Assembly (NCBI GenBank): GCA_964344235.1
Contig: CAYFMJ010000001.1
Coordinates: 192,001-256,000 of the forward strand
Length of the DNA: 64,000 bases
Origin: an uncultured Methanosarcinales archaeon
Lineage (GTDB): Archaea; Nanobdellota; Nanobdellia; Woesearchaeales; GW2011-AR9
Direction of reading: 5' to 3'
The notes under the pieces were generated by a model. The model was not told the DNA's origin. It ran no database searches and was given only the letters and a program-made list of their open reading frames with translations. Shown piece by piece: positions 1 to 64,000 of the stretch. The stretch's first letter is position 1. Each line of letters begins with the position of its first letter. A program made the translations under genes and the position numbers.

Positions 1-208
1 TCAGACTCTTCTCTTTTCGTAAGAATTTGTTGAGTGTCCCTTCCGGATTCATTAAGCCAAGTTGGATAGCAATGTTAGGAGTAACGAGGTTGGCATCAAG
101 TAAGACGACTTTCTTTCCTCTTTCAGAAAGAGCATGTCCTATGTTTAATGTTGTTGTGGTTTTACCAACGCCACCTTTTCCAGAAGCAATTGCAATAAAT
201 TTAGTCAT
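1..208 (-). CDS. minD: MinD/ParA-family ATPase, N-terminal part (runs off window start; not in ORF track)
   Basis: Manual translation from ATG at 208: MTKFIAIASGKGGVGKTTTTLNIGHALSERGKKVVLLDANL. Contains the deviant Walker A motif KGGVGKT; GAGGAG SD upstream. Confidence 0.85.
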   Translation of the reverse strand, partial: MTKFIAIASGKGGVGKTTTTLNIGHALSERGKKVVLLDANLVTPNIAIQLGLMNPEGTLNKFLRKEKSL

Positions 209-268
209 CCTATCTCCTCAGTACTGTATTGGGAAGAAGGAGTTTTTAATGTTTTTGTTCTTGTACCA

Positions 269-365
269 GTAATATGTCTGCTTGCACGGCACGATTACGG
301 CGACAACATCGAGTTGCTTAATTTTACGTCGCCGTGTGCCTCCATTGGCAAAGCTGACATATTAC
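269..365. repeat. Intergenic nested inverted repeat / long hairpin
   Basis: GTAATATGTC(269-278)/GACATATTAC(356-365), with GGCAC/GTGCC, ACGGCGAC/GTCGCCGT and CAAC/GTTG nested inside. Confidence 0.8.
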
Positions 366-371
366 ATAGAA

Positions 372-845
372 TTATAGATCTTCCTCAGCGGGTTTGCCAA
401 CGAGAGAATTCCACGCATGATCGTAGAAGCGGTGAATGAATTTTTCAGAATTTAGAAGGTTATCAATTTTGATTTCAGATGTTGCGTGATCCATTTTAGT
501 AATTAATGTCACGTGACGACGGAATTCTTCCCGTTTTTGATGCGGTGATTTGAGAATGGTTTTAAGGAATGTGTAGAATTTGAGATGTTTTTGTAGCTCT
601 GCATCGTCTGGATAGAGTTGGGAAACTTTCGTTGCTCGTAGAGCAGGGCTCTTCGGGAGACTATCAATTTTGCCTTCTTCTCTTGCATGTTCCAGGTATG
701 CTTCGATGATCATATCAAACGTGCTTACTAACCTGTTAAGAGCATTGAGAATTACATCAACAGTCCGAGTATACTTCAGACTTACATATATAATGTGTTC
801 GAGGCGTTTGAGTTCCTCCCGTGCTTCAAGTAAGAATTCTTCCAT
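372..845 (-). CDS. Hypothetical helical protein, probable paralog of 885..1361
   Basis: 157-aa ORF; EFRRH motif matches EFKRH in the neighbour. Confidence 0.7.
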   Translation of the reverse strand: MEEFLLEAREELKRLEHIIYVSLKYTRTVDVILNALNRLVSTFDMIIEAYLEHAREEGKIDSLPKSPALRATKVSQLYPDDAELQKHLKFYTFLKTILKSPHQKREEFRRHVTLITKMDHATSEIKIDNLLNSEKFIHRFYDHAWNSLVGKPAEEDL

Positions 846-884
846 TCGTATATACTCCCGCTGAGTAAAAAAATCCCTCTCTTT

Positions 885-1361
885 TTATTCTTTTCTGTTA
901 ATAATGACTGAGATTTTGTCAAGAAATGCTTTGTTGTAGTCTAAGTATTCTCTGATATCTGCTGCAGAGAGTTGTTGAAGGTGGTAATCTTTACTGCAAA
1001 TGACTAATCTGTCGTGGCGCTTGAACTCCATTGGACTTACTTTGTGTAGATTGAGAATTTCTTTAATAGTGGTGAGGGTTTGTGTATGTTCGGGGAGAAT
1101 GTTGTTTCTGCGAGATGATTTTAAGCGAAATGTGTTGAGTTTCTCTAAAAATGTTGAGCCATAGTTAGGCACTAGCTGTAATTGCTTCTCGTACTGTAGG
1201 AGGGAGTCCATGGCATGTTCCATTGATGCGAGGATATTGTTGAGGATTCCCAAAAGAAGTTTGGGATCTTTGACTAATGGATGAGTTACAGTAAGAAGAT
1301 GGAACGCTGCGTCGTATTGGAATTGTGCTTTTTCTAGAGATTGTTGATAGTCTTCGGGCAT
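885..1361 (-). CDS. Hypothetical helical protein (possibly HEPN-like fold)
   Basis: 158-aa ORF; N-terminal A..H..V spacing and EFKRH shared with 372..845. Confidence 0.7.
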   Translation of the reverse strand: MPEDYQQSLEKAQFQYDAAFHLLTVTHPLVKDPKLLLGILNNILASMEHAMDSLLQYEKQLQLVPNYGSTFLEKLNTFRLKSSRRNNILPEHTQTLTTIKEILNLHKVSPMEFKRHDRLVICSKDYHLQQLSAADIREYLDYNKAFLDKISVIINRKE

Positions 1362-1391
1362 TCTAATAGTGAGGGGAGAGAATTATAAAAA

Positions 1392-1733
1392 TTATTCGTC
1401 AGAAAGTTTCATAATTGCTTCCGCCAAGTCCCCTTTGGTTTCTGCCAGAGCTTGTTTCACAGTTGCTTCGTCTTTGCCCGTTTGCTCCATCACAGTTTTG
1501 ATGTCGTCTTCAGAAATTTCAGGCGTTGCGTCACGTTCTTGTTCGTGGATCTCTCCTGAAATTTGAAAGTTTTCATTGCCCATCATATTAACTTTCTGAA
1601 CAGAAGGGTTGGTGATGATAATATCTTTCTCAGCAGTTTTAATGATTACTTCAACCGCAGGAATGTCTTCTTGACGAATTCCCATCTGCTTCATCATTTG
1701 CTGCATTTTCCGAGGATTCATTCCAGGTAGCAT
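1392..1733 (-). CDS. nac: Nascent polypeptide-associated complex protein (aNAC)
   Basis: MLPGMNPRKMQQMMKQMG...GDLAEAIMKL (NAC plus UBA-like C-terminus); start moved to ATG 1733. Confidence 0.95.
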   Translation of the reverse strand: MLPGMNPRKMQQMMKQMGIRQEDIPAVEVIIKTAEKDIIITNPSVQKVNMMGNENFQISGEIHEQERDATPEISEDDIKTVMEQTGKDEATVKQALAETKGDLAEAIMKLSDE

Positions 1734-1734
1734 T

Positions 1735-1893
1735 TTAGTTGATAAAGTGCATGGCAATAACGACGACCATGACAATGATTGAGAGAATAATAACAGTCAT
1801 TGGTGAGAATTCAATTTTCGCTTCTGATTCATCAAAGTAGCGTGTTAGGCCGCCTTGTCCTGATGGTAATCGAATTTTGTTGTCTTTTGCCAT
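1735..1893 (-). CDS. secG: Preprotein translocase subunit Sec61beta (archaeal SecG); missed by ORF track
   Basis: Manual translation of 52 aa: MAKDNKIRLPSGQGGLTRYFDESEAKIEFSPMTVIILSIIVMVVVIAMHFIN. Has the GGLTRYF motif and one C-terminal TM helix. Confidence 0.92.
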   Translation of the reverse strand: MAKDNKIRLPSGQGGLTRYFDESEAKIEFSPMTVIILSIIVMVVVIAMHFIN

Positions 1894-1917
1894 ATAAACC
1901 GTACCGCTTTATCATGC

Positions 1918-1960
1918 CTGTGGTGCCACGTGCGCTTACTCTGTAAGCTTAGTGCCACAG
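1918..1960. other. Short intergenic stem-loop upstream of secG
   Basis: CTGTGG(1918-23)/CCACAG(1955-60) enclosing GCTTAC(1934-39)/GTAAGC(1943-48). Confidence 0.5.
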
Positions 1961-2007
1961 TCTTTGCGGTAATTTAGTATTTTTATCTATATTTTATGTG
2001 CTTGTTT

Positions 2008-2676
2008 TTAAGGTTTTCTAATGCCTGGAGCTCCAAATAATGTTCCATTTGCAGGGTTACCTGGGCTAATGTATGTTGCTGTTCTTTCTTCTCCTCTACT
2101 GGATGGAGTGATAAGTGTGGGAATGGTGATTAAAAGTGGTCGGACTGCTTCATAGACCATTTCATTACGGGTTTGCTTGCCTTCTGGAGTGCTCGTATCA
2201 ATGACTTCTTCTGCTTTTTCACTGTGTAGCTTTACTTTTCTGACTCTTTCAGCTGCATTCCTCTCTGCTTCAACCGATGACTCGCTCAAATAGTGAGACA
2301 CAACCCATCCAGCATCGTCGAGTTCACCGATGATAACAAAACCTCCCTCGTAACCGCCGTGGATAAGACTTTGAACGACGTTAGTACAAGAGCCTGACCC
2401 TGGGCCCCTTGTTGGATGGTCCTGAATGTAACCATGACATGTTCTATCTGAAAGTATAACGGCTTTGTAGGCTGGTGCTGCCTCTATTAAGCCAGTAAGG
2501 TCCCTATTTCCTGGAGCTCTACGGCCACCGGGAAAGTGGGGCACTCCTCTTTGGCTCCCTTCGAAACCTTCAAAGAAATCATCGACCCCAATACCTTTGC
2601 CTATCAGGAAGTCGTATAATGATCTTCTTGCGGTTGGGTCGTGGTCAACAAGTAAGGCTCTCGTGTTTAGTGGCAT
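2008..2676 (-). CDS. Hypothetical protein with degenerate receiver (REC)-like N-terminus
   Basis: From ATG 2676: MPLNTRALLVDHDPTARRSLYDFL...YKAVILSD. The track's upstream extension overlaps the RNase P RNA, so it was trimmed. Confidence 0.55.
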   Translation of the reverse strand: MPLNTRALLVDHDPTARRSLYDFLIGKGIGVDDFFEGFEGSQRGVPHFPGGRRAPGNRDLTGLIEAAPAYKAVILSDRTCHGYIQDHPTRGPGSGSCTNVVQSLIHGGYEGGFVIIGELDDAGWVVSHYLSESSVEAERNAAERVRKVKLHSEKAEEVIDTSTPEGKQTRNEMVYEAVRPLLITIPTLITPSSRGEERTATYISPGNPANGTLFGAPGIRKP

Positions 2677-2689
2677 TGTATTTTGTAAG

Positions 2690-3011
2690 TAGGTAGAGTG
2701 GCATAAGCCGCCTTTTGTCAGTCTCCGGTTGGAAAGACTGTGAGAGCATTCTACTAAGCGTGTTAGACACTTGCACCATCTGGGATTCGCCGTTTCATCG
2801 GTTCCCATGGAGACGTCAGCAGGTTAACTCGCATGCTTTGCAGCATACTTCGCCATTATACCAAAGGTTGCATCATTCCATTCCATGGGGCGTGTCGTTT
2901 CTGAGCCAGAGCCGTTCATTTCTGAACCCCTCAAAGAGGGCAGTAGGTTGATACTTAGTGGGCGGACTTTCCTCAGTCAGGTGACCGTAAGCTCTCTGCC
3001 ACCACTACCTA
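2690..3011 (-). ncRNA. rnpB: RNase P RNA (archaeal, reduced P15 region)
   Basis: CR-I GAGGAAAGTCC (2964-2974), CR-II AGAAAC, CR-III TGAAAC, GGTGCAAG, CR-IV GCTTAGTAGAAT, CR-V ACAAAAGGCGGCTT (within 2703-2718). Helices seen: P1 TAGGTAG..GTGGCA/TGCCAC..CTACCTA, P2 GAGAGC/GCTCTC, P12 CCCATGGA/TCCATGGG, P19 CAGTCT/AGACTG. Confidence 0.95.
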
Positions 3012-3032
3012 TCGTCTTTGTGGAGTGATTAC

Positions 3033-3046
3033 TTTATAAGCTTTTT
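3033..3046 (-). promoter_or_regulatory. BRE/TATA promoter of RNase P RNA
   Basis: AAAAAG-CTTATAAA on the minus strand, about 22 nt upstream of the P1 5' end. Confidence 0.7.
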
Positions 3047-3049
3047 GTA

Positions 3050-3736
3050 CTAAATAACGTCAACTTTGAGAAGTAGTTTTTGCATGCCTTCTACATGACC
3101 TGCTCCAACGACAGCAAGAATGTTTTTCTCCGGATATTTTCGTAGTAACTGGATGAGTTTTTTCACCATGTATTTATTTCTGTCTTCAACAAGTGTTTGG
3201 TAGATGGAGGGATAACGGTTCTTCAAGGGTTTCATCATTTGTGTTATGACATCTTGCTCTGGTACGGAACGGAGATCGAACGTTGTTAATCCTAATTCTT
3301 TCAGTTGTTTTTTAGGAGTGAAGATACCCTTGAAGATGTCTGCAATGAATCTGCCTCGTTCTTTCCACGTTAAGCCTTTAGAGAATTTTTTCAGTGTAAT
3401 CTGAATTGGTTGGTCGATTAAAGCGATTTGCAGTTTGTTCTTTTTTGCTAGATCGAGAGCTGCTCTCATATCAGCACCAGGGGTGATGCCCACTTTCGCC
3501 CCCAATTTTTGCTGGACTATTTGGCCGATTTTCGCAAAGAGATACCCTTTGAAACCGAGTTGAGGAATAGCTGCAGCAGAGATTTTTGTTTTCTGTTTCT
3601 GATAGAGTGCATTAGCTCGTTGGAGATCGAGTTCTACTGCAATGATATCTGGCTTTTTCTGGTTAATTGTTTGTTCAATCTCTTTGATGCTCTGTTCGGC
3701 GATGTGTGACGTGCCAATAAGAGTGAGTCGCTCCAT
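3050..3736 (-). CDS. TraB/PrgY (TIKI) family protein
   Basis: LIGTSHI, VELD..R, ADM..A, L.DQPI..T, L..DRN.YM, VVGAGHVEG. Confidence 0.9.
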   Translation of the reverse strand: MERLTLIGTSHIAEQSIKEIEQTINQKKPDIIAVELDLQRANALYQKQKTKISAAAIPQLGFKGYLFAKIGQIVQQKLGAKVGITPGADMRAALDLAKKNKLQIALIDQPIQITLKKFSKGLTWKERGRFIADIFKGIFTPKKQLKELGLTTFDLRSVPEQDVITQMMKPLKNRYPSIYQTLVEDRNKYMVKKLIQLLRKYPEKNILAVVGAGHVEGMQKLLLKVDVI

Positions 3737-3826
3737 GAGTTGTTTGTTGTTAGGGGTGGTTATAAGTGTTTCTGAACAGAAAAGTATTTAAACTTCATTT
3801 GTCTTGATGCCAAGAGGTGGTTTATA

Positions 3827-4102
3827 ATGTTAAAGATGAAGAAAGTTTCTGATACATACGATTTACGGGTTTTTACTGATTCCGGAGATTATTTTGGTGA
3901 TATTGAAGACAGTATTGTGGCGAGTAATAAGATTTCTGGATGGAAAATTAAAGCAACGAAAAATTCGTTCTTAAGTAAAGTGTTGGGTAGTGCGAAGGGA
4001 GTTATTGTGCCGCATCAGTTAGTGAAAGCTGTTGGTGATATTCTGATCATTTCCCGGAATGCCGTACCAAGTCCAAGTGCTTCTGAAGAGGCAGAGGAAT
4101 AA
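3827..4102 (+). CDS. PRC-barrel protein (possibly CdpB-like cell-division factor)
   Basis: VFTDSGDYFGDIED...IVPHQLVKAVGDILII pattern. Confidence 0.8.
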   Translation: MLKMKKVSDTYDLRVFTDSGDYFGDIEDSIVASNKISGWKIKATKNSFLSKVLGSAKGVIVPHQLVKAVGDILIISRNAVPSPSASEEAEE

Positions 4103-4183
4103 AATTGAATTACCGTAAACATATGCAAGATCTATTGCACTATCACTATGTGCAGGGAGAATCTGAAGAAGTTGAGGATTTAG

Positions 4184-5572
4184 TTATCGTTGCTGCGTGA
4201 GTTTTGGCATTTTCTTTTTTTTGTTCTGGAATTGTTTCTTTGATATTTTCTTTACGAAGCCTCTCTCTGCGTCAACTTCAATGTAATCTCCATCTTTTAG
4301 GATTGTGGTTGCTAATTTGGTACCAACAACGCAAGGAATTCTAAACTCTCTACTTACGATTGCAGCGTGGCTTAATATCCCCCCTTCATCCGTAACTATT
4401 GCCCCTGCTTTTTCACAAGCAATAATTAGATTTGGACGGGTCATCTCAGTTACTATAATGCTTCCTTTTTTCATATCCTTAATTTTTTTAGCATGATTCT
4501 CAGATTTACGATAAGATAACAACACCACTTTTCCAATAGCAAAACCTTCCGAAGCTACCTCTCCAACTAACTTTTCAACTTCTTTTGGATTTTCTTTGAT
4601 CTCTTTAATAAATAAAATTGCTTTATCTCCGTCAAAAGTCTCAATATTCTCATTGGTTAAAACTTTAACAAACCCCCTGCTGCGATTTTTCAACCTAGTC
4701 GGTGAAAGCTTTTGATTCATCTCTATCAAAGCGTTTAATTCAAATGCATCGTACATTCTTAAATCCTTTTTAGAAACTTTGAATCTTCTTTTTAACTCTA
4801 TTAGAAATAGCTCATTGTAATAGAGTGCCTGCATCCACAACGATCTCATTCGAAACCTTTCTTCAGATAGACGTCTCAAGACTTTGGTAATGTGTTCTAT
4901 TTTTTTTGGCAATTCTAGTTCCTTAACTAAATTTTTTCTTTTGATTTGACTATGTCTTTTTTCTATCCAATCTTTTTTTTTAAATAAGGAAAGGTCAATT
5001 TTGGCTTTCTCTTTCTTTAATACTTCACTGAATGAGTTGGATAAAGGACCACCTCTTTTAGTAAAAACAAACCTAGTCTCTGGAGATGTTAAGATGGAAA
5101 TTGTTTTTTGTAAATCTTTAACTTTTCTCTTTTTTAAAAATGCAGTCAATTCTTCCTCTAATTTAATGACTTTGTGTGGCTGAGTCATTGAGTAACAAAC
5201 AAAAATATTCCCTAGCGCAAGACCATATAAATCATAGACCGCCCAGAATTCTTTTTTACTCAATTCCTCCAATTTTATATCTATAAGCTTCCCTATCCTT
5301 TTATTTAGCATCTTAGAATTCTTTTTTATTTCACTTAATAAAAATTCAAATTTTTTCTTATTCATTAGGAATTTGTATCCTGCAATGCTACTTCTTTCTA
5401 TCTCTTCTTCAGACAGATAAAATTTACCATAGAATCCCTTCCCAAACATAATGCCATCAGTTATTCCATACCCAAATTTTTTCTTTGATTTTATCCCAAA
5501 GTTGCGAAGTGCTGGTTCAAAATCAAAAAAATTGTGGTTCTCTTCAACCCACATTAGTTTGTAATTGGTCAT
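4184..5572 (-). CDS. Protein with C-terminal PEP-utilising phosphohistidine swivel domain and unknown N-terminus
   Basis: IIVTEMTRP...AIVTDEGGILSHAAIVSREFRIPCVVGT...DGDYIEVDAERG. Confidence 0.85.
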   Translation of the reverse strand: MTNYKLMWVEENHNFFDFEPALRNFGIKSKKKFGYGITDGIMFGKGFYGKFYLSEEEIERSSIAGYKFLMNKKKFEFLLSEIKKNSKMLNKRIGKLIDIKLEELSKKEFWAVYDLYGLALGNIFVCYSMTQPHKVIKLEEELTAFLKKRKVKDLQKTISILTSPETRFVFTKRGGPLSNSFSEVLKKEKAKIDLSLFKKKDWIEKRHSQIKRKNLVKELELPKKIEHITKVLRRLSEERFRMRSLWMQALYYNELFLIELKRRFKVSKKDLRMYDAFELNALIEMNQKLSPTRLKNRSRGFVKVLTNENIETFDGDKAILFIKEIKENPKEVEKLVGEVASEGFAIGKVVLLSYRKSENHAKKIKDMKKGSIIVTEMTRPNLIIACEKAGAIVTDEGGILSHAAIVSREFRIPCVVGTKLATTILKDGDYIEVDAERGFVKKISKKQFQNKKKKMPKLTQQR

Positions 5573-5726
5573 CTTGATTATTTCTCTTTTTTCCAGTTAA
5601 AATGACACGTTATAGATTTCTAAATAATTTAAAACTTTCTTGAAATCTCTTTAAACATTGAAGAAGTATTTTTAAAACCTCTTCATTTTTTAGGAATATT
5701 TTTAAACGTCACTTAATTGGTAGAGA

Positions 5727-6956
5727 ATGATGGATGTTGTAGTAATTTTACTGGCAATTGGTTTGATTTTATTCTTTGGGCAGTTTGCAGAATTTATTTT
5801 TAGAAAGTTAAGCATTCCGGATGTTTTGTTTTTGATACTGTTAGGGTTTATTTTAGGTCCGAATGTGTTAGGATATGTTTCGCCAGGAAGTTTAGCGGTT
5901 ATCGCGCCAGTGTTTACAACATTTACGCTATTGTTTTTGATTTTTGACGGTGCGTTTAATATTCATTTAGCTTCGTTAATTAGAGAATTGTCACATAGTT
6001 TAGTTTTAACGTTATTCAACTTCTTTATTTCATCCGCAATTATTATGGCAGTACTTGTCATTGCCGGTTTCCCGTGGTTAATTTCATTGTTGGCTGGTTT
6101 CATATTGGGAGGGGTTTCATCATCGTTTGTCATTCCGATTTTGAAGGAGATTAAAATTTCAGAGAGATTATTTTCGTTGTTAACGTTGGAATCAGCGTTG
6201 ACGGACGTGTTTTGTATCGTATTTTCGTTAACTGTGATTGAAATTATCCGGTTTGGTTCTTTCGGAGTAAAAGCAATGGTTGGTCAGTTGATTTCATTGT
6301 TTGCAGTTGCTGGTTTTATCGGGATGTTGGCAGGTGTTATTTGGATTGTGTTAAGTGTTAAGGTTTTTAAAAATCCAAATTATATGATTACTATTGCGTA
6401 TTTATTGATTGTTTACGCTCTTACGGACTTCTTAGGTGGGAATGGGGCAATCGCGGCTTTATTCTTTGGTTTAATGTTGAAGAACTCCAAGCAATTAACT
6501 GCTATTTTGCATGGGATTACAAAGAAAGTTAAAAGTCGGAAGAAAAAAATCCCGATACATTCGGTTATCAGGCCGTCAGAGGAGTTTTTCTATCATCAAG
6601 TTTCTTTCTTACTGAAAACATTCTTCTTTGTGTATATCGGAATTTTGATTGATATCCAAGATTGGAAGGCTTTGTTGATTGGAGTGTTAATCTCATTTGT
6701 GTTAATGGGCTCACGGATTGCCTCTTCATTGTTAACTAAGAAGATGGAACCGGATAACAGAAGTTTAGTGAACGCGATTTTTGCAAGAGGTTTAGCAGCG
6801 GCGGTTATTGTACAGTTAGTGATTGAAGCGGGGATCATGCATGCTGATTTCATTGCGAAAGTAACGTACGTGGTGATTACTGGGACGATTGTGCTAAGTT
6901 CAGTGAGAGTATTCTTAGTAAAGCGAAAAATGCCTGTTGCTGTGGTTAAAAAATGA
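5727..6956 (+). CDS. Cation:proton antiporter (CPA1/NhaP type)
   Basis: Multiple TM helices; IPDVLFLILLG, LESALTD, ARGLAAA motifs. Confidence 0.9.
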   Translation: MMDVVVILLAIGLILFFGQFAEFIFRKLSIPDVLFLILLGFILGPNVLGYVSPGSLAVIAPVFTTFTLLFLIFDGAFNIHLASLIRELSHSLVLTLFNFFISSAIIMAVLVIAGFPWLISLLAGFILGGVSSSFVIPILKEIKISERLFSLLTLESALTDVFCIVFSLTVIEIIRFGSFGVKAMVGQLISLFAVAGFIGMLAGVIWIVLSVKVFKNPNYMITIAYLLIVYALTDFLGGNGAIAALFFGLMLKNSKQLTAILHGITKKVKSRKKKIPIHSVIRPSEEFFYHQVSFLLKTFFFVYIGILIDIQDWKALLIGVLISFVLMGSRIASSLLTKKMEPDNRSLVNAIFARGLAAAVIVQLVIEAGIMHADFIAKVTYVVITGTIVLSSVRVFLVKRKMPVAVVKK

Positions 6957-7996
6957 TACAAGAATGGTTTGCGGCATTAGGGGTGCCGTGGTTACTGAAT
7001 AAGTATGTGCAGGCAGCAGTGATTATTGTTGTTGCTATTGTTCTGGCTAAACTGGTGTTATTCGTGTTTAGTCGATATTTGCAAAGAATTGCAGGTAAAA
7101 CGAAAACAAAAGTTGATGATTTAATTTTTGAAAATACAAAACGGCCGTTATTTTATTTAGTGTTAGTGTATGGAGTTAAGTTTGCATTAGTGCCGTTGGG
7201 AATTAACGGAGTGGTTGACAAGATTATTAATTCGTTATTGGCAGTGGTGTTTGTGTTCATTCTCTCTCGAAGTTTAGATGTGATTATTGAAACGTGGGGT
7301 ACTTCTTTTGCTAAAAAAACAAAGACGAAGATTGATGAAGTATTATTGCCATTATTCCATAAAGCGTCGAAAGTTATTTTCGTTATTATTGCAGTGTTAT
7401 GGGTGTTAGCAATTTGGGAGATTGACATTACGCCGTACCTAGCGGGTGCAGGGATTATTGGGTTGGTGTTGGGAATGGCGTTACAGGACTCATTAAAGAA
7501 TGTCTTTGGTGGTGTCAGTTTATTGTTGGATAAGAATTTTCATATCGGTGATCCCATTCAACTTGAGTCAGGAGAGCTGGGAAGTGTGAACGAGATCGGG
7601 TTGCGAAGTACGAAAATTTTGACGTTTGATAATGAAGTTATCTTTATTCCGAATGGGCAGTTAGCGAATATGCGGATTAGGAACTATGTGAAGCCGAATA
7701 CGAAAATTCGGAAGATTGTGGAGTTTGGTGTGGCCTATGGCTCTGATGTTGAAAACGTGAAGAAAGTAGTGTTGGGAGCGATGAAGAAGGTGAAAGATAT
7801 TTCTGACGATCCGTATATGGATGTTATTTTTACCTCCATGGGTGATTCTGCGTTGTTGTTTAAGGCGCGGTTTTGGGTGGATTGGGAGGTAGCGTATAGT
7901 AAGTGGTTAGAAGTTACACAAGCGATTTATTCTGTGCTTGAGAAAGAGGGAATTGAGATTCCATTCCCGCAGATGGATGTGCATATGAAGAAGTGA
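6953..7996 (+). CDS. mscS: Small-conductance mechanosensitive channel
   Basis: GLALQD-like GMALQDSLKN, FHIGD.I, IGLRST, IPNGQL, IEIPFPQMDVH; ATGA overlap with the antiporter. Confidence 0.92.
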   Translation: MIQEWFAALGVPWLLNKYVQAAVIIVVAIVLAKLVLFVFSRYLQRIAGKTKTKVDDLIFENTKRPLFYLVLVYGVKFALVPLGINGVVDKIINSLLAVVFVFILSRSLDVIIETWGTSFAKKTKTKIDEVLLPLFHKASKVIFVIIAVLWVLAIWEIDITPYLAGAGIIGLVLGMALQDSLKNVFGGVSLLLDKNFHIGDPIQLESGELGSVNEIGLRSTKILTFDNEVIFIPNGQLANMRIRNYVKPNTKIRKIVEFGVAYGSDVENVKKVVLGAMKKVKDISDDPYMDVIFTSMGDSALLFKARFWVDWEVAYSKWLEVTQAIYSVLEKEGIEIPFPQMDVHMKK

Positions 7997-7998
7997 TT

Positions 7999-8799
7999 TT
8001 ATTCAAAATACTCCACTGCATTTTTGAAAATTTGTAATCCTGGACCTTCTTCTGGAATCTCTTGTCCTTCTCGTTTATACTGTTCTCTTAGTAACGTCCA
8101 ATGTGGAAGATGAGTAAAAGCAATAGCACGTTCAGGGTGGGGCATCATACCAATGAGCCTGCCTGTCTCATCAGTGATCGCTGCAATGTCATCTAGGGAA
8201 CCGTTCGGATTTGCTGGAAGATCTTGATATGCACAGATTTCTCCTGCAACGTATTTAGCTGCAACTAAACCTTTCTCATGTAGCCGTGTTAGTGTTTCAC
8301 TATCTGTGTAGAACCTGCCTTCACCATGTGCAATTGGCACACTTATTCTTTCAATGCCTTGTGTCCAGGGGCTGCCTCTCTGAAATTGTAGGTCCACCCA
8401 CCGATCTATATATCGGGCAGAATCATTATGAGTGAGAGCGACACTTCTCTTGCCATAGTTTCCATCTAAAGCAGGAAGAAGCCCCAAGTTTACCATCACC
8501 TGAAACCCGTTACAAATTCCGATCGCGAGATGATCTTCTTCGACAAAGCGTAGTACTTCGTCCGATAAATGGTTCTGAATCTTGTTGGCAAGAGCATTTC
8601 CAGAACCAGTGTCATCTCCGTAGGAGAAACCACCAGGGAATGCAAGTATTTGGTACCTGTTGAGTTTAGCAGGGTCAGCAATTAAGTCATTAATGTGGAC
8701 AATGTCAACGCGTGCGCCTGCTTGTCTGAACGCGAATGCTGTTTCTTCATCACAATTAATTCCATATCCTGTAAGTGCTAAAACGTGTGGTGTTGCCAT
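7999..8799 (-). CDS. purQ: FGAM synthase glutaminase subunit
   Basis: GYGINCD.ET, PGGFSYGD, GICNGFQ, PIAHGEG, GMMPHPER. Confidence 0.96.
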   Translation of the reverse strand: MATPHVLALTGYGINCDEETAFAFRQAGARVDIVHINDLIADPAKLNRYQILAFPGGFSYGDDTGSGNALANKIQNHLSDEVLRFVEEDHLAIGICNGFQVMVNLGLLPALDGNYGKRSVALTHNDSARYIDRWVDLQFQRGSPWTQGIERISVPIAHGEGRFYTDSETLTRLHEKGLVAAKYVAGEICAYQDLPANPNGSLDDIAAITDETGRLIGMMPHPERAIAFTHLPHWTLLREQYKREGQEIPEEGPGLQIFKNAVEYFE

Positions 8800-8800
8800 A

Positions 8801-11776
8801 TTAATATTCTCCCAGTGTTGATTTGTACGGTTCTAACAAGGCGCTAGCCGTTGTGTCGATTATTTTGGTGCCTCCCACTCCTGTTACCGTAAAAGAGCCA
8901 TCATTTGTAATTTCCCCGATATGAGCATGTTGCTGCTCAGCCATAATTGCTTCGAACCGTTCTTTGTTTTGAGGGGCAATTGTTACAAGAATTCTACCCT
9001 GGCTTTCGGAGTATAACTTACAGTCATTACGCGAAGCTGTTCCAGGAAGGTTTTCTAATGAAACGTCTACACCCAACATACCACCCATGGCTGTTTTAGC
9101 TAACGCAATAGCAAGACCACCCCGATGGACGCTTTTGGCAGAGGCTATAATGCCTTCCTCTACGGCTTGCTCATATGCTTGATAGACTGCTTTGTTTCTT
9201 GTAGCATTAACTTGTGGAACGCTGTTACCAATATACGCCTCGCCACATTGTTCCTCACCAACCATGGCGAAGTATTCAGAAGCGCCGAGTTCGTCATGTG
9301 TTTCTCCGAGTACGTACACTAAATCTCCCGCAAACTTTGCATCAAGCGATACTGCTTTGCGAGCATCTTGCATTACCCCAATAGAAGAGACGAGCAATGT
9401 TGGAGGAACAGAAACTTTCATGGGATTACCCTCTTCATCAAATCCTTTAAAGTCATTAAACATGCTGTCTTTGCCCGAGATGAAAGGGGTACCAAACGCA
9501 ACAGCTGTATCATAACAAGCTCTCACAGCTTCTTTAAGCTGTCCTAAACGTTCTGGTTCGTTAGAGCTACACCAACAAAAGTTGTCCATAAGAGCTAAGT
9601 GGTTCAGTGGGGCTCCTGCGACGACTGCATTTCTGATTGCAGTGTCGATTGCAGCAGCAGCCATATGATATGTATCAATGTCACTATAGCTTGGATTAAT
9701 GCCCTGTGATGTAACGACTGCTTTTTGTGAATCTAGAATTGGCCTTGTTACGGATGCATCTCCGTTGACTCTGCCTCGGCCCTGTAATGGTTTTATGACG
9801 GAACCACCCTGCACTTCGTGGTCGTATTGTCGTGAGATAAACTCGAAGCTTGTGATGTTTAGTCTTCCCAGCATGGAATGAAGAGAATCAGTTAAGTCCC
9901 CTAATTCGGCAATCTCTGGCTCTTCGTGCGTAGGTCTGGTATATGTTGTGTGCATCGGTCGTGGTGGGAGACCGTCGTGCAGAAAGTCTAAATCAAGCTC
10001 CGCTACTTTTTCTCCATGAAAGTAGGTGATACTTTTTCCTGAGTCTGTGAACTCCCCGATTACTGTTGCCTCGACGCCTCTACGTTGCATTAACGATTGA
10101 AAAGCAGGCCATTTCTCTGGTGGGACTGCGAGAGTCATACGTTCCTGTGCTTCAGAGATGTCGATTTCGTACGGAGCAAGTCCGGGATATTTTGAAGGTA
10201 CTCTATCAAGATGGTAAACACAACCCCCACTTGCTTTTGCCATTTCGTTAACAGAACAAGATAAACCTCCAGCACCGTTGTCAGTAATGTCGTTATACAA
10301 TGCTTGATCTCTCGCTTCTTTAACAACGGCATCACTTAATTTCTTTTGTGTAATTGGGTCACCAATTTGCACAGCTGTTGCCGGGCTACCGGAATCCATG
10401 GCTTCTGAAGAGAAAGTTGCTCCATGAATGCCATCTTTTCCTACCCTCCCTCCGATCATAACAATGTAATCCCCTGGCTGGGCTTGTTTTTCATGTGAAG
10501 GTCTGCCTGCACTCTCTCGTGGGATAAGACCAACGGTTCCTACAAACACTAGCGGCTTGCCTTTGTATCGTGCGTCGAATGTGACAAAACCTTGTGGGGT
10601 TGGTATGCCAGAACAATTTCCCCCTACATTAACTCCTGCAACAACACCCTCCATGATTTGGCGTGGTAAGAGCATCTCTTGTGTGAACTCTGGGCCTTTG
10701 TAGAGCGGGGTTGTATCACGGGGGTCAGCGAAGCAAAAACCGTACCTATTGATGATTGGTTTAGCACCTAAACCAAAACCAATCGTGTCCCGGTTAACTC
10801 CAACAATTCCCGTAATAGATCCTCCAAATGGATCGAGAGCAGAGGGGCTGTTATGCGTTTCTGCTTTATCTGTTACGAGAAAATCGTCATCGAAAATAAT
10901 TGCTCCGGAATTGTCCGTAAAAACTGACACACAGAAGTCTTCATTTCCTTTTTCTGCGCGTATTCTTTGTGTTGCCGCTTTGATGAACGTTCTGTATAGG
11001 CCGTCTGTAACCTCATCCATTGGATCAGCGAAAATTGTATGTTTACAATGTTCTGACCATGTTTGAGCAATTCTTTCAAGTTCAACATCAGTTGGGTTTC
11101 TGCCTTGTTCTCTAAAATAAGAGCGTATTGCATGCATGTATGTTAAGTCTAGCGCGAGTGGGCCTCTGCGAGTCCCATCCCCGTTAGAGATGCCTTTCTT
11201 TCCAATAAGTGTTAGTTCATCATCGCTGGCGTTGAGAATATCAACAATACTGGCAGAGGGTGCTGGACCTAGCCGCACTTCAGGAATAATGAGCCCCATG
11301 CCGCCCTCTCTTTGGAATTCGTTGTAGTTTCTAATGGTAATTCTTTGGATCAGCGGATTGGCGAGCGAATTTGCAATAAATGTAACATCACTTTCTGTTA
11401 AATCTCCCGAAAGAAACGTTATTTGTGAAGTATATGCTTCTGCAATGTGTTTGTTTCCAAGTAAGTCTTCGATCCCTTCTCTAGTTGTAGTACCGACGTT
11501 ATCCGTTACGCCTGGCAAGAATCCAACCTCAATTGCCCACTGGAAATCATCAGGAGCTTGAGGTGTGTCTACGGTTGCGTGTTGTGTTACAGGATTGGTA
11601 AGCATTGATGCGACAGAGTCTAGAGTATCCTCTTGTAGTGCCGAACCAATAGTGTACACGTCAACGATGTGTGTATCAGTGATCCTTTCAGAAAAACCAA
11701 GTGTTTCAATACGGCGCCTTCGTATTGCGGCCCTTGTATCTGGAATAATGGATCTTACCTCAATCCTATGGGCCAT
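8801..11776 (-). CDS. purL: FGAM synthase synthetase subunit with long (PurS-like) N-terminal region
   Basis: AQTWSEHCKH, ETHNSPSALDPFGG, DNGAGGL, SEAQERM, PFISGKDS; 991 aa. Confidence 0.95.
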   Translation of the reverse strand: MAHRIEVRSIIPDTRAAIRRRRIETLGFSERITDTHIVDVYTIGSALQEDTLDSVASMLTNPVTQHATVDTPQAPDDFQWAIEVGFLPGVTDNVGTTTREGIEDLLGNKHIAEAYTSQITFLSGDLTESDVTFIANSLANPLIQRITIRNYNEFQREGGMGLIIPEVRLGPAPSASIVDILNASDDELTLIGKKGISNGDGTRRGPLALDLTYMHAIRSYFREQGRNPTDVELERIAQTWSEHCKHTIFADPMDEVTDGLYRTFIKAATQRIRAEKGNEDFCVSVFTDNSGAIIFDDDFLVTDKAETHNSPSALDPFGGSITGIVGVNRDTIGFGLGAKPIINRYGFCFADPRDTTPLYKGPEFTQEMLLPRQIMEGVVAGVNVGGNCSGIPTPQGFVTFDARYKGKPLVFVGTVGLIPRESAGRPSHEKQAQPGDYIVMIGGRVGKDGIHGATFSSEAMDSGSPATAVQIGDPITQKKLSDAVVKEARDQALYNDITDNGAGGLSCSVNEMAKASGGCVYHLDRVPSKYPGLAPYEIDISEAQERMTLAVPPEKWPAFQSLMQRRGVEATVIGEFTDSGKSITYFHGEKVAELDLDFLHDGLPPRPMHTTYTRPTHEEPEIAELGDLTDSLHSMLGRLNITSFEFISRQYDHEVQGGSVIKPLQGRGRVNGDASVTRPILDSQKAVVTSQGINPSYSDIDTYHMAAAAIDTAIRNAVVAGAPLNHLALMDNFCWCSSNEPERLGQLKEAVRACYDTAVAFGTPFISGKDSMFNDFKGFDEEGNPMKVSVPPTLLVSSIGVMQDARKAVSLDAKFAGDLVYVLGETHDELGASEYFAMVGEEQCGEAYIGNSVPQVNATRNKAVYQAYEQAVEEGIIASAKSVHRGGLAIALAKTAMGGMLGVDVSLENLPGTASRNDCKLYSESQGRILVTIAPQNKERFEAIMAEQQHAHIGEITNDGSFTVTGVGGTKIIDTTASALLEPYKSTLGEY

Positions 11777-11884
11777 GTTTTTGTAAAATGAATTTATGTT
11801 ATAAAGTTTAGTGTTCTTGAATATATTGTTAGGAGATCCTCTACTTCAGAAATCATTAAATAGTTTGTTTTCTCTTTGTGATGC

Positions 11885-12076
11885 ATGGAACCGCTTTCAA
11901 TTGTTGGAATAATGATTCTGATTATCGTGGCGTTATTTCTGGGAAAAATTTTATCGATTTTGGGGAGAATTGTGTTTGTGGCTTTAATCATCGCATTGGT
12001 GTTGGTGTTTGCGTTTGGTATTTCGTTAAATCAAGTGGTTGATTGGGGTTTACAAGTTATTTTATTAGCGTTTTGA
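11885..12076 (+). CDS. Small membrane protein
   Basis: 63 aa, almost entirely hydrophobic, 2-3 TM segments. Confidence 0.6.
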   Translation: MEPLSIVGIMILIIVALFLGKILSILGRIVFVALIIALVLVFAFGISLNQVVDWGLQVILLAF

Positions 12077-12557
12077 ATGTTCTTTCTTCAGTTCTTTTTT
12101 GTTCTTGCATACCAATAACTGTTTCTAGCGTTCGCCTATATTCTGGTTGCCAGAACTCACAGTAATATTCTCTTAGATCGTCGTCTGGCCGTTCACTGAA
12201 TCTACGGCCTTCGGGCTGTTGGCTTTCCATGGAGCAATGGGATGCAGCTTTCCTTCTAAGAAATAATGCCCTTTCACGATGGACACACGATAGGCAACCT
12301 CCCTCCGACCGCTCTCTGTACGCCTCGACATAATTTCTTACACTTGACAAATCGAGATAGGTGCTTGTCCCTTCGTTTGTGTGGGAACCATTTTCAATAA
12401 TTCTCAATACTTCGGTGAGTTCTGTATCTTTAAGAGAGGGGTCTATAGATGAAAGAGATCTTCCTACATCTTGCAACAGGCCAAGAACTTTATGTATTGA
12501 TCTGGCATCCGAGAAGCGCGTAGGAACTTGGTATACTACTGTTCCTTCTTGTGACAT
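12057..12557 (-). CDS. Hypothetical protein with CxxC and two further Cys
   Basis: 166-aa ORF; CLSC..HC..YC. Confidence 0.55.
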   Translation of the reverse strand: MSQEGTVVYQVPTRFSDARSIHKVLGLLQDVGRSLSSIDPSLKDTELTEVLRIIENGSHTNEGTSTYLDLSSVRNYVEAYRERSEGGCLSCVHRERALFLRRKAASHCSMESQQPEGRRFSERPDDDLREYYCEFWQPEYRRTLETVIGMQEQKRTEERTFKTLIK

Positions 12558-12672
12558 AAAATACTTCTTTCTTTGTCTTATATAAAAAATTTACTACTAA
12601 AAAGGCGTGTTTTTCTGAAGGGGGCTTTTTAGCTACAACAAACTATATAAACTGGTTCTCTCCTGAAAGATT

Positions 12673-13629
12673 ATGAGTTCTACAATATGGACGGAGAAGT
12701 ATCGGCCGCAAACGTTTGATGAAGTAAAAGGACAGCAGGAAATTGTTGCCAAAGTAAAAGCGTTTGTTTCTTCTGGTTCGATGCCACATCTCATGTTCTC
12801 TGGCCCGGCAGGTGTGGGGAAGACGACGTTAGCGTTAGTTATTGCAAAGCAATTATTTGGCGAAGAGTGGCGGCAAAATACGTTGGAGTTAAATGCGTCT
12901 GATGAGCGAGGAATTGATGTTGTTAGGGTGAAAGTGAAAGACTTTGCACGGACTAGGGCGTTAGGAGATGTGCCGTTTAAGTTGATTTATTTAGATGAGT
13001 GTGATGCTCTGACGAAAGAAGCGCAACAGGCTTTACGTCGGACAATGGAGAATTATACGAAGACCTGTCGGTTTGTGTTAAGCTGTAATTATAGTTCTAA
13101 AATTATTGACCCGATTCAATCGAGATGCGCTATTTTCCGATTTAAACCGTTACCTGAGGATGAGATTTACAAAGTGATTGACCGAATTACTGCGGAAGAA
13201 GGATTGGTGTTAGGAGAGGGTGTAAAAGAAGCACTGTTTGAAGTTTCAGGCGGCGATTGTCGAAGATTAGAGAATGTGATGCAGTCATGTGCTGTTATCA
13301 AAAAAGAGTTAGATGCTGAGTTGGTGTATTCCATGGCTTCGGTTGCTCGCCCTAAAGAAGTGCATGAAGTGTTGCGGATTGCAGCTGCTGGGGATTTTCT
13401 TGCTAGTCGGAAGAAGTTATTGGATTTAATGTTAAATTATGGTTTATCTGGATTGGATGTGGTTAAACAGATTCAGCGAGAGATTTGGAATTTAGAGTTA
13501 GAGGATAGGAAGAAGGTTGAGTTAATTGATCAATGTGGTGAAGTAGAATTTAGAATGGTTGAAGGTTCTGATGAGTATGTACAATTGGAAAGTTTTTTAG
13601 CGTTTGTTGTGTTGGTAGGGAGTAGATGA
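12673..13629 (+). CDS. rfcS: Replication factor C small subunit
   Basis: WTEKYRP, GPAGVGKTT, ELNASDERG, LDECD, SRC; no intein. Confidence 0.97.
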   Translation: MSSTIWTEKYRPQTFDEVKGQQEIVAKVKAFVSSGSMPHLMFSGPAGVGKTTLALVIAKQLFGEEWRQNTLELNASDERGIDVVRVKVKDFARTRALGDVPFKLIYLDECDALTKEAQQALRRTMENYTKTCRFVLSCNYSSKIIDPIQSRCAIFRFKPLPEDEIYKVIDRITAEEGLVLGEGVKEALFEVSGGDCRRLENVMQSCAVIKKELDAELVYSMASVARPKEVHEVLRIAAAGDFLASRKKLLDLMLNYGLSGLDVVKQIQREIWNLELEDRKKVELIDQCGEVEFRMVEGSDEYVQLESFLAFVVLVGSR

Positions 13630-14981
13630 CGTTAAGAGAAGAACTTGATCAAGCAGCGGGTGTTAGGGTAATCCCTGATGATGATCTTTGGTTTACAGGG
13701 TACGAACACATTGCTTTTGATGAAGATGATGTAGAATACCACGCTCTGCGACGGAGAAACTGTTATACACATGACAGACTTGGTCGTCCTTTTCCCGTTT
13801 TTGACGCACGCCATGGTCTCACTGGCGCAGGGCATCACTATTTGATTGACAACTTACCAGGGCCAGGGAATGACTTAAGTTTCTTTAAAAGTTATCCTGG
13901 ACCAATTCTTGCGCCTAACTCTCGAGGACATGGAAGAGGAGATTATGAATCTGCCATCCTTCCGGGTGGTTCTGGGGGGTCACGGGCGTTATTGGTGAGA
14001 GATTCAATTGCTTTTGATCGAATTGTCAGAAAACTGTACCCCGGTGCGAAGATAGCAAAGGTTGGCAGCTCTTTGGGAGGGATGCAACACAAGGTATTTG
14101 CAGCAGGTGGTGTCGAAAGAGATGGTGAATTGGTCTTTGATGATGAGGTGCGTCGAGAAAGGGATAAAAATATTGCTTTTGTTTCTACTCTAGCTAGTCC
14201 GGCGGCGGCAGAGTTTACTGTCTCTTCGTTCTATAAGGATCTAGCCGACAAAGGTCGGAGATATATTATGATTATGAGGGCACTTGGTGTTGATCGCCTA
14301 TATCCTGGTTCGCTTACCCCAGAAGAGGGCTCATTCCGTGATAGAATCGTTGATCGTGTTCTTGGGACAGAAACATTTAGAGAAATTGCGGCAGCGTTTA
14401 TGCCTACGTTCTTCATTAATGAAGAGTACTTATTTAGGGGAAGTAATGCTCTGTCAATCTTAGCAAATGAAGGGAGCTCCAACCCACCGTTGGATTTAAT
14501 AGATGACATCTTTTACATGTTTCAGCAAGGGAGACAGGTAACTCCAGATGGTGACGATTATACATCTGTTGCAGAACACCTAAGCGAGGGTACAGCGCCG
14601 TTTCTTTTTGTTTCAGGAGGCGGCGATGGCCTTACTCCTCCTGATACCATTGATCGGCTCGCTTTACAGATTCAGCGGGCTAGAACTGCAAGAAGTGGCT
14701 GGGTGAAGAATATCTGTGTCGAAAATGGAGGGCATGGACCGTTTATTGGAAGACCTGCGGAATCAATCTTTGCTTTTTATTGGGAGGCTCTGAAACAGGC
14801 AATGGAAGAGACCGAGCGAGTGTCTCCTGAACTGATTGGTCCCGGAATGAAGGCACCTTATGACGGCGTGAAATTCTTTGAACAAAAACTGGCGCAAGCA
14901 AAAGAAAAATATCCTACATTACCTCTCGATCGAGTTTCAAGCGCCGAGAGGATCACTTTAGATGCCAGTGTTTTTGGGTAA
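13626..14981 (+). CDS. Alpha/beta-hydrolase fold protein
   Basis: RGHG, nucleophile elbow GSSLGG, acid GGGDGLTP, His in GGHGPF. Confidence 0.7.
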   Translation: MTLREELDQAAGVRVIPDDDLWFTGYEHIAFDEDDVEYHALRRRNCYTHDRLGRPFPVFDARHGLTGAGHHYLIDNLPGPGNDLSFFKSYPGPILAPNSRGHGRGDYESAILPGGSGGSRALLVRDSIAFDRIVRKLYPGAKIAKVGSSLGGMQHKVFAAGGVERDGELVFDDEVRRERDKNIAFVSTLASPAAAEFTVSSFYKDLADKGRRYIMIMRALGVDRLYPGSLTPEEGSFRDRIVDRVLGTETFREIAAAFMPTFFINEEYLFRGSNALSILANEGSSNPPLDLIDDIFYMFQQGRQVTPDGDDYTSVAEHLSEGTAPFLFVSGGGDGLTPPDTIDRLALQIQRARTARSGWVKNICVENGGHGPFIGRPAESIFAFYWEALKQAMEETERVSPELIGPGMKAPYDGVKFFEQKLAQAKEKYPTLPLDRVSSAERITLDASVFG

Positions 14982-14987
14982 AAAAAT

Positions 14988-15890
14988 CTATTCAGCACTT
15001 TCTTTGATACGTAGAGTTTCTTGTACGATATCTCTGTATTTGTACTGAAGTGTTAATTTGATTTGCTTGGTGGAAAGATGGTCTTCCGCAAGAGCTGTCT
15101 TTAATTTACAAACAATTTCTGCAGTACCATCATTTAACCGAGCTTCGTTGACTTTACCACTAGATTTACATTCCCACGCATCATCATCAATGACATAGGC
15201 AATTTCATCCCTAATGCCGAAATCTTCATTTGGTTTTGCTAAGTCGCCCGTACCTGCTTTTTCAATGGCGATCTTTAGGGCCATGATGCCTTTACCAGCA
15301 GTATCCTCTACAACACTTTTTACAGTTACTGGAGCACCAGATACGAAGAATGTCTTCGCTTCATTAACATCACAAATTCTCTCATCAGTTAAGTCCTCTT
15401 TTAGACATACTTCTGGAATTAGTAATTCTGTCTCGTAATAAAATTCAATGTTTGCAAACCAGTCTCTTTCAACAAAGTTATTGACATCTTCTTCATACTT
15501 TACATCATCACCGAAGGAGATTGTCTCTTCTCCTCCATCTGGAACTAAATCGGAGATTGCATCTAATTCGTCAGAATTTTGTAAGGTGTAGGAAGCAATG
15601 CCGCTAAATTCACTCTGGGAAGGACCAAGTAATTCTACTGTGATGTCCCCTGGTTGGATGTCGTATTCACCTTTGTTAATCACAGTAACTTCTAATGGAA
15701 ATGTTTCAGTATCAAAGATGGTAAATGTTCCATCTTCTTCAACGCCTAGTGGTTCGAAGGAACCAGTTACTCCTAATGTACCGCCAATGTAGGGGCCATC
15801 TTGCACTGCAACACCATCTTCGGTGGAACATGCTGCTAGGAATACCGTTAAGACTAGAATGAATGATAGAATAATTTTTGTATGTTTCAT
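14988..15890 (-). CDS. Secreted lipoprotein, Cys-containing beta-rich family
   Basis: Signal peptide with lipobox LAAC; paralogous motifs shared with 15944..16906 and 50797..51660. Confidence 0.8.
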   Translation of the reverse strand: MKHTKIILSFILVLTVFLAACSTEDGVAVQDGPYIGGTLGVTGSFEPLGVEEDGTFTIFDTETFPLEVTVINKGEYDIQPGDITVELLGPSQSEFSGIASYTLQNSDELDAISDLVPDGGEETISFGDDVKYEEDVNNFVERDWFANIEFYYETELLIPEVCLKEDLTDERICDVNEAKTFFVSGAPVTVKSVVEDTAGKGIMALKIAIEKAGTGDLAKPNEDFGIRDEIAYVIDDDAWECKSSGKVNEARLNDGTAEIVCKLKTALAEDHLSTKQIKLTLQYKYRDIVQETLRIKESAE

Positions 15891-15943
15891 CGTAACGCCT
15901 CTTTTAGTTGTTGTTTCTATAAAAGAGAAATGGTATATAAAGT

Positions 15944-16906
15944 TTACCTCGGCGTGGCGACGATTTTAACTTGTTTTTGTTCCGATTCGATGTAATTATA
16001 ATCTAACTCTATACGTAGTGGGGTTTTGAAAGCAGCAGTTCCTGGTATTAAGAATTGACATTGAATTTTTCCTTGGTCATTATGTAATCTTACAAGCCCA
16101 TCAAACGGTTTACAGCTGATTAAACTTCCACCACTAAGATGAACATTGTAGAGAACTTTATCAACATCATCAAAGCCTAACGATGCTTGACCGCAACCGA
16201 GAATGTCAGAGAATGGGGAAAGTACTCTACCACTCCCAAAGTTTCGTACGGTAATGTCAAAGATTGCTCTTTCGCCAACCATATCCATGCCTACATAGCT
16301 AATTCCTACTGGGCCCCCTTGGCCCCCGCCAACAGAAACGCTTTGTCTGTAATCACAGGCTTTCTGTTCAGACGTTACTTGGTAGCGTTGCGTGTCAACA
16401 CAGACTTCTGGGTTAGCAGTAGTTTGATAATTGTAACATGTCAGGAAGTTTAGTGTTGGATTGTATTCAAACACACCGTCATCTAGTAACATTTGGCCGG
16501 AATGGAATTCAATTTGGTTAATGCCACCTTGGGTGTTGTAGACATTTTTTCCTTCTAGTACACCAATATTTTCAGCGCATGATCTGGGGGAGCCAAACGC
16601 GCCAGTAATAATGCTCGGATCGTGGCCGGTAACTTCAACGAAACATGCTTCCGCTGCTAAGTCGTGGTTTCCTTTGTTGTTAATTTCGACAATGGCAATT
16701 AATTCGTCTTGATCGTAGATAGTTTTCGGTGGGAAGTCGTTAATGAATTCTAACTCGACTCCCTGTGTGCCTGATTGTACTTCCCGTAGCACTGCAGCAG
16801 TGTCGCGTGGTGTTTCACCAGCGTTTACTTGCCCTGAGCACGCTGATAAAAGAAATGTAGTTAAGAGAATGAGAACTATCAGTACTAACCTGCCCCTTTT
16901 TTGCAT
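15944..16906 (-). CDS. Secreted lipoprotein, same family
   Basis: MQKRGRLVLIVL...LSAC lipobox; start moved to ATG 16906. Confidence 0.8.
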   Translation of the reverse strand: MQKRGRLVLIVLILLTTFLLSACSGQVNAGETPRDTAAVLREVQSGTQGVELEFINDFPPKTIYDQDELIAIVEINNKGNHDLAAEACFVEVTGHDPSIITGAFGSPRSCAENIGVLEGKNVYNTQGGINQIEFHSGQMLLDDGVFEYNPTLNFLTCYNYQTTANPEVCVDTQRYQVTSEQKACDYRQSVSVGGGQGGPVGISYVGMDMVGERAIFDITVRNFGSGRVLSPFSDILGCGQASLGFDDVDKVLYNVHLSGGSLISCKPFDGLVRLHNDQGKIQCQFLIPGTAAFKTPLRIELDYNYIESEQKQVKIVATPR

Positions 16907-16982
16907 AGTTGGACTAATCAAAAAGCGTATTTAAGCTTTTCTATGAGGAAGAATTAAAAATAGAGTGGGGTTTTGTTGGGGG

Positions 16983-17213
16983 ATGGCAAAGAAAGTTGTG
17001 CATTTCAAGAAGGATTGTATTAGTTGTGGCGCGTGTGCAGCTATTAATCCAGAGCACTGGGAAATGGATCCAGAAGGGTTAGCGCAGCTGAAAGGAAGTT
17101 CTTTGAAGGGTGAGAAGTGGGAGTTAGATATTTCTGATGCTGAGGTTGAGGCGAACCAAGAAGCATCAGAAGTGTGTCCCGTCAATATTATTCATGTTGA
17201 GGACAAAGATTAG
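16983..17213 (+). CDS. Ferredoxin (single cluster)
   Basis: CISCGAC...CP; ATG 16983. Confidence 0.88.
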   Translation: MAKKVVHFKKDCISCGACAAINPEHWEMDPEGLAQLKGSSLKGEKWELDISDAEVEANQEASEVCPVNIIHVEDKD

Positions 17214-17488
17214 ATTTTGTGTTCTTTCTTTAGTGAGTGGGCGAAGCCAACATAGTGTTTTTTGAGTCTTGTAATAATTCTGTTATGTTCTTTCTGTAAT
17301 TTTTTAATTTCATCGACCAATTCCGTGTGTTTGATTTTAATAGAGAGTTGTTCCTCGATCGTTTTTGCACCGTTATGTTTGTTAGTTGTTTTTTCTAATT
17401 GTTTAGAAGCACGTTGCAATTTTTTGTTAATTCGTTTGAGTGCTTTAGAATACACATAGAGGTAGGCAGATTCTTTGGTAATGGACAT
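17210..17488 (-). CDS. Hypothetical coiled-coil protein
   Basis: 92 aa, K/Q/E-rich heptad-like pattern. Confidence 0.6.
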   Translation of the reverse strand: MSITKESAYLYVYSKALKRINKKLQRASKQLEKTTNKHNGAKTIEEQLSIKIKHTELVDEIKKLQKEHNRIITRLKKHYVGFAHSLKKEHKI

Positions 17489-17516
17489 GGGGTAAGGAAG
17501 AAATTAGTGTATATAA

Positions 17517-18263
17517 TTATTTTGTTTCACATTCTACCACAAACGCAGGGTGATCGCTGGGGTAGAAGTCAGGAGCAATTTGCGTTGTTATACATCTTGG
17601 TTCGGCAGTTGGTTGAATTCTTGGGCTGCCAAAGACGTGGTCAACTTGGCCGTCGTAGCGCCAGAATGGTTCTGGGAGTGTAACTTCTGCAGTAAGTTCT
17701 TCAAAGTGTCTGGTGCCGTTATTGACACTCGGAAGAAGTTTGACGCCATTGAAATCTCCGCCGGCGAGGATTGGAATGCCCGTTCCTCGTAGCTCCAGTA
17801 AGTATGTGGCTAATGTTGCTTTCTGTTCGTCGATTGTTGGATCGGTTCTTAGGCCTAGCTGTGATGTCGGTGCGTTAGAATCGAGACATGCTAAGTGGGT
17901 GTTGACTAAGTGATAGGGGCCTTCTTCTGTGTCAATTTCAACATGAGCTAGGCGTTTCCCGCCGAGTTTCTCTCCAACGTAATCGACGACGCCTCTTGGG
18001 GTTAATCGTTGTAATGCGGGAGAGGCGTAGGCTTTGTGGGCAGTTGTTCTCACAGCTTTAAGAACTTGTTTTTTTACTAGTGTGGCTAGGCCACCTCCTT
18101 GTTTGAAACGGTGGTAACCGCGTGGTTTGAGAATTCCTGGCCAATCTTCTTGCACAAATGCGATGTCTGGTGCCATCTCTTCAAACATTGCCCGAATGGC
18201 TTTGACTCGTCTAAAGTAGCCTCTCACGGGCAGTCCATAAATGTTCCACGTCATCACCCTCAT
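17517..18263 (-). CDS. Endonuclease/exonuclease/phosphatase (EEP) family protein
   Basis: MTWNI, FVQE, NTHL, GGDFN, DHVF, SDHPA. Confidence 0.9.
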   Translation of the reverse strand: MRVMTWNIYGLPVRGYFRRVKAIRAMFEEMAPDIAFVQEDWPGILKPRGYHRFKQGGGLATLVKKQVLKAVRTTAHKAYASPALQRLTPRGVVDYVGEKLGGKRLAHVEIDTEEGPYHLVNTHLACLDSNAPTSQLGLRTDPTIDEQKATLATYLLELRGTGIPILAGGDFNGVKLLPSVNNGTRHFEELTAEVTLPEPFWRYDGQVDHVFGSPRIQPTAEPRCITTQIAPDFYPSDHPAFVVECETK

Positions 18264-18931
18264 TTTTTAATTATAATCATACAATGGTCTTTTTGTAACG
18301 GATCAAGTTTTTTATAATCAATTACTGTAAATATTGTATCCAATTGTTTTCGTATTTCTTCAAAGATTTGTTTCGGTTTTTTTGTAATGTCAATGCTTCT
18401 CGCTTTGACTGCTAATAGGCCATAACCTCCTTTCTTCAGGAAGAGTTGGCAGTTTTTAATGAAGATCTCTGCTTGGTTTCGTTGTGCAATGTCTTGATAC
18501 ACAATATCGGCAGCAGCGATTTTATCTTGATACTGTTCTGGATGATTTGCGTCTGCTAAGATTGGGCAGATGTTGGTGCGTTTTTCTGCAATGAATACTA
18601 AGTCCCTCACAACTCTTGGTGCAGGATCGATGCCAAAAATGAAACCGTTCTTTCCCACAATATCTGAAACGAAGGAAGCGGTGTAGCCGTGTGAAACGCC
18701 AAGGTAGAGAACTATGTTGTCCTTTCTGATACCGATGTTAGTGCAACCTTTAGCGATCATCGCTCCCAATTTACTTCTTGTTGGATCGAGTTCTCTAAAT
18801 GTTGTGCCACCCTCTTTGGTTGTCTTTTCGTTAAATGGTGTGAAGTTAGGGAGGATACTTTTTGTGTAGATACGTTTACGTTTATCTGTATAGAGTTCAA
18901 AGAGTTTATGTGGTTGGATTTTATTTCCCAT
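18260..18931 (-). CDS. flpA: Fibrillarin-like rRNA/tRNA 2'-O-methyltransferase
   Basis: DPTRSKLGA, VLYLG, PILADA..P, YQDIAQ.NQ, LDP..KDH. Confidence 0.95.
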   Translation of the reverse strand: MGNKIQPHKLFELYTDKRKRIYTKSILPNFTPFNEKTTKEGGTTFRELDPTRSKLGAMIAKGCTNIGIRKDNIVLYLGVSHGYTASFVSDIVGKNGFIFGIDPAPRVVRDLVFIAEKRTNICPILADANHPEQYQDKIAAADIVYQDIAQRNQAEIFIKNCQLFLKKGGYGLLAVKARSIDITKKPKQIFEEIRKQLDTIFTVIDYKKLDPLQKDHCMIIIKK

Positions 18932-19430
18932 ATTGTTTTTTGATCTCTCTTGCTGATTTGTTAGTTGTTTGTTCCATTGTGTACCCTAATGATTCAACAG
19001 CTTCTTGCACTTCTTTCTCGGTTTGTGCTTCAATTTCAACAAAGGTGGGGATGTCGGGGAATGTATCAATTTCAAATCTCGCATTTTTCAGCTTGTATGA
19101 CTCTCGCTTTTTTGTTCCTTCATAAAAACGTTTGAAACCTAATTTGTCAAAAATTGTTACGGTGTCTTCAAAGCTCTCAGTCGTTGTTTCAATCTCTTCT
19201 CTCACTTTGAGTTTGCTGTTTTCTTTTTTTCCTTTGAAACATAATTCAACTTGTTCTCCTACTTTTCTCACACGTAATGTTTTTCCTTCTTTTTTGAGGT
19301 CTTCTGTTGGATAATCGAAGCAAACCATTTTAATTTCGCCGTCAAAGATTTTTTCAGCTTTTAGATTTTGGAGTTTTTTTCTGACTTCACCTACGTTGAT
19401 GTCTAATATCTTAACTTCGATCTCTTTCAT
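18921..19430 (-). CDS. CYTH-domain protein (class IV adenylate cyclase / triphosphate tunnel family)
   Basis: N-terminal EIEVK, LRVRK, K.R..Y, FVEIE. Confidence 0.9.
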   Translation of the reverse strand: MKEIEVKILDINVGEVRKKLQNLKAEKIFDGEIKMVCFDYPTEDLKKEGKTLRVRKVGEQVELCFKGKKENSKLKVREEIETTTESFEDTVTIFDKLGFKRFYEGTKKRESYKLKNARFEIDTFPDIPTFVEIEAQTEKEVQEAVESLGYTMEQTTNKSAREIKKQYGK

Positions 19431-20269
19431 TTCAACTTCCTCTCTAATTCTTTACGATATTCTTTTGCTTTGAATTCTCCTTTGAAGTAGTCTAACCTGC
19501 AGCATAATGATAATTTGTCGGCTAACATTCTTGCCGCTTTCCCGCGATCTTTTCGCTGTGCTTTTTGGATTAATTGGTGGGCAAAAATAACACCATATTT
19601 CGGTGAACGTGCACCTGTTTTCAAGTGCCTAAAGAGTGCTTTCTCTGCTCCTAGTAATTGGATGGTAGAAGCTGGGAACACCGCTAGTCTTTTGAGGCTT
19701 TTTCCATGTTCTAATAAGTCCGCGCCAATGGTTGGGCCGGCAAGTTCTAGCAGATTCGGACAATAAGATCTCATGACTTTGGTTAAGTATTCTTCATGTT
19801 GCTTGCGTAATTCAATGATGTTAAGAATTGTTTTGGAAAGTAGTTGCATTTCTTTCACGTGGAATGATTTAAGATCTGCACCCATCTCGCTGTGCTTGCG
19901 TTGTTTTAATGTTAATTTGGTAAAGTGTTCGTGGTTTTCCATAGAATTAGATAATTCTGGATAGTACAAACTGTACCACTCCCGTAGTCGCTTTGTATGG
20001 AGATTAATGGTCTTATCTAACTCGTTAATATTGGCAATTGTTTGGATAATGAGTTGGTCTTCTGTGACAGATTCTTTGATCGCTTTTTTTGTTATCTGAA
20101 GATTTTTTTTATGTAATTGTTGTAATGATTTTTTATCGGTGAAAGGTTCTAATGCTTGGAGAAGTTTCTTCTCAGGTAGAGTTTGCTTCGTTTTTTTGTT
20201 TGTTTTATGGAGATTATTGTTATTATCCACAATGAAGTTTCCTAATAGGTGCTTGAAGAAATATTTCAT
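19427..20269 (-). CDS. nop5: C/D box RNP scaffold Nop5 (Nop56/58)
   Basis: RLREWY..YYPEL, PASTIQLLGAEKALFRHL, PKYGVIF. Confidence 0.95.
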   Translation of the reverse strand: MKYFFKHLLGNFIVDNNNNLHKTNKKTKQTLPEKKLLQALEPFTDKKSLQQLHKKNLQITKKAIKESVTEDQLIIQTIANINELDKTINLHTKRLREWYSLYYPELSNSMENHEHFTKLTLKQRKHSEMGADLKSFHVKEMQLLSKTILNIIELRKQHEEYLTKVMRSYCPNLLELAGPTIGADLLEHGKSLKRLAVFPASTIQLLGAEKALFRHLKTGARSPKYGVIFAHQLIQKAQRKDRGKAARMLADKLSLCCRLDYFKGEFKAKEYRKELERKLK

Positions 20270-20303
20270 AAAACTGGGTAGACCATAAGGTATATAAACT
20301 TTA

Positions 20304-20564
20304 TTGGATCGGCTTGTGGAAGATATTCTGCGAGGCGTTGATTCTGTACGGTGTAATTATTGTCCGCATATTTTGGAGAAGGAATGGTTGGATTCTGAAT
20401 GGGACGAGGAGAAGCATTATAAAATTGTAAATTGTTGGGAATGTGGTAAGAAGAATTGGGTGAAAGCAGAGTTTGAGGGCTCAGGTCATGATCATGATTT
20501 ACATGGAAAAGGGTCGATAGAGTCAATGGTAAGGAAAGTGCAGTTTCGGGATATTAGAGATTAG
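20304..20564 (+). CDS. Small zinc-ribbon protein
   Basis: CNYC...CWEC, His-rich GHDHDLH; start uncertain (TTG 20304 or GTG 20316). Confidence 0.65.
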   Translation: MDRLVEDILRGVDSVRCNYCPHILEKEWLDSEWDEEKHYKIVNCWECGKKNWVKAEFEGSGHDHDLHGKGSIESMVRKVQFRDIRD

Positions 20565-20608
20565 GTATCGCTACAAAACTTATATAAAGTTTGATTACTG
20601 TTAATTCT

Positions 20609-20842
20609 ATGAAGTTTGTGTATTCACATCATTGGTTGCTTAAGAAACAATATCGTCCTGAGATTACTGATGATTTGATTGCCTATGCGATTGAGAATTC
20701 AAATGAACTTCGTGACAAACATTGGGTGAATGCTTCCAATGCAGTTTGCAGAGTTCCTCCAATGGGAAGAATCTTAAAAGTCGTGTATCGGAGAATTGGA
20801 AAGAACACAATAAAAATAATAACAGCGTTTTGGCTTGATTGA
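20609..20842 (+). CDS. Putative toxin, DUF4258/RelE-like
   Basis: HW..K...LKVVYRR...IKIITAFW; TTATATAAA box about 25 nt upstream of ATG 20609. Confidence 0.7.
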   Translation: MKFVYSHHWLLKKQYRPEITDDLIAYAIENSNELRDKHWVNASNAVCRVPPMGRILKVVYRRIGKNTIKIITAFWLD

Positions 20843-21057
20843 CAATGGAAAACACTTGGTATGATAAAGAAGAGGACATTCTGAATATTGAACTGAAGAA
20901 AGGAGAATATTGGAAGAGTGTTGAACTGCCAAATGGTGTGGTGATTGATATTGCCAAAGATGGTTCAATTACAGGGATAGAAATTTTGAGAGCGAGTAAA
21001 GTCTTTTCTGGAGATGTGAAAAAAGTGATTGAGCAAGCGAAACCAGCGGTGACTTGA
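20839..21057 (+). CDS. DUF2283-family antitoxin-like protein
   Basis: WYDKEEDILNI...VIDIAKDGSITGIEILRAS; overlaps the upstream toxin stop. Confidence 0.85.
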   Translation: MTMENTWYDKEEDILNIELKKGEYWKSVELPNGVVIDIAKDGSITGIEILRASKVFSGDVKKVIEQAKPAVT

Positions 21058-21522
21058 ATGATACAGGAAGGAATGGATGCACCGGATTTTGTGGCAGTGG
21101 ATCAAGGTAATAAAGAGGTAGCGTTGAGTGGTTTTGCAGGGAAATGGGTAGTATTATATTTCTACCCAAAAGATAATACTCCTGGTTGTACAATTGAGGC
21201 AGTGAATTTTAGTGCTAAGAAAGCAGAGTTTGAGGCTTTGGGAGCAGTTATTTTGGGTGTTTCACCAGATTCTGTGGAAAGTCACTGCAAATTTATAGAT
21301 AAGAAGAAGCTTACTATTACCTTGTTATCTGATGAGTCGAAGGAGTTATGTGAGAAATATGGTGTTTGGCAGTTGAAGAAGTTTATGGGGAGAGAGTATA
21401 TGGGTGTTGTTCGTTCAACGTTTTTGATATCTCCTGACGGGAAGATTGCAGCTGTATGGAGCCCTGTTAAGGTTAAGGGTCATGTTGATGATGTGTTGGA
21501 GAAAGTTAAAGGGTTGCAGTAG
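21058..21522 (+). CDS. bcp: Peroxiredoxin Bcp/PrxQ
   Basis: LYFYPKDNTPGCTIEA, GVSPDSVESHCKF, RSTFLI. Confidence 0.95.
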   Translation: MIQEGMDAPDFVAVDQGNKEVALSGFAGKWVVLYFYPKDNTPGCTIEAVNFSAKKAEFEALGAVILGVSPDSVESHCKFIDKKKLTITLLSDESKELCEKYGVWQLKKFMGREYMGVVRSTFLISPDGKIAAVWSPVKVKGHVDDVLEKVKGLQ

Positions 21523-21548
21523 GAACAATATACTTATTTCACCGATAT

Positions 21549-21797
21549 CTTTATAAACAAATCACATTCTCAAGCGAATACTTTAACCAAAATCGATTAA
21601 AGTGCGGTAATTACACTGCTTTTCACGAAAAGTAAATAATTGCGGCAAACTGGCCTGAGAAAGTGATCATCAAAATTCTTGATGTGAACTGGTAGAGGCT
21701 GTTTATCACACGAAATGGAGCAAGAGTATTAGATATACTCTAGATTTAACTATATCAGAAATTGTACGCAATTTCTGGAATATTGAGGAGACTCAAC
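21549..21797 (+). promoter_or_regulatory. TATA box plus about 220-nt structured leader of the rpl3 operon
   Basis: CTTTATAAAC (21549-58); hairpins AGAGTAT/ATACTCT (21723-41) and CAGAAATTG-TACG-CAATTTCTG (21756-77); GAGGAG SD. Confidence 0.55.
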
Positions 21798-22763
21798 ATG
21801 CCTAAAGCACATAACCCGCGTCGAGGAAGTATGCAGTTTTGGCCGAGGAAACGGTCACGACATTCGTTAGTTCGAGTTAGAGCGTGGGCTACCAATAATA
21901 AAGCTAAACCATTAGGGTTTATTTGCTATAAAGCTGGGATGACACATGTCATGGCGACTGATAATCGGGCAAAAAGTCTGACGAAAGGTCAAACTGTTTC
22001 CTTGCCGGTGACGATTATTGAATGTCCTGCAATGACTGTTATTGGTGCTGCTTTCTATACAAAATCTTTACGTGGGTTACGAAAAATTTCTTCTGTGTTC
22101 GCTGAAAAATTATCTGATAAACATCTGAAAAAAATGATGACTTTACCTAAAAAACAGGGTAAAAAGTTGGAAGATATTACTGAATTCGATGATGTACGGT
22201 TATTGGTCCATTCAAACCCAAGCAAAACTGGTGTTGGAACAAAGAAACCACATGTATTAGAAGTTGCATTAGGCGGTTCAAAAGATGATAAGATTGCGTA
22301 TGTGAAGGAAATGTTAGGAAAAGAACTTGCTGTGCAAGATGTATTTGAAGCAGGCGAAGTTATTGACGTGCATGGGATTACCAAAGGAAAAGGTTTCCAG
22401 GGAACTGTTAAGAGATATGGTGTCCCTATTAGACAGCACAAGTCCGAGAAAACAAAGAGGGGTATTGGTAACTTGGGTGCGTGGACGCCGAAGAGAGTAG
22501 ATTATCGTGTTCCCCAGCCCGGTAAGATGGGATACCATTTACGAACAGAGTATAATAAACAGATTCTTTCTCTTGGCGAAGAGGGTAAAGACGTTACACC
22601 AAAAGGTGGAATTACGAAGTTTGGTGTTGTGAAAAATAATTATCTTTTAGTTCATGGTTCAGTTGTTGGACCTCGTAAAAGAGCTCTTGTGCTGACGCAA
22701 GCATTACGATTACATAAAAAAATTCAGAAGGATGCATTTACAATTAATGCAGTGACGGTATAA
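21798..22763 (+). CDS. rpl3: 50S ribosomal protein uL3
   Basis: MPKAHNPRRGSMQFWPRKR, YKAGMTH, TKGKGFQG; start moved to ATG 21798. Confidence 0.97.
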   Translation: MPKAHNPRRGSMQFWPRKRSRHSLVRVRAWATNNKAKPLGFICYKAGMTHVMATDNRAKSLTKGQTVSLPVTIIECPAMTVIGAAFYTKSLRGLRKISSVFAEKLSDKHLKKMMTLPKKQGKKLEDITEFDDVRLLVHSNPSKTGVGTKKPHVLEVALGGSKDDKIAYVKEMLGKELAVQDVFEAGEVIDVHGITKGKGFQGTVKRYGVPIRQHKSEKTKRGIGNLGAWTPKRVDYRVPQPGKMGYHLRTEYNKQILSLGEEGKDVTPKGGITKFGVVKNNYLLVHGSVVGPRKRALVLTQALRLHKKIQKDAFTINAVTV

Positions 22764-22764
22764 A

Positions 22765-23571
22765 ATGAAAGTAGCAGTAGTAGACTTACAAAAGAAGAAA
22801 ACTGGAGAGAAGGATTTACCTAGTCAGTTTACTGAAGAGTTCCGGCCAGGTTTGATTCGGAGGGCTGTGTTAGCGTTACAAAGTAAAGCTCGACAAGCAT
22901 ACGGTGCTCATCCTGACGCAGGACAAAGACATTCTTCTGAATTAAGTAAGAGACGGCGAAAATACCGTGGAAGTTATGGTTTTGGTATTTCACGGGTTAA
23001 TAGAAAGATTCATTCACGTAGAGGAACTCGGTTTTTCTGGGTTGGTGCAACATCTCCTCAAACAAGAGGCGGACGACGAGCACATGCACCGAAAGCAGAG
23101 AAGAGTTTTGTGCAGAATATCAATAAGAAAGAGAATAAGAAAGCGATTCGATCCGCAATTGGAGCAACGGTTGATGCTACTGTTGTTGGTTCACGGGGCC
23201 ATAAAGTTCCTGCAGAATATCCGTTTGTTGTGGCAGCTGCACTTGAGGGTGTAGGAAAAGCAACAGATGTACAAGCAGCGTTAGTTGCGTTAGGATTTAG
23301 TGAGGAATTGCAGAGGACGTTAGTTAAGAAAGTGCGAGCAGGTATTGGAAAGTTACGTGGTAGAAAGTATCGACGTAAGAAAGGAGTATTAATTGTTGTA
23401 AGTGAAAATTGTCCTTTAGTAAAAGCGGGATCAAACATTCCTGGTGTGGATGTTGTTCCGGTAAGTGCGTTGAATGCAGAGGTATTAGCACCAGGGGCAA
23501 TGGCTGGAAGAGTTACGTTATGGACTGAGAAAGCAGTTGATGTGTTAGGAGAGAAAAAGTTATTCGTATAA
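22765..23571 (+). CDS. rpl4: 50S ribosomal protein uL4
   Basis: RGGRRAHAPK, INKKE, LAPGAMAGRVTLWT. Confidence 0.97.
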   Translation: MKVAVVDLQKKKTGEKDLPSQFTEEFRPGLIRRAVLALQSKARQAYGAHPDAGQRHSSELSKRRRKYRGSYGFGISRVNRKIHSRRGTRFFWVGATSPQTRGGRRAHAPKAEKSFVQNINKKENKKAIRSAIGATVDATVVGSRGHKVPAEYPFVVAAALEGVGKATDVQAALVALGFSEELQRTLVKKVRAGIGKLRGRKYRRKKGVLIVVSENCPLVKAGSNIPGVDVVPVSALNAEVLAPGAMAGRVTLWTEKAVDVLGEKKLFV

Positions 23572-23572
23572 A

Positions 23573-23881
23573 ATGGCAGAAGCAAAGAAAACGGAAACTG
23601 TACCGAAGATTGAAGCAGTGTTTGATCCGTATGAAATTATCAAGTATCCTCTGTCAACAGAAAAAAGTATTCGACAAATTGAGTTTGATAACAAATTAGT
23701 GTTTGCAGTACATCCACGAGCAACGAAGCGGGACGTGAAGCGAGCAGTTGAAGAATTATTTAGTGTGAAAGTAGCAAAGGTAACAATGCACAATGCATTT
23801 CAGGGTCAAAAAAGGGCTTTTGTGAAGCTTGGTCCTGAGCATCTAGCAAGCGATGTCAGTGCAGATTTAGGGTTAATCTAA
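23573..23881 (+). CDS. rpl23: 50S ribosomal protein uL23
   Basis: IIKYPLSTEK, NKLVFAV, KRAFVKL. Confidence 0.95.
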   Translation: MAEAKKTETVPKIEAVFDPYEIIKYPLSTEKSIRQIEFDNKLVFAVHPRATKRDVKRAVEELFSVKVAKVTMHNAFQGQKRAFVKLGPEHLASDVSADLGLI

Positions 23882-23882
23882 G

Positions 23883-24587
23883 ATGGGTAAGCGATTAATA
23901 CAACAACGACGAGGACGGGGAACTCACACCTATAAGTCACCTAGCTTCCGCTTTAAGGGAGAAGTAAAACATATGGCTGTTCCGACAACCGGAAAAGTTG
24001 TTGATTTAATCCATTGTGCTGGTCACAGTACACCTCTAATGGAAGTTACCTATTTGACGGGAGAAAAGAAGTTAGCATTCGCACCGGAAGGAATTCAAGT
24101 TGGAGACGAGATTATTGTTGGTGGCGATGCAAATGTACAGAAAGGAAACGTATTATGTTTGGGTGATATCCCAGAAGGAACGTTAGTTCATAATATTGAG
24201 TTACGGCCGGGGGATGGTGGGAAGTTAGTACGAAGTTCCGGCGCTGCTGCGAAAGTCGTTGCGAAAACAGATACAGCGGTTCGAGTAGTATTACCATCAA
24301 AGAAAGAGAAGAAATTCCTCCCAAGTTGTCGGGCAGCGATTGGCGTATTAGCGGGTTCGGGCAGAGTGGATAAGCCGTTCTTGAAAGCAGGAAACAAGTA
24401 TAAGAAAATGCGAGCACGAAACAAGTTATATCCAAAAGTATGTGGTATTTCGATGAACGCAGTGGACCACCCGTTCGGAAGTGGGTGTTCACACCAAAAA
24501 GGAAGACCTACCTTGTCTTCACGACATGCACCGCCTGGACGTAAAGTGGGTAAGATTGCACCGCGGAGAACAGGGAAGAGGAAATAA
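23883..24587 (+). CDS. rpl2: 50S ribosomal protein uL2
   Basis: MGKRLIQQRRGRG, MNAVDHPFGSG, PPGRKVG. Confidence 0.97.
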   Translation: MGKRLIQQRRGRGTHTYKSPSFRFKGEVKHMAVPTTGKVVDLIHCAGHSTPLMEVTYLTGEKKLAFAPEGIQVGDEIIVGGDANVQKGNVLCLGDIPEGTLVHNIELRPGDGGKLVRSSGAAAKVVAKTDTAVRVVLPSKKEKKFLPSCRAAIGVLAGSGRVDKPFLKAGNKYKKMRARNKLYPKVCGISMNAVDHPFGSGCSHQKGRPTLSSRHAPPGRKVGKIAPRRTGKRK

Positions 24588-24596
24588 GGATACAAA

Positions 24597-24980
24597 ATGG
24601 CAATAAAACAATTCATGTGGCAAGGGAAAACTGTGGAAGAGATTAAAGAGTTAGAACTGAAGCAGTTTATGGAACTCATTCCAACACGAGCACGTCGATC
24701 GTTAAAGCGAGGCTTTGATGACCGTCAGAAGAAATTGGTAGAAGAGTTAGAAGCAGGAAAAGATAATATCAAAACACACTGTCGAAACATGGTTGTATTG
24801 CCAGTTATGTTGGGAAAAACAATTCGAGTGCACACGGGTAAAGATTTCGTACCTATCATGATTCAACCAGAAATGTTGGGACATTTCTTGGGAGAATTTG
24901 CATTAAGTCGAAAAATGGTAACACACAGCTCAGCAGGAGTTGGAGCAACACGATCAAGTAAAGCGGCATCCGCACGATAA
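24597..24980 (+). CDS. rps19: 30S ribosomal protein uS19
   Basis: IKTHCRNMVVLP, EMLGHFLGEF, GVGATRSS. Confidence 0.96.
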   Translation: MAIKQFMWQGKTVEEIKELELKQFMELIPTRARRSLKRGFDDRQKKLVEELEAGKDNIKTHCRNMVVLPVMLGKTIRVHTGKDFVPIMIQPEMLGHFLGEFALSRKMVTHSSAGVGATRSSKAASAR

Positions 24981-24985
24981 AGACA

Positions 24986-25993
24986 ATGACACAACAACAA
25001 ACAGACGCAGTACATAGCGCTTCCGCAAAAGCGTTGAACTTAGACATCTCTACTAAGCAGAGCGTTGAGATTAGTCACGTATTGCGGTATCGAAGTACCT
25101 CTTTTGCAAAGAAGTTTTTAGAGGGTGTTGTTGCTGGAAAACAAGCAGTACCAATGAAGAAGTATAATCGAGATACCGGGCATAAAGTAGGTAGAATTGC
25201 TGCGGGGAAATTCCCGCAGAAAGCCGCAGGTAAGTTTTTGAAACTTGTGAAAGCAGTGGAAGCGAATGCACAGAATAAAGGATTAAATGCAGACAGTTTA
25301 AAGATTACAAAATTAGTTGCGAATAAAGCGTCTACGCCTCTTACTGGTGGAAGACATAGACAAGGAACAAAGAGAACACATATTGAGATTGAAGTTAAAG
25401 AAGGTGTTGCAAAGAAGGAAGCTGAGAAGCGAGTTCAGAAAGAGAAGAAGACTGAAGTGAAGAAAGAAACACCTGTAGCGGAGAAAGTTATTGAGAAGAA
25501 AGCTGCTGTTGAAGAAAAGAAGGTAGAAACCAAGGCGGAACCGGTAGTTGAGAAGAAGGAAGACGTTATTGAAGAAGCTGCGCAGCCTGCTGAAGAGAAA
25601 GTTGAACCAGTTGCAGAACCTGTTGTTGAGGAGAAGAAAGAAGAACCAGTACAGGAAGAAAAGCCAGCAGAACCAGTTGCAGAAGTACCTGCTGAAATTC
25701 CGGCTGAGGAGAAACCTGTTGGGGAAGCTCCAGTAGAAGAGAAGCGGGAAGCGGTTGTTGAGAAACCAGCTCCAGTTATGAAAGAAGTCTTACCTGAAGA
25801 AGTAGCTGCACCGGCTGTTGAACCTGCTCCTGTTGAAGAGTTATCTTCGGAAGCATTATTGGCTAGAGCACAAGCAAAGGCAGCAGAGTTAAATAAAGTT
25901 GAGGAAAAAGATAAGAATGTGGAGGAAGTCTCGTCTCTGTTTGAGCAATTACAGAAGAAAGGAACATTACGAGATGATAAGGATAAAAAATGA
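24986..25993 (+). CDS. rpl22: 50S ribosomal protein uL22 with about 190-aa E/A/P/K/V-rich C-terminal extension
   Basis: ISTKQSVEI, GKFPQKAA, VEANAQNKGL, THIEI, followed by a low-complexity tail. Confidence 0.93.
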   Translation: MTQQQTDAVHSASAKALNLDISTKQSVEISHVLRYRSTSFAKKFLEGVVAGKQAVPMKKYNRDTGHKVGRIAAGKFPQKAAGKFLKLVKAVEANAQNKGLNADSLKITKLVANKASTPLTGGRHRQGTKRTHIEIEVKEGVAKKEAEKRVQKEKKTEVKKETPVAEKVIEKKAAVEEKKVETKAEPVVEKKEDVIEEAAQPAEEKVEPVAEPVVEEKKEEPVQEEKPAEPVAEVPAEIPAEEKPVGEAPVEEKREAVVEKPAPVMKEVLPEEVAAPAVEPAPVEELSSEALLARAQAKAAELNKVEEKDKNVEEVSSLFEQLQKKGTLRDDKDKK

Positions 25994-26823
25994 TTGAGCG
26001 TGAGTTTATTAGCAGAAAAACGAAAGAGTACTACATTAAGAAATACGTAGAGAATAAACTGCACGGCGTTGGTATCTCTAGCATTAAGTTAAAGAAAATT
26101 CCTCTGGGAGAGAAAATTATTATTCACACAAGCAGACCAAGTTTAATCGTTGGTTCGAGAGGATCTAATATTAAAGAATTAACAAAACATCTAAAATCAG
26201 AATTTAAGTTAGAAAATCCACAGATTGAAATTGGGGAAGTCAAAGATATTTTCCTAGATGCGAATATTGTTGCAAACAGAATTGCTTCTTCATTAGAGCG
26301 ATTTGGGTCTGCACGGTTTAAAGGAACTGGTCATAAAGTTATGTCTAATGTCTTAGCAGCGGGCGCGTTAGGAGTAGAGATCATTTTGTCTGGAAAGATT
26401 CCTGGTGCGCGAGCGAAGAGTTGGAGATTCTATCAGGGTTATCTGAAGAAGTGTGGTGACGTTGCATTTAGTGGTGTACGAAAAGCACAGAAAGCTGCAT
26501 TATTGAAAAGTGGAATTATTGGAATTAAAGTTGCGATTATGCCGCCAAATATTGTATTGCCGGATACGGTTGAAGTATTGGATGAACCGATTCAAGTGAT
26601 TGAAGAGGTTACTGAAGAGAAGCCGAAGAAGAAAGCAACGAAGAAGCGAACAAGCAAGAAGAAAGTTGAGAAGAAAGAAGAAGCTGTTGAAGAAGCTGCA
26701 AAGCCTGTGGAAGAACCGAAGCAGGAAGAAGTTGCTGAAGAAAAACCAGCTGCTGAGGAAGCAACTGAAGAACCAGCACAGGAAGAAAAGCCGGCTGAAG
26801 AAGCGAAGGAGGGAGCACAATGA
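25990..26823 (+). CDS. rps3: 30S ribosomal protein uS3 with acidic tail
   Basis: RPSLIVGSRG, GALGVEIILSGK, GIIGIKVAIMPP. Confidence 0.96.
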   Translation: MIEREFISRKTKEYYIKKYVENKLHGVGISSIKLKKIPLGEKIIIHTSRPSLIVGSRGSNIKELTKHLKSEFKLENPQIEIGEVKDIFLDANIVANRIASSLERFGSARFKGTGHKVMSNVLAAGALGVEIILSGKIPGARAKSWRFYQGYLKKCGDVAFSGVRKAQKAALLKSGIIGIKVAIMPPNIVLPDTVEVLDEPIQVIEEVTEEKPKKKATKKRTSKKKVEKKEEAVEEAAKPVEEPKQEEVAEEKPAAEEATEEPAQEEKPAEEAKEGAQ

Positions 26824-27023
26824 AAGTGACTAAAGAACTTCGCAATTTATCTCGAGAAGAGTTACAGGCACGGTTACAAGAATTTAAAAAAGAACTATTA
26901 AAATTACAAGGACAAGTAGCATCTGGAGCGCAAGCAGCGAACCCAGGTAAGTTACGGCAGACGAAAAAAAATATTGCAAGAGTATTAACATTATTGCAGG
27001 AGAATGGGGTGGGCTTAGCATAG
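26820..27023 (+). CDS. rpl29: 50S ribosomal protein uL29
   Basis: ELRNLSREEL, NPGKLRQTKKNIARVLT. Confidence 0.95.
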   Translation: MKVTKELRNLSREELQARLQEFKKELLKLQGQVASGAQAANPGKLRQTKKNIARVLTLLQENGVGLA

Positions 27024-27329
27024 ATGGTAGGTGTATGTAATCAATGCGGATTACCTCAAGACCTTTGCGTCTGTGAGACAATTGCTCGTGAACAACAACG
27101 GATCACGGTCAAAATCGAAAAACGAAAATTCGGCAAGAAGTATACTGTCGTCGGCGGTATCAAGAAAGAAGCGAATGTCGATGAAATCGTCAAGAAGCTA
27201 AAGTCAAAGTTTGCTTGCGGCGGAACTGCTAAGGGTGGACAAATTGAACTTCAGGGTGATCATCGGGCGCGGATTAAAGCAGCGCTGGTTGACTTGGGCT
27301 TCCCCGAAGAAACAATTGACGTTGCGTAA
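27024..27329 (+). CDS. sui1: Translation initiation factor aIF1 (SUI1)
   Basis: CGLPQDLCVC, LKSKFACGGT, IELQGDHR. Confidence 0.95.
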   Translation: MVGVCNQCGLPQDLCVCETIAREQQRITVKIEKRKFGKKYTVVGGIKKEANVDEIVKKLKSKFACGGTAKGGQIELQGDHRARIKAALVDLGFPEETIDVA

Positions 27330-27377
27330 CTGCAACGAAATGCATCAAAACACAAGGTTTTGGTGTGGGAAACAATC

Positions 27378-27629
27378 ATGGCACGAACAAAAGCATTCCC
27401 TCATGAACTGATTGGGGAAGAAGTAGTGGTTGTGGAAGCAACGAATGAGTCTCTGCGAGGAATGCAGGGGGTTGTAGTTGATGAAACAAAAAACATGATC
27501 TCTCTGGAGTTACATGGAGAGAGGAAGAACGTGCTGAAACGTGGCATTGTGTTAAAGCTGCTTCGGACTGGTGAGTTGGTTCGAGGTGAGGAATTGACAC
27601 GGCGCTCAGAAGACCGACTGAAAGGTTAG
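27378..27629 (+). CDS. rnp1: RNase P protein subunit Rpp29/Pop4
   Basis: HELIGEEV.V, G.VVDETKN, RSEDRLK; conserved position before rps17. Confidence 0.9.
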   Translation: MARTKAFPHELIGEEVVVVEATNESLRGMQGVVVDETKNMISLELHGERKNVLKRGIVLKLLRTGELVRGEELTRRSEDRLKG

Positions 27630-27637
27630 AAAAACAA

Positions 27638-28015
27638 ATGGCAACAAAAACAACAATCCGAAAGGAAGTACTTGGAATCAAAGCTCCTGCAGGGGCTTCA
27701 GATAGTGCAAACTATGATAAAAATTGTCCGTTCACCGGTGGTTTAGCAGTGAAGAACGAATTACTGAAGGGTAAAGTTATCCGGAAAGACATTCATAAAT
27801 CGGCGACGATTGAATGGGAGAAAGCGTATCGCGTACCAAAGTATGAGCGGTTTGCAGTAAAGAAGTCACGGTTACGGGTTCACAATCCGCCTGCGATTGA
27901 TGCGCAGATTGGTCAGACTGTTTTGGTAGCAAGAACACGGCCATTGAGTAAAACGAAGAATCATGTTATTATCAAAATCTTAAGTGATGAGGAAACAACT
28001 CATGAGAGCAATTAA
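27638..28015 (+). CDS. rps17: 30S ribosomal protein uS17
   Basis: DKNCPFTG, VPKYERF, TRPLSKTK. Confidence 0.96.
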   Translation: MATKTTIRKEVLGIKAPAGASDSANYDKNCPFTGGLAVKNELLKGKVIRKDIHKSATIEWEKAYRVPKYERFAVKKSRLRVHNPPAIDAQIGQTVLVARTRPLSKTKNHVIIKILSDEETTHESN

Positions 28016-28403
28016 AGCACGAATCACAAGAGCCTTGCCGGTACAATCATTCGTTCCAACCTGTGATAACTCTGGAGCAAAGATGTTAAAGATTGTATCT
28101 GTGAAAGGACACAAAACCGTTAAGGGAAGAATCCCTACAGCAGCGGTTGGTGATTTAGTGTTAGCTTCCGTAAAGAAAGGGAAGTTAGAGATGCGGAAAA
28201 CAGTTGTCCCAGCAGTTATTGTGCGGCAACGGAAAGAGTTCCGACGGCCAGATGGAACAAGAGTTATGTTTGAAGATAATGCAGCAGTTGTGCTAAAAGA
28301 TATGAAAGGTAATCCGAAAGGAACCATTTTCAAAGGGCCTATTGCAAAAGAAGTTGCAGAACGATGGCCAGCAATTGCAAAAGTTGCGAGGATTGTAGTA
28401 TAA
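28002..28403 (+). CDS. rpl14: 50S ribosomal protein uL14
   Basis: CDNSGAK, RQRKEFRRPDG, FEDNAAV, PKGT. Confidence 0.97.
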   Translation: MRAIKARITRALPVQSFVPTCDNSGAKMLKIVSVKGHKTVKGRIPTAAVGDLVLASVKKGKLEMRKTVVPAVIVRQRKEFRRPDGTRVMFEDNAAVVLKDMKGNPKGTIFKGPIAKEVAERWPAIAKVARIVV

Positions 28404-28404
28404 G

Positions 28405-28866
28405 ATGAAAGGTAAATTCACAACAAGTTGGAAACGGAGTACACAGCCACGAAGGCAACGTAAGTATAGGTACAACGCTCCACTTCATACGCGAAGAACG
28501 TTTATGGGTGTACATTTGTCTTCAGATCTACGAAAGAAGTACGGTGTTCGGACCATTCCTGTTAGAACAGGCGATAAAGTTCGGGTATTGCGAGGACAGT
28601 ATAAGAAGAAAGAAGGGAAAGTAGAACGAGTGAATGTGAAGAATGAGAAGTTGTTCATCACAGGTATTGAGTTTGTGAAGAATGAGGGTGCAAAGTTATT
28701 AGCTCCAATTAGCGTTTCCAATGTTATGGCTGTGGAGTTAGATATGGGTGATAGAAAGCGGAAAACAAAGTTAACTGGCGGGAACACTGCTGAGAAGAAA
28801 GCTGAAGCTCCTGCGAAAAAGGAAGGAGTGAAAAGAGAAACAAAAGAAGAGAGTAAAAAAGAATAA
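28405..28866 (+). CDS. rpl24: 50S ribosomal protein uL24
   Basis: SRQPR-like TQPRRQRK, LRKKYG.R, GDKVRVLRG. Confidence 0.96.
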   Translation: MKGKFTTSWKRSTQPRRQRKYRYNAPLHTRRTFMGVHLSSDLRKKYGVRTIPVRTGDKVRVLRGQYKKKEGKVERVNVKNEKLFITGIEFVKNEGAKLLAPISVSNVMAVELDMGDRKRKTKLTGGNTAEKKAEAPAKKEGVKRETKEESKKE

Positions 28867-28880
28867 GGGAATAATCAAAA

Positions 28881-29576
28881 ATGAAAAATCATCTGAAACG
28901 AATTGCAACACCACGGACTTGGGTTATCAATAGAAAGAGTAACAAGTTTATCGTACGGCCGAATGCTGGCGGACATGCATTTAGTGAAGGAACGGCATTA
29001 GGTGTTATTTTGCGGGATATGTTACACGTTGCAGAAACGATGGCTGAAGTAAAGAAGTTATTACATTCACAAGAAGTATTAGTTGATGGAAAGCGACGGA
29101 AAGAGCACCGGTTTATTGTAGGATTATTTGATGTGATTGCAGTTCCTGCTTTGAAGAAGCAGTGGCGAGTTGTATTAGATAGAAAAGCGCGGTTAGCTGT
29201 TGTTGAGATTCCAGCAGCAGAAGCAGCTATGAAAGTGTGTAAAGTTGTAGGCAAAACAATGTTACCTGGTGGAAAATTACAATTTAACTTACACGATGGG
29301 AAGAACCTTATTGGCGAGCACAAAGCAAATGTGGGGGATAGCGTTGTGTTAAGCTTACCGGATTTAGCAGTGAAAGAAGTATTGCCATTGAAGGAAGGTG
29401 TTTCAGTGTTTTTAACACGAGGAAAGCACGGCGGTGATACCGGACTATTGAAAGAGTTTAAAGGAAGCGATGCAGTGTATACTTCCGCTTCAAGTAAGAG
29501 TGATGTTGAAACAGCAAAAGGGTATTTGTTTGTGGTTGGTGCAAAAAAACCAGCGATGGGGATTAGTGTAGAATAA
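28881..29576 (+). CDS. rps4e: 30S ribosomal protein eS4
   Basis: HLKRIATPRTW, VLVDGKRR, VGLFDVI, NLHDGKN. Confidence 0.96.
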   Translation: MKNHLKRIATPRTWVINRKSNKFIVRPNAGGHAFSEGTALGVILRDMLHVAETMAEVKKLLHSQEVLVDGKRRKEHRFIVGLFDVIAVPALKKQWRVVLDRKARLAVVEIPAAEAAMKVCKVVGKTMLPGGKLQFNLHDGKNLIGEHKANVGDSVVLSLPDLAVKEVLPLKEGVSVFLTRGKHGGDTGLLKEFKGSDAVYTSASSKSDVETAKGYLFVVGAKKPAMGISVE

Positions 29577-29577
29577 A

Positions 29578-30204
29578 ATGACTGAGCAAGAACAACAGAT
29601 GGAAACTGTACAGGAAGCGCCCATGGGCGGTGCGGCAGAGGGGCAGGAGGCCGTTCAAGCAGCTACAGCTGTTGTTGAGAAGGGTAGCAAAGGAAGTACA
29701 AACCCGATGCGTGACATTAAGATTACAAAAGTGACATTAAATATTGGTGTTGGCAAAGACGAACAAATGTTGAAGAAAGGATTAAAGTTATTACAAAAGT
29801 TGTCCCCTCTCAAGCCAGTTACAACAACTACCACAAAAAGAATTCCGACATGGGGTTTACGGCCTGGTTTAGCGATTGGTTGTAAAGTGACTGTGCGGAA
29901 AGAAGTAGAAGCATTGTTGAAGAAGTTATTGGTTGCAAAGGAAAATGTATTACAACAAAAGAACTTTGATAATAATGGAAATGTTGCATTCGGTGTAGCA
30001 GAGTATATTGACATTGAAGGATTAGAGTATGATCCGGAATTGAAAATTATGGGTCTTGAAGTGGCGGTTACATTGGAAAGACCGGGATATAGAGTGAAGA
30101 AACGGAAAGTACGAACTGGAAAAGTTGGAGTGCATCACAGAATTACAAAAGAAGAAGCGATTGCATTTATGAAACAAACGTTTGGTATCGAGGTGGCAGG
30201 ATAA
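29578..30204 (+). CDS. rpl5: 50S ribosomal protein uL5
   Basis: [32 protein letters not shown]. Confidence 0.96.
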
Positions 30205-30205
30205 A

Positions 30206-30436
30206 ATGACAACAAGTAATTGGAAAAAAATGTTTACGCAGCTGAATGCGAAACCTGTTACAAAACAGAAGTATATCAAACATAATAGTCCGAGAGAACG
30301 ATCTTGCGGTATTGCATTACGAAAATGTCGAAACTGTGGGAGAAATCGAGGACATATTAACAAATATGGCTTACATCTCTGCCGGCAGTGTTTCAGAGAA
30401 ATGGCACAAAGGTTGGGGTTCAAGAAGTTTAGTTAG
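30206..30436 (+). CDS. rps14: 30S ribosomal protein uS14 (Zn-binding)
   Basis: CRNC...[21 protein letters not shown]. Confidence 0.95.
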
Positions 30437-30447
30437 GTGAATACAAA

Positions 30448-30837
30448 ATGTTAAACGATCCACTTGCAGCAGCATTGTCAAAGATTGTCAATGCAGAACG
30501 AATCGGGAAGAACACAGTAGTTCTACGACCGGCATCAAAGATGATCAAGAAAGTGCTTGATTTAATGAACGAGCATGGATTTATTGGATCATATGAAGAA
30601 GTTGAGAACGGTAGAGGCGGTGAACTTACAGTGAACTTACTGGGAAATATTAACAGATGTGGAGTTATCAAGCCACGATTTTCCACAAAGAAACATGAAT
30701 TTGAGAAGTGGGAAAAACGATACCTCCCTGCGAAGGATTTCGGTATTATCGTTGTTTCAACACCGCATGGGGTTATGACACATAACAATGCAAAAGAAAA
30801 GAATAGCGGAGGGAAGCTGTTAGCGTACTGCTATTAG
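30448..30837 (+). CDS. rps8: 30S ribosomal protein uS8
   Basis: LLGNINRCGVIKPRF, VSTPHGVMTH, GGKLLAYCY. Confidence 0.97.
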   Translation: MLNDPLAAALSKIVNAERIGKNTVVLRPASKMIKKVLDLMNEHGFIGSYEEVENGRGGELTVNLLGNINRCGVIKPRFSTKKHEFEKWEKRYLPAKDFGIIVVSTPHGVMTHNNAKEKNSGGKLLAYCY

Positions 30838-30843
30838 AGAATT

Positions 30844-31386
30844 ATGAAAGAAGCAATCACACGGGAAATTGTACTGGGAGACGGCGTTTCAGCTAGTGTA
30901 CAGGATGGTGTGTTAACGGTGAAAGGTCCTAAAGGAGAAGTTGCAAAACCGTTTGTGCACCCGAAAGTAGAGTTACGTGTGGAAGAGGTCAAGATTGTAT
31001 TACATGTTGACAAAGGAACAAAACGTGAGAAAACAATTATTGGGTCATTTGCATCCCATATTACAAATATGGTGCAGGGAGTTCAGGAACCGTTTGAGTA
31101 TAAAGTGAAGATTTGCTCTGGTCATTTCCCGATGAATGTTTCATTATCTGGGCAAGAATTGACGATAAAGAACTTTTTAGGAGAGTCAGTTCCGCGGAAA
31201 GTAACGTTGCCACAAGGTGCAGATGTGAAGATTGATGGAACGGATATTACAATTACCAGTCCAAGTAAAGAAATTGCAGGATTAACCGCAGCGAAGATTG
31301 AAAGTCTCTGTCGGATTACCGATAGAGATCGGCGAATTTTCCAAGACGGTTGTTATATTACACACAAAGCGGGGAAGGAAGTATAG
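30844..31386 (+). CDS. rpl6: 50S ribosomal protein uL6
   Basis: VKGPKGE, HFPMNV, NFLGE, DRRIFQDGCYI. Confidence 0.97.
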   Translation: MKEAITREIVLGDGVSASVQDGVLTVKGPKGEVAKPFVHPKVELRVEEVKIVLHVDKGTKREKTIIGSFASHITNMVQGVQEPFEYKVKICSGHFPMNVSLSGQELTIKNFLGESVPRKVTLPQGADVKIDGTDITITSPSKEIAGLTAAKIESLCRITDRDRRIFQDGCYITHKAGKEV

Positions 31387-31387
31387 A

Positions 31388-32005
31388 ATGGCAGAAACAA
31401 AAGCATTACTAGAACATCGGAAAAAAGTGAAAGGTGCTAAGCCACGCTTTGTTGTGAAAGAATCAAAGTTTGCAGCTCGTGTAAAGTCACGGTGGAGATA
31501 TCCGCGTGGAAAACATTCCAAAGTACGACAACAGCACCGGGGAAGAGTTGCTTTACCAAATCCTGGATTTGGTTCACCGAAAGCAGTTCGAGGTTTAGAT
31601 AAATCTGGACTTGAGCCGGTATTGGTACGGAGTTTGACTGATGTTGCTGGTGTGAATAAAGAAGCGCAGGGAGTTATTGTAAGTGGTTTGCTTGGTGGCA
31701 GAAAACGAGTAGCGTTATTGAAAGCGATTCAAGAAGCCGGTTTAGTGGTGCTTAATGTAAAAGATGTTACTGCTGTAATCAGCGGTATTGAAGCAGGTGT
31801 GGCAGAGCGGAAGAAGAAACGTGCTGCGAAGAAGTCAGCAAAGAAAGAGAAAGACGAGAAGAAGAAAAAGAAAGCAGCAGAGAAAGAAGCTAAAGATGCG
31901 AAGAAAGATGAAAAGAAGTCTGAGGATGCGTCTGTTGAAGATGCTGTGAAGAAAGAAGAAGCCCAGCGGAAGGAAGCGGAAAAAGTTATGACAAAGAAAC
32001 AGTGA
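31388..32005 (+). CDS. rpl32e: 50S ribosomal protein eL32 with K/E-rich tail
   Basis: PRF...RWRYPRGKHSKVR, GFGSPKAVRG; start moved to ATG 31388. Confidence 0.93.
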   Translation: MAETKALLEHRKKVKGAKPRFVVKESKFAARVKSRWRYPRGKHSKVRQQHRGRVALPNPGFGSPKAVRGLDKSGLEPVLVRSLTDVAGVNKEAQGVIVSGLLGGRKRVALLKAIQEAGLVVLNVKDVTAVISGIEAGVAERKKKRAAKKSAKKEKDEKKKKKAAEKEAKDAKKDEKKSEDASVEDAVKKEEAQRKEAEKVMTKKQ

Positions 32006-32022
32006 TTGTGGGAATATAAAAA

Positions 32023-32511
32023 ATGAGATCAAAAAAACAATTGGCGGGGAAAATCTTGAAAGTATCTCCTAAGAAGGTACGTTTTGCAGATGATGCTCTA
32101 GACGATATTAAGAAAGCGATTACTCGTTCCGATATTCGTGGTCTTATTGCGATTAAGAAAATTACTAAATCTACGGCCAATCAACAGTCTCGAGTGAGAG
32201 CAAGAAAGATTGCAGCACAGAAGAAGAAGGGACGTCAGCGTGGCTTAGGAAGTAGGAAGGGTGGAAAGTACTCTATTGTTTCTCGAAAGAAACAGTGGAT
32301 GTCAAAAGTGCGAGCACAACGACAGTTCTTGCGAGAGTTACGTGAGAAGGGCTTACTGACACCAACAAATTACCGATCATTATATGCAAAGAGCAAAGGT
32401 GGTTTTTTCAGGAATAAGCGACACATTAAGTTGTATATTACTGAGCAGAAGCTGGTGGAGAAAGTAGAGAAGAAAGCTGATACGAAGAGTAAAACGGAGA
32501 GTGAGAAATAA
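32023..32511 (+). CDS. rpl19e: 50S ribosomal protein eL19
   Basis: AITRSDIRGLI, GLGSRKG, WMSKVRAQR, YRSLY.KSKGG.F. Confidence 0.96.
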   Translation: MRSKKQLAGKILKVSPKKVRFADDALDDIKKAITRSDIRGLIAIKKITKSTANQQSRVRARKIAAQKKKGRQRGLGSRKGGKYSIVSRKKQWMSKVRAQRQFLRELREKGLLTPTNYRSLYAKSKGGFFRNKRHIKLYITEQKLVEKVEKKADTKSKTESEK

Positions 32512-32526
32512 TCATAATCATTGAAA

Positions 32527-33108
32527 ATGGCATTACGAAAACCAAAAACAATCTTGTACCGAAGAAAGCGTGAGAAGCGGACTGATTATAAGAGGCGGAG
32601 ACACTTATTACTATCGGGAAAACCGCGGTTGGTTGTTCGCTTTACCAATCACCGAATAATTGCGCAAGTGGTTAAATTTGCAGCGGTAGGAGATGCTCAT
32701 GTTGCAGCAGTTGATTCAGCTGCATTATTGAAGAAGCATGGTTGGAAGTACTCTTACAAGAACACTCCTGCAGCATATCTGACTGGTTTAGCAATTGGTA
32801 AGTTAGCAGTAGCGAAGGGTGAGAAAGAAGCTATTTTAGATACAGGATTCCAGACACCGCTACGGAAAGGTAAGCAGTATGCATTCTTGAAAGGTGTACT
32901 TGATAGCGGTTTAGAGGTTCCTCACGGCGGGGATGAGATCTTTCCGGATGAAGGGAGAATCAGTGGAGAACATATTGCTGCGTATGCAAAGCATTTGCAG
33001 AGTAGCGGTGAATACGAAAAACGATTTACGGAATATTTAAAAAACAATGTTAAGGCTGAAGAGATCACAGCTCAGTTTGAGAAAGTGAAGCAAGCATTGG
33101 TGGGATGA
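32527..33108 (+). CDS. rpl18: 50S ribosomal protein uL18
   Basis: RRKREKRTDYKRR, PRLVVRFTN, NTPAAYLTG, SGEHIA. Confidence 0.96.
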   Translation: MALRKPKTILYRRKREKRTDYKRRRHLLLSGKPRLVVRFTNHRIIAQVVKFAAVGDAHVAAVDSAALLKKHGWKYSYKNTPAAYLTGLAIGKLAVAKGEKEAILDTGFQTPLRKGKQYAFLKGVLDSGLEVPHGGDEIFPDEGRISGEHIAAYAKHLQSSGEYEKRFTEYLKNNVKAEEITAQFEKVKQALVG

Positions 33109-33118
33109 GTGAAGAATA

Positions 33119-34015
33119 ATGGCAGATACTAGACAAAATCAACGGAGATCTCCACGGGGAGAACAACGTCGTAGACCAGCAGCGGAAGCTCCGAAGCCGG
33201 AATGGAAGCCAACGACGAGTCTTGGGAAAAAGGTAAAAGCAGGAGAGATTACGTCTATTGATCAAGTGTTTGATCAGGGACTTTCTATTTTAGAACCGCA
33301 AATTGTTGATGCGTTATTACCTGATTTACAGGAGGATTTATTGTTGATTGGTCAGGCGAAGGGTAAGTTTGGTGGTGGTCAGAGAAGAATCTTTAGACAA
33401 ACTCAAAAGAAAACACGAGAAGGTAACAAAATCCATTTTATGACCTGTGCAGTTGTTGGAAATAAAGATGGGTATGTTGGCGTTGCACCAGGGAAAAGTA
33501 AGGAAACAGTTCCAGCACGGGATAAAGCAAAGCGGAAAGCTCGATTAAATTTAATTAGAATTCGAAGAGGATGTGGAAGTTGGGAAACAGATGCTCGTGA
33601 ACCGAATTCAGTACCGTTTGCAGTTACTGGGAAGTGTGGTTCTGTTAAGATTACATTAATGCCCGCTCCACGAGGTAAGGGTCTTTGTATTGAGAAGGAA
33701 TGTGCGAAGGTCTTAGAGTTAGCGGGAATTAAAGATGTCTGGAGTAAGACAAAAGGGCAAACGAAGACAAAGTTGAATCTTATTTATGCATTAATGGATG
33801 CACTGAAAAAATTATCAGAAGTTAAAATCAAACCTGGCGATGTTGCAAAGCTTGGTATCGTAGAAGGTCGGAGCGGAGAAGCCCCTGAAGTTGTTGTTGA
33901 AACAGCGGAAGTTATGACTCCGGAAGAAATTCAAGCGGAGGCTGCCGAAGAAGAGAAACCGGCGGGCGAGAGTAGTGCTGTGAGCGAAGAAAAAGCTGTA
34001 GCAGCTGAGGAATAA
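33119..34015 (+). CDS. rps5: 30S ribosomal protein uS5 with N- and C-terminal extensions
   Basis: WKPTTSLG, GNKDGYVG, RRGCGSWE, GKCGSV, PAPRG.GL. Confidence 0.96.
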   Translation: MADTRQNQRRSPRGEQRRRPAAEAPKPEWKPTTSLGKKVKAGEITSIDQVFDQGLSILEPQIVDALLPDLQEDLLLIGQAKGKFGGGQRRIFRQTQKKTREGNKIHFMTCAVVGNKDGYVGVAPGKSKETVPARDKAKRKARLNLIRIRRGCGSWETDAREPNSVPFAVTGKCGSVKITLMPAPRGKGLCIEKECAKVLELAGIKDVWSKTKGQTKTKLNLIYALMDALKKLSEVKIKPGDVAKLGIVEGRSGEAPEVVVETAEVMTPEEIQAEAAEEEKPAGESSAVSEEKAVAAEE

Positions 34016-34019
34016 ACAA

Positions 34020-34502
34020 ATGGCAGAACAACAAGCAGAAACTGTCCAGAAACCAGCTCCGAAGAAAGCTGAGGGAAGCGGAAAGATTGCGGTTGTGTTA
34101 GTTCGGGGTTTAGTTGGAGTTCGTCAGGGAGTGAAAGATACTTTGCAGTTATTACGTTTGACACGGAAAAATAATTGTGTTGTTGTGCCAAATACGCCAG
34201 AGTATATGGGTATGATTCAGAAAGTAAAAGATTATATTACGTGGGGAGGCATTAGCGACGCAACATTTGCTCAGTTAGTTGAGAAGCGAGGAGAGGAGTT
34301 TCAGGGGAGAACTCAGGATGCTAAAGGAAAATATAATTATAAAGCGCTTGATGTTAATGGTAAGAAGTTAAAACCATATTTTCGATTAAACCCACCACGG
34401 AAAGGATTTGGAAGAAAAGGTATTAAGATGCCCTTCAAGTTAGGCGGTGCGCTTGGAGATAGGGGGGAGAAGATGAATGATTTAGTGGGGCGGATGTTAT
34501 AA
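34020..34502 (+). CDS. rpl30: 50S ribosomal protein uL30 (archaeal long form)
   Basis: AVVLVRG, DTLQLLRL, VKDYITWG, FRLNPPRKG. Confidence 0.96.
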   Translation: MAEQQAETVQKPAPKKAEGSGKIAVVLVRGLVGVRQGVKDTLQLLRLTRKNNCVVVPNTPEYMGMIQKVKDYITWGGISDATFAQLVEKRGEEFQGRTQDAKGKYNYKALDVNGKKLKPYFRLNPPRKGFGRKGIKMPFKLGGALGDRGEKMNDLVGRML

Positions 34503-35098
34503 TGAATGTCTTCAAAGTTATTGGTGCTGTACTTACAAGTCCTACTGGGTTTTTTGCTAAGATAGGCAAGGGCAAAGATAATTTAGGATTTGCGTTTGGA
34601 TATTATGCTTTATTGTTATTAGTGGGAACAATTATTGGTCTGTTTATGAATTTACTACTTGTTAATCTTATTCCAATCTATGGTCAAATAGTGGCTGGTT
34701 CGGCAGTTTCATTAGTTGGGTCAACGATCTTTTCGTACATTCTTAGTTTAGCGTTTGGTTTCGCATTTGCAGGATTGTTACATGTATGGATTTTGATCTT
34801 TGGTGGGGAGAATAGTTATGTGAAAACGTATGAATTAGGTGCGTATGCAGGAACACCGTCAATGTTGTTTGGTTTTATCCCTATCTTAGGATGGTGTGGA
34901 TCAATCTGGTCATTGATCTTGCTGATTATTGGTACACAGCAAGTTCACAATATTGAAAGAACGAAAGCAATCTTAATGTATGTAGTGCCGTTTGGAATTT
35001 TGTTTTTGTTAACAATTATTGGCGCAATTATTGCTTTAATGGTATTTGGGAGTCTGTTACCTATTTTTACTTCGCACCTTAACGGGGGTCTGCTATAA
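34502..35098 (+). CDS. Yip1-family membrane protein inserted in the spc operon
   Basis: AVLTSPTGFF, about 5 TM helices, IFGG..SY.KT, YA.TP...GFIP.LG, GTQQVHNI.RTKA. Confidence 0.8.
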   Translation: MNVFKVIGAVLTSPTGFFAKIGKGKDNLGFAFGYYALLLLVGTIIGLFMNLLLVNLIPIYGQIVAGSAVSLVGSTIFSYILSLAFGFAFAGLLHVWILIFGGENSYVKTYELGAYAGTPSMLFGFIPILGWCGSIWSLILLIIGTQQVHNIERTKAILMYVVPFGILFLLTIIGAIIALMVFGSLLPIFTSHLNGGLL

Positions 35099-35100
35099 AA

Positions 35101-35589
35101 ATGGTAGTTAGAAAACGCAAGAAAGTAACCAAGTATAGAGCTCACACAACCCACGGTGGAGGGCATCGTAAGAAACGACGAGGAGCAGGTAGCCGTGGAG
35201 GAAGAGGTAGAGCTGGAACTGGTAAACGAGCTGGTCAGAAAGTTGCGGGGGGTAACGTTATTACTGGTAAGAGTGGTTTCAGACCGCGAAGAATGGCTGC
35301 GAAGAGTAGAGGGATTAATGTTGGAGAATTCACATCACATTTTGTTGAGAAGCTAGTAGCTGCGGGAAAGGCAACGAAAGAAGGAAATGCGTTTGTGATT
35401 GATTTGGGTTCATTAGGATATACAAAATTATTAGGTACGGGCACACCAGCCGTTGCAGTTAGAGTAACAGTTGGGAGCAGCAGTGCTCGTGCAACCGAAA
35501 AGATAGAGGCTGCAGGTGGTTCTGTTAACGTTGCTGGGAAAAGTACAGATGTTGTTGAACCAGTGAAGCTGAAAGAGAATACAGAATAA
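35101..35589 (+). CDS. rpl15: 50S ribosomal protein uL15
   Basis: THGGGHRKKRRGAGSRGGRG.AG, KLLGTG, KIEAAGG. Confidence 0.96.
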   Translation: MVVRKRKKVTKYRAHTTHGGGHRKKRRGAGSRGGRGRAGTGKRAGQKVAGGNVITGKSGFRPRRMAAKSRGINVGEFTSHFVEKLVAAGKATKEGNAFVIDLGSLGYTKLLGTGTPAVAVRVTVGSSSARATEKIEAAGGSVNVAGKSTDVVEPVKLKENTE

Positions 35590-35590
35590 A

Positions 35591-36976
35591 ATGGGTTTTG
35601 TTGACAAAATTGCTTCTTTCATCCCTGAAGTACGGGGTCCAACGCAGAAGCGATTACCGTTTAAGGAAAAGTTAAAGTGGACTCTACTGATTTTAGTATT
35701 GTTTTATGTGTTGGGTTTAGTGCCATTATACGGTTTAGGTGAGAATGCATTGGAACAGTTTGAGTTCCTTGCTATTATCTTAGGTGCTTCTTTTGGAAGT
35801 ATTATTTCATTAGGGATTGGTCCTTTAGTAACTGGTTCTATTGTGTTACAGTTATTATCAGGAACAGGTATTTTAAATATTGATACAACGACAACTGAGG
35901 GTAGAAAGAAATTCCAAGCATTGCAACGGGTTCTGGGAGTATTCTTTGTTGTGTTTGAAGCGTTTATTTACGTTTACATGGGCGGTTTAGCACCAGCGGA
36001 AGCGTTTATTGGAACGTCATTGTATTCACAATTTCAGTTGTTGTTAGTATTCCAGTTAATCTTAGGTGGAATGTTAATTATGTTTATGGATCAGGTTGTT
36101 TCGAAATGGGGTTTTGGTTCAGGTATTAGTTTATTCATTGCAGCGGGTGTTTCGCAACAGGTGTTCATTCGAGCGTTTAATTTTATTAAACCAGCAGGTT
36201 CAGAGTATTCGGCAGGAGTGATCCCACAATTCTTTCAAGCGTTATCTGTAGGAGATGTAACGACGGCAGGATTAAGTATTGCAGCGGTTATTTCAACGAT
36301 TGTGGTGTTTGCAGTATGTGTCTATGGGCAAGCGATGAAAGCAGAGATCCCGTTATCATTCGGGAGAGTGCGAGGATATGGCATGCGGTGGCCGTTAAAT
36401 TTCTTTTATACATCAAACATTCCTGTTATTTTAATTGCTGCATTGATGGCAAATATTCAGTTATTTGCTAGGCTGTTAGAGAATTGGGGTTGGCCGATTT
36501 TAGGAACGTTCTCTGGACAAACTCCGGTTAGTGGTTTAGTGTTCTGGTTAAGTCCGCCGAATGTTGTGCAGAATATTATTCAGGGAAATTTCACATTAAT
36601 TAATCTTGGACAAGCAGGAGTGTACATTTTACTGTTTATGTTAGGTTCAGTTGTGTTTAGTATCTTTTGGATGCAGACGGCAGGCATGGATGCACGGAGT
36701 CAAGCGAAACAAATTATGGCGTCCGGATTACAAATTCCCGGTTTTAGAAGAGATGAGAGAGTGTTAGAGAAAATTCTAAAGCGATACATTTGGCCATTAA
36801 CTGTGGTGGGTGGGGCAGCTGTTGGGTTATTAGCGGCGGTTGCTGATTTAACTGGGGCGTTGTCGAATGGAACAGGTATTTTGCTTGCTGTGATGATTAT
36901 CTATAAGTTGTACGAAGAAATTGCTAAGCAACATATGATGGATATGCATCCTGCGATGCGGAAGTTTATGGAATAA
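35591..36976 (+). CDS. secY: Preprotein translocase SecY (Sec61alpha)
   Basis: LGIGPLVTGSIVLQLL, SKWGFGSGISLFIAAG, YTSNIPVIL, QIPGFRRD, GTGILLAV.I. Confidence 0.98.
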   Translation: MGFVDKIASFIPEVRGPTQKRLPFKEKLKWTLLILVLFYVLGLVPLYGLGENALEQFEFLAIILGASFGSIISLGIGPLVTGSIVLQLLSGTGILNIDTTTTEGRKKFQALQRVLGVFFVVFEAFIYVYMGGLAPAEAFIGTSLYSQFQLLLVFQLILGGMLIMFMDQVVSKWGFGSGISLFIAAGVSQQVFIRAFNFIKPAGSEYSAGVIPQFFQALSVGDVTTAGLSIAAVISTIVVFAVCVYGQAMKAEIPLSFGRVRGYGMRWPLNFFYTSNIPVILIAALMANIQLFARLLENWGWPILGTFSGQTPVSGLVFWLSPPNVVQNIIQGNFTLINLGQAGVYILLFMLGSVVFSIFWMQTAGMDARSQAKQIMASGLQIPGFRRDERVLEKILKRYIWPLTVVGGAAVGLLAAVADLTGALSNGTGILLAVMIIYKLYEEIAKQHMMDMHPAMRKFME

Positions 36977-36991
36977 TAGCTTGGTTATTGA

Positions 36992-37098
36992 ACGTATTAC
37001 GTCCGTTCTTGTGAGTGGGGCACGGCGGACTCCGTACTCTTTCAGAGTACCCGCCTCGACTACGTCAGGGCGCCACTCACCCACCTAACGTAATACGT
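36992..37098. repeat. GC-rich nested inverted repeat (REP/MITE-like hairpin) after secY
   Basis: ACGTATTACGT(36992-37002)/ACGTAATACGT(37088-98), GTGAGTGG/CCACTCAC, GGCGG/CCGCC, GTACTCT-TTC-AGAGTAC. Confidence 0.8.
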
Positions 37099-37144
37099 CC
37101 ATAATTCAACAAAATTTATAAACACAAATCTTGGTGTATAGAAA

Positions 37145-37903
37145 ATGGCCTTTTTAGATCCAGTATTGAATCCGGTAATGCAACCGTTACTTAATCAAAG
37201 TCCATTCTGGGCAATTGTTATTCTCGCATTTGTTATTACATTGATTATTACGTTAGTGTATAAGTACGCAACGAATCAAAATGAGATGAAACGGCTGAAG
37301 GATCAGCAGAAAGAGTTTCAGAAAAAGATGAAAGCGTTGCGAGATAATAAAGATGAGATGATGAAAGTTCAGAAAGAAGCCATGAAGATTAATGGTCAGT
37401 ATATGAAACACTCTTTCAAAGCGACTATTATTACGTTTTTACCAATTATCTTGATTTTTGGGTGGATGAATGCACATTTAGCGTACGAACCAATTTATCC
37501 AGGAGAACAGTTTAGTGTGACTGCAGAGTTAATTCCTGGTGTTTCAGAAGCAGATTTAGAAATTGATGAAGGATTAGAGTTATTGAGCGAAAAGAAGCAA
37601 GCTGCAGTAGAGGATATGGTGACGTGGAATTTGAAGGGAGAAAGTGGGACACATTTCTTTACGGTAAAGACAGCTAATTCAGAAGCAGCGAAGAAAGTAT
37701 TAATTACAAAAGAAGTGATGTATGAAGAACCAATTTCGTTATTTGACCATTCAGATGTTAATCAGGTTACGATTAATTATAATAAGCTTAAACCGTTAGG
37801 GAGACAGTCAATCTTTGGTTGGGAACCTGGATGGTTAGGGTTGTATATTATTCTGTCAATCGTGTTTAGTATTGCTCTTAGGAAGGTTCTGAAGATTTAT
37901 TAG
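37145..37903 (+). CDS. DUF106 / EMC3-TMCO1 (Oxa1 superfamily) membrane insertase with extra soluble domain
   Basis: TM1, coiled coil (MKRLKDQQKEFQKKMK), FKATIITFLP..LIFGW, GWLGLYIILS; conserved position after secY. Confidence 0.9.
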   Translation: MAFLDPVLNPVMQPLLNQSPFWAIVILAFVITLIITLVYKYATNQNEMKRLKDQQKEFQKKMKALRDNKDEMMKVQKEAMKINGQYMKHSFKATIITFLPIILIFGWMNAHLAYEPIYPGEQFSVTAELIPGVSEADLEIDEGLELLSEKKQAAVEDMVTWNLKGESGTHFFTVKTANSEAAKKVLITKEVMYEEPISLFDHSDVNQVTINYNKLKPLGRQSIFGWEPGWLGLYIILSIVFSIALRKVLKIY

Positions 37904-37907
37904 AAAG

Positions 37908-37917
37908 CTTTTTAAAA
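37908..37917 (+). promoter_or_regulatory. TATA box upstream of the structured region and rpl34e
   Basis: GAAAG-CTTTTTAAAA; the same motif occurs upstream of rps3ae (about 58976-58988). Confidence 0.6.
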
Positions 37918-37935
37918 GAGTGTTGTTCTGATATA

Positions 37936-38126
37936 GTGTCTCGATAGAGATAGACAATGAGGCGACTCGGTCAAGTAATGTTTACTTCTGAGATTGCTTT
38001 GTCTAAAAATCCTATTGCGCGTACTGGGACACCACACTTCGTATGGCAACCCAGATACGCTTCATCTGGCCATGCCATGATTACCTTCGGTAACCAATGG
38101 CAATCATGGCACAGACGGATTTTTAG
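37936..38126 (+). ncRNA. Candidate structured RNA / 5' leader of rpl34e-rpl14e
   Basis: Helices AGACAA/TTGTCT, AGGCGA/TTGCTT (G-U), CTCGG/CTGAG, AAGTAA/TTACTT, CTAAAAATCC/GGATTTTTAG, GCGTA-CTGGG/CCCAG-TACGC, TGCCATGATT/AATCATGGCA. Confidence 0.55.
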
Positions 38127-38150
38127 TTAACAGATGTGAGGATAATAAAA

Positions 38151-38426
38151 ATGCCACGAGGAATGTTTAAATCAGGACGATTACGGAAAATCTTTGTACG
38201 GACGCCTGGAGCAAAAACTGTTGTTCATTACAGACAGCGGAAGCCCAGTAAAGCAGTGTGTGCAAATTGTAAGAAACAGCTAGCAGGAGTTCCACGAGAA
38301 CTTCCCGCAAAGATGCGGAACATGCCCAAAACGGCTAAACGGCCAGAACGACCGTTTGGTGGAGTTTTGTGTTCAGTATGTATGAGAAATAGAATGAAAC
38401 AACAGGCACGAGGTGGGGCACAATGA
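38151..38426 (+). CDS. rpl34e: 50S ribosomal protein eL34
   Basis: VRTPGAKTVVHY, CANC...L.GVP, KRPERPFGGVLCSVC. Confidence 0.96.
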   Translation: MPRGMFKSGRLRKIFVRTPGAKTVVHYRQRKPSKAVCANCKKQLAGVPRELPAKMRNMPKTAKRPERPFGGVLCSVCMRNRMKQQARGGAQ

Positions 38427-38857
38427 GTATCTTTGATGTAGGAAGAGTATGTGTAAAGCTTGCTGGTCGAGATGCTGGTAAGAAATGTGTTGTTGTTGAA
38501 AATCACGGTAATTTTGTATTAGTTGATGGTTCAACACGAAGACGGAAGGTTAACGTAAACCACTTAGAACCGCTTGACCAAACCGTTTCTTTGAAAAGTG
38601 GTGCTTCGCATGCGGATGTTGCAAAGGAATTCGAGAAGCTTGGCTTACCAGTATGGGAGAAGAAGAGTAAGAAACCTGCTGAACGACAGAAGAAGCAGAA
38701 AGTTAAGAAGACAAAAGCTCCTAAAGCAGCGAAGAAGGCTGAGAAGAAGGAAGCTCCTGCAAAGGTTGAAGAAACAGCTACAGAAGAAGCAAGTGTTGAG
38801 GCAGCAGTTGAGAATGCAGAAGAAGTGAAAGATGTTGTGGAAGAGAAGAAAGGATAA
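38423..38857 (+). CDS. rpl14e: 50S ribosomal protein eL14 with K/E/A-rich tail
   Basis: VGRVCVKLAGRDAGKKCVVV, RRKVNVNHLEP. Confidence 0.95.
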   Translation: MSIFDVGRVCVKLAGRDAGKKCVVVENHGNFVLVDGSTRRRKVNVNHLEPLDQTVSLKSGASHADVAKEFEKLGLPVWEKKSKKPAERQKKQKVKKTKAPKAAKKAEKKEAPAKVEETATEEASVEAAVENAEEVKDVVEEKKG

Positions 38858-38878
38858 ACTTTCTTCGGAGGAAATACA

Positions 38879-39353
38879 ATATCAGATGATAATAGAAAAG
38901 TATTGTTTGTGGATGACCTTAGCAATATCCCTTACGAAAAAAGGCGCCTCTCAAGAGAACTTCCGGGCCAAATTGACTATGCTGGTTCAATCAGAAGCAC
39001 GTGAAGCTATAGGTGGGGCCAACTATGCGGTTGTTTTAGTTGACCCTTCTGTTGATGAAATTAATGAGATTACTGACGGAGAATACATCGAATTGGATAG
39101 AATAGACCGTGGTGGCCATGGTTTTGGTAGGCCAAGATCTAATAGGCAGTCCGGTAGAGAATTACTTCAACGTGGCCTTGATTTCATGGCAGAAGCAAGA
39201 GGTTCAGGGGCTTACGTTATATTGGCTCATTTCCTTGATCACGGGAGAGAGTCCACTTTAACTTCTGATTTTGATGCATCCATTGGTAAGCCATACAATG
39301 GTGATGAGCTAGTTAGGGTAATCAGAGAAGGATTAAGTTCACATCAAAGATAA
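38879..39353 (+). pseudogene. Receiver (REC)-domain gene split by a +1 frameshift, with ATA at the expected start
   Basis: After GGAGG (38867-71), one frame reads ISDDNRKVLFVDD...IDYAGS (stop 39002-04). The next frame continues SEAREAIGGANYAVVLVDP...SIGKPYNGDELVRVIREGL. Confidence 0.65.
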
Positions 39354-39358
39354 TTTTA

Positions 39359-41005
39359 TTATTTTATATTCTCGTATAATGTTTCCAGATTAAGTTCCAA
39401 TGCAGTTACCGGTACGATGATCTCCCAATTTGTTAAAACTTGCGGATGGATTTCTCCAAGAACCCCGATAACTTTTTTGTTTATGAGAATATTAGCAGCC
39501 CGTCCAGCAATGTAACTTGGATGGTCAGTCTCTTCTACACGTATCTCTACACCTAAATTGTCGGCAAATGCTTGCAATATTTGTTTTATTTCCGTGAAAT
39601 CTGTAGTTTCATGACATAATGTTACGGCAAGTGTCTCTGTTTCTTTAATTCCAGTGTCAGCATCGCCGCCAGGTGAAAAAGTTCTGCCTATTTCAAACAT
39701 ATTTTGTGGATATTCGTGATGTTGGTTAATGGTTAATGTTTTAAGTAGGCTAGGTAAGATTGCGTTCCGTAGATGGTCCTGTTCTCCTAAAGCGTTTTTT
39801 AGTGGAATTAATGGGCAATCTGTCCCCATTTTGCCATTAAGGTCAGATTCTGTTGCAAGATGGTAGTTCTTTGCTTCAGTTAATTGTAATCCAATAAGAA
39901 TTTGTCTGATTTTTGCTGCGAATTTCTCTAGCGGTGCCTCTTCTCCGATGGTGGAGACGTTAGGAATCTCTTCTTTAAAGTTTTCGTAACCATATGCAAT
40001 TGCAATATCTTCCACAAAGTCAGCTTGATGTAAAATATCTGAACGGTAGGCTGGGATTAGGACGTTACCGTCTTTGTAGCCGAAACCCATTCTCTCAAGA
40101 AGATTTTGTGCTTCTTGTTCTTTGAGATTTAGGCCGAGACGTTTATTTACATAATCTAGATCAAGTTTCATTTCTTTTGGTGTTAAATTAGGGGTTGTCT
40201 TAGTTTCCTTACCATATTCCAGAGTAAGGGTTTCAATCGTTCCGCCCATATCTGCTAATGCGGTGACAACCATATTAAGGCAAAGACTCAGTGTGTTGAA
40301 ATCAAATCCAGAACATTCGATGAACAGATCTTTTGTTTCATCTGTTACACAGCCAATAGTTTGTGAATTAATGATTGGTGGCATACTTAAGATATTGTCA
40401 GCCGCATCGATGAAGAAAGGATATTTTTGTTTTCCCTCTAATAAGTGTGCGTATTCTTTGCCTTTAGGGTGTTCTTCCAAAATGCGGTCTGCACTGATTG
40501 CTTTCGGAAAATCTAACGGTTGGAACGTAATGTTTTTCGGTTTGTCCGCTTTGTAGGTTATTGGGAACACAATTTTATCTAACGGATAGATGCCAATAGC
40601 ACACTTCTTTCTGTTTCTACCAAAGGTTACATGGAGTTTTTCTTGGATTTGAATGATTTCCCGTAATTTTTCTTCGTCAATGGTAATGTTTTTGATAATG
40701 GCACATGCAGTTTTCGGTCTGACTCCATCAACGCTAGGGTCAATGATTATTTTTTGGTTGCTAGGAGTGTTGTTGTATTGTTTTAACCCTGTATTTACAC
40801 CAATAAATGAGCTGAATGCCCTCGCAAAGCCTTGTTCCGATAAGAGATCCGGTCTGTTAGGGAAGATTTCTACGTGAATTTCATCTCCTTCAATGCCTTC
40901 AAGATCTGTTCCTAGCATAGAGATACGGTCTTTGAGCTCCTCGAGAGGCAACGTTTTTCCTACTAACTCTTCAAAGACTGTTTTGTTTAATGTTACTGTT
41001 GGCAT
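39359..41005 (-). CDS. pheT: Phenylalanyl-tRNA synthetase beta subunit
   Basis: EIFPNRPDLLS, SMPPIINS, P.YRSDILH..D..EDIAIAYGY. Confidence 0.97.
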   Translation of the reverse strand: MPTVTLNKTVFEELVGKTLPLEELKDRISMLGTDLEGIEGDEIHVEIFPNRPDLLSEQGFARAFSSFIGVNTGLKQYNNTPSNQKIIIDPSVDGVRPKTACAIIKNITIDEEKLREIIQIQEKLHVTFGRNRKKCAIGIYPLDKIVFPITYKADKPKNITFQPLDFPKAISADRILEEHPKGKEYAHLLEGKQKYPFFIDAADNILSMPPIINSQTIGCVTDETKDLFIECSGFDFNTLSLCLNMVVTALADMGGTIETLTLEYGKETKTTPNLTPKEMKLDLDYVNKRLGLNLKEQEAQNLLERMGFGYKDGNVLIPAYRSDILHQADFVEDIAIAYGYENFKEEIPNVSTIGEEAPLEKFAAKIRQILIGLQLTEAKNYHLATESDLNGKMGTDCPLIPLKNALGEQDHLRNAILPSLLKTLTINQHHEYPQNMFEIGRTFSPGGDADTGIKETETLAVTLCHETTDFTEIKQILQAFADNLGVEIRVEETDHPSYIAGRAANILINKKVIGVLGEIHPQVLTNWEIIVPVTALELNLETLYENIK

Positions 41006-41394
41006 GTTATCTCTAATTCTTTGTAATTTGTTTCTGGATCTAGTGTTCTGTGAAATTGAAAGGTGTTTTCGGTTCCGATTACGACTTCAGCAGTTGTGCA
41101 CACTATTGCCTCTTTAAGGTGGCCCCCGATTGTTTTACCTGTTCTGTCTGAAACTGATAGGTGAAGATGAACACCATTTTGTGAAAGTGTTCCTACAAGT
41201 GAAGTTATCTCATATGTTTCTTCAAACTTTGCTTCGGTGTTGTCTGCTAACCGTAGCACGACTTGTTTTACACTTCCAACACAGGTTATAATGAAACCTG
41301 CTTTTAGTTCTTCTTTTGCTGTAAATGTTTCCAATTCTGTTCTCATTTCTTGATTTGGTCTTAGTCGTAGCGCGTGTGTTTTCACTTCAACCAC
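40993..41394 (-). CDS. PPC/DUF296 domain protein
   Basis: LRLRPNQE, TCVGSV, EITSLVGTL, HLHLSVSD..G.TIGGHL. Confidence 0.92.
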   Translation of the reverse strand: MVEVKTHALRLRPNQEMRTELETFTAKEELKAGFIITCVGSVKQVVLRLADNTEAKFEETYEITSLVGTLSQNGVHLHLSVSDRTGKTIGGHLKEAIVCTTAEVVIGTENTFQFHRTLDPETNYKELEITCQQ

Positions 41395-42902
41395 ACTCTC
41401 ATTTCACGTAATTGTTTAATGTCATTCCGATACAAATTTCGAATATCAGTAATGTTCCAATATTCTGCGATAATCCTCCCCATCCCCTGGCCCCAGGCTA
41501 AGACGGGGCAATCAAAGCCGAGAAGTGGTTTCACTACTTCCGGACGGAAGATACCAGCTCCACCTAACTCTACCCATTCTTTCTTGACAGGATGGAAGAC
41601 ATCGACTTCCAAGCTAGGTTTAGTATATGGAAAGTGTGCGGGTCGCATTCTAACTTTTGGGAAACCCATTTTTTTGTAGAATTGGGTTAAATAACCTTTC
41701 AAATGTTTTAAGTTTGCATTAGGGTCAACAACAATACCATCAATTTGATAGAATTCAAATAAGTGTTTCCAATCTAAATCTTCATTTCTGAACACTTTAC
41801 CTACGTTAAAGAACTTAGCGGGTAGGTCTTCTTTCTTGAGTGTTGCGAGTGTTTGTGCTGATAGCACAGTAGTGTGGGTTCTCAGCAGTAACTGTTTTGC
41901 TTCGTCTTCTGAGAAGCTATATTGCCATCCAGTGCTGCCGGTGTCCCCACCATTTTCGTGAACTTCTTTGATTTTTTCCCAGATTTTTGGTAGAGTCGCT
42001 TGACCTTCTACGTAAAATGTGTCCTGCATTTCTCGGGCAGGATGGTCTTGTGGTACGAATAATGCGTCTAAATCCCAGAATGCAGATTGGACGTAATTAC
42101 CGCTCATTTCTTTGAAGCCCATGTCTAGCCAGATTCGCTTGATATATTCAATTGCTTCCGTAACAAAGTGTTTTTTGCCACCGTTAATTTTTGGAACGTT
42201 AATCTCTACGTCATACGCACGGAATTGTTTATCCTGCCATTCTCCCGTTTTTAACATGCCAGACGTGAGGCGGTTGACGACTTCTCCTGCGAGGTCTGCG
42301 TTTGCGATTATGGTGCCGTCTTCTGTTAAGGTAATTGTTGTTTCTTTGCTTTCTTCTATTTTGATGAATTGTTTTCGCCGCTTGAGGTCTTTGATAAGTT
42401 CTTTTTCCGCTTTTGTTAGATCGACAGTGTTAATGGGGAATTCTTTTTGAAGAAATTCTTCCTCTGGTTGCGGGGTTGCAAGAAATGTTTCTCCAACCTC
42501 TGTTATTTTGACTTGCAGTGTTTCGTCTTTCTTCGTTTCGATAGCGTTTTTACGTTTTAGTAAACCGAGACAGGCATTAACTTCTTCGCGGGACAATTTC
42601 GATTTTTTGGTAATGATGTTAAGCCCTTTGAATTCGTTGCTAAGAGCGCCGAGGAATGCTTTCTCTGGCACGCCGTGGTGTTTGTAGAGTTTACCGTTTT
42701 TGTCTAAGGAGACTCTTTCAATCTTCTTAGAATGGATCTTGAGCAGTTGTTTATTTTCTAGCCATTGCAATGCTCGAGTGACTTCTACTTCACTGAGTTT
42801 GGTCGCTTTTGCTATCGCTGAGAGTTCTGTATGGTCTCGTAATGCAGGTAAAACAACTCGTTCTAATGGGTGTAATTTAGCGATAATTTTAGCTGAATCC
42901 AT
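41382..42902 (-). CDS. pheS: Phenylalanyl-tRNA synthetase alpha subunit (archaeal long form)
   Basis: QDHPAREMQDTFY, LRTHTT, KVFRNE, EFYQIDG, GGAGIFRPE, AWGQG. Confidence 0.97.
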   Translation of the reverse strand: MDSAKIIAKLHPLERVVLPALRDHTELSAIAKATKLSEVEVTRALQWLENKQLLKIHSKKIERVSLDKNGKLYKHHGVPEKAFLGALSNEFKGLNIITKKSKLSREEVNACLGLLKRKNAIETKKDETLQVKITEVGETFLATPQPEEEFLQKEFPINTVDLTKAEKELIKDLKRRKQFIKIEESKETTITLTEDGTIIANADLAGEVVNRLTSGMLKTGEWQDKQFRAYDVEINVPKINGGKKHFVTEAIEYIKRIWLDMGFKEMSGNYVQSAFWDLDALFVPQDHPAREMQDTFYVEGQATLPKIWEKIKEVHENGGDTGSTGWQYSFSEDEAKQLLLRTHTTVLSAQTLATLKKEDLPAKFFNVGKVFRNEDLDWKHLFEFYQIDGIVVDPNANLKHLKGYLTQFYKKMGFPKVRMRPAHFPYTKPSLEVDVFHPVKKEWVELGGAGIFRPEVVKPLLGFDCPVLAWGQGMGRIIAEYWNITDIRNLYRNDIKQLREMRVWLK

Positions 42903-43006
42903 TGCTATTTAGAATGATGGTTGCTTTATAAAATTAATGGGGTTGGTTTTTGTTGTAATGTTTCGAGAAGATAAATTGTTTTAAATCTGAAGGGAATACC
43001 TTTACT

Positions 43007-44101
43007 ATGTTTGATCCTCATTGGCATGCACGTGATGGTGTACAGCGCCATAAAGAAACGGTTGAACACTCTCTGCGTGTAGCATATGCAGCGGGATTGG
43101 ATGCCATTGCAGCGATGCCGAATACTGCTCCTCCGTTAGTAGATTTAGATTCTTGCCGGAACTATTTGAAGTTGACAGAAGGTTCCAATGTTCCCGTACG
43201 TTTTTATGTTCATATTGGATTAACGCCAGATGTAGAGCAAGTGAAACGAGCTGTTGAGGCGTGGAGGCAAGAGCCAAGAATTATTGGCATGAAGGCGTAT
43301 TGGGGAAGGTCAACAGGGAATTTAGGTATTGTTGACAGAAATGATCAATTTCGTGTACTAAATGTGCTTGCTGAAGAGGGATATACTGGTGTTTTAGTGA
43401 GTCATTGTGAGAAAGAGGCGGAAATGGATGATACAGCGTATGATCCAAAAAACCCTCGAACGTGGAGTACACTGGCTCGGCCGGAGAGCGCAGAGATTCA
43501 ATCTTTTAGAGATATCTTTCTTGCTGCTACTGTCGCTCGGTTTCGAGGAACGGTTCATGTGGCTCATGTGAGTACGACGGAGGTCGTTGATACGATTCAT
43601 GATTATAATCAGAACTTGACACAAGACGATGTTGGTGATACTGTTCTGCTGAGTTGTGGGATTACGCCACATCATTTATTTCTTGATTATACAAAACTTG
43701 ATGACCCTCAAACAGGTCCGTGGTACAAATGCAATCCACCGTTACGGTCACCGGAAACGCAGCAACGTTTGTTGCAAAGGTTGTTGGAAGGCAAGATACC
43801 AATAATTGAAAGTGATCATGCTCCTCATACAAAAGATGATAAAAATCAGGGGATGCCTGCCTCAGGCTTAGCGAGTGGCACTGCTTGGCCGTTTGTTGTG
43901 GAACATCTGAAGCAGTTAGGAATGTCAAAAGAGAGAGTTCGGGAAGTTACATTTGAGAATGCCGTTAGATTGTATGGTCTTGGTGGAGACTTGAGAGTTT
44001 TTGGTTATGAAAGGCGTGATCCTAATTTGCAAGTGTTGAAAGCGTTGCAGGGAGATTATCCTCACGACCCATTTGTAGATATGTTTAAAGTAGAAGACTA
44101 G
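43007..44101 (+). CDS. pyrC: Dihydroorotase
   Basis: DPHWHARD, AMPNT, HCE, HVAHVST, TPHHLF, KCNPPLR, SDHAPH. Confidence 0.9.
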   Translation: MFDPHWHARDGVQRHKETVEHSLRVAYAAGLDAIAAMPNTAPPLVDLDSCRNYLKLTEGSNVPVRFYVHIGLTPDVEQVKRAVEAWRQEPRIIGMKAYWGRSTGNLGIVDRNDQFRVLNVLAEEGYTGVLVSHCEKEAEMDDTAYDPKNPRTWSTLARPESAEIQSFRDIFLAATVARFRGTVHVAHVSTTEVVDTIHDYNQNLTQDDVGDTVLLSCGITPHHLFLDYTKLDDPQTGPWYKCNPPLRSPETQQRLLQRLLEGKIPIIESDHAPHTKDDKNQGMPASGLASGTAWPFVVEHLKQLGMSKERVREVTFENAVRLYGLGGDLRVFGYERRDPNLQVLKALQGDYPHDPFVDMFKVED

Positions 44102-44721
44102 TTCCGTATGACCTTAATTCTCTCAATAGTTTTGGTCCTTTGAATATCAGGGGTGTGGGTATTTGGACAAGAAACGTTGAGTTCGTACCTATCAACGAGG
44201 TGAACAAGCTTTGTCATATTGATTGTTCTCGCTAAATCATGAAGGGCTTCATCTCCACTTTTCTGTGGCGTGGGCATGAGATTAATTGTTAGTGGAACAC
44301 CATGTTTTTCGTAACTATCTAATCTTGCGGCAATCTCTTCAGCGCCGTCTCCTGGTAAACCCATCCAATTAATCATAGAATGGGTTGCGGGATAGCGAGT
44401 AATCGTTGGGCGGGGATTGCCGGGCCAAGGATCTGCTGTTACTGTTCCTACGACGACTCTATCAAAGCCAAGATAATGAAGAACTGTTGGGGGGATCTCG
44501 CCATTTTTATTGAAACCAGCGGCATTTGATAATTCGAACATTAGTCTTGGATCGTTTGTTGGGTTATCAAGAACGAGGCGCTCTAGCCCTACTGCGTGTA
44601 GTTGCTGCGCTGCTGTGACAAATAATTCGTGTGCTACTTGTGGGTCTCTTCTTGTAGCATGAAAAAGAGCTGGTTTAAAGAGCTCGTAGCCAATTTCCAC
44701 TGCACGTCGTACGAGGTTCAT
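44098..44721 (-). pseudogene. pyrD: Dihydroorotate dehydrogenase, C-terminally truncated
   Basis: NAAGFNKNG, GTVT..P..GNPRP, INWMGL, ELNVSCPNT, then a stop 18 codons later; the K-x-x-P and GG.SG motifs of the second half are absent. Confidence 0.75.
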
Positions 44722-44793
44722 GCTTCGTGAAGAATGAGTGAACGTTTATAACAATTTAGATAGTAAGAAATAAAGAAAAGAAACTAGGAAGAA

Positions 44794-45588
44794 TTATTTA
44801 TTCTTCCACATGGTATCAAACATTTGATCCATGGCTGTGGTGAAGTATGGTGTTTTTACCCATACTCCTAAATCGTAGGATGGGTGGACTTCATTATCAT
44901 CCATGGTCATGAATACCATGTCGGCATTGTCAACAGTAACAAACCGTGATTTGATTTTTTCGTTATGTTTGACTTCAGCAACGCCTTTCAAGCTGTCTGC
45001 AACTTTTCGGTTTTCTTTGGTTAATGGAGCGGCAATTCTTACTTTTACGCCGCGTTTCTTTGCTCTTTCTAAACTGGAACGTAAGCCTTCTGCTTTTCGC
45101 ATGAAGCCTTTATCAGAAGTCATGATGTTAACACTTTTCTTTGCGTTTTTAATTAACAGATCAAGATGGTTGTAAAGGTTGTTACGACCTCTTAAACATC
45201 CACTCATTTCAGATGGTTCAACAAGTGAAATGCCGTTTGTATGGAGAGTTTCTAATTCAGTCATTAATGGAGAACTTTTAACTGTATCGAGTCGTTTTAC
45301 TTTCTCAAGGGCATCAGCATGCATGTTCTTTTTTACTCTGTCAACAACTTCTGTTGGAGGGATGGCAATGTATTTGATTGGTTTCCCTAACTTCATAACA
45401 ACGAAGCCTTTCTTCTCTAAGCTTTCAAGAACGTCGTAACTTCGCGAACGTGGAACGTCTGCAATGTCAGAAAGCTCTCCTGCGGTGGAAACGCCTCGGC
45501 TTAGTAACGCCGTCCATAATTTTACTTCGTACAAATTCAAGTCGAAGTATCTTCGTAATTTGCTTAATAATTCATCTTTTACTATCAT
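44794..45588 (-). CDS. TrmB-family transcriptional regulator
   Basis: LNLYEVKLWTALL, ELSDIADVPRSRSYDVLESLEKKGFV, KPIKYIAIPP. Confidence 0.93.
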   Translation of the reverse strand: MIVKDELLSKLRRYFDLNLYEVKLWTALLSRGVSTAGELSDIADVPRSRSYDVLESLEKKGFVVMKLGKPIKYIAIPPTEVVDRVKKNMHADALEKVKRLDTVKSSPLMTELETLHTNGISLVEPSEMSGCLRGRNNLYNHLDLLIKNAKKSVNIMTSDKGFMRKAEGLRSSLERAKKRGVKVRIAAPLTKENRKVADSLKGVAEVKHNEKIKSRFVTVDNADMVFMTMDDNEVHPSYDLGVWVKTPYFTTAMDQMFDTMWKNK

Positions 45589-45790
45589 TTTTAACAACCC
45601 CTCCTTTTTTGGTGTGGCATAGAACCTCTACCCAAAAAGGCCCGATGCATGCGTGATTTTGTTTTTTGTTACTAGGTCATCAGTAACACGGACTACTATT
45701 AAAAGGTTGTGGTTTTGCATCATATAGCTTTTTTGCGTTTTTATCGTCGAGAAGTTGGAAAATAGATACAGAATTATATGGTTTATATGG

Positions 45791-46834
45791 TTATATTTTG
45801 TACCTTAGAATAGCAGCAATACCGCCTAAACCATTGAGCTTTTTTCCGGGTTCGTTATCTGAAGAAAGAATATGGATGTCTCCTTGTAGTGCATCTATTT
45901 GTTTTAACTGCTCATCAAGTTCGTGGTACGAATTATCTTCCCGTTTCTTTTTAATGAATTCATCCGTAACTAATAATGAGCGGACTGCACCGGCCTGAAT
46001 TGCCTGCTGGGATTCTTTCCAACCATATGCAGCGAGGTTATTTTTCTGAATTTCTTTGAGTAGTTCTTCCACTAATATTTGTTCTTGCCGTACTCTACTA
46101 TTTTTCAGTGTTTGTTTCAACTCTGGACGTTTGAGTGTTTCATCTAAGGAGCGTTCGCTCACATCGGAACACGTTGCAAGTGTGATTTTACTCTGCAGTT
46201 CTTGGTTTTTTATTTTTTTCAATAAGTCTTCTTTATAGAATGCAGGTGACGCTACGATAATTGCTTCAGGGTTATGACGGTCGTTGTACACTTCCAGTGC
46301 TTTTGTTAATTCATCATGAAATTGTTTTTTAATTGTTACATCTTTGTTTTTCTTTGGTACATCTCCTTTGATCTTTACAAGAACTTCATACCCAAACTTC
46401 TTTGTGAGTGCGAAGATAGCTTCTTCTCTATCAAATATAAGGAGGAGGTAGTTGTATTTTTGTTGTGCTGCTTCTTTAAGCCGTTGTTTTTGAAAGCTTA
46501 ACCAGATGGGTTTTTGAATAGTGATGTCGGAGCGTTCTTCAATCGGAATAGCGTGGTAACTGTCTTTCGGAATATCTTCGGGTCCTTCTTTGATTTTACC
46601 ATTAACCCTTACTGAGGTGTCAGTGAGCTCAACCGTTTCTGCTTCGATTGTTAGCGTAAGCGTTTTTTTTACGGTCTTTGCGTTTCCAGAGCCTCCAATC
46701 TTTAGTTTTCTCGTGGTTTTTCCTTTGACTAAATCGCCTGGTTCGATGATGTGTGATAAGTACCATAAGTCATCGGGATCAGTAACTCGTAAAGAGACTA
46801 GTCCTGTTTTGAAGTTTGATTTAGAGATGTTCAT
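45791..46834 (-). CDS. pelA: Pelota/Dom34 ribosome-rescue factor
   Basis: DDLWYLSHII..GD.V...TTRK, ASPAFYKE, YGWKE...A...GAV, L.GLGGIAAILRY. Confidence 0.95.
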   Translation of the reverse strand: MNISKSNFKTGLVSLRVTDPDDLWYLSHIIEPGDLVKGKTTRKLKIGGSGNAKTVKKTLTLTIEAETVELTDTSVRVNGKIKEGPEDIPKDSYHAIPIEERSDITIQKPIWLSFQKQRLKEAAQQKYNYLLLIFDREEAIFALTKKFGYEVLVKIKGDVPKKNKDVTIKKQFHDELTKALEVYNDRHNPEAIIVASPAFYKEDLLKKIKNQELQSKITLATCSDVSERSLDETLKRPELKQTLKNSRVRQEQILVEELLKEIQKNNLAAYGWKESQQAIQAGAVRSLLVTDEFIKKKREDNSYHELDEQLKQIDALQGDIHILSSDNEPGKKLNGLGGIAAILRYKI

Positions 46835-46875
46835 GGTGGTTGGAGAAGTGCTTTGCTATAAAATGGTTTTGGAAC

Positions 46876-47241
46876 TTATTGTCTAAACTCAACGTTTTCC
46901 TTCGACTTAAATTGCCTATCTCCTGTGACAAATGGGTAATTATATGTTTTTGCGTAGATGTAACCCACCGCATCAAAAAAAGAAATTTTTTCTTTTTTGT
47001 GTTTGTGGCGAAACAATATTGCCTCTTTTAAGATTATCTTCGTGACATGTACACTGTAGGGAGTCAGTTTTCTAAACCAGTATTCAGCGGTTTGCTTTCC
47101 GTCTTCACGTAGCAAAACCGAGTAGAATTCAGCTAAAGTAGTGTCTGTAATGACGAATTCTTCAGCGAGATACTGTGAAAAATTGGCATTACCCTCGGTG
47201 ATTTCAATGAGAGCATATGTGTCAAGACATTTCTTTTTCAT
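46876..47241 (-). CDS. vapC: PIN-domain VapC toxin
   Basis: LDTYALIE, T..E, SFFDAVGY, VTGDRQF. Confidence 0.88.
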   Translation of the reverse strand: MKKKCLDTYALIEITEGNANFSQYLAEEFVITDTTLAEFYSVLLREDGKQTAEYWFRKLTPYSVHVTKIILKEAILFRHKHKKEKISFFDAVGYIYAKTYNYPFVTGDRQFKSKENVEFRQ

Positions 47242-47459
47242 ATGAATTTACTCTCCAAGTCTTTTCTGACTTCTTTGAGTATTTTTTTTGTTGATTTTTT
47301 GAAATGGATAGAACCAAAAAGCTCATTGAGGACATTCTTTTTTTTGTGAACTTCAATTGTTATTTCCTCTCCTGGAGCGAGGGATAATTCGTTTACAACT
47401 TTTTTTGGAATGATAATTCCTAGAGAGTTGCCCCATTGCTTGGTTTTTACAGTGGCCAT
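47238..47459 (-). CDS. vapB: AbrB/MazE-type antitoxin
   Basis: KQWGNSLGIIIPK; ATGA overlap with vapC. Confidence 0.9.
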   Translation of the reverse strand: MATVKTKQWGNSLGIIIPKKVVNELSLAPGEEITIEVHKKKNVLNELFGSIHFKKSTKKILKEVRKDLESKFI

Positions 47460-47569
47460 GTATAACTTTTTGGTATAACTTTTATTTAAACTTTTTGGCG
47501 ATATTTGCCGCCTTCTTTCAATATTGAAAAACAGAATACTTTATATAGTGAAAACGTTTATCTTTTCGT

Positions 47570-48796
47570 ATGAGTTTCGCAAAAAAGGGGCAGGCTGCAG
47601 CGGGAGCAGCGGTGTTGGTGTTTATCATTGCTGGCCTGTTAGTGTTGTTTATTTTAGCAATTCCTGCGGAGGATAGGGCTGAGATTTTGGGGGAGGATGT
47701 AAAGAGTAGTTCTAGTAGTAGTTCATCAAGCAGCTCTGATTCTGATAGCGATGAGTTTGAAGATCTCGTGGCGGAGGAAGAGTTATTTGTGATTAGTCCA
47801 GGAAGGATAGATTATTTGGCGCAGAAAGAAGTGGAACATCCGCTGCCAGCAGTAAGTATATTTACGACAACTGATACAACAACGATTGCTGAGAAAAATG
47901 TTGCGTACGCTAAGAAAGGTGTGTTCTCGGAAGAAGTGTCAACATTTTCATTCTCGTTAAGCGATGTTGAGAATACAGAAAATGTGTTGTTGGGGCTACA
48001 TGTTGATGCGGTGAAAGGGGGTTTAGTGGTTTTATTAAATGATGAAGAAGTGTTCCGGTCAGAAGTGGCAGTGGGTCCGTTAGCACCAATTTCTTTACCT
48101 GTTAACTCATTAGCAGAGGAGAATGTTATTACAATTGCAGCGATCTCTCCTGGGTTAGCGTTTTGGAGAACACATGAGATTACAACGAGCAACTTGGTTG
48201 TTGTAGCTGATGTTACAAGCTTTGATTCGCAAAGTTCTAAATCGTTGTTCCTAGTTTCTGATACGGAGAAGAAGAATTTAGATACTGTGAAGCTAAAGTT
48301 CCAACCAAATTGTGTGTTTAGTAAAGTGGGGAAGTTAACAGTTTCTGTTAATGGAAATGTTGTGTACCAAGCGGTTCCAGATTGTGGGGAAGTGATGGTG
48401 CCATTAGAGTTAGACCCAGATGTGATTGAGGAAGGCGAGAATGAAGTAGTATTCCATACCGAGGAAGGGACGTATTTATTATCAAATGTGGTGGTGGAGT
48501 CTGACTTAAAAGATGTTGAGTTCCCAACGTATTTCTTTGATATTGAGCATGAGCAATTTGAAGATGTACAAGATGAAGAGTTACGTGTACGGTTACAGTT
48601 AGACTTTGTTGATGTGGTTGTTTCTAAACGAGGAGATGTTGTATTTAACGGCCATGTAGAAAGTTTTGATACGAAGGAAGTGCAGTTAACGTTTGATTTA
48701 AGTGAGGATATTGTGCAGGGAGTGAATGCGCTTAAGATTAAGCCGAAAAAGACTCTTGAGGTTAGGGAGTTACGTGTTGAATTGGTTGAATCATGA
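47570..48796 (+). CDS. Surface protein with class III (pilin-type) signal peptide and poly-Ser linker
   Basis: MSFAKKG/QAAAGAAVLVFII, S11-DSDSD run (about 47705-47752), acidic beta-rich body. Confidence 0.75.
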   Translation: MSFAKKGQAAAGAAVLVFIIAGLLVLFILAIPAEDRAEILGEDVKSSSSSSSSSSSDSDSDEFEDLVAEEELFVISPGRIDYLAQKEVEHPLPAVSIFTTTDTTTIAEKNVAYAKKGVFSEEVSTFSFSLSDVENTENVLLGLHVDAVKGGLVVLLNDEEVFRSEVAVGPLAPISLPVNSLAEENVITIAAISPGLAFWRTHEITTSNLVVVADVTSFDSQSSKSLFLVSDTEKKNLDTVKLKFQPNCVFSKVGKLTVSVNGNVVYQAVPDCGEVMVPLELDPDVIEEGENEVVFHTEEGTYLLSNVVVESDLKDVEFPTYFFDIEHEQFEDVQDEELRVRLQLDFVDVVVSKRGDVVFNGHVESFDTKEVQLTFDLSEDIVQGVNALKIKPKKTLEVRELRVELVES

Positions 48797-48866
48797 GTAA
48801 GCTTTTTATAGCCTGATTGTTTGTTTTTTCTTGATAGAAGTTTCGTTAACGAAAAAAGAGGAGATT

Positions 48867-50804
48867 ATGGTAGATGATGGCCCTTCAAGGGAGGAGATGA
48901 GCTGGTTTAGGAAAACTGCACGTCAGTTTAGAAGAGATGCTGAGAAAGTTCGCAGAGATGCGGGTGGTGCTCCTCGTTGGAAGCTGGGTGCTAAAAAAGC
49001 AGGGGTTAAAGTTGTTGCGGGAACAGCAGCAGTTGGTGGGGCAGCGTGGAGTGCTGCCAGTGCTGCTGGAAGGGGCGCAGCAAATCAAGCGAAAGGGGCA
49101 GCGAGTAATATCAGTTTTTGGATTTTAATTTTGGGTCTTGTTCATTATTTCCTTCGAATTTGGATTGGGTTTACGGAAGGATTGGCATTAGTATTGGTGT
49201 TTTCTATTGCATTCTGTTTTGCGGGATGTTATGCGCTAGCGTTGAAAGTAGAAAGAGACCGGATTGCCATTTTGATTCCGGTAATAGCGTTTTTAATTTG
49301 GTATTTTGCCTTTGATGCAGCGTTCGATACGCAGTTTTTACTTTACTATATTGCTTCAGTTGTTATCTTGATGGTTATTGTAGGGGCGATTACGCGAGGG
49401 AAAGCAATCGCACCGGAGTTATATGGTTTTATACCAGTAATCTTTTTGTTCTTAGATATTGGATTATTGCCGTTTCTAGTCGATTCATTAAATTGGCCAA
49501 TTACACCGTTAGTTGAGAATTTAATTTTATTTATGCCGTGGTGGGCGTTCTTTGGGTTGCTAACTCTACCGTCGAATGCTACAGGCAGTGGCACAGCTAA
49601 TGGATTAATTGGGTTGTTGAAGCTAGTGGGAATTTTATTTATCATTTTTACATTTATTGCGCCAACGATTCCAGATGTTGGGTATGATTCAACTGCTTCG
49701 GCGATACCACAAGCAGCACAGTTTGAAGAAGCGCAAGCGAAGTTACGGGCAGGCTTACCTCAACAAGAACACCCATTTATTTCAAATTTAGCGTGTATTT
49801 TTGGTGGGCAATATGCCGATGTTTCGGGTTGTGTGAAAGAACGGAATGAGGCAAGAGAGTTGCGCCATCATTGTGAAGAAGTAGAGGGGATCGACCCTTC
49901 AGATACGTTTGCCTATGATGAATGTATAAAGGAGCGGAAAGCACAGAAAGAGAATTCAGCTGGCCAGTTGGAGGGGGCGTTTGACAGATTTATTAGTGAA
50001 CCAATTGTGTTCAAACTGGGTGTGGATGAACGGTTCTTTAATGATGTAGTGAGTTTGTCTCTAACAGAGCAACCACGGTATACTGCAGTCTTAGAATTTG
50101 AAAACCCACCGCAACAACAAATTGGTGTTGAATTAGTTTGTAGTTTTACCAAGAAAGGGAGTAAGGATAGTATTCCGGGTGTTGTTGAAGAAGCGCAACG
50201 CACTGTAACAGCAGGCCAAGGGAAGCAAAATGTAGTGTGTTCTCCAGACCAGCCATTAGAAACTGGAAAATACTCCATTTTCTATAATGCAACACTGGTT
50301 GGTTTAGAATCAAAATCGTACTTGGTGCGGTTCTTTATCGGATCGCAAGATGCGGAAGCGCAAGTGAAGACACTTGATTTAATCGGTAAGGTTGAGGGAG
50401 GGATAGATCAATTTGTTGAATCACAATCGGGAAAAGAATTTGCACTGTTAAAGTTTGGGTTTGGTAATCCGGTTTCGTATCCGATAGTTAACAGCGATAC
50501 TGCTAATGAACTCGCGTTAGCAGTTGAGAATAACGGCCCTGGAGAAGTTGTTGAAATCACCTCCCATGAAATTGATTTTGAGTTAGGTGGGTTTTCAGCT
50601 TCCTGTGGAAAAGGAGGGAAAGTTCTCATTCCAGGTGATGTAAAGAAGGGAACGGATTTAATTCCACAAAGTTGTCCTATTACGAGTTACCCTGCTGATC
50701 CAGTGAACTCTCATGGATATGGATATACGAGAGAGACGTATGAAGGAACGCTTGTGTATGATTACCGTATTACGCTGAAGGAGGATATCGTGATCAATGA
50801 ATAA
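48867..50804 (+). CDS. Multi-pass membrane protein with large Cys-containing extracellular domain
   Basis: GAGGAG SD before ATG 48867; about 7 hydrophobic segments, then a soluble domain ending LVYDYRITLKEDIVINE. Confidence 0.75.
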   Translation: MVDDGPSREEMSWFRKTARQFRRDAEKVRRDAGGAPRWKLGAKKAGVKVVAGTAAVGGAAWSAASAAGRGAANQAKGAASNISFWILILGLVHYFLRIWIGFTEGLALVLVFSIAFCFAGCYALALKVERDRIAILIPVIAFLIWYFAFDAAFDTQFLLYYIASVVILMVIVGAITRGKAIAPELYGFIPVIFLFLDIGLLPFLVDSLNWPITPLVENLILFMPWWAFFGLLTLPSNATGSGTANGLIGLLKLVGILFIIFTFIAPTIPDVGYDSTASAIPQAAQFEEAQAKLRAGLPQQEHPFISNLACIFGGQYADVSGCVKERNEARELRHHCEEVEGIDPSDTFAYDECIKERKAQKENSAGQLEGAFDRFISEPIVFKLGVDERFFNDVVSLSLTEQPRYTAVLEFENPPQQQIGVELVCSFTKKGSKDSIPGVVEEAQRTVTAGQGKQNVVCSPDQPLETGKYSIFYNATLVGLESKSYLVRFFIGSQDAEAQVKTLDLIGKVEGGIDQFVESQSGKEFALLKFGFGNPVSYPIVNSDTANELALAVENNGPGEVVEITSHEIDFELGGFSASCGKGGKVLIPGDVKKGTDLIPQSCPITSYPADPVNSHGYGYTRETYEGTLVYDYRITLKEDIVINE

Positions 50805-51660
50805 GGCAATTTTTGTCATGGCCCTTAGTATTTTGTTGTTTGTTGTAAGTTGTGGTCCAGGAAGTGGCGATGATGTGTTACAGTATAATTTCCAAACAGG
50901 AACAAGTGGTTTACAAATCGATTTATTTGAAAATGCTCCTCCCAGGGAGATTTATCAAGATTCTTCGTTTGGCATTGCGGTTGAATTAGATAACCAGGCA
51001 GCGTATGATATTCCTGGGGGGATTGTGACAATTGTTGGTTTAGATCAAACGTATTTCTATGTGTTTCCTCCAGAACAACCGTTTGGTCCATTGCTGGGAA
51101 GGAGTGCGTTGAGTCCTTCGGGGGATAAAACAGTTGTTGAGTTTAGTGGACAGACCCATAAGTTGTTGGGGAATGCAGAGAAACATATGGCAAATTATAT
51201 TGTGAAAGTCAATTATGTTTCGGAAATGGAGTTTACTGATACTGTGTGTATAAACCCACAGCTGTATGCGGTCTATGATTCTGGCTGTGAGTTAGATGAT
51301 ACGAAGTCATACTCTGGCCAGGGTGCACCTTTAGCAATAACAAAGATGGAGGAGATTATTTCTCCTGGTGGTAATCCTCGTGTTGAGTTCCGGTTATTTT
51401 TGAAAAATAGGGGAAGAGGAGATGTAGGAACCGTTGTGTTCGATAGAGCGCAACTTGGTGGTAAGCCACTAGATTGTCATTTCCAACGTTCAGGGTTAAA
51501 TGAGAAAGAGATACAGTTAACTGAGAAAAAACAGGATGCAGTATTGATTTGTAAGATGTCCTTATTGCATGACTTAAGTTCTTATACAACAACAATTAAT
51601 GTTCATTTTCGGTACGATTATGAGTTACAGAGTAAAGAAAGAGTGACGTTGGTGAAATAG
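50797..51660 (+). CDS. Secreted lipoprotein, paralog of 14988..16906
   Basis: Lipobox VVSC; QGAPLAITKM, LKNRGRGDV, RYDYEL. Confidence 0.8.
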   Translation: MNKAIFVMALSILLFVVSCGPGSGDDVLQYNFQTGTSGLQIDLFENAPPREIYQDSSFGIAVELDNQAAYDIPGGIVTIVGLDQTYFYVFPPEQPFGPLLGRSALSPSGDKTVVEFSGQTHKLLGNAEKHMANYIVKVNYVSEMEFTDTVCINPQLYAVYDSGCELDDTKSYSGQGAPLAITKMEEIISPGGNPRVEFRLFLKNRGRGDVGTVVFDRAQLGGKPLDCHFQRSGLNEKEIQLTEKKQDAVLICKMSLLHDLSSYTTTINVHFRYDYELQSKERVTLVK

Positions 51661-52077
51661 ATGAGAAAAGTTTGGTTGTTGTTGGTTGTAGTATTGGCTT
51701 TTTCGGCCGGAGGTGTTGTGGTTGAAGATTCTTCGCTGTTTCCACACTTTACCACGTTCTTTTCTGATTTTTCTGGGTCTGTTGTATACGATGTTGTTGA
51801 TGTGATTAATAATGTTGAAGGAGAGGTTATTGAAGTGAGAATTACGGAAGAAGGGTTTGTGCCTTCTGAAGTTGTTGTAGGGAAAGGGCAAGAAATTGTG
51901 TGGAGGAATGAGCGGAAAACTAAATCGTTAGTGTATGGGATGAGGGAGATTGATGATTTGAGAAGTCCTTATTTATCTGAGGGAGATGTGTTTATCTGGT
52001 CTGTTTCTGAGTTGGGAAGTTATGTATATGTCGATGCAGTTACGATTGGAAGAACTGGGAAGATAATTGTTCGTTAA
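51661..52077 (+). CDS. Secreted cupredoxin-fold-like protein lacking type-1 Cu ligands
   Basis: Signal peptide; VRITEEGFVPSEVVVGKGQEIVWRNE; no Cys or His in the C-terminal loop. Confidence 0.65.
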   Translation: MRKVWLLLVVVLAFSAGGVVVEDSSLFPHFTTFFSDFSGSVVYDVVDVINNVEGEVIEVRITEEGFVPSEVVVGKGQEIVWRNERKTKSLVYGMREIDDLRSPYLSEGDVFIWSVSELGSYVYVDAVTIGRTGKIIVR

Positions 52078-52313
52078 GCTTTTGCTTTGGCGATGGCAGC
52101 TTCGATTTTTTTCTCATGGAAGCCAATGATTATCTCTTTATTAATTTCTAAGACTGGTGTTACTAACTGACTTGTTTTCTCAAGTAGGTCATCCCAGTAT
52201 TTACTTTCATCCATAACATCTAAGAATTCAAATTTGATCCGTTTTCGTTTAAGCCACTTTTGTAAGTCCATTGACCACTGACAACTGGGGCTTCCGTAGA
52301 GTTTGATATCCAT
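52074..52313 (-). CDS. Glutaredoxin/NrdH-like protein (CxxS)
   Basis: LYGSPSCQWS, TPVLEIN...IIGF. Confidence 0.85.
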   Translation of the reverse strand: MDIKLYGSPSCQWSMDLQKWLKRKRIKFEFLDVMDESKYWDDLLEKTSQLVTPVLEINKEIIIGFHEKKIEAAIAKAKA

Positions 52314-52365
52314 TACGGAGCTAGGGAGATAGTTTTATATATATTTTTTCGTTTATTTTGAAGTT

Positions 52366-52716
52366 ATGAACGAAAAAAAGGTGTTGGTGATAGCGAATGT
52401 TTCTTTAGTTTTGATTGCGATGTTGCTTTCATTAACGTTATTTGGTGTTGAATTACCATCATTGGGTCAGGCAATACATACATTAGATTCCTCTGAACCA
52501 TTTTGTGTCGTTGAGTTTAATAGTGAGGCCAGGGAAATGATTGATATTGATGCGTGTTGTATTGCAGCACGGAAACAATTGAAGTGTGTTACGCAAGGAG
52601 CTGAGGTTGGAGGAGAGGATGTTAGTTTACATTGTTCTACCGCTTCATCTGTTCCGAGTTATTGGTTGAATAATAAAGCCCATTATTATTGTACAGAAAC
52701 GGGGATTTGGCGATGA
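52366..52716 (+). CDS. Membrane-anchored Cys-rich hypothetical protein
   Basis: N-terminal TM helix, six Cys including CC. Confidence 0.7.
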   Translation: MNEKKVLVIANVSLVLIAMLLSLTLFGVELPSLGQAIHTLDSSEPFCVVEFNSEAREMIDIDACCIAARKQLKCVTQGAEVGGEDVSLHCSTASSVPSYWLNNKAHYYCTETGIWR

Positions 52717-53798
52717 AGTTTACAATGAGAAGTACGCAGGAGAAAGTGTTTATTGTTCTTGTAGTGGTGGTGTTAGTTCTTGGTTCATTAAATGTAGTGA
52801 AAGCAAAGGGTTTGTTGATCCCCGAGCAACCAGGCATTATGATTGAAGAGGGGGTGGTTGAGTTAGATTCATTAACGCTTGAACAGAAAATTGCACAAAT
52901 GGTGATTGTGCATGGTGGTTTACACAACAGAGAGGCGTGGAAAAAGATGCAACTGGGTGGGATTCATCAGTTTGCTCTTGCATCACCGCAGTTGTTTAAG
53001 GATATTGTTGGATCATTTCAAGAGGATATGGAAATTCCATTTTTTGTGACAGCTGATTTAGAGGGGTGTTTAAACCCGTTTGCGGCTTTCCATAATTCAA
53101 CGTTTATCAGTGAGATTAGTAGTGTGGAACAAGCGTTTGAGAAAGGGAAGCAGGAAGGAGCATTTTTACGATCACTTGGATTTACATTGAACTTTGCACC
53201 GGTTGTTGATTTGGATGATCATATCTGGGATTGTCGTTCGTTTCCCGGAGGGCCAGCAGAAGTGGGAGAGTTAGCGGGGGCGTATGTTAATGGTTTACAG
53301 AGCCAAGGTGTTATTGCAACAGCAAAGCATTACCCAGGGAAGACATTAGTAATATTAGACCCTCATAAAGAGTTAGTAGTGGCAGAGATTGGTGAAGATG
53401 ACTTGCATCCCTATGAATACTTGGTGCAAGAGACGGATGTGGCAAGTATTATGGTGAGTCATTTGATTGTTTTTGGTGCACTTGATTCTTCGGGAGTTCC
53501 ATCTGTCGTTTCAGGAGAGGTTATTGGGAATTTACGGGAAGAGTATGGTGGATTAATTATTACGGATGACACAATGATGTTGGGTCTTAGAAAGTTTTTT
53601 GATACCGCTGATGAATTGTATGTTGCGGTGTTTCAGGCAGGGGCAGATTTAGTGATTAATTTTGATGAAGACCCCGAAGAAATTTATAGGATGATTCAGG
53701 TTGTTGCGAGTGCAGTTGAAAGTGGAGAGATTAGTCAAGAAGCGATTGATAATTCGGTAAGAAGAATTTTAGAAGCGAAAGGATTTATTGTTGTTTAA
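52713..53798 (+). CDS. Membrane-anchored GH3 beta-N-acetylhexosaminidase (NagZ-like)
   Basis: TADLEGG-like ADLEG, NFAPVVD, RSF, TAKHYPG, LDPH, IMVSH, ITDDTMM; ATGA overlap with the previous gene. Confidence 0.85.
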   Translation: MKFTMRSTQEKVFIVLVVVVLVLGSLNVVKAKGLLIPEQPGIMIEEGVVELDSLTLEQKIAQMVIVHGGLHNREAWKKMQLGGIHQFALASPQLFKDIVGSFQEDMEIPFFVTADLEGCLNPFAAFHNSTFISEISSVEQAFEKGKQEGAFLRSLGFTLNFAPVVDLDDHIWDCRSFPGGPAEVGELAGAYVNGLQSQGVIATAKHYPGKTLVILDPHKELVVAEIGEDDLHPYEYLVQETDVASIMVSHLIVFGALDSSGVPSVVSGEVIGNLREEYGGLIITDDTMMLGLRKFFDTADELYVAVFQAGADLVINFDEDPEEIYRMIQVVASAVESGEISQEAIDNSVRRILEAKGFIVV

Positions 53799-54540
53799 TT
53801 TTATTTGCTTGTGGTTCTACCTTCTTTTCTTTATACGTTGTTAGGGTTGTGTGGTGTAGTGCGATTGTTTGATTGTCTTCTAGCGGTTCCCAGATGATTT
53901 CTTGTAGTTGTGGGATAATTTCAGAACTTACAACGACCATCTCTTCAGTTCTGCCTAAAGACATTTGCAGGTATTTTTTGTGGGAACCTTTACGTATGGC
54001 GATAAATGATACCTCTTTATTTGAGAAGATAAAGTTTGAACTGGTATTGTTATTTAATGATTGCAATGCTGTTTTGATTGCTTCTGTTGCTTTTGCTGTT
54101 TGTAAATTCGTTAGGATGGAGTAAAATAATTGTTCAGAATCTGTTGAGCCCCTTGGCGTGAATTCTGGTGAGAATGGAATGGCCTCTTCAATCGTACCAT
54201 TGTGGCAGAAAACAAATTCATTCTTTTGGAATGGATGAGTGTTGGCCATACTCTTGTTCCCTACACTACCATAGCGAGCATGAATTATTGCTAGGGTTGT
54301 GTTGAGGTTGCGGAATTGTTCTACTAGTGGGTCTTCGAAGATTGGTTGCAGTGATTTGTGGATGTTCCATTCGCCGTTTTGTAAGAATGCGATACCCCAG
54401 CCGTCGGGATGTGTCCAGGAACCCAAGCCTTTTTCGCTATTATTTTCATGGAGCATGGTTTGGTCCCTCGCCATCTCAATAAGGCCTTCAAATAAGGGGT
54501 TTAGGTCCACGTTTCCTGTAGCAATAAGCATTCGACACAT
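53785..54540 (-). CDS. Class II glutamine amidotransferase (YafJ/EgtC/Dug3-like)
   Basis: MCRML (Cys2 nucleophile), HPDGWG, HARYGS, NTHPF, FCHNGTI, GSTDSE. Confidence 0.92.
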   Translation of the reverse strand: MCRMLIATGNVDLNPLFEGLIEMARDQTMLHENNSEKGLGSWTHPDGWGIAFLQNGEWNIHKSLQPIFEDPLVEQFRNLNTTLAIIHARYGSVGNKSMANTHPFQKNEFVFCHNGTIEEAIPFSPEFTPRGSTDSEQLFYSILTNLQTAKATEAIKTALQSLNNNTSSNFIFSNKEVSFIAIRKGSHKKYLQMSLGRTEEMVVVSSEIIPQLQEIIWEPLEDNQTIALHHTTLTTYKEKKVEPQANKIKQQ

Positions 54541-54677
54541 TTTGAATATAGTAAAGTGTATACTGGTATAATTGTTGTATTTAAATACTTTTCGATGTAG
54601 TGGTCTATATCTGTGTTTTTTCCCTTTGGCTGGCGTTTTTTGTTTCTTTTTTTGTTTCTGGGTAGAAATCGCGTTGT

Positions 54678-55289
54678 TTATTGTTGATTTGGCGTAGAAA
54701 AGAGGATCATTCTATGGTCTCTGTACTTTTTGGTTCGTAATGAGTCAAACGCGTCTTTCATGACGTTTTCGGGCACAGAGAGGCCGCCAAGAGCGGGATC
54801 AACGAGATGGAAGTAATTATTGTTGTATCCATGTATAATTATGTAATTTGAGGTGTTTCTCTTTTCATTACGGATGGGTTTGACGTTTAACCGTAGGAGG
54901 AGGATATTATTTTTTGAGAGTTCTTTTATTTCATTAAGTGTGATTGTTCGTTCTGTTATGGGGATATTGTTTGTTATTGCTGCTTTTCTGTGTTTATCTT
55001 CAGAGAATTCCGCGTGGTGGACGTCTTCTTTTGTGTAACGATAGAAACGGTAGTCGGGGAATGAGTAGTTTTGGGTTCCTACGACGATTTTTGGTTTGAG
55101 TTTGTGTTGGTGGGCATAGTTGGCTAGGGCGTAGATTGAAGAGGCTCTTGTTGGGAGGGTGGCAGTTTGGTGCCAGATATCAAATTCTTTTTCTTTTGTT
55201 TTTGGAATCTCTGGGTTGAAGTGATGAAGTACTGTTAATAGGGCAGAGGCTGCTGTGGTAAATGATGTTGATTGGATGTGCGGGATCAT
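54678..55289 (-). CDS. Peptidase C39-like (DUF3335-like) protein, catalytic residues substituted
   Basis: QSTSFTTAASAL (expected Q...FTC), E..IW..T, SNYIIIHG....HLVDP (expected H in place of N). Confidence 0.7.
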   Translation of the reverse strand: MIPHIQSTSFTTAASALLTVLHHFNPEIPKTKEKEFDIWHQTATLPTRASSIYALANYAHQHKLKPKIVVGTQNYSFPDYRFYRYTKEDVHHAEFSEDKHRKAAITNNIPITERTITLNEIKELSKNNILLLRLNVKPIRNEKRNTSNYIIIHGYNNNYFHLVDPALGGLSVPENVMKDAFDSLRTKKYRDHRMILFSTPNQQ

Positions 55290-55350
55290 TGTAGTGGGTA
55301 TAGTTGAGGTATATTAAAAATATCTTGTTTTTGAGTCACTTTGATTGAGT

Positions 55351-56091
55351 TCAATGTTCGGTTATTTCGAATGTAGTGTGGTTTATTGCAATTACTCTCT
55401 CAAAAGGTAATTCTTCCCAAGAAATACCGGGATAATGAAACTTCTCTGAGCTGATGATTAAACTTCCTTCTGTTCTTCCAATTTGCATTCTAAAGTAATT
55501 GGGGAGTGTTCTTGATGATGAATAGATGTAAGTATTTTCTTTGTTAGAAAAAATAATGTTGGAATTAGGTTTTAAATCTCGTCCATTAAACGCATCTTTG
55601 ATGGCTTCTTTAATAGGTAGGTTTTTACTTAGTATTGAAAGGAAGAACCTTTCAGAGTCCGTATCCCCCAAAGGTTTAAATTTTTTTTCATTAAATTCTA
55701 ATCCCTGTCTTATAGTCCCGTTGTGGCAGAAGATAGATTCTCTGTTTTGGAATGGGGCATTATTTTCTAATTTGTTTTCTCCAATTGACCGAAATCTTGC
55801 GTGTAGCATTACAAAATTTGTTTTAATTTTTTTAATCTCTTCAGCTTGCACATCTTCATATATTGGTCTTAACGACTTTTTTAAAATAAAATTATCTTTC
55901 TCTAGGAATGCCATTCCCCATCCATCTCTGTGTTTCGGTCCCCTGGTTAAAAACATCTCCTGCACAATTTTATCTGATAAAAGAGGAATCATGTTGGTGG
56001 TTATCTCCTTTTTATCTTCGGCCATATGTTTCATGCCTTCAAATAAATAGTTCAGATCTACCTCTCCTAAAGCAACTAGCATCCTACACAT
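55351..56091 (-). CDS. Second class II glutamine amidotransferase
   Basis: MCRML, HRDGWG, HARFRS, FCHNGTI, GDTDSE. Confidence 0.92.
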   Translation of the reverse strand: MCRMLVALGEVDLNYLFEGMKHMAEDKKEITTNMIPLLSDKIVQEMFLTRGPKHRDGWGMAFLEKDNFILKKSLRPIYEDVQAEEIKKIKTNFVMLHARFRSIGENKLENNAPFQNRESIFCHNGTIRQGLEFNEKKFKPLGDTDSERFFLSILSKNLPIKEAIKDAFNGRDLKPNSNIIFSNKENTYIYSSSRTLPNYFRMQIGRTEGSLIISSEKFHYPGISWEELPFERVIAINHTTFEITEH

Positions 56092-56092
56092 T

Positions 56093-57388
56093 TTATAATA
56101 ATGGCTTTAATTCCTCAAGCCCGGTTTTGAATCTCTCTGCCAAATATAAATTTGCCGCAGCTGATTGTTCGGGGGTTACAGCACTTCCGTTGTAAAGTGA
56201 AGCGTGCATTCTAAGGTGGTCCATAACATCGTCTGCGACGTTTCTCCTTGAACTAACCATCTGTGTGGCGGTGGCAAGATATGGCTGATCTCTTCTGGGT
56301 AGCCCTCCTGCCGCGAAGGTTAGTGCTTCTTGAACGTACATATTTACGAGCGGATCTTTAATCCCTCTTTCAACTGCGGATTGTTCTAATCTCTTTAACA
56401 TTGTGTAGTCTGGAAGGACGACTCCCTCTGGGCCAAAATAAAAAGGTACACTCCGTGATGAAGACCCAAAGCCATAATTATCATTAACTGTGACTGGTAG
56501 GCCCTCTCTGATAATCCTGTCGTGAACTCCTTTGCTAAGTGCTTGTATTGAAAGAAAAACGTCAAGGGGACAAGAATCTCCCCCTCTTTGTTCGATTGTT
56601 CCTTTTGGGGGGAGTGCTTCTTTTGGTTTGACTCTTAGTGTTCCATATATTGTGTCGTCGGGGTCAAATCCCATGCTCTCTAACTCTTCTTCACTTATTC
56701 CAGATAATGCGGCCCAGTTTCTGTGTCTTCTGCGTCCGTAACCCATTATTTCCTCGACAGAGAGAGGGTATTCTTCCAGTTGTGCGCCAAACCTTGGGTC
56801 TGCAAATAGCGTGTTTCGCAGTAAATGGACTCTGGAGCAGTTGAAACGAGTTTCACCCTCGTCGGAGATTGGGGATGTTGAGGCTAATGCGATCCACATG
56901 GGGTCTAACGCTTGAAATAAACGGTATTGGTCCAATAGTCTGCCTTCTACTTGTGAAGTATGGTTCTGTGTTCCTACAATCCCCACTAACCGAGATAGGC
57001 CTTCTACTCCAATCGTTCTATGGTAAAAGATTGATCTTTGGCGGTTTGCGACAGTTTTTCCCACTCCTGTTGTAAACCTGCTGCCGGGGACAACAACTAA
57101 ATCATTTTCATCAGCTATGGCAAGGGTTCTTGTTAGTAGTGGGTCCATTTGCTGGTGCTCTTGATGAATTGTTTCTGCACCTCCGGGGGGCCCATTTATT
57201 TCAATAACATCTAGGGCCGGCTCTGAGGAGTATTCTACTCGCCCGTCTGACAAAAAAACACCTTGTCCGTTTCTAGTGAAACCATCTCTCCCAACAATTC
57301 TCAATTCTAGCTCTGTTCCGGTAGTTGATACTACTTCTAAGCCTACTTCTTTGGGTGGTTCTCTAGTTTGTCCTGTTGCCAAATTCAT
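56093..57388 (-). CDS. GCS2/YbdK-family carboxylate-amine (gamma-glutamyl) ligase
   Basis: TGTELELRIV, VIEIN, IALASTSP, SR, YGTLRVKP, GTIEQRGGD. Confidence 0.8.
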   Translation of the reverse strand: MNLATGQTREPPKEVGLEVVSTTGTELELRIVGRDGFTRNGQGVFLSDGRVEYSSEPALDVIEINGPPGGAETIHQEHQQMDPLLTRTLAIADENDLVVVPGSRFTTGVGKTVANRQRSIFYHRTIGVEGLSRLVGIVGTQNHTSQVEGRLLDQYRLFQALDPMWIALASTSPISDEGETRFNCSRVHLLRNTLFADPRFGAQLEEYPLSVEEIMGYGRRRHRNWAALSGISEEELESMGFDPDDTIYGTLRVKPKEALPPKGTIEQRGGDSCPLDVFLSIQALSKGVHDRIIREGLPVTVNDNYGFGSSSRSVPFYFGPEGVVLPDYTMLKRLEQSAVERGIKDPLVNMYVQEALTFAAGGLPRRDQPYLATATQMVSSRRNVADDVMDHLRMHASLYNGSAVTPEQSAAANLYLAERFKTGLEELKPLL

Positions 57389-57596
57389 AAAAAATACGCG
57401 GTGGTTACTCTGTCCTTAGATTTCTTTAATCTACTTATTTAAATATCTTCCGATTCCAAAAAAAGTTGCTTTTTGTTGTTTTTGGCTCGTCTTGGGTGGT
57501 AATTAGTTTTTCTTTTGAACTTTCAACCAAAATATGGCCTATTTTTTTAATTTAATTTAGAAAATAATTTAAATAATTCTCCTTTTTGTTATTTTC

Positions 57597-58136
57597 ATGG
57601 AATTTACTAAAATTGACTCAAAAGAGATTATTAATTTGGGGGGTCAAGTGGCGTATATTGAAACGTATGCCAATGGTGATAGCGATATTAAGCGCAAGAA
57701 GATTAGTTTAGAAACACAGGAAGGAGTTATTGTTTTAGCCCGAAAGGGAGACACGTTAGTTATGGTTAACCACCATAGGCCGGAGTTTGGTGCTTTTTCC
57801 GTTGAGTTCCCGGGAGGAGGTCAAGAAAAGGGAGAGCAATCTATTTTGGCCGCAATGAGGGAATTCCAGGAAGAAACAGGTTTGATTGTTGAGAATGTAA
57901 AATCACTTGGCAGATTGTTTATCTCGGTTTACCTTAAGGGTGGATTAGAAGTTTTTGTGGGAAAGGTTGGTGATACTCCCTCTAAAGTTGAAAAAGATGC
58001 GGACGAATTTATTTTAGAAACATTATTTTTAACAAAAGGAGAAATAGAATCTCTTATTGCTAAGAATAAGATCACTTCAGCGCAAACTATTGCTGCGTTT
58101 TCTTTAGCAAAAACGAGGGGTTTTTTGGAGGCTTAA
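57597..58136 (+). CDS. Nudix hydrolase (ADP-ribose pyrophosphatase-like)
   Basis: EFPGGGQEKGEQSILAAMREFQEETG Nudix box. Confidence 0.92.
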   Translation: MEFTKIDSKEIINLGGQVAYIETYANGDSDIKRKKISLETQEGVIVLARKGDTLVMVNHHRPEFGAFSVEFPGGGQEKGEQSILAAMREFQEETGLIVENVKSLGRLFISVYLKGGLEVFVGKVGDTPSKVEKDADEFILETLFLTKGEIESLIAKNKITSAQTIAAFSLAKTRGFLEA

Positions 58137-58967
58137 ATGAGTAATAGTTATTTTGTTATATGTGCGCATAACGAGGAGGGTACTCTTGAAAGTGTGACAG
58201 CTGACTTGCTTGAAAGGACAGATTCACCAATTGTAATTGTTGACAATGCATCGACTGATGCAACACCAAGGATAATCAAACGATTGCAACAGTCCCCACG
58301 GGTTTATGGGGTAGTAGAACCAACTCCTGGAAAGGCTCTGGCGCTAAGAGCTGGCTTTAAGTATGCACTAGCAAATGGGGCTGCTAATATTGCGACAATG
58401 GATGGTGATGGTGAACATCGTCCTGAACAAATGGTAGGCTTGATGGAAGCTCACGTTCTTGGGGATTATCCTGTCACAATTGGGACGCGATTTGGGAGTG
58501 TAGATGAGATGGCGGAAAAAGATCGTATTATTGCCAAAGCTATTGAAAGATTGACTGGAACGTTCCCCATTGATCCGAGATGTGGTGGTCGTGCATATAC
58601 TGTCAGTGTTTTAGCTCAATTATTGCCTGAATGTCTCTCAAGGACATATGGCTTGGAGGCTGAGCTTTGTTACTTGTCGCTTGATGCTGGAGAAGCAGTG
58701 CAATTCTACTCCCTTGACAATATTTACATCCGTGATAGGATCCAGCTTGAAGCAGCTCCACCTGGTTTGGAGGATTGTTCAAGTTCTGAATTAATTGATT
58801 TATATCGGGTGTTTGGCCGAGGCGACCTCCAAGCAGGAAAAAAACTTCTTGCTGCACATGATCTATTGAACGAAGCTTTTACGACGGGAACATCGTTTTT
58901 TGGTGATGTTGAAGCAGCAGGGGATAATTACGTTAAAAGAGGCAGTGTTACTGCTCCTTCAGCGTAA
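58137..58967 (+). CDS. Glycosyltransferase family 2
   Basis: AHNEE, VDNASTDAT, GKALALRAG, MDGDGEH, GGRAY. Confidence 0.9.
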   Translation: MSNSYFVICAHNEEGTLESVTADLLERTDSPIVIVDNASTDATPRIIKRLQQSPRVYGVVEPTPGKALALRAGFKYALANGAANIATMDGDGEHRPEQMVGLMEAHVLGDYPVTIGTRFGSVDEMAEKDRIIAKAIERLTGTFPIDPRCGGRAYTVSVLAQLLPECLSRTYGLEAELCYLSLDAGEAVQFYSLDNIYIRDRIQLEAAPPGLEDCSSSELIDLYRVFGRGDLQAGKKLLAAHDLLNEAFTTGTSFFGDVEAAGDNYVKRGSVTAPSA

Positions 58968-59052
58968 TTATCCCAAAAGCTTTTTAAAGAACTCCTATCC
59001 CTAGCCACTATCAGGGTATCTAAACAAAACATCCGGGTTCAAACAAACAAAA

Positions 59053-59769
59053 ATGGCCAAAAATACAAAGAAAAAAGTTAGTAGAATTAAAACAAAACGA
59101 AAGAACTGGTTTAAAGTTATTGCTCCAAAGTTATTTGGTAACAAAGAAATTGGGGAATCATACTTAACGGCTGCAGAAGATGCAGTTGGACGATCATTGT
59201 CAGTTAATTTACGAGAATTAACAGGAAATGTGAAAGATCAGAATACACATGTACAATTTAGAATTACTGGTGTAAAAGACAACCAATTACAAACTGAACC
59301 GATTGGGTATAAATTAAGCGCTTCATACGTTAAGCGGTTAGTGCGAAAAAATACTGCTCGGATTGATGATCATTTTATTCTAAAAACAAAGTCTGGTGAA
59401 ACAGCTATTCTAAAAGGGTTTGTTGTTGCAAGAAATAGAATTCAGAAGTCTGTGAAAACGGAAATTAGAAAACAACTTCATGCAGCGTTACAGGAAGAAT
59501 TGGCGAAGGTTTCGTTCTCAGAGTTTGTTGGTAATTTAGTTGCGCATAAAGTGCAGGGTGGCTTGAAGAAGAAGTTAAGTAAAGTATACCCTCTACGAGA
59601 TGTAGCGATTCGTGTGTTAACATTGGTTGAGAAGAAGAGTGCCATGGGCAGTGGTGCAGTTGAACAGCCTGCTGTTGATGAAACTCCTGCAGCTGAGGAA
59701 CCAGCACAAGAAGAAATTCCTGTTGAAGAAGTAGCAGAAGATTCAGAAGCGCAAACAGCTGAAGCGTAG
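59053..59769 (+). CDS. rps3ae: 30S ribosomal protein eS1 (S3Ae) with acidic tail
   Basis: KNWFKVIAPKLFG, RELTGN, YVKRLVRK...IDD, KVYPLRDV.IR. Confidence 0.95.
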   Translation: MAKNTKKKVSRIKTKRKNWFKVIAPKLFGNKEIGESYLTAAEDAVGRSLSVNLRELTGNVKDQNTHVQFRITGVKDNQLQTEPIGYKLSASYVKRLVRKNTARIDDHFILKTKSGETAILKGFVVARNRIQKSVKTEIRKQLHAALQEELAKVSFSEFVGNLVAHKVQGGLKKKLSKVYPLRDVAIRVLTLVEKKSAMGSGAVEQPAVDETPAAEEPAQEEIPVEEVAEDSEAQTAEA

Positions 59770-59781
59770 GTGTTGCTTCTT

Positions 59782-60390
59782 ATGAAATTTTTAACGTTTA
59801 CAGATGTTCATGCGGAGAAGAAAGTCATAAAGACTCTTGCGAAGAGAGCGATGCAGGATGATGTTGAATTTTCTATCTGTGCGGGGGATTTCTCTAATTT
59901 TGGCAGTGGGTTTCATGTGTTGTTAGAGGCGTTTGAGAAAATAAAGAAACCATTGTATGTTGTCCCCGGGAATCATGAGGAACATAGTGACTTTGATGGA
60001 GAGTTAGAGAAGTATGAATTCTGTCAAAGTCTCCATGGGAAAGCTATTGAGATTGGTGGTTACGTTCTAATGGGTTTTGGTGGCGGTGGTTTTTCCTTTG
60101 AAGATGCGCCTTTCCGGAAAGTATCACGTGGTTGGTATGGGAAGTATAAAGATAAGAAAACAATTCTGGTAACGCACCAAGCACCGTTTGGGACAACTCT
60201 TGATGTACTCGACTTAGGTGGCGGAGAGCGGCATGTTGGCAATAAGGATTATTTGAAGTTTGTTAAGAGAATGAAGCCGAAGTTAGCGATTTCTGGACAT
60301 TTACATGAAACGTTCGGAGAAGTTGATACCGTTGGAAAAACGAAGTTAATCAATCCCGGTGATGAAGGGATGGTTGTTGAGCTCCCTTAG
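59782..60390 (+). CDS. Calcineurin-like metallophosphoesterase
   Basis: DVH, GDF, PGNHE, THQAP, GHLHE. Confidence 0.92.
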   Translation: MKFLTFTDVHAEKKVIKTLAKRAMQDDVEFSICAGDFSNFGSGFHVLLEAFEKIKKPLYVVPGNHEEHSDFDGELEKYEFCQSLHGKAIEIGGYVLMGFGGGGFSFEDAPFRKVSRGWYGKYKDKKTILVTHQAPFGTTLDVLDLGGGERHVGNKDYLKFVKRMKPKLAISGHLHETFGEVDTVGKTKLINPGDEGMVVELP

Positions 60391-60408
60391 AGATTCTGAC
60401 CTACTGCG

Positions 60409-61347
60409 TTAAATTTGCGGAATAAATACTTTCTTTGTTGTTATGGCAATGCCTTTGTCTTTAGTGTTTATTTCTACTCCGGACATTGCAGCAATGCCAA
60501 CGCAGATAAGCTCTCCTTTTAGAGAAAGAACTGCAACAGTTTCCCCTTTCTTGAAATTCTCAAGTTTACTAATCCCTGGGATTGCAACATCTCTACCGTG
60601 AGAAACGCTTTCGATTGTGGTGTCAAAGATCCAACATTTCGCTAAATGTTTTGTAGCATTCTCAATTGGTTGTAAACAGTAGCGTAAGTATTTTTCGTTC
60701 TGTTCTTCTTTGTAATAATGTAATGCGTCTTGGAGGTCGTTTAGCGTAACTAAGTTATCTTGCTCATTAAATGGCCCGGCTTGTGTTCTGCGTAGCTCAA
60801 CCATGTGGGCGCCTGTCTTAAGCGCTTGCCCAAGATCGTGGCAAAGTTTTCGAATATACGTTCCTGCTTGACATTTTACGCGAAACAACACGTCTTGTTT
60901 TTGGATTTCAATAATTTCAAATTCATAAATCTCTCGTGTTCGAAGTTGTCTTTTCACCGCGCTCTTCACAGGGGGAAGTTGTTTGATTTTACCAATAAAT
61001 TGGCTGATTGTCTCTCGTAATGTTGTTTCTTCCACCGGCTTATGAAGGTGCATTAAACATACGTATTCTTTCGGTGCTGTGAGAAGAAATTGGGTAATCC
61101 TCGTTGCACTGCAAATCGCAATTGGTTGCACGCCAGCTACTTGGGGATCGAGGGTCCCAGAATGTCCTGCTTTCGATACGTTGAGAATTTTTTTAACATA
61201 ATCGGACGTTTGATGGGACGTTGGTCCTCTCGGTTTGTCAATGTTGATAATGCTGTACTGGAGAAGTTCTTCTGTTGAACGTTCTTGTGGCGGTTTACCA
61301 AACTCTCCCATAGCTTCTTTTTTTACAAATAATTGTCTCTGTTTCAT
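60409..61347 (-). CDS. cbf5: Pseudouridine synthase Cbf5
   Basis: DKPRGPTSHQ, GHSGTLDP, KEYVCLMHLH, QLPPVKSAVKR, AGTYIRKLCHDLG, PUA domain. Confidence 0.96.
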   Translation of the reverse strand: MKQRQLFVKKEAMGEFGKPPQERSTEELLQYSIINIDKPRGPTSHQTSDYVKKILNVSKAGHSGTLDPQVAGVQPIAICSATRITQFLLTAPKEYVCLMHLHKPVEETTLRETISQFIGKIKQLPPVKSAVKRQLRTREIYEFEIIEIQKQDVLFRVKCQAGTYIRKLCHDLGQALKTGAHMVELRRTQAGPFNEQDNLVTLNDLQDALHYYKEEQNEKYLRYCLQPIENATKHLAKCWIFDTTIESVSHGRDVAIPGISKLENFKKGETVAVLSLKGELICVGIAAMSGVEINTKDKGIAITTKKVFIPQI

Positions 61348-61383
61348 TACTGTTGAAAGAAAGAAGGTATTTTAAAAAATCTT

Positions 61384-61737
61384 CTACGCTTTCACAGCTT
61401 TCTTTGCTGCTTCGACTTTTTCTGCTAATTTGGACTTCGGTTTTTTCTCAACTTTTGGCTGTTCTTTTATTGTTACACCAAATAAGTTTGCTTTCACAAC
61501 ACCTTTTTCATCTTTGGTTACGTTTACTTTGATGTGGTGTGGTGGGTTTCGAATACCGTGTTTCCATAATTCATTGTTTACTTCTTTTCCTAATTTGATG
61601 TTGTCAGATTTCATGTGGCGAGCGAGGAATTGTCGTAATGCTGTTACCGCTTTCTTCGTTCGTTTCCATCGGGGAACTTTCATGTACTCTTTGCGAAGAG
61701 GTACGTTGTATGTTCTTTCGATTGTTTTTGCTGCCAT
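61384..61737 (-). CDS. rpl31e: 50S ribosomal protein eL31
   Basis: ERTYNVPLR, PRWKRTKKAV, VNNELWKHGIRNPP. Confidence 0.96.
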   Translation of the reverse strand: MAAKTIERTYNVPLRKEYMKVPRWKRTKKAVTALRQFLARHMKSDNIKLGKEVNNELWKHGIRNPPHHIKVNVTKDEKGVVKANLFGVTIKEQPKVEKKPKSKLAEKVEAAKKAVKA

Positions 61738-61742
61738 TGTAA

Positions 61743-61916
61743 TTATACTTTTGTTTTACCACGTTTCCAGTTTCGCTTCACATGTGTGTGGCGAGAAGGG
61801 TGTACTCGTCTTCCTTTACCATAAATTTTGAAGACTGTCCAGAATGGTGCCCATTTTGTTTGATCGTTTTTCTTAATCAGGCGTTTCTTTTTTGCTGGAT
61901 GTTTGTTTCGTGCCAT
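61743..61916 (-). CDS. rpl39e: 50S ribosomal protein eL39; missed by ORF track
   Basis: Manual translation of 57 aa: MARNKHPAKKKRLIKKNDQTKWAPFWTVFKIYGKGRRVHPSRHTHVKRNWKRGKTKV; sits between rps19e and rpl31e. Confidence 0.9.
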   Translation of the reverse strand: MARNKHPAKKKRLIKKNDQTKWAPFWTVFKIYGKGRRVHPSRHTHVKRNWKRGKTKV

Positions 61917-61927
61917 TGTCTTAATTA

Positions 61928-62359
61928 TTATTTTTGTTTTGCAATCTGTACTGCGATTTTGTCTAGGAATGAAGTTCCTTTTGGTGTGAGGATTCTTCCT
62001 TTGTGGTTGCCTTTCTCTGCTTGCTTTACTAATTCTGCTTTTTCAAGTTGTTGTAAGATTTTTCGAATAATGGATCCTGATGCTTTGTAAAATCGTTCTG
62101 GTTTGTGGCCACGATTCTTTTTTCCACCATACTTGGTTCGTAATTTTTCTGTGCCTACAGGACCTCTACTGGCGATAGTTCGTAAGATAGCAGCGGAACG
62201 GAAGTACCACCAATCTTGACTGTCTGGAAGGCGTTCTCTGTTTGTACCTGTCTTTACAAACTGGCTCCATTCAGTTGGTTGTACTAATTTCTGGCTTTTG
62301 AGTTCTTCCGCAGCTTTGGTAATTAATTGCTGTGGGTCTACGAATAAGATATGGGTCAT
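61928..62359 (-). CDS. rps19e: 30S ribosomal protein eS19
   Basis: WSQFVKTG..RE..P...DWWYFRSAAILR, GSIIRKILQQLE. Confidence 0.96.
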   Translation of the reverse strand: MTHILFVDPQQLITKAAEELKSQKLVQPTEWSQFVKTGTNRERLPDSQDWWYFRSAAILRTIASRGPVGTEKLRTKYGGKKNRGHKPERFYKASGSIIRKILQQLEKAELVKQAEKGNHKGRILTPKGTSFLDKIAVQIAKQK

Positions 62360-62464
62360 AGTGTTTCGGGGAGGTGGGTTCTTTATAAAGTTTACTGCTG
62401 TTCTATGAGGGAAAGGTTTAAATATACTGATTTTCTTCTTTGGATGATCAAAGAGGGAGTTTGG

Positions 62465-63937
62465 ATGAAGAATAAGGCATGGCGCGTTGTATTATTACTG
62501 GTTCTTGTTACGTCGTTGTTTTTGAGTGGATGTAGTTTGCCTGATAATCCTGAAACTGAAGAAGTGTTTGATTATGTTGTTACGTTTGCTTGGGCTAAAG
62601 ATATTGGTGTTTTGAAAGAGCCTCTAGCACCGTTTGATGGTTTAGTTAGGATACTACTGTTAGTTGTTTTAATTTTGGGTTTGATGAAGGGTGGTGAAGC
62701 TATCGGGTTAGATACCGGTGTAGCTGCGGGTATCGCAATCGCAGTTGCGAGTATGGTGGCTTTCTTGGTTCCATCAACAATCATTTTTGCAGGTGCAACA
62801 GGTTATACGGTTATATTTTCGATATTAGTTGCTGGTTTACCAATAGCTCTGTTATTTTTAGCATTCTTTGCGTTTAATGCGCGAACGACGTTTGGAAAAT
62901 GGGGAAGGGTCATTGTGATGACTATTTCTGTGGTTGTACTGCATCTTGTCCGTACGGCTCTTGAAAGTTATTTGGACCCTTGGCAGATTGGTGATTTTTT
63001 TGAGGCTCCATGGACTGCAATAACTAGGCTCATTAGTAGTGGGGATCTGGGGTCTGGTGGTATTGTTGAAGGAGTTACTCATGCAGTTGCTGATCCAGTC
63101 CATTCAATATTTGGATTTGTGTTATTCCTAGCATACATTCTTTTATTTTGGTCAATATTCCAAGCACTGACTACTCTTGGTGGAGCGAACCGTCACAGAC
63201 CAAATGCTTTTGGGAGGGCTGGCGATTGGGTTAAGAATCATATCTCAGGTACTGAAGCAAGTAGATTAAGAAGAAGCCAATCAAGAGAAGCGACAAGAGT
63301 TTTGAATGACTTGGTCGTTGAGAAAGAGATTAAGGGGGAGTTAGAGGATTTGAGGAAAAAGAAGCTTAATACTTACATGAACCATGTGTCTGATGTCGGT
63401 GGTGCTACGCCGCAGTTTAAGTCTTTAGAGGATTTAACAACGTTTGAGAACGATTTTAAGAAGGTCTATGATGCTTTCAAAAAATTGTCTGATGACCGAG
63501 ATTGGAAAGCAAGTCAAAGAAAAGAATCGATAGAAGTGCAGCGCCTTATTAAGCGTATGGAAAGCCACGACATTGATACTGAAAATATTGCCGTTCAAGA
63601 ACAGCAGTTATTAAAGAGATACGTTGCTGTTCGTGATCAATTAAGGAAAGCTTCTGCTGCTTTTACAACATTGATGCGGGCTCATTTTGCTTTGTATAAA
63701 CGGGTTAAGATAATGTATGATGCCCTAGGTAGATCTGATAAAACGGCGTTGTTGAAACCAGTGCCTCTGCCGGCTGGGGCAATAAATAACCTGAAAAAAG
63801 TGCAGGCTGCTGCCGTTACGTTTGACGATGCTCTTGGGCAGGCCATCAAATTTGAGGATGAAGCAATTGCAAGTACTGGAGTGTTAAGTAAGATGGTTGA
63901 CGATGTCAATGAATCTTGGATTGCACGTACTTCTTAG
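62465..63937 (+). CDS. Lipobox-bearing multi-pass membrane protein with long C-terminal coiled-coil domain
   Basis: GAGGGAG SD, MKNKAWRVVLLLVLVTSLFLSGC, about 6 TM segments, then a charged helical region; start moved from 62351. Confidence 0.75.
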   Translation: MKNKAWRVVLLLVLVTSLFLSGCSLPDNPETEEVFDYVVTFAWAKDIGVLKEPLAPFDGLVRILLLVVLILGLMKGGEAIGLDTGVAAGIAIAVASMVAFLVPSTIIFAGATGYTVIFSILVAGLPIALLFLAFFAFNARTTFGKWGRVIVMTISVVVLHLVRTALESYLDPWQIGDFFEAPWTAITRLISSGDLGSGGIVEGVTHAVADPVHSIFGFVLFLAYILLFWSIFQALTTLGGANRHRPNAFGRAGDWVKNHISGTEASRLRRSQSREATRVLNDLVVEKEIKGELEDLRKKKLNTYMNHVSDVGGATPQFKSLEDLTTFENDFKKVYDAFKKLSDDRDWKASQRKESIEVQRLIKRMESHDIDTENIAVQEQQLLKRYVAVRDQLRKASAAFTTLMRAHFALYKRVKIMYDALGRSDKTALLKPVPLPAGAINNLKKVQAAAVTFDDALGQAIKFEDEAIASTGVLSKMVDDVNESWIARTS

Positions 63938-64000
63938 AAAGTTGGCTGAACTCTTTCACTAAAGCTCACTTCCTGTGCGTCCGCGACATTCATTAGGTGT

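What the first reader, a model, noticed from the sequence alone, without database searches (positions are those of the whole stretch)
53785..57388. Candidate gamma-glutamyl 'ligate and release' system: GCS2 ligase, two class-II amidotransferases and a dead C39-like peptidase
Seen: four co-oriented minus-strand genes. GCS2/YbdK ligase (56093-57388) sits 1 nt from a Cys2 GATase-II (55351-56091), followed by a DUF3335/C39-like protein lacking its catalytic Cys and His, then a second GATase-II. Known: GCS2 enzymes form gamma-Glu amide bonds. EgtC and Dug3-type GATase-II enzymes cleave them, and EgtA+EgtC pair this way in ergothioneine synthesis. DUF3335 is typically linked to RimK-like peptide ligases. 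Inference: no egtB, egtD or gshB is present in the window, so this looks like a different pathway. It could be reversible glutamylation of a small amine or thiol, or of a peptide/protein presented by the inactive papain-fold subunit. Such a pathway is unexpected in a biosynthetically reduced DPANN-type genome.
Basis: partly seen in the sequence, partly recalled or inferred. Interest (0 to 1): 0.8.

Follow-up and report, generated by a model that had tools for sequence, protein, structure and literature searches.

The report
Archaeal gamma-glutamyl ligase–amidase gene island
A tiny DPANN archaeon has a glutathione-type amide-bond ligase coupled to an amide-cutting enzyme, a second copy of that enzyme and a catalytically dead peptidase look-alike. 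This is one version of a variable, uncharacterised locus whose constant core is the amidase plus a small glutaredoxin, which points to thiol-peptide metabolism.

Summary
The four minus-strand genes are real, at the stated coordinates. P0001 is a very divergent GCS2/YbdK-fold ligase: no Pfam hit on its own, but family, profile and fold all agree. P0002 and P0004 are Cys2 Ntn class-II amidotransferase-type proteins of the YafJ/EgtC kind. P0003 is a DUF3335/C39-fold protein with Cys replaced by Thr12 and His by Asn148.

They are not one fixed four-gene system. In 101 genomes of the same family, the ligase occurs with the amidase in 32 of 33 genomes. It usually sits directly upstream, with overlapping or near-overlapping genes.

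The amidase is commoner (62 genomes). In the simplest genomes it sits at the same site, followed only by a small glutaredoxin. The C39-like gene (44 genomes) is an older resident and also occurs without either partner.

On a ligase tree, this clade is nested among ligases partnered with glutathione-synthetase-like ATP-grasp genes. I found no EgtB, EgtD, GshB, GGT or CysK in the genome.

Best reading (about 0.5): a gamma-glutamyl (thiol) peptide synthetase/amidohydrolase module. The role of the dead peptidase is unresolved.

The scan found the same system before on other DNA (e1-702011, e1-701953). I class it as a new variant of a known kind, of moderate interest.

The parts
56093..57388 (-). 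Divergent GCS2/YbdK-fold carboxylate-amine ligase (P0001, 431 aa) with a family-specific C-terminal helical region of about 100 aa
   Evidence: No Pfam hit alone. 50 of 64 relatives hit PF04107. Family profile vs YbdK 1r8g: 1.3e-12. AF2 model pLDDT 93.7; Foldseek best hits 2gwc, 1tt4 and 1r8g at about 1e-12. Conserved E26, E28, E63, H143, R186, R252, E266 and R268 are present; H141 is Gln.
55351..56091 (-). Ntn class-II amidotransferase-type amidohydrolase, copy 1 (P0002, 246 aa), translationally coupled to the ligase
   Evidence: PF13230 1.6e-17. Best PDB matches 1te5 (7e-8) and EgtC 4zfj (7e-4). Has Cys2, R99, N124-G125 and D145. 1-nt gap after the ligase stop. Long branch on the amidase tree.
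54678..55289 (-). DUF3335/C39-fold pseudo-peptidase (P0003, 203 aa, pI 9.6, no Cys)
   Evidence: PF11814 2.8e-13. AF2 model pLDDT 95.5. Foldseek hits: PeiR, LahT150, the phytochelatin-synthase-like Alr0975 and PCAT1. T12 sits at the Cys position, N148 at the His position, D164 is kept. 173 relatives at E<=1e-3; the 120 listed are 53-66% identical and are mostly from Woesearchaeota/Nanoarchaeota records.
53785..54540 (-). Ntn class-II amidotransferase-type amidohydrolase, copy 2 (P0004, 251 aa)
   Evidence: PF13230 1e-21. Best PDB match 1te5 at 2.9e-11; aligns to the GlmS glutaminase domain across the Arg, Asn-Gly and Asp motifs. Has Cys2, R89, N114-G115 and D134. 43% identical to copy 1.
52074..52313 (-). 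Small glutaredoxin-family protein (79 aa, CQWS). It is the conserved downstream partner of the amidase in relatives; here a convergent GH3 plus 116-aa gene pair separates the two.
   Evidence: PF00462 1.5e-8. In 9 amidase-only genomes the amidase is followed on the same strand by this glutaredoxin, with gaps of 2-84 nt in 8 of them.
57436..57445 (-). TATA-box-like palindrome TATTTAAATA, 48 nt upstream of the ligase start
   Evidence: One of only two occurrences in the 64-kb window; 0.18 expected by chance. Promoter function is inferred.
54578..54587 (-). Same TATTTAAATA element, 38 nt upstream of the second amidase start
   Evidence: Promoter function is inferred.
55310..55323 (-). A/T-rich TATA-like stretch 21-34 nt upstream of the C39-like start
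   Evidence: Read by eye from the sequence. Inferred only.

Best explanation
The locus is one version of a variable gene island. The window's archaeal family (Woesearchaeota-type DPANN) keeps this island between the S3Ae/metallophosphoesterase genes and a GH3/glutaredoxin group.

Core: an EgtC/Dug3/YafJ-type Ntn amidohydrolase. In the simplest genomes it forms a two-gene unit with a small glutaredoxin.

Ligase: added in about a third of the genomes and almost always placed directly upstream of an amidase gene. It descends from ligases that are partnered with glutathione-synthetase-like ATP-grasp enzymes. It therefore most likely uses ATP to join the gamma-carboxyl of glutamate to an amino acid, of the gamma-Glu-Cys type.

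Amidase: most likely cleaves gamma-glutamyl amide bonds. Its substrate could be the ligase product, a derivative of it, or scavenged glutathione-type peptides. The effect would be to release the amine or Cys moiety, or to control the pool, as in EgtA/EgtC, yeast Dug2-Dug3 or glutathionylspermidine synthetase/amidase.

The window holds two such units back to back (LIG-GAT1 and C39 then GAT2), probably as three transcripts.

C39-like protein: an older resident of the site that cannot be a Cys-His protease. Its role is unresolved; it may be a non-catalytic binding partner of the amidase.

Shown here: families, folds, catalytic residues, linkage statistics, gene order and tree topology. Inferred: every substrate, the direction of flux, the thiol connection, and any physical complex.
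For: Identities.

Ligase-amidase linkage: in 101 genomes of the family the ligase is found in 33, of which 32 also have the amidase and 27 have it within 5 kb. Spacing is -86 to +41 nt in 13 loci, mostly -16 to +6.

Amidase as core: it is present in 62 of 101 genomes. In 9 amidase-only genomes it lies at the same site followed by a glutaredoxin, with gaps of 2-84 nt in 8 of them.

Ligase ancestry: on a tree rooted with the FGase-linked type, the family's amidase-linked clade (support 100) is sister to a clade of GshB-linked ligases, and the next outgroup also contains GshB-linked ligases. The partners match glutathione synthase models (PF02955 1e-37; PRK05246 1.5e-42, below cut-off) or the GshF C-terminal ATP-grasp (4e-52). 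Two genomes of the family have ligase - GS-like ATP-grasp - (C39) - amidase in tight order (L095, L099).

Slot argument: other ligase subtypes are paired with amidohydrolases of unrelated folds, which cannot donate ammonia (Amidohydro_2, FGase).

Small-molecule hints: an EamA transporter overlaps the ligase end in L098.

Genome context: I found no GGT and no CysK-type cysteine synthase, but five glutaredoxin-family genes above cut-off in 1.19 Mb.

Precedent: the class-II GATase complex Dug2p-Dug3p cleaves and transfers the gamma-glutamyl group of glutathione (PMC6508711).
Against: No substrate is known and no sequence feature identifies Cys as the acceptor. P0001 and P0002 sit on long branches, so their specificity may have shifted.

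A ligase and a hydrolase for the same bond in one transcript would be a futile cycle, unless an unknown step or some regulation lies between them.

Archaeal glutaredoxin-fold proteins need not use glutathione. The window's copy is monothiol (CQWS) and is separated from GAT2 by two genes on the other strand.

All linkage counts come from related, syntenic genomes, so they overstate independence.

The amidase tree does not separate ligase-linked from C39-linked copies.

The GS-like partners score below NCBIfam equivalog cut-offs.
Confidence: 0.5

Rival explanations
1. Two-subunit glutamine-dependent amidoligase. The Ntn protein is a true glutaminase that passes ammonia to the GS-fold ligase. The ligase activates some carboxylate with ATP and turns it into a carboxamide, as MurT/GatD or AsnB do with other folds.
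For: The 1-nt or overlapping spacing of ligase and amidase is typical of obligate two-subunit enzymes. Both amidases keep the full glutamine-binding set: Cys2, Arg, Asn-Gly and Asp. P0004 scores as well against glmS (1.4e-12) as against EgtC (3.7e-12). GS-fold enzymes use ammonia as a natural nucleophile (general knowledge).
Against: The amidase occurs without the ligase in 30 of 62 genomes. In 9 of these its only same-strand partner at the site is a glutaredoxin. The best structural and sequence relatives are the free-standing YafJ/EgtC group. Sister ligase types pair with hydrolases that cannot donate ammonia. The ligase's ancestry is with GshB partners.
Confidence: 0.15
2. Salvage island for host-derived peptides. 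The genes mainly break down and re-use imported gamma-glutamyl or D-Glu peptides such as glutathione or muropeptide stems. The neighbouring NagZ-like GH3 is part of this; the amidases free glutamate, and the ligase re-uses the pieces.
For: A GH3 NagZ-like gene (PF00933 1e-40) is a constant neighbour. Other versions of the island hold a Ddl-like ligase, a Glu racemase, a class-I GATase/C26, amidohydrolases, an opine dehydrogenase and AlaDH-like genes. I found no CysK or GGT in a 96%-complete genome. The organism is a reduced DPANN.
Against: GH3 is on the opposite strand and is part of the syntenic flank even where the island is empty of these genes. A biosynthetic ATP-dependent ligase with GS-like partners argues for synthesis. 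No peptide importer is present in the window's island.
Confidence: 0.15
3. Reversible protein or peptide glutamylation. The ligase adds Glu to, or joins via a Glu on, a protein or ribosomal peptide that the dead papain-fold protein binds. The amidase removes it, in a Pup/PafA/Dop-like or RimK-like manner.
For: Where ligase and C39-like gene are both present, they are within 5 kb in 21 of 22 genomes. PafA and Dop share the fold distantly (Foldseek about 1e-3). DUF3335 is said to be linked or fused to peptide-ligase-type domains (PMC10318531). The C39-like protein is very conserved and basic.
Against: The fold and profile are far closer to GCL/YbdK than to PafA. The C39-like gene is usually separated from the ligase by 129-367 nt. 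It stands alone in 7 genomes of the family and in most genomes of the order that have it. Partners are GS-like ATP-grasps and a transporter. No candidate tag or substrate gene is visible.
Confidence: 0.1

Closest known systems
EgtA / EgtC of actinobacterial ergothioneine biosynthesis
   Same: A GCS2-type gamma-glutamyl ligase together with a free-standing Cys2 Ntn class-II GATase-fold amidohydrolase that later removes the glutamyl group. EgtC structures are among the few PDB sequence hits of P0002.
   Different: No EgtB or EgtD in the genome. TIGR03442 scores are 38 and 46 bits against a cut-off of 219. The ligase is a separate, very divergent clade. There are two amidase copies, a glutaredoxin partner and a dead C39-like neighbour.
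GshA/GshB glutathione synthesis, including the haloarchaeal GCS2-type GshA
   Same: Same ligase fold and motif set. Sister clades of this ligase are followed by glutathione-synthase-like ATP-grasp genes.
   Different: The window's genome has no GshB-type gene; its only ATP-grasp hit is a RimK on contig 15. An amidase takes the partner's place. The activity is untested.
Yeast (Dug2p-Dug3p)2 glutathione degradosome
   Same: A class-II GATase-fold subunit cleaves or transfers the gamma-glutamyl group of glutathione and gamma-Glu peptides (PMC6508711). It works with a peptidase-fold partner; that Dug2p carries an M20-type peptidase domain is from my own knowledge.
   Different: The partner folds are unrelated (papain-like here). 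No physical complex is shown. The system is archaeal and operon-encoded, with a ligase attached.
Glutathionylspermidine synthetase/amidase (GspSA) and trypanothione synthetase-amidase
   Same: A synthetase and an amidase for the same thiol-conjugate amide bond are kept together, and the amidase has a papain-like (CHAP) fold (own knowledge).
   Different: There the ligase is an ATP-grasp and the papain-fold domain is the active amidase. Here the papain-fold protein is dead and an Ntn enzyme is the likely amidase.
C39 double-glycine peptidases, phytochelatin-synthase-like Alr0975, and PeiR pseudomurein endoisopeptidase
   Same: Best structural neighbours of P0003 (Foldseek 1e-5 to 3e-4, TM about 0.5). 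Alr0975 forms a gamma-Glu-Cys acyl-enzyme from glutathione.
   Different: P0003 and its whole family lack the Cys/His pair. Instead they have other invariant residues: PTR 46-48, PDYRF 78-82, R133, N135 and K188.

Membership tests
GCS2 / YbdK carboxylate-amine ligases (PF04107) | The protein itself matches the family model above its cut-off | tested here: not met
   P0001 has no Pfam hit at E<=0.01. NCBIfam YbdK gives 15.4 bits against a cut-off of 425.
GCS2 / YbdK carboxylate-amine ligases (PF04107) | Homologous family matches the model; profile-level relation to a solved member | tested here: met
   50 of 64 relatives hit PF04107, best 2.5e-14. The profile of A2 hits YbdK 1r8g at 1.3e-12 and plant GCL at 5e-11.
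GCS2 / YbdK carboxylate-amine ligases (PF04107) | GS/GCL-type fold | tested here: met
   AF2 pLDDT 93.7, pTM 0.92. Foldseek best hits 2gwc, 1tt4 and 1r8g at E about 1e-12, probability 1.00.
GCS2 / YbdK carboxylate-amine ligases (PF04107) | Conserved acidic, His and Arg residues of the metal/ATP/glutamate site | tested here: met
   E26, E28, E63, H143, R186, R252, E266 and R268 are present. The nearly invariant H141 is Gln here and in one other close relative. Assignment of individual roles is inferred from family knowledge.
GCS2 / YbdK carboxylate-amine ligases (PF04107) | ATP-dependent gamma-Glu-amine ligation | not testable with these tools
   Needs an enzyme assay.
Free-standing class-II (Ntn) GATase-fold amidohydrolases, YafJ/EgtC type (PF13230) | Model match above cut-off | tested here: met
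   63.8 and 77.5 bits against a cut-off of 23.
Free-standing class-II (Ntn) GATase-fold amidohydrolases, YafJ/EgtC type (PF13230) | N-terminal Cys nucleophile directly after Met | tested here: met
   Both start MCRM. 21 of the 22 family copies collected start MCR[MI]; the other has the same motif six residues into its called ORF.
Free-standing class-II (Ntn) GATase-fold amidohydrolases, YafJ/EgtC type (PF13230) | Glutamyl-binding Arg, Asn-Gly oxyanion hole, Asp | tested here: met
   R99, N124-G125 and D145 in P0002; R89, N114-G115 and D134 in P0004. P0004 aligns to the corresponding GlmS motifs (HTR, HNG, TDTE) in 1xff.
Free-standing class-II (Ntn) GATase-fold amidohydrolases, YafJ/EgtC type (PF13230) | No fused synthase domain | tested here: met
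   246 and 251 aa, a single domain.
EgtC proper (TIGR03442) and the ergothioneine pathway | Equivalog score, and EgtB plus EgtD in the genome | tested here: not met
   37.9 and 46.1 bits against a cut-off of 218.65. PF10017 and PF03781 hits are a generic methyltransferase and GldK-like proteins; there is no egtB model hit.
Peptidase C39 / DUF3335 (PF11814) | Model match and papain-like fold | tested here: met
   PF11814 50.3 bits against a cut-off of 25. AF2 pLDDT 95.5. Foldseek finds C39 domains, PeiR and Alr0975.
Peptidase C39 / DUF3335 (PF11814) | Catalytic Cys and His (active peptidase) | tested here: not met
   T12 aligns with the LahT150 Cys and N148 with its His; D164 is kept. Among 64 relatives the Cys position is T in 47 and C in 15, and the His position is N in 56 and H in 1. 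None has both.
Glutathione biosynthesis (gshA + gshB) | A GshB-type ATP-grasp gene with the ligase | tested here: not met
   The own genome's only hit is a RimK on contig 15, paired with a PF05618 protein. The feature is met in sister clades and in two genomes of the same family.

The most novel reading that the evidence does not exclude
The Cys/His-less papain-fold protein is the substrate-recognition subunit of a new heteromeric gamma-glutamyl amidase/transferase (Ntn catalytic subunit plus pseudo-peptidase, like Dug3 with Dug2). The ligase, amidase and glutaredoxin together run a previously unknown gamma-glutamyl-thiol cycle in DPANN archaea: Cys is scavenged from host glutathione-type peptides and rebuilt as the cell's own thiol. 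Alternatively, the same parts reversibly gamma-glutamylate a protein.
Probability: 0.12. Interest if true: 0.8.

Novelty: new variant of a known kind. Interest (0 to 1): 0.5.

Why it matters
Low-molecular-weight thiols of archaea outside the haloarchaea are poorly known. A 2020 review found GshA-family hits in DPANN but no archaeal GshB (PMC7278568).

This locus and its relatives suggest that many Woesearchaeota-type archaea do carry glutathione-type chemistry: a GCS2-type ligase, GS-like ATP-grasp enzymes in some lineages, a Dug3/EgtC-like amidase and a dedicated glutaredoxin. I found no cysteine synthase or GGT in this genome, so the amidase could be how these symbionts obtain cysteine.

The locus also offers a clean natural series for working out what a widespread, highly conserved pseudo-peptidase family (DUF3335) does: amidase alone; with the pseudo-peptidase; with the ligase; with ATP-grasp enzymes.

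Tried and rejected
- The search for related loci failed or found nothing for the ligase in genome contigs and metagenome contigs. I used the genome search plus fetch from genomes instead.
- The Iyer et al. 2009 amidoligase paper and Kaur et al. 2012 (Dug2/Dug3) are not held.
- A first order-wide survey suggested that the ligase and the C39-like gene do not go together. This was misleading: the link only shows inside the window's own family.
- I first took His153 for the catalytic His. Alignment to LahT150 shows that the catalytic position is Asn148.
- An amidase tree did not resolve ligase-linked from C39-linked clades, so the two copies cannot be assigned separate roles.
- Ergothioneine pathway: rejected.
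- A link to the genome's RimK: rejected. It lies on another contig with a PF05618 partner.

Full report
**Observation**

The window is contig 1, 192001-256000, of a 1.19-Mb, 96%-complete genome. Its relatives' proteins come from records named Woesearchaeota or Nanoarchaeota.

- P0002 and P0004 start MCRM and match PF13230. Their best solved relatives are the YafJ-like 1te5, EgtC, and the GlmS glutaminase domain. The glutamyl-binding Arg, the Asn-Gly oxyanion pair and the Asp are all present.
- P0003 matches DUF3335.
- P0001 has no Pfam hit alone and only one close relative in a word-indexed search. A full HMMER scan of 1.84 billion representatives gave 113 relatives. Of 64 aligned relatives, 50 hit GCS2. 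Their profile hits YbdK at 1.3e-12. A pLDDT 93.7 model finds plant GCL and YbdK first, and PafA/Dop and glutamine synthetases only at about 1e-3.

For the ligase, however, this needed profile and fold evidence.

**The dead peptidase**

A pLDDT 95.5 model has a papain-like fold. Its nearest solved folds are the pseudomurein endoisopeptidase PeiR, double-glycine C39 domains and the phytochelatin-synthase-like Alr0975.

Profile alignment to LahT150 places Thr12 at the nucleophile and Asn148 at the His, with Asp164 retained. In 64 relatives the two positions are T (47) or C (15), and N (56) or H (1). Cys and His never occur together. Other residues are invariant instead: PTR 46-48, PDYRF 78-82, R133, N135 and K188. 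The family is therefore a conserved pseudo-peptidase with some other constrained site.

**Is it one system?**

A first order-wide sample (151 genomes) suggested not:

- The ligase family occurs in 33 genomes, the C39-like gene in 25 and the P0004-like amidase in only 6, with little overlap.
- The C39-like gene stands beside S3Ae/metallophosphoesterase or MoxR/VWA genes.

That sample also showed two ligase types.

- Type B (441-494 aa) follows an FGase-family amidohydrolase.
- Type A (383-403 aa, the window's type) is followed by a glutathione-synthase-like ATP-grasp and often by an Amidohydro_2 protein.

Inside the window's own family the picture changes. In 101 genomes, the ligase is found in 33, the C39-like gene in 44 and the amidase in 62.

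| Pair | Genomes with both | Within 5 kb |
|---|---|---|
| Ligase + amidase | 32 (of 33 ligase genomes) | 27 |
| Ligase + C39-like | 22 | 21 |
| C39-like + amidase | 36 | 30 |

Everything lies in one variable island between metallophosphoesterase-S3Ae and GH3/117-aa/glutaredoxin. The versions seen are:

- amidase → glutaredoxin only (9 loci; gaps of 2-84 nt in 8);
- C39 alone;
- C39 → amidase;
- C39 → ligase → amidase (the commonest ligase-bearing version);
- ligase → amidase;
- ligase → GS-like ATP-grasp → (C39) → amidase;
- ligase → EamA → ATP-grasp-like → C39 → amidase;
- ligase → amidase → C39 → (193 aa) → amidase, in G233, which is nearly the window's order;
- amidase → C39 → ligase → amidase, in G471;
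- Ddl-like ligase → Glu racemase → class-I GATase → C39 → amidase, in G310.

Ligase → amidase spacing is -86 to +41 nt, mostly -16 to +6. C39 → ligase spacing is 129-367 nt.

These genomes are kin and the flanks are syntenic, so the counts overstate independence. Persistence of the adjacencies through several rearrangements is the better argument.

**Window-specific anatomy**

The window combines a ligase-amidase unit (1-nt spacer) with a C39-then-amidase unit. The palindrome TATTTAAATA occurs only twice in 64 kb (0.18 expected), 48 nt before the ligase start and 38 nt before the GAT2 start. A third A/T-rich box precedes the C39-like gene. Three transcripts are therefore likely, though this is inferred.

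Third-position GC skew on the coding strand:

| Gene | GC3 skew |
|---|---|
| C39-like | -0.70 (matches the local strand bias) |
| GAT2 | -0.33 |
| Ligase | -0.24 |
| GAT1 | -0.05 |

This fits the C39-like gene being the old resident and the ligase-GAT1 unit a later arrival. It is weak evidence. Both P0001 and P0002 sit on long branches.

**What it most likely does**

Four lines point to small-molecule gamma-glutamyl, probably thiol, chemistry.

1. On a tree rooted with type B, the family's amidase-linked ligases form a clade (support 100). It is sister to a clade made up of GshB-linked ligases, and the next outgroup also contains GshB-linked ligases. Two different GS-like ATP-grasp types have been recruited after this ligase: GshB-like, and GshF-C-terminal-like at 4e-52.
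2. In the sister types, the slot next to the ligase is filled by hydrolases of unrelated folds. This favours a hydrolase role for the Ntn protein over an ammonia-donor role.
3. The amidase's own constant partner is a glutaredoxin.
4. In a 96%-complete genome I found no GGT and no CysK-type cysteine synthase, but five glutaredoxin-family genes above cut-off.

Precedents are EgtA/EgtC, and the class-II GATase Dug3p, which with Dug2p cleaves and transfers the gamma-glutamyl group of glutathione (PMC6508711). Glutathionylspermidine synthetase/amidase shows that a synthetase and an amidase for one bond can be kept together (own knowledge).

The standard ergothioneine pathway is excluded. So is gshB in this genome.

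I put about 0.5 on a gamma-glutamyl peptide synthetase/amidohydrolase module, and less on the thiol identity.

The rivals are a Gln-dependent amidoligase (0.15), a peptide-salvage island with the GH3 (0.15) and reversible protein glutamylation presented by the pseudo-peptidase (0.1).

The role of the C39-like protein remains open. It is linked by position, but it is also found without either enzyme.

**Comparison and novelty**

The parts are known kinds. The combination appears undescribed: a divergent GshA-derived ligase, a Dug3/EgtC-like amidase with a glutaredoxin, and a DUF3335 pseudo-peptidase, in a variable DPANN island.

My literature searches were few and narrow. One found a single paper mentioning DUF3335. 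A review states that no archaeal GshB hits are apparent (PMC7278568).

Earlier notes of this scan describe the same system in other genomes (e1-702011, e1-701953), and my independent survey agrees with them.

I class it as a new variant of a known kind, with interest about 0.5.

Noticed in passing
L041, L042, L043, L056, L072-L075 (other families of the same order): Type-A GCS2 ligase is followed by a glutathione-synthase-like ATP-grasp (PF02955 1e-37; PRK05246 1.5e-42, below cut-off) and often by an Amidohydro_2 protein, with a divergent Lrp/AsnC-type regulator in some loci. This is a candidate glutathione-type pathway in DPANN archaea; a 2020 review lists no archaeal GshB (PMC7278568).
   Followed up: partly
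L049, L051, L052, L054, L055, L060: A second ligase subtype (441-494 aa; the one checked, in L054, has no Pfam hit) is regularly preceded on the same strand by an FGase-family (PF05013) amidohydrolase. This is another ligase-amidase pair of unknown substrate.
   Followed up: partly
L081:2491-6365 (G310): Five co-oriented genes: Ddl-like ATP-grasp, Asp/Glu racemase, class-I GATase/C26, C39-like pseudo-peptidase, Ntn amidase. The gap between the last two is 3 nt, and a glutaredoxin follows.
   Followed up: partly
L064:9003-10142, L066:8926-10011, L090:1685-4153, L091:2029-4967: Other island versions carry an AlaDH/PNT-family dehydrogenase right after the amidase. Others carry an opine dehydrogenase plus Amidohydro_1, or an Amidohydro_3 plus ATP-grasp_3, upstream of C39-amidase. 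The island collects amino-acid and peptide-modifying enzymes.
   Followed up: no
G000 contig 15 (L079:7707-9127 and 9950-11926): The genome's only RimK-type ATP-grasp (PF08443 5e-48) is preceded by a 113-aa PF05618 retropepsin-like protein and lies next to an integrase-like gene. Downstream is a 658-aa fusion of an amino-acid permease with a SAM methyltransferase domain.
   Followed up: no
window 57597-58967: A NUDIX hydrolase gene and a GT2 glycosyltransferase gene lie between the ligase and S3Ae. They have no counterpart at this position in the relatives compared, so the island has a window-specific insertion.
   Followed up: no
whole window: There is a strong strand-specific compositional bias. 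Third-position GC skew is +0.3 to +0.6 for plus-strand genes and down to -0.70 for the minus-strand C39-like gene. Cumulative GC skew rises across nearly all 64 kb.
   Followed up: partly
G000 genome: Five glutaredoxin-family genes score above cut-off in 1.19 Mb, while I found no CysK-type cysteine synthase and no gamma-glutamyl transpeptidase.
   Followed up: partly
L085:3632-4942 and homologues in L062, L067, L098: A recurrent 433-444-aa protein lies upstream of the C39-like gene or the ligase. It has only faint ATP-grasp/eukaryotic GSH-synthase-like Pfam hits (E 0.003-0.009) and no NCBIfam hit. It may be another unrecognised ligase.
   Followed up: no
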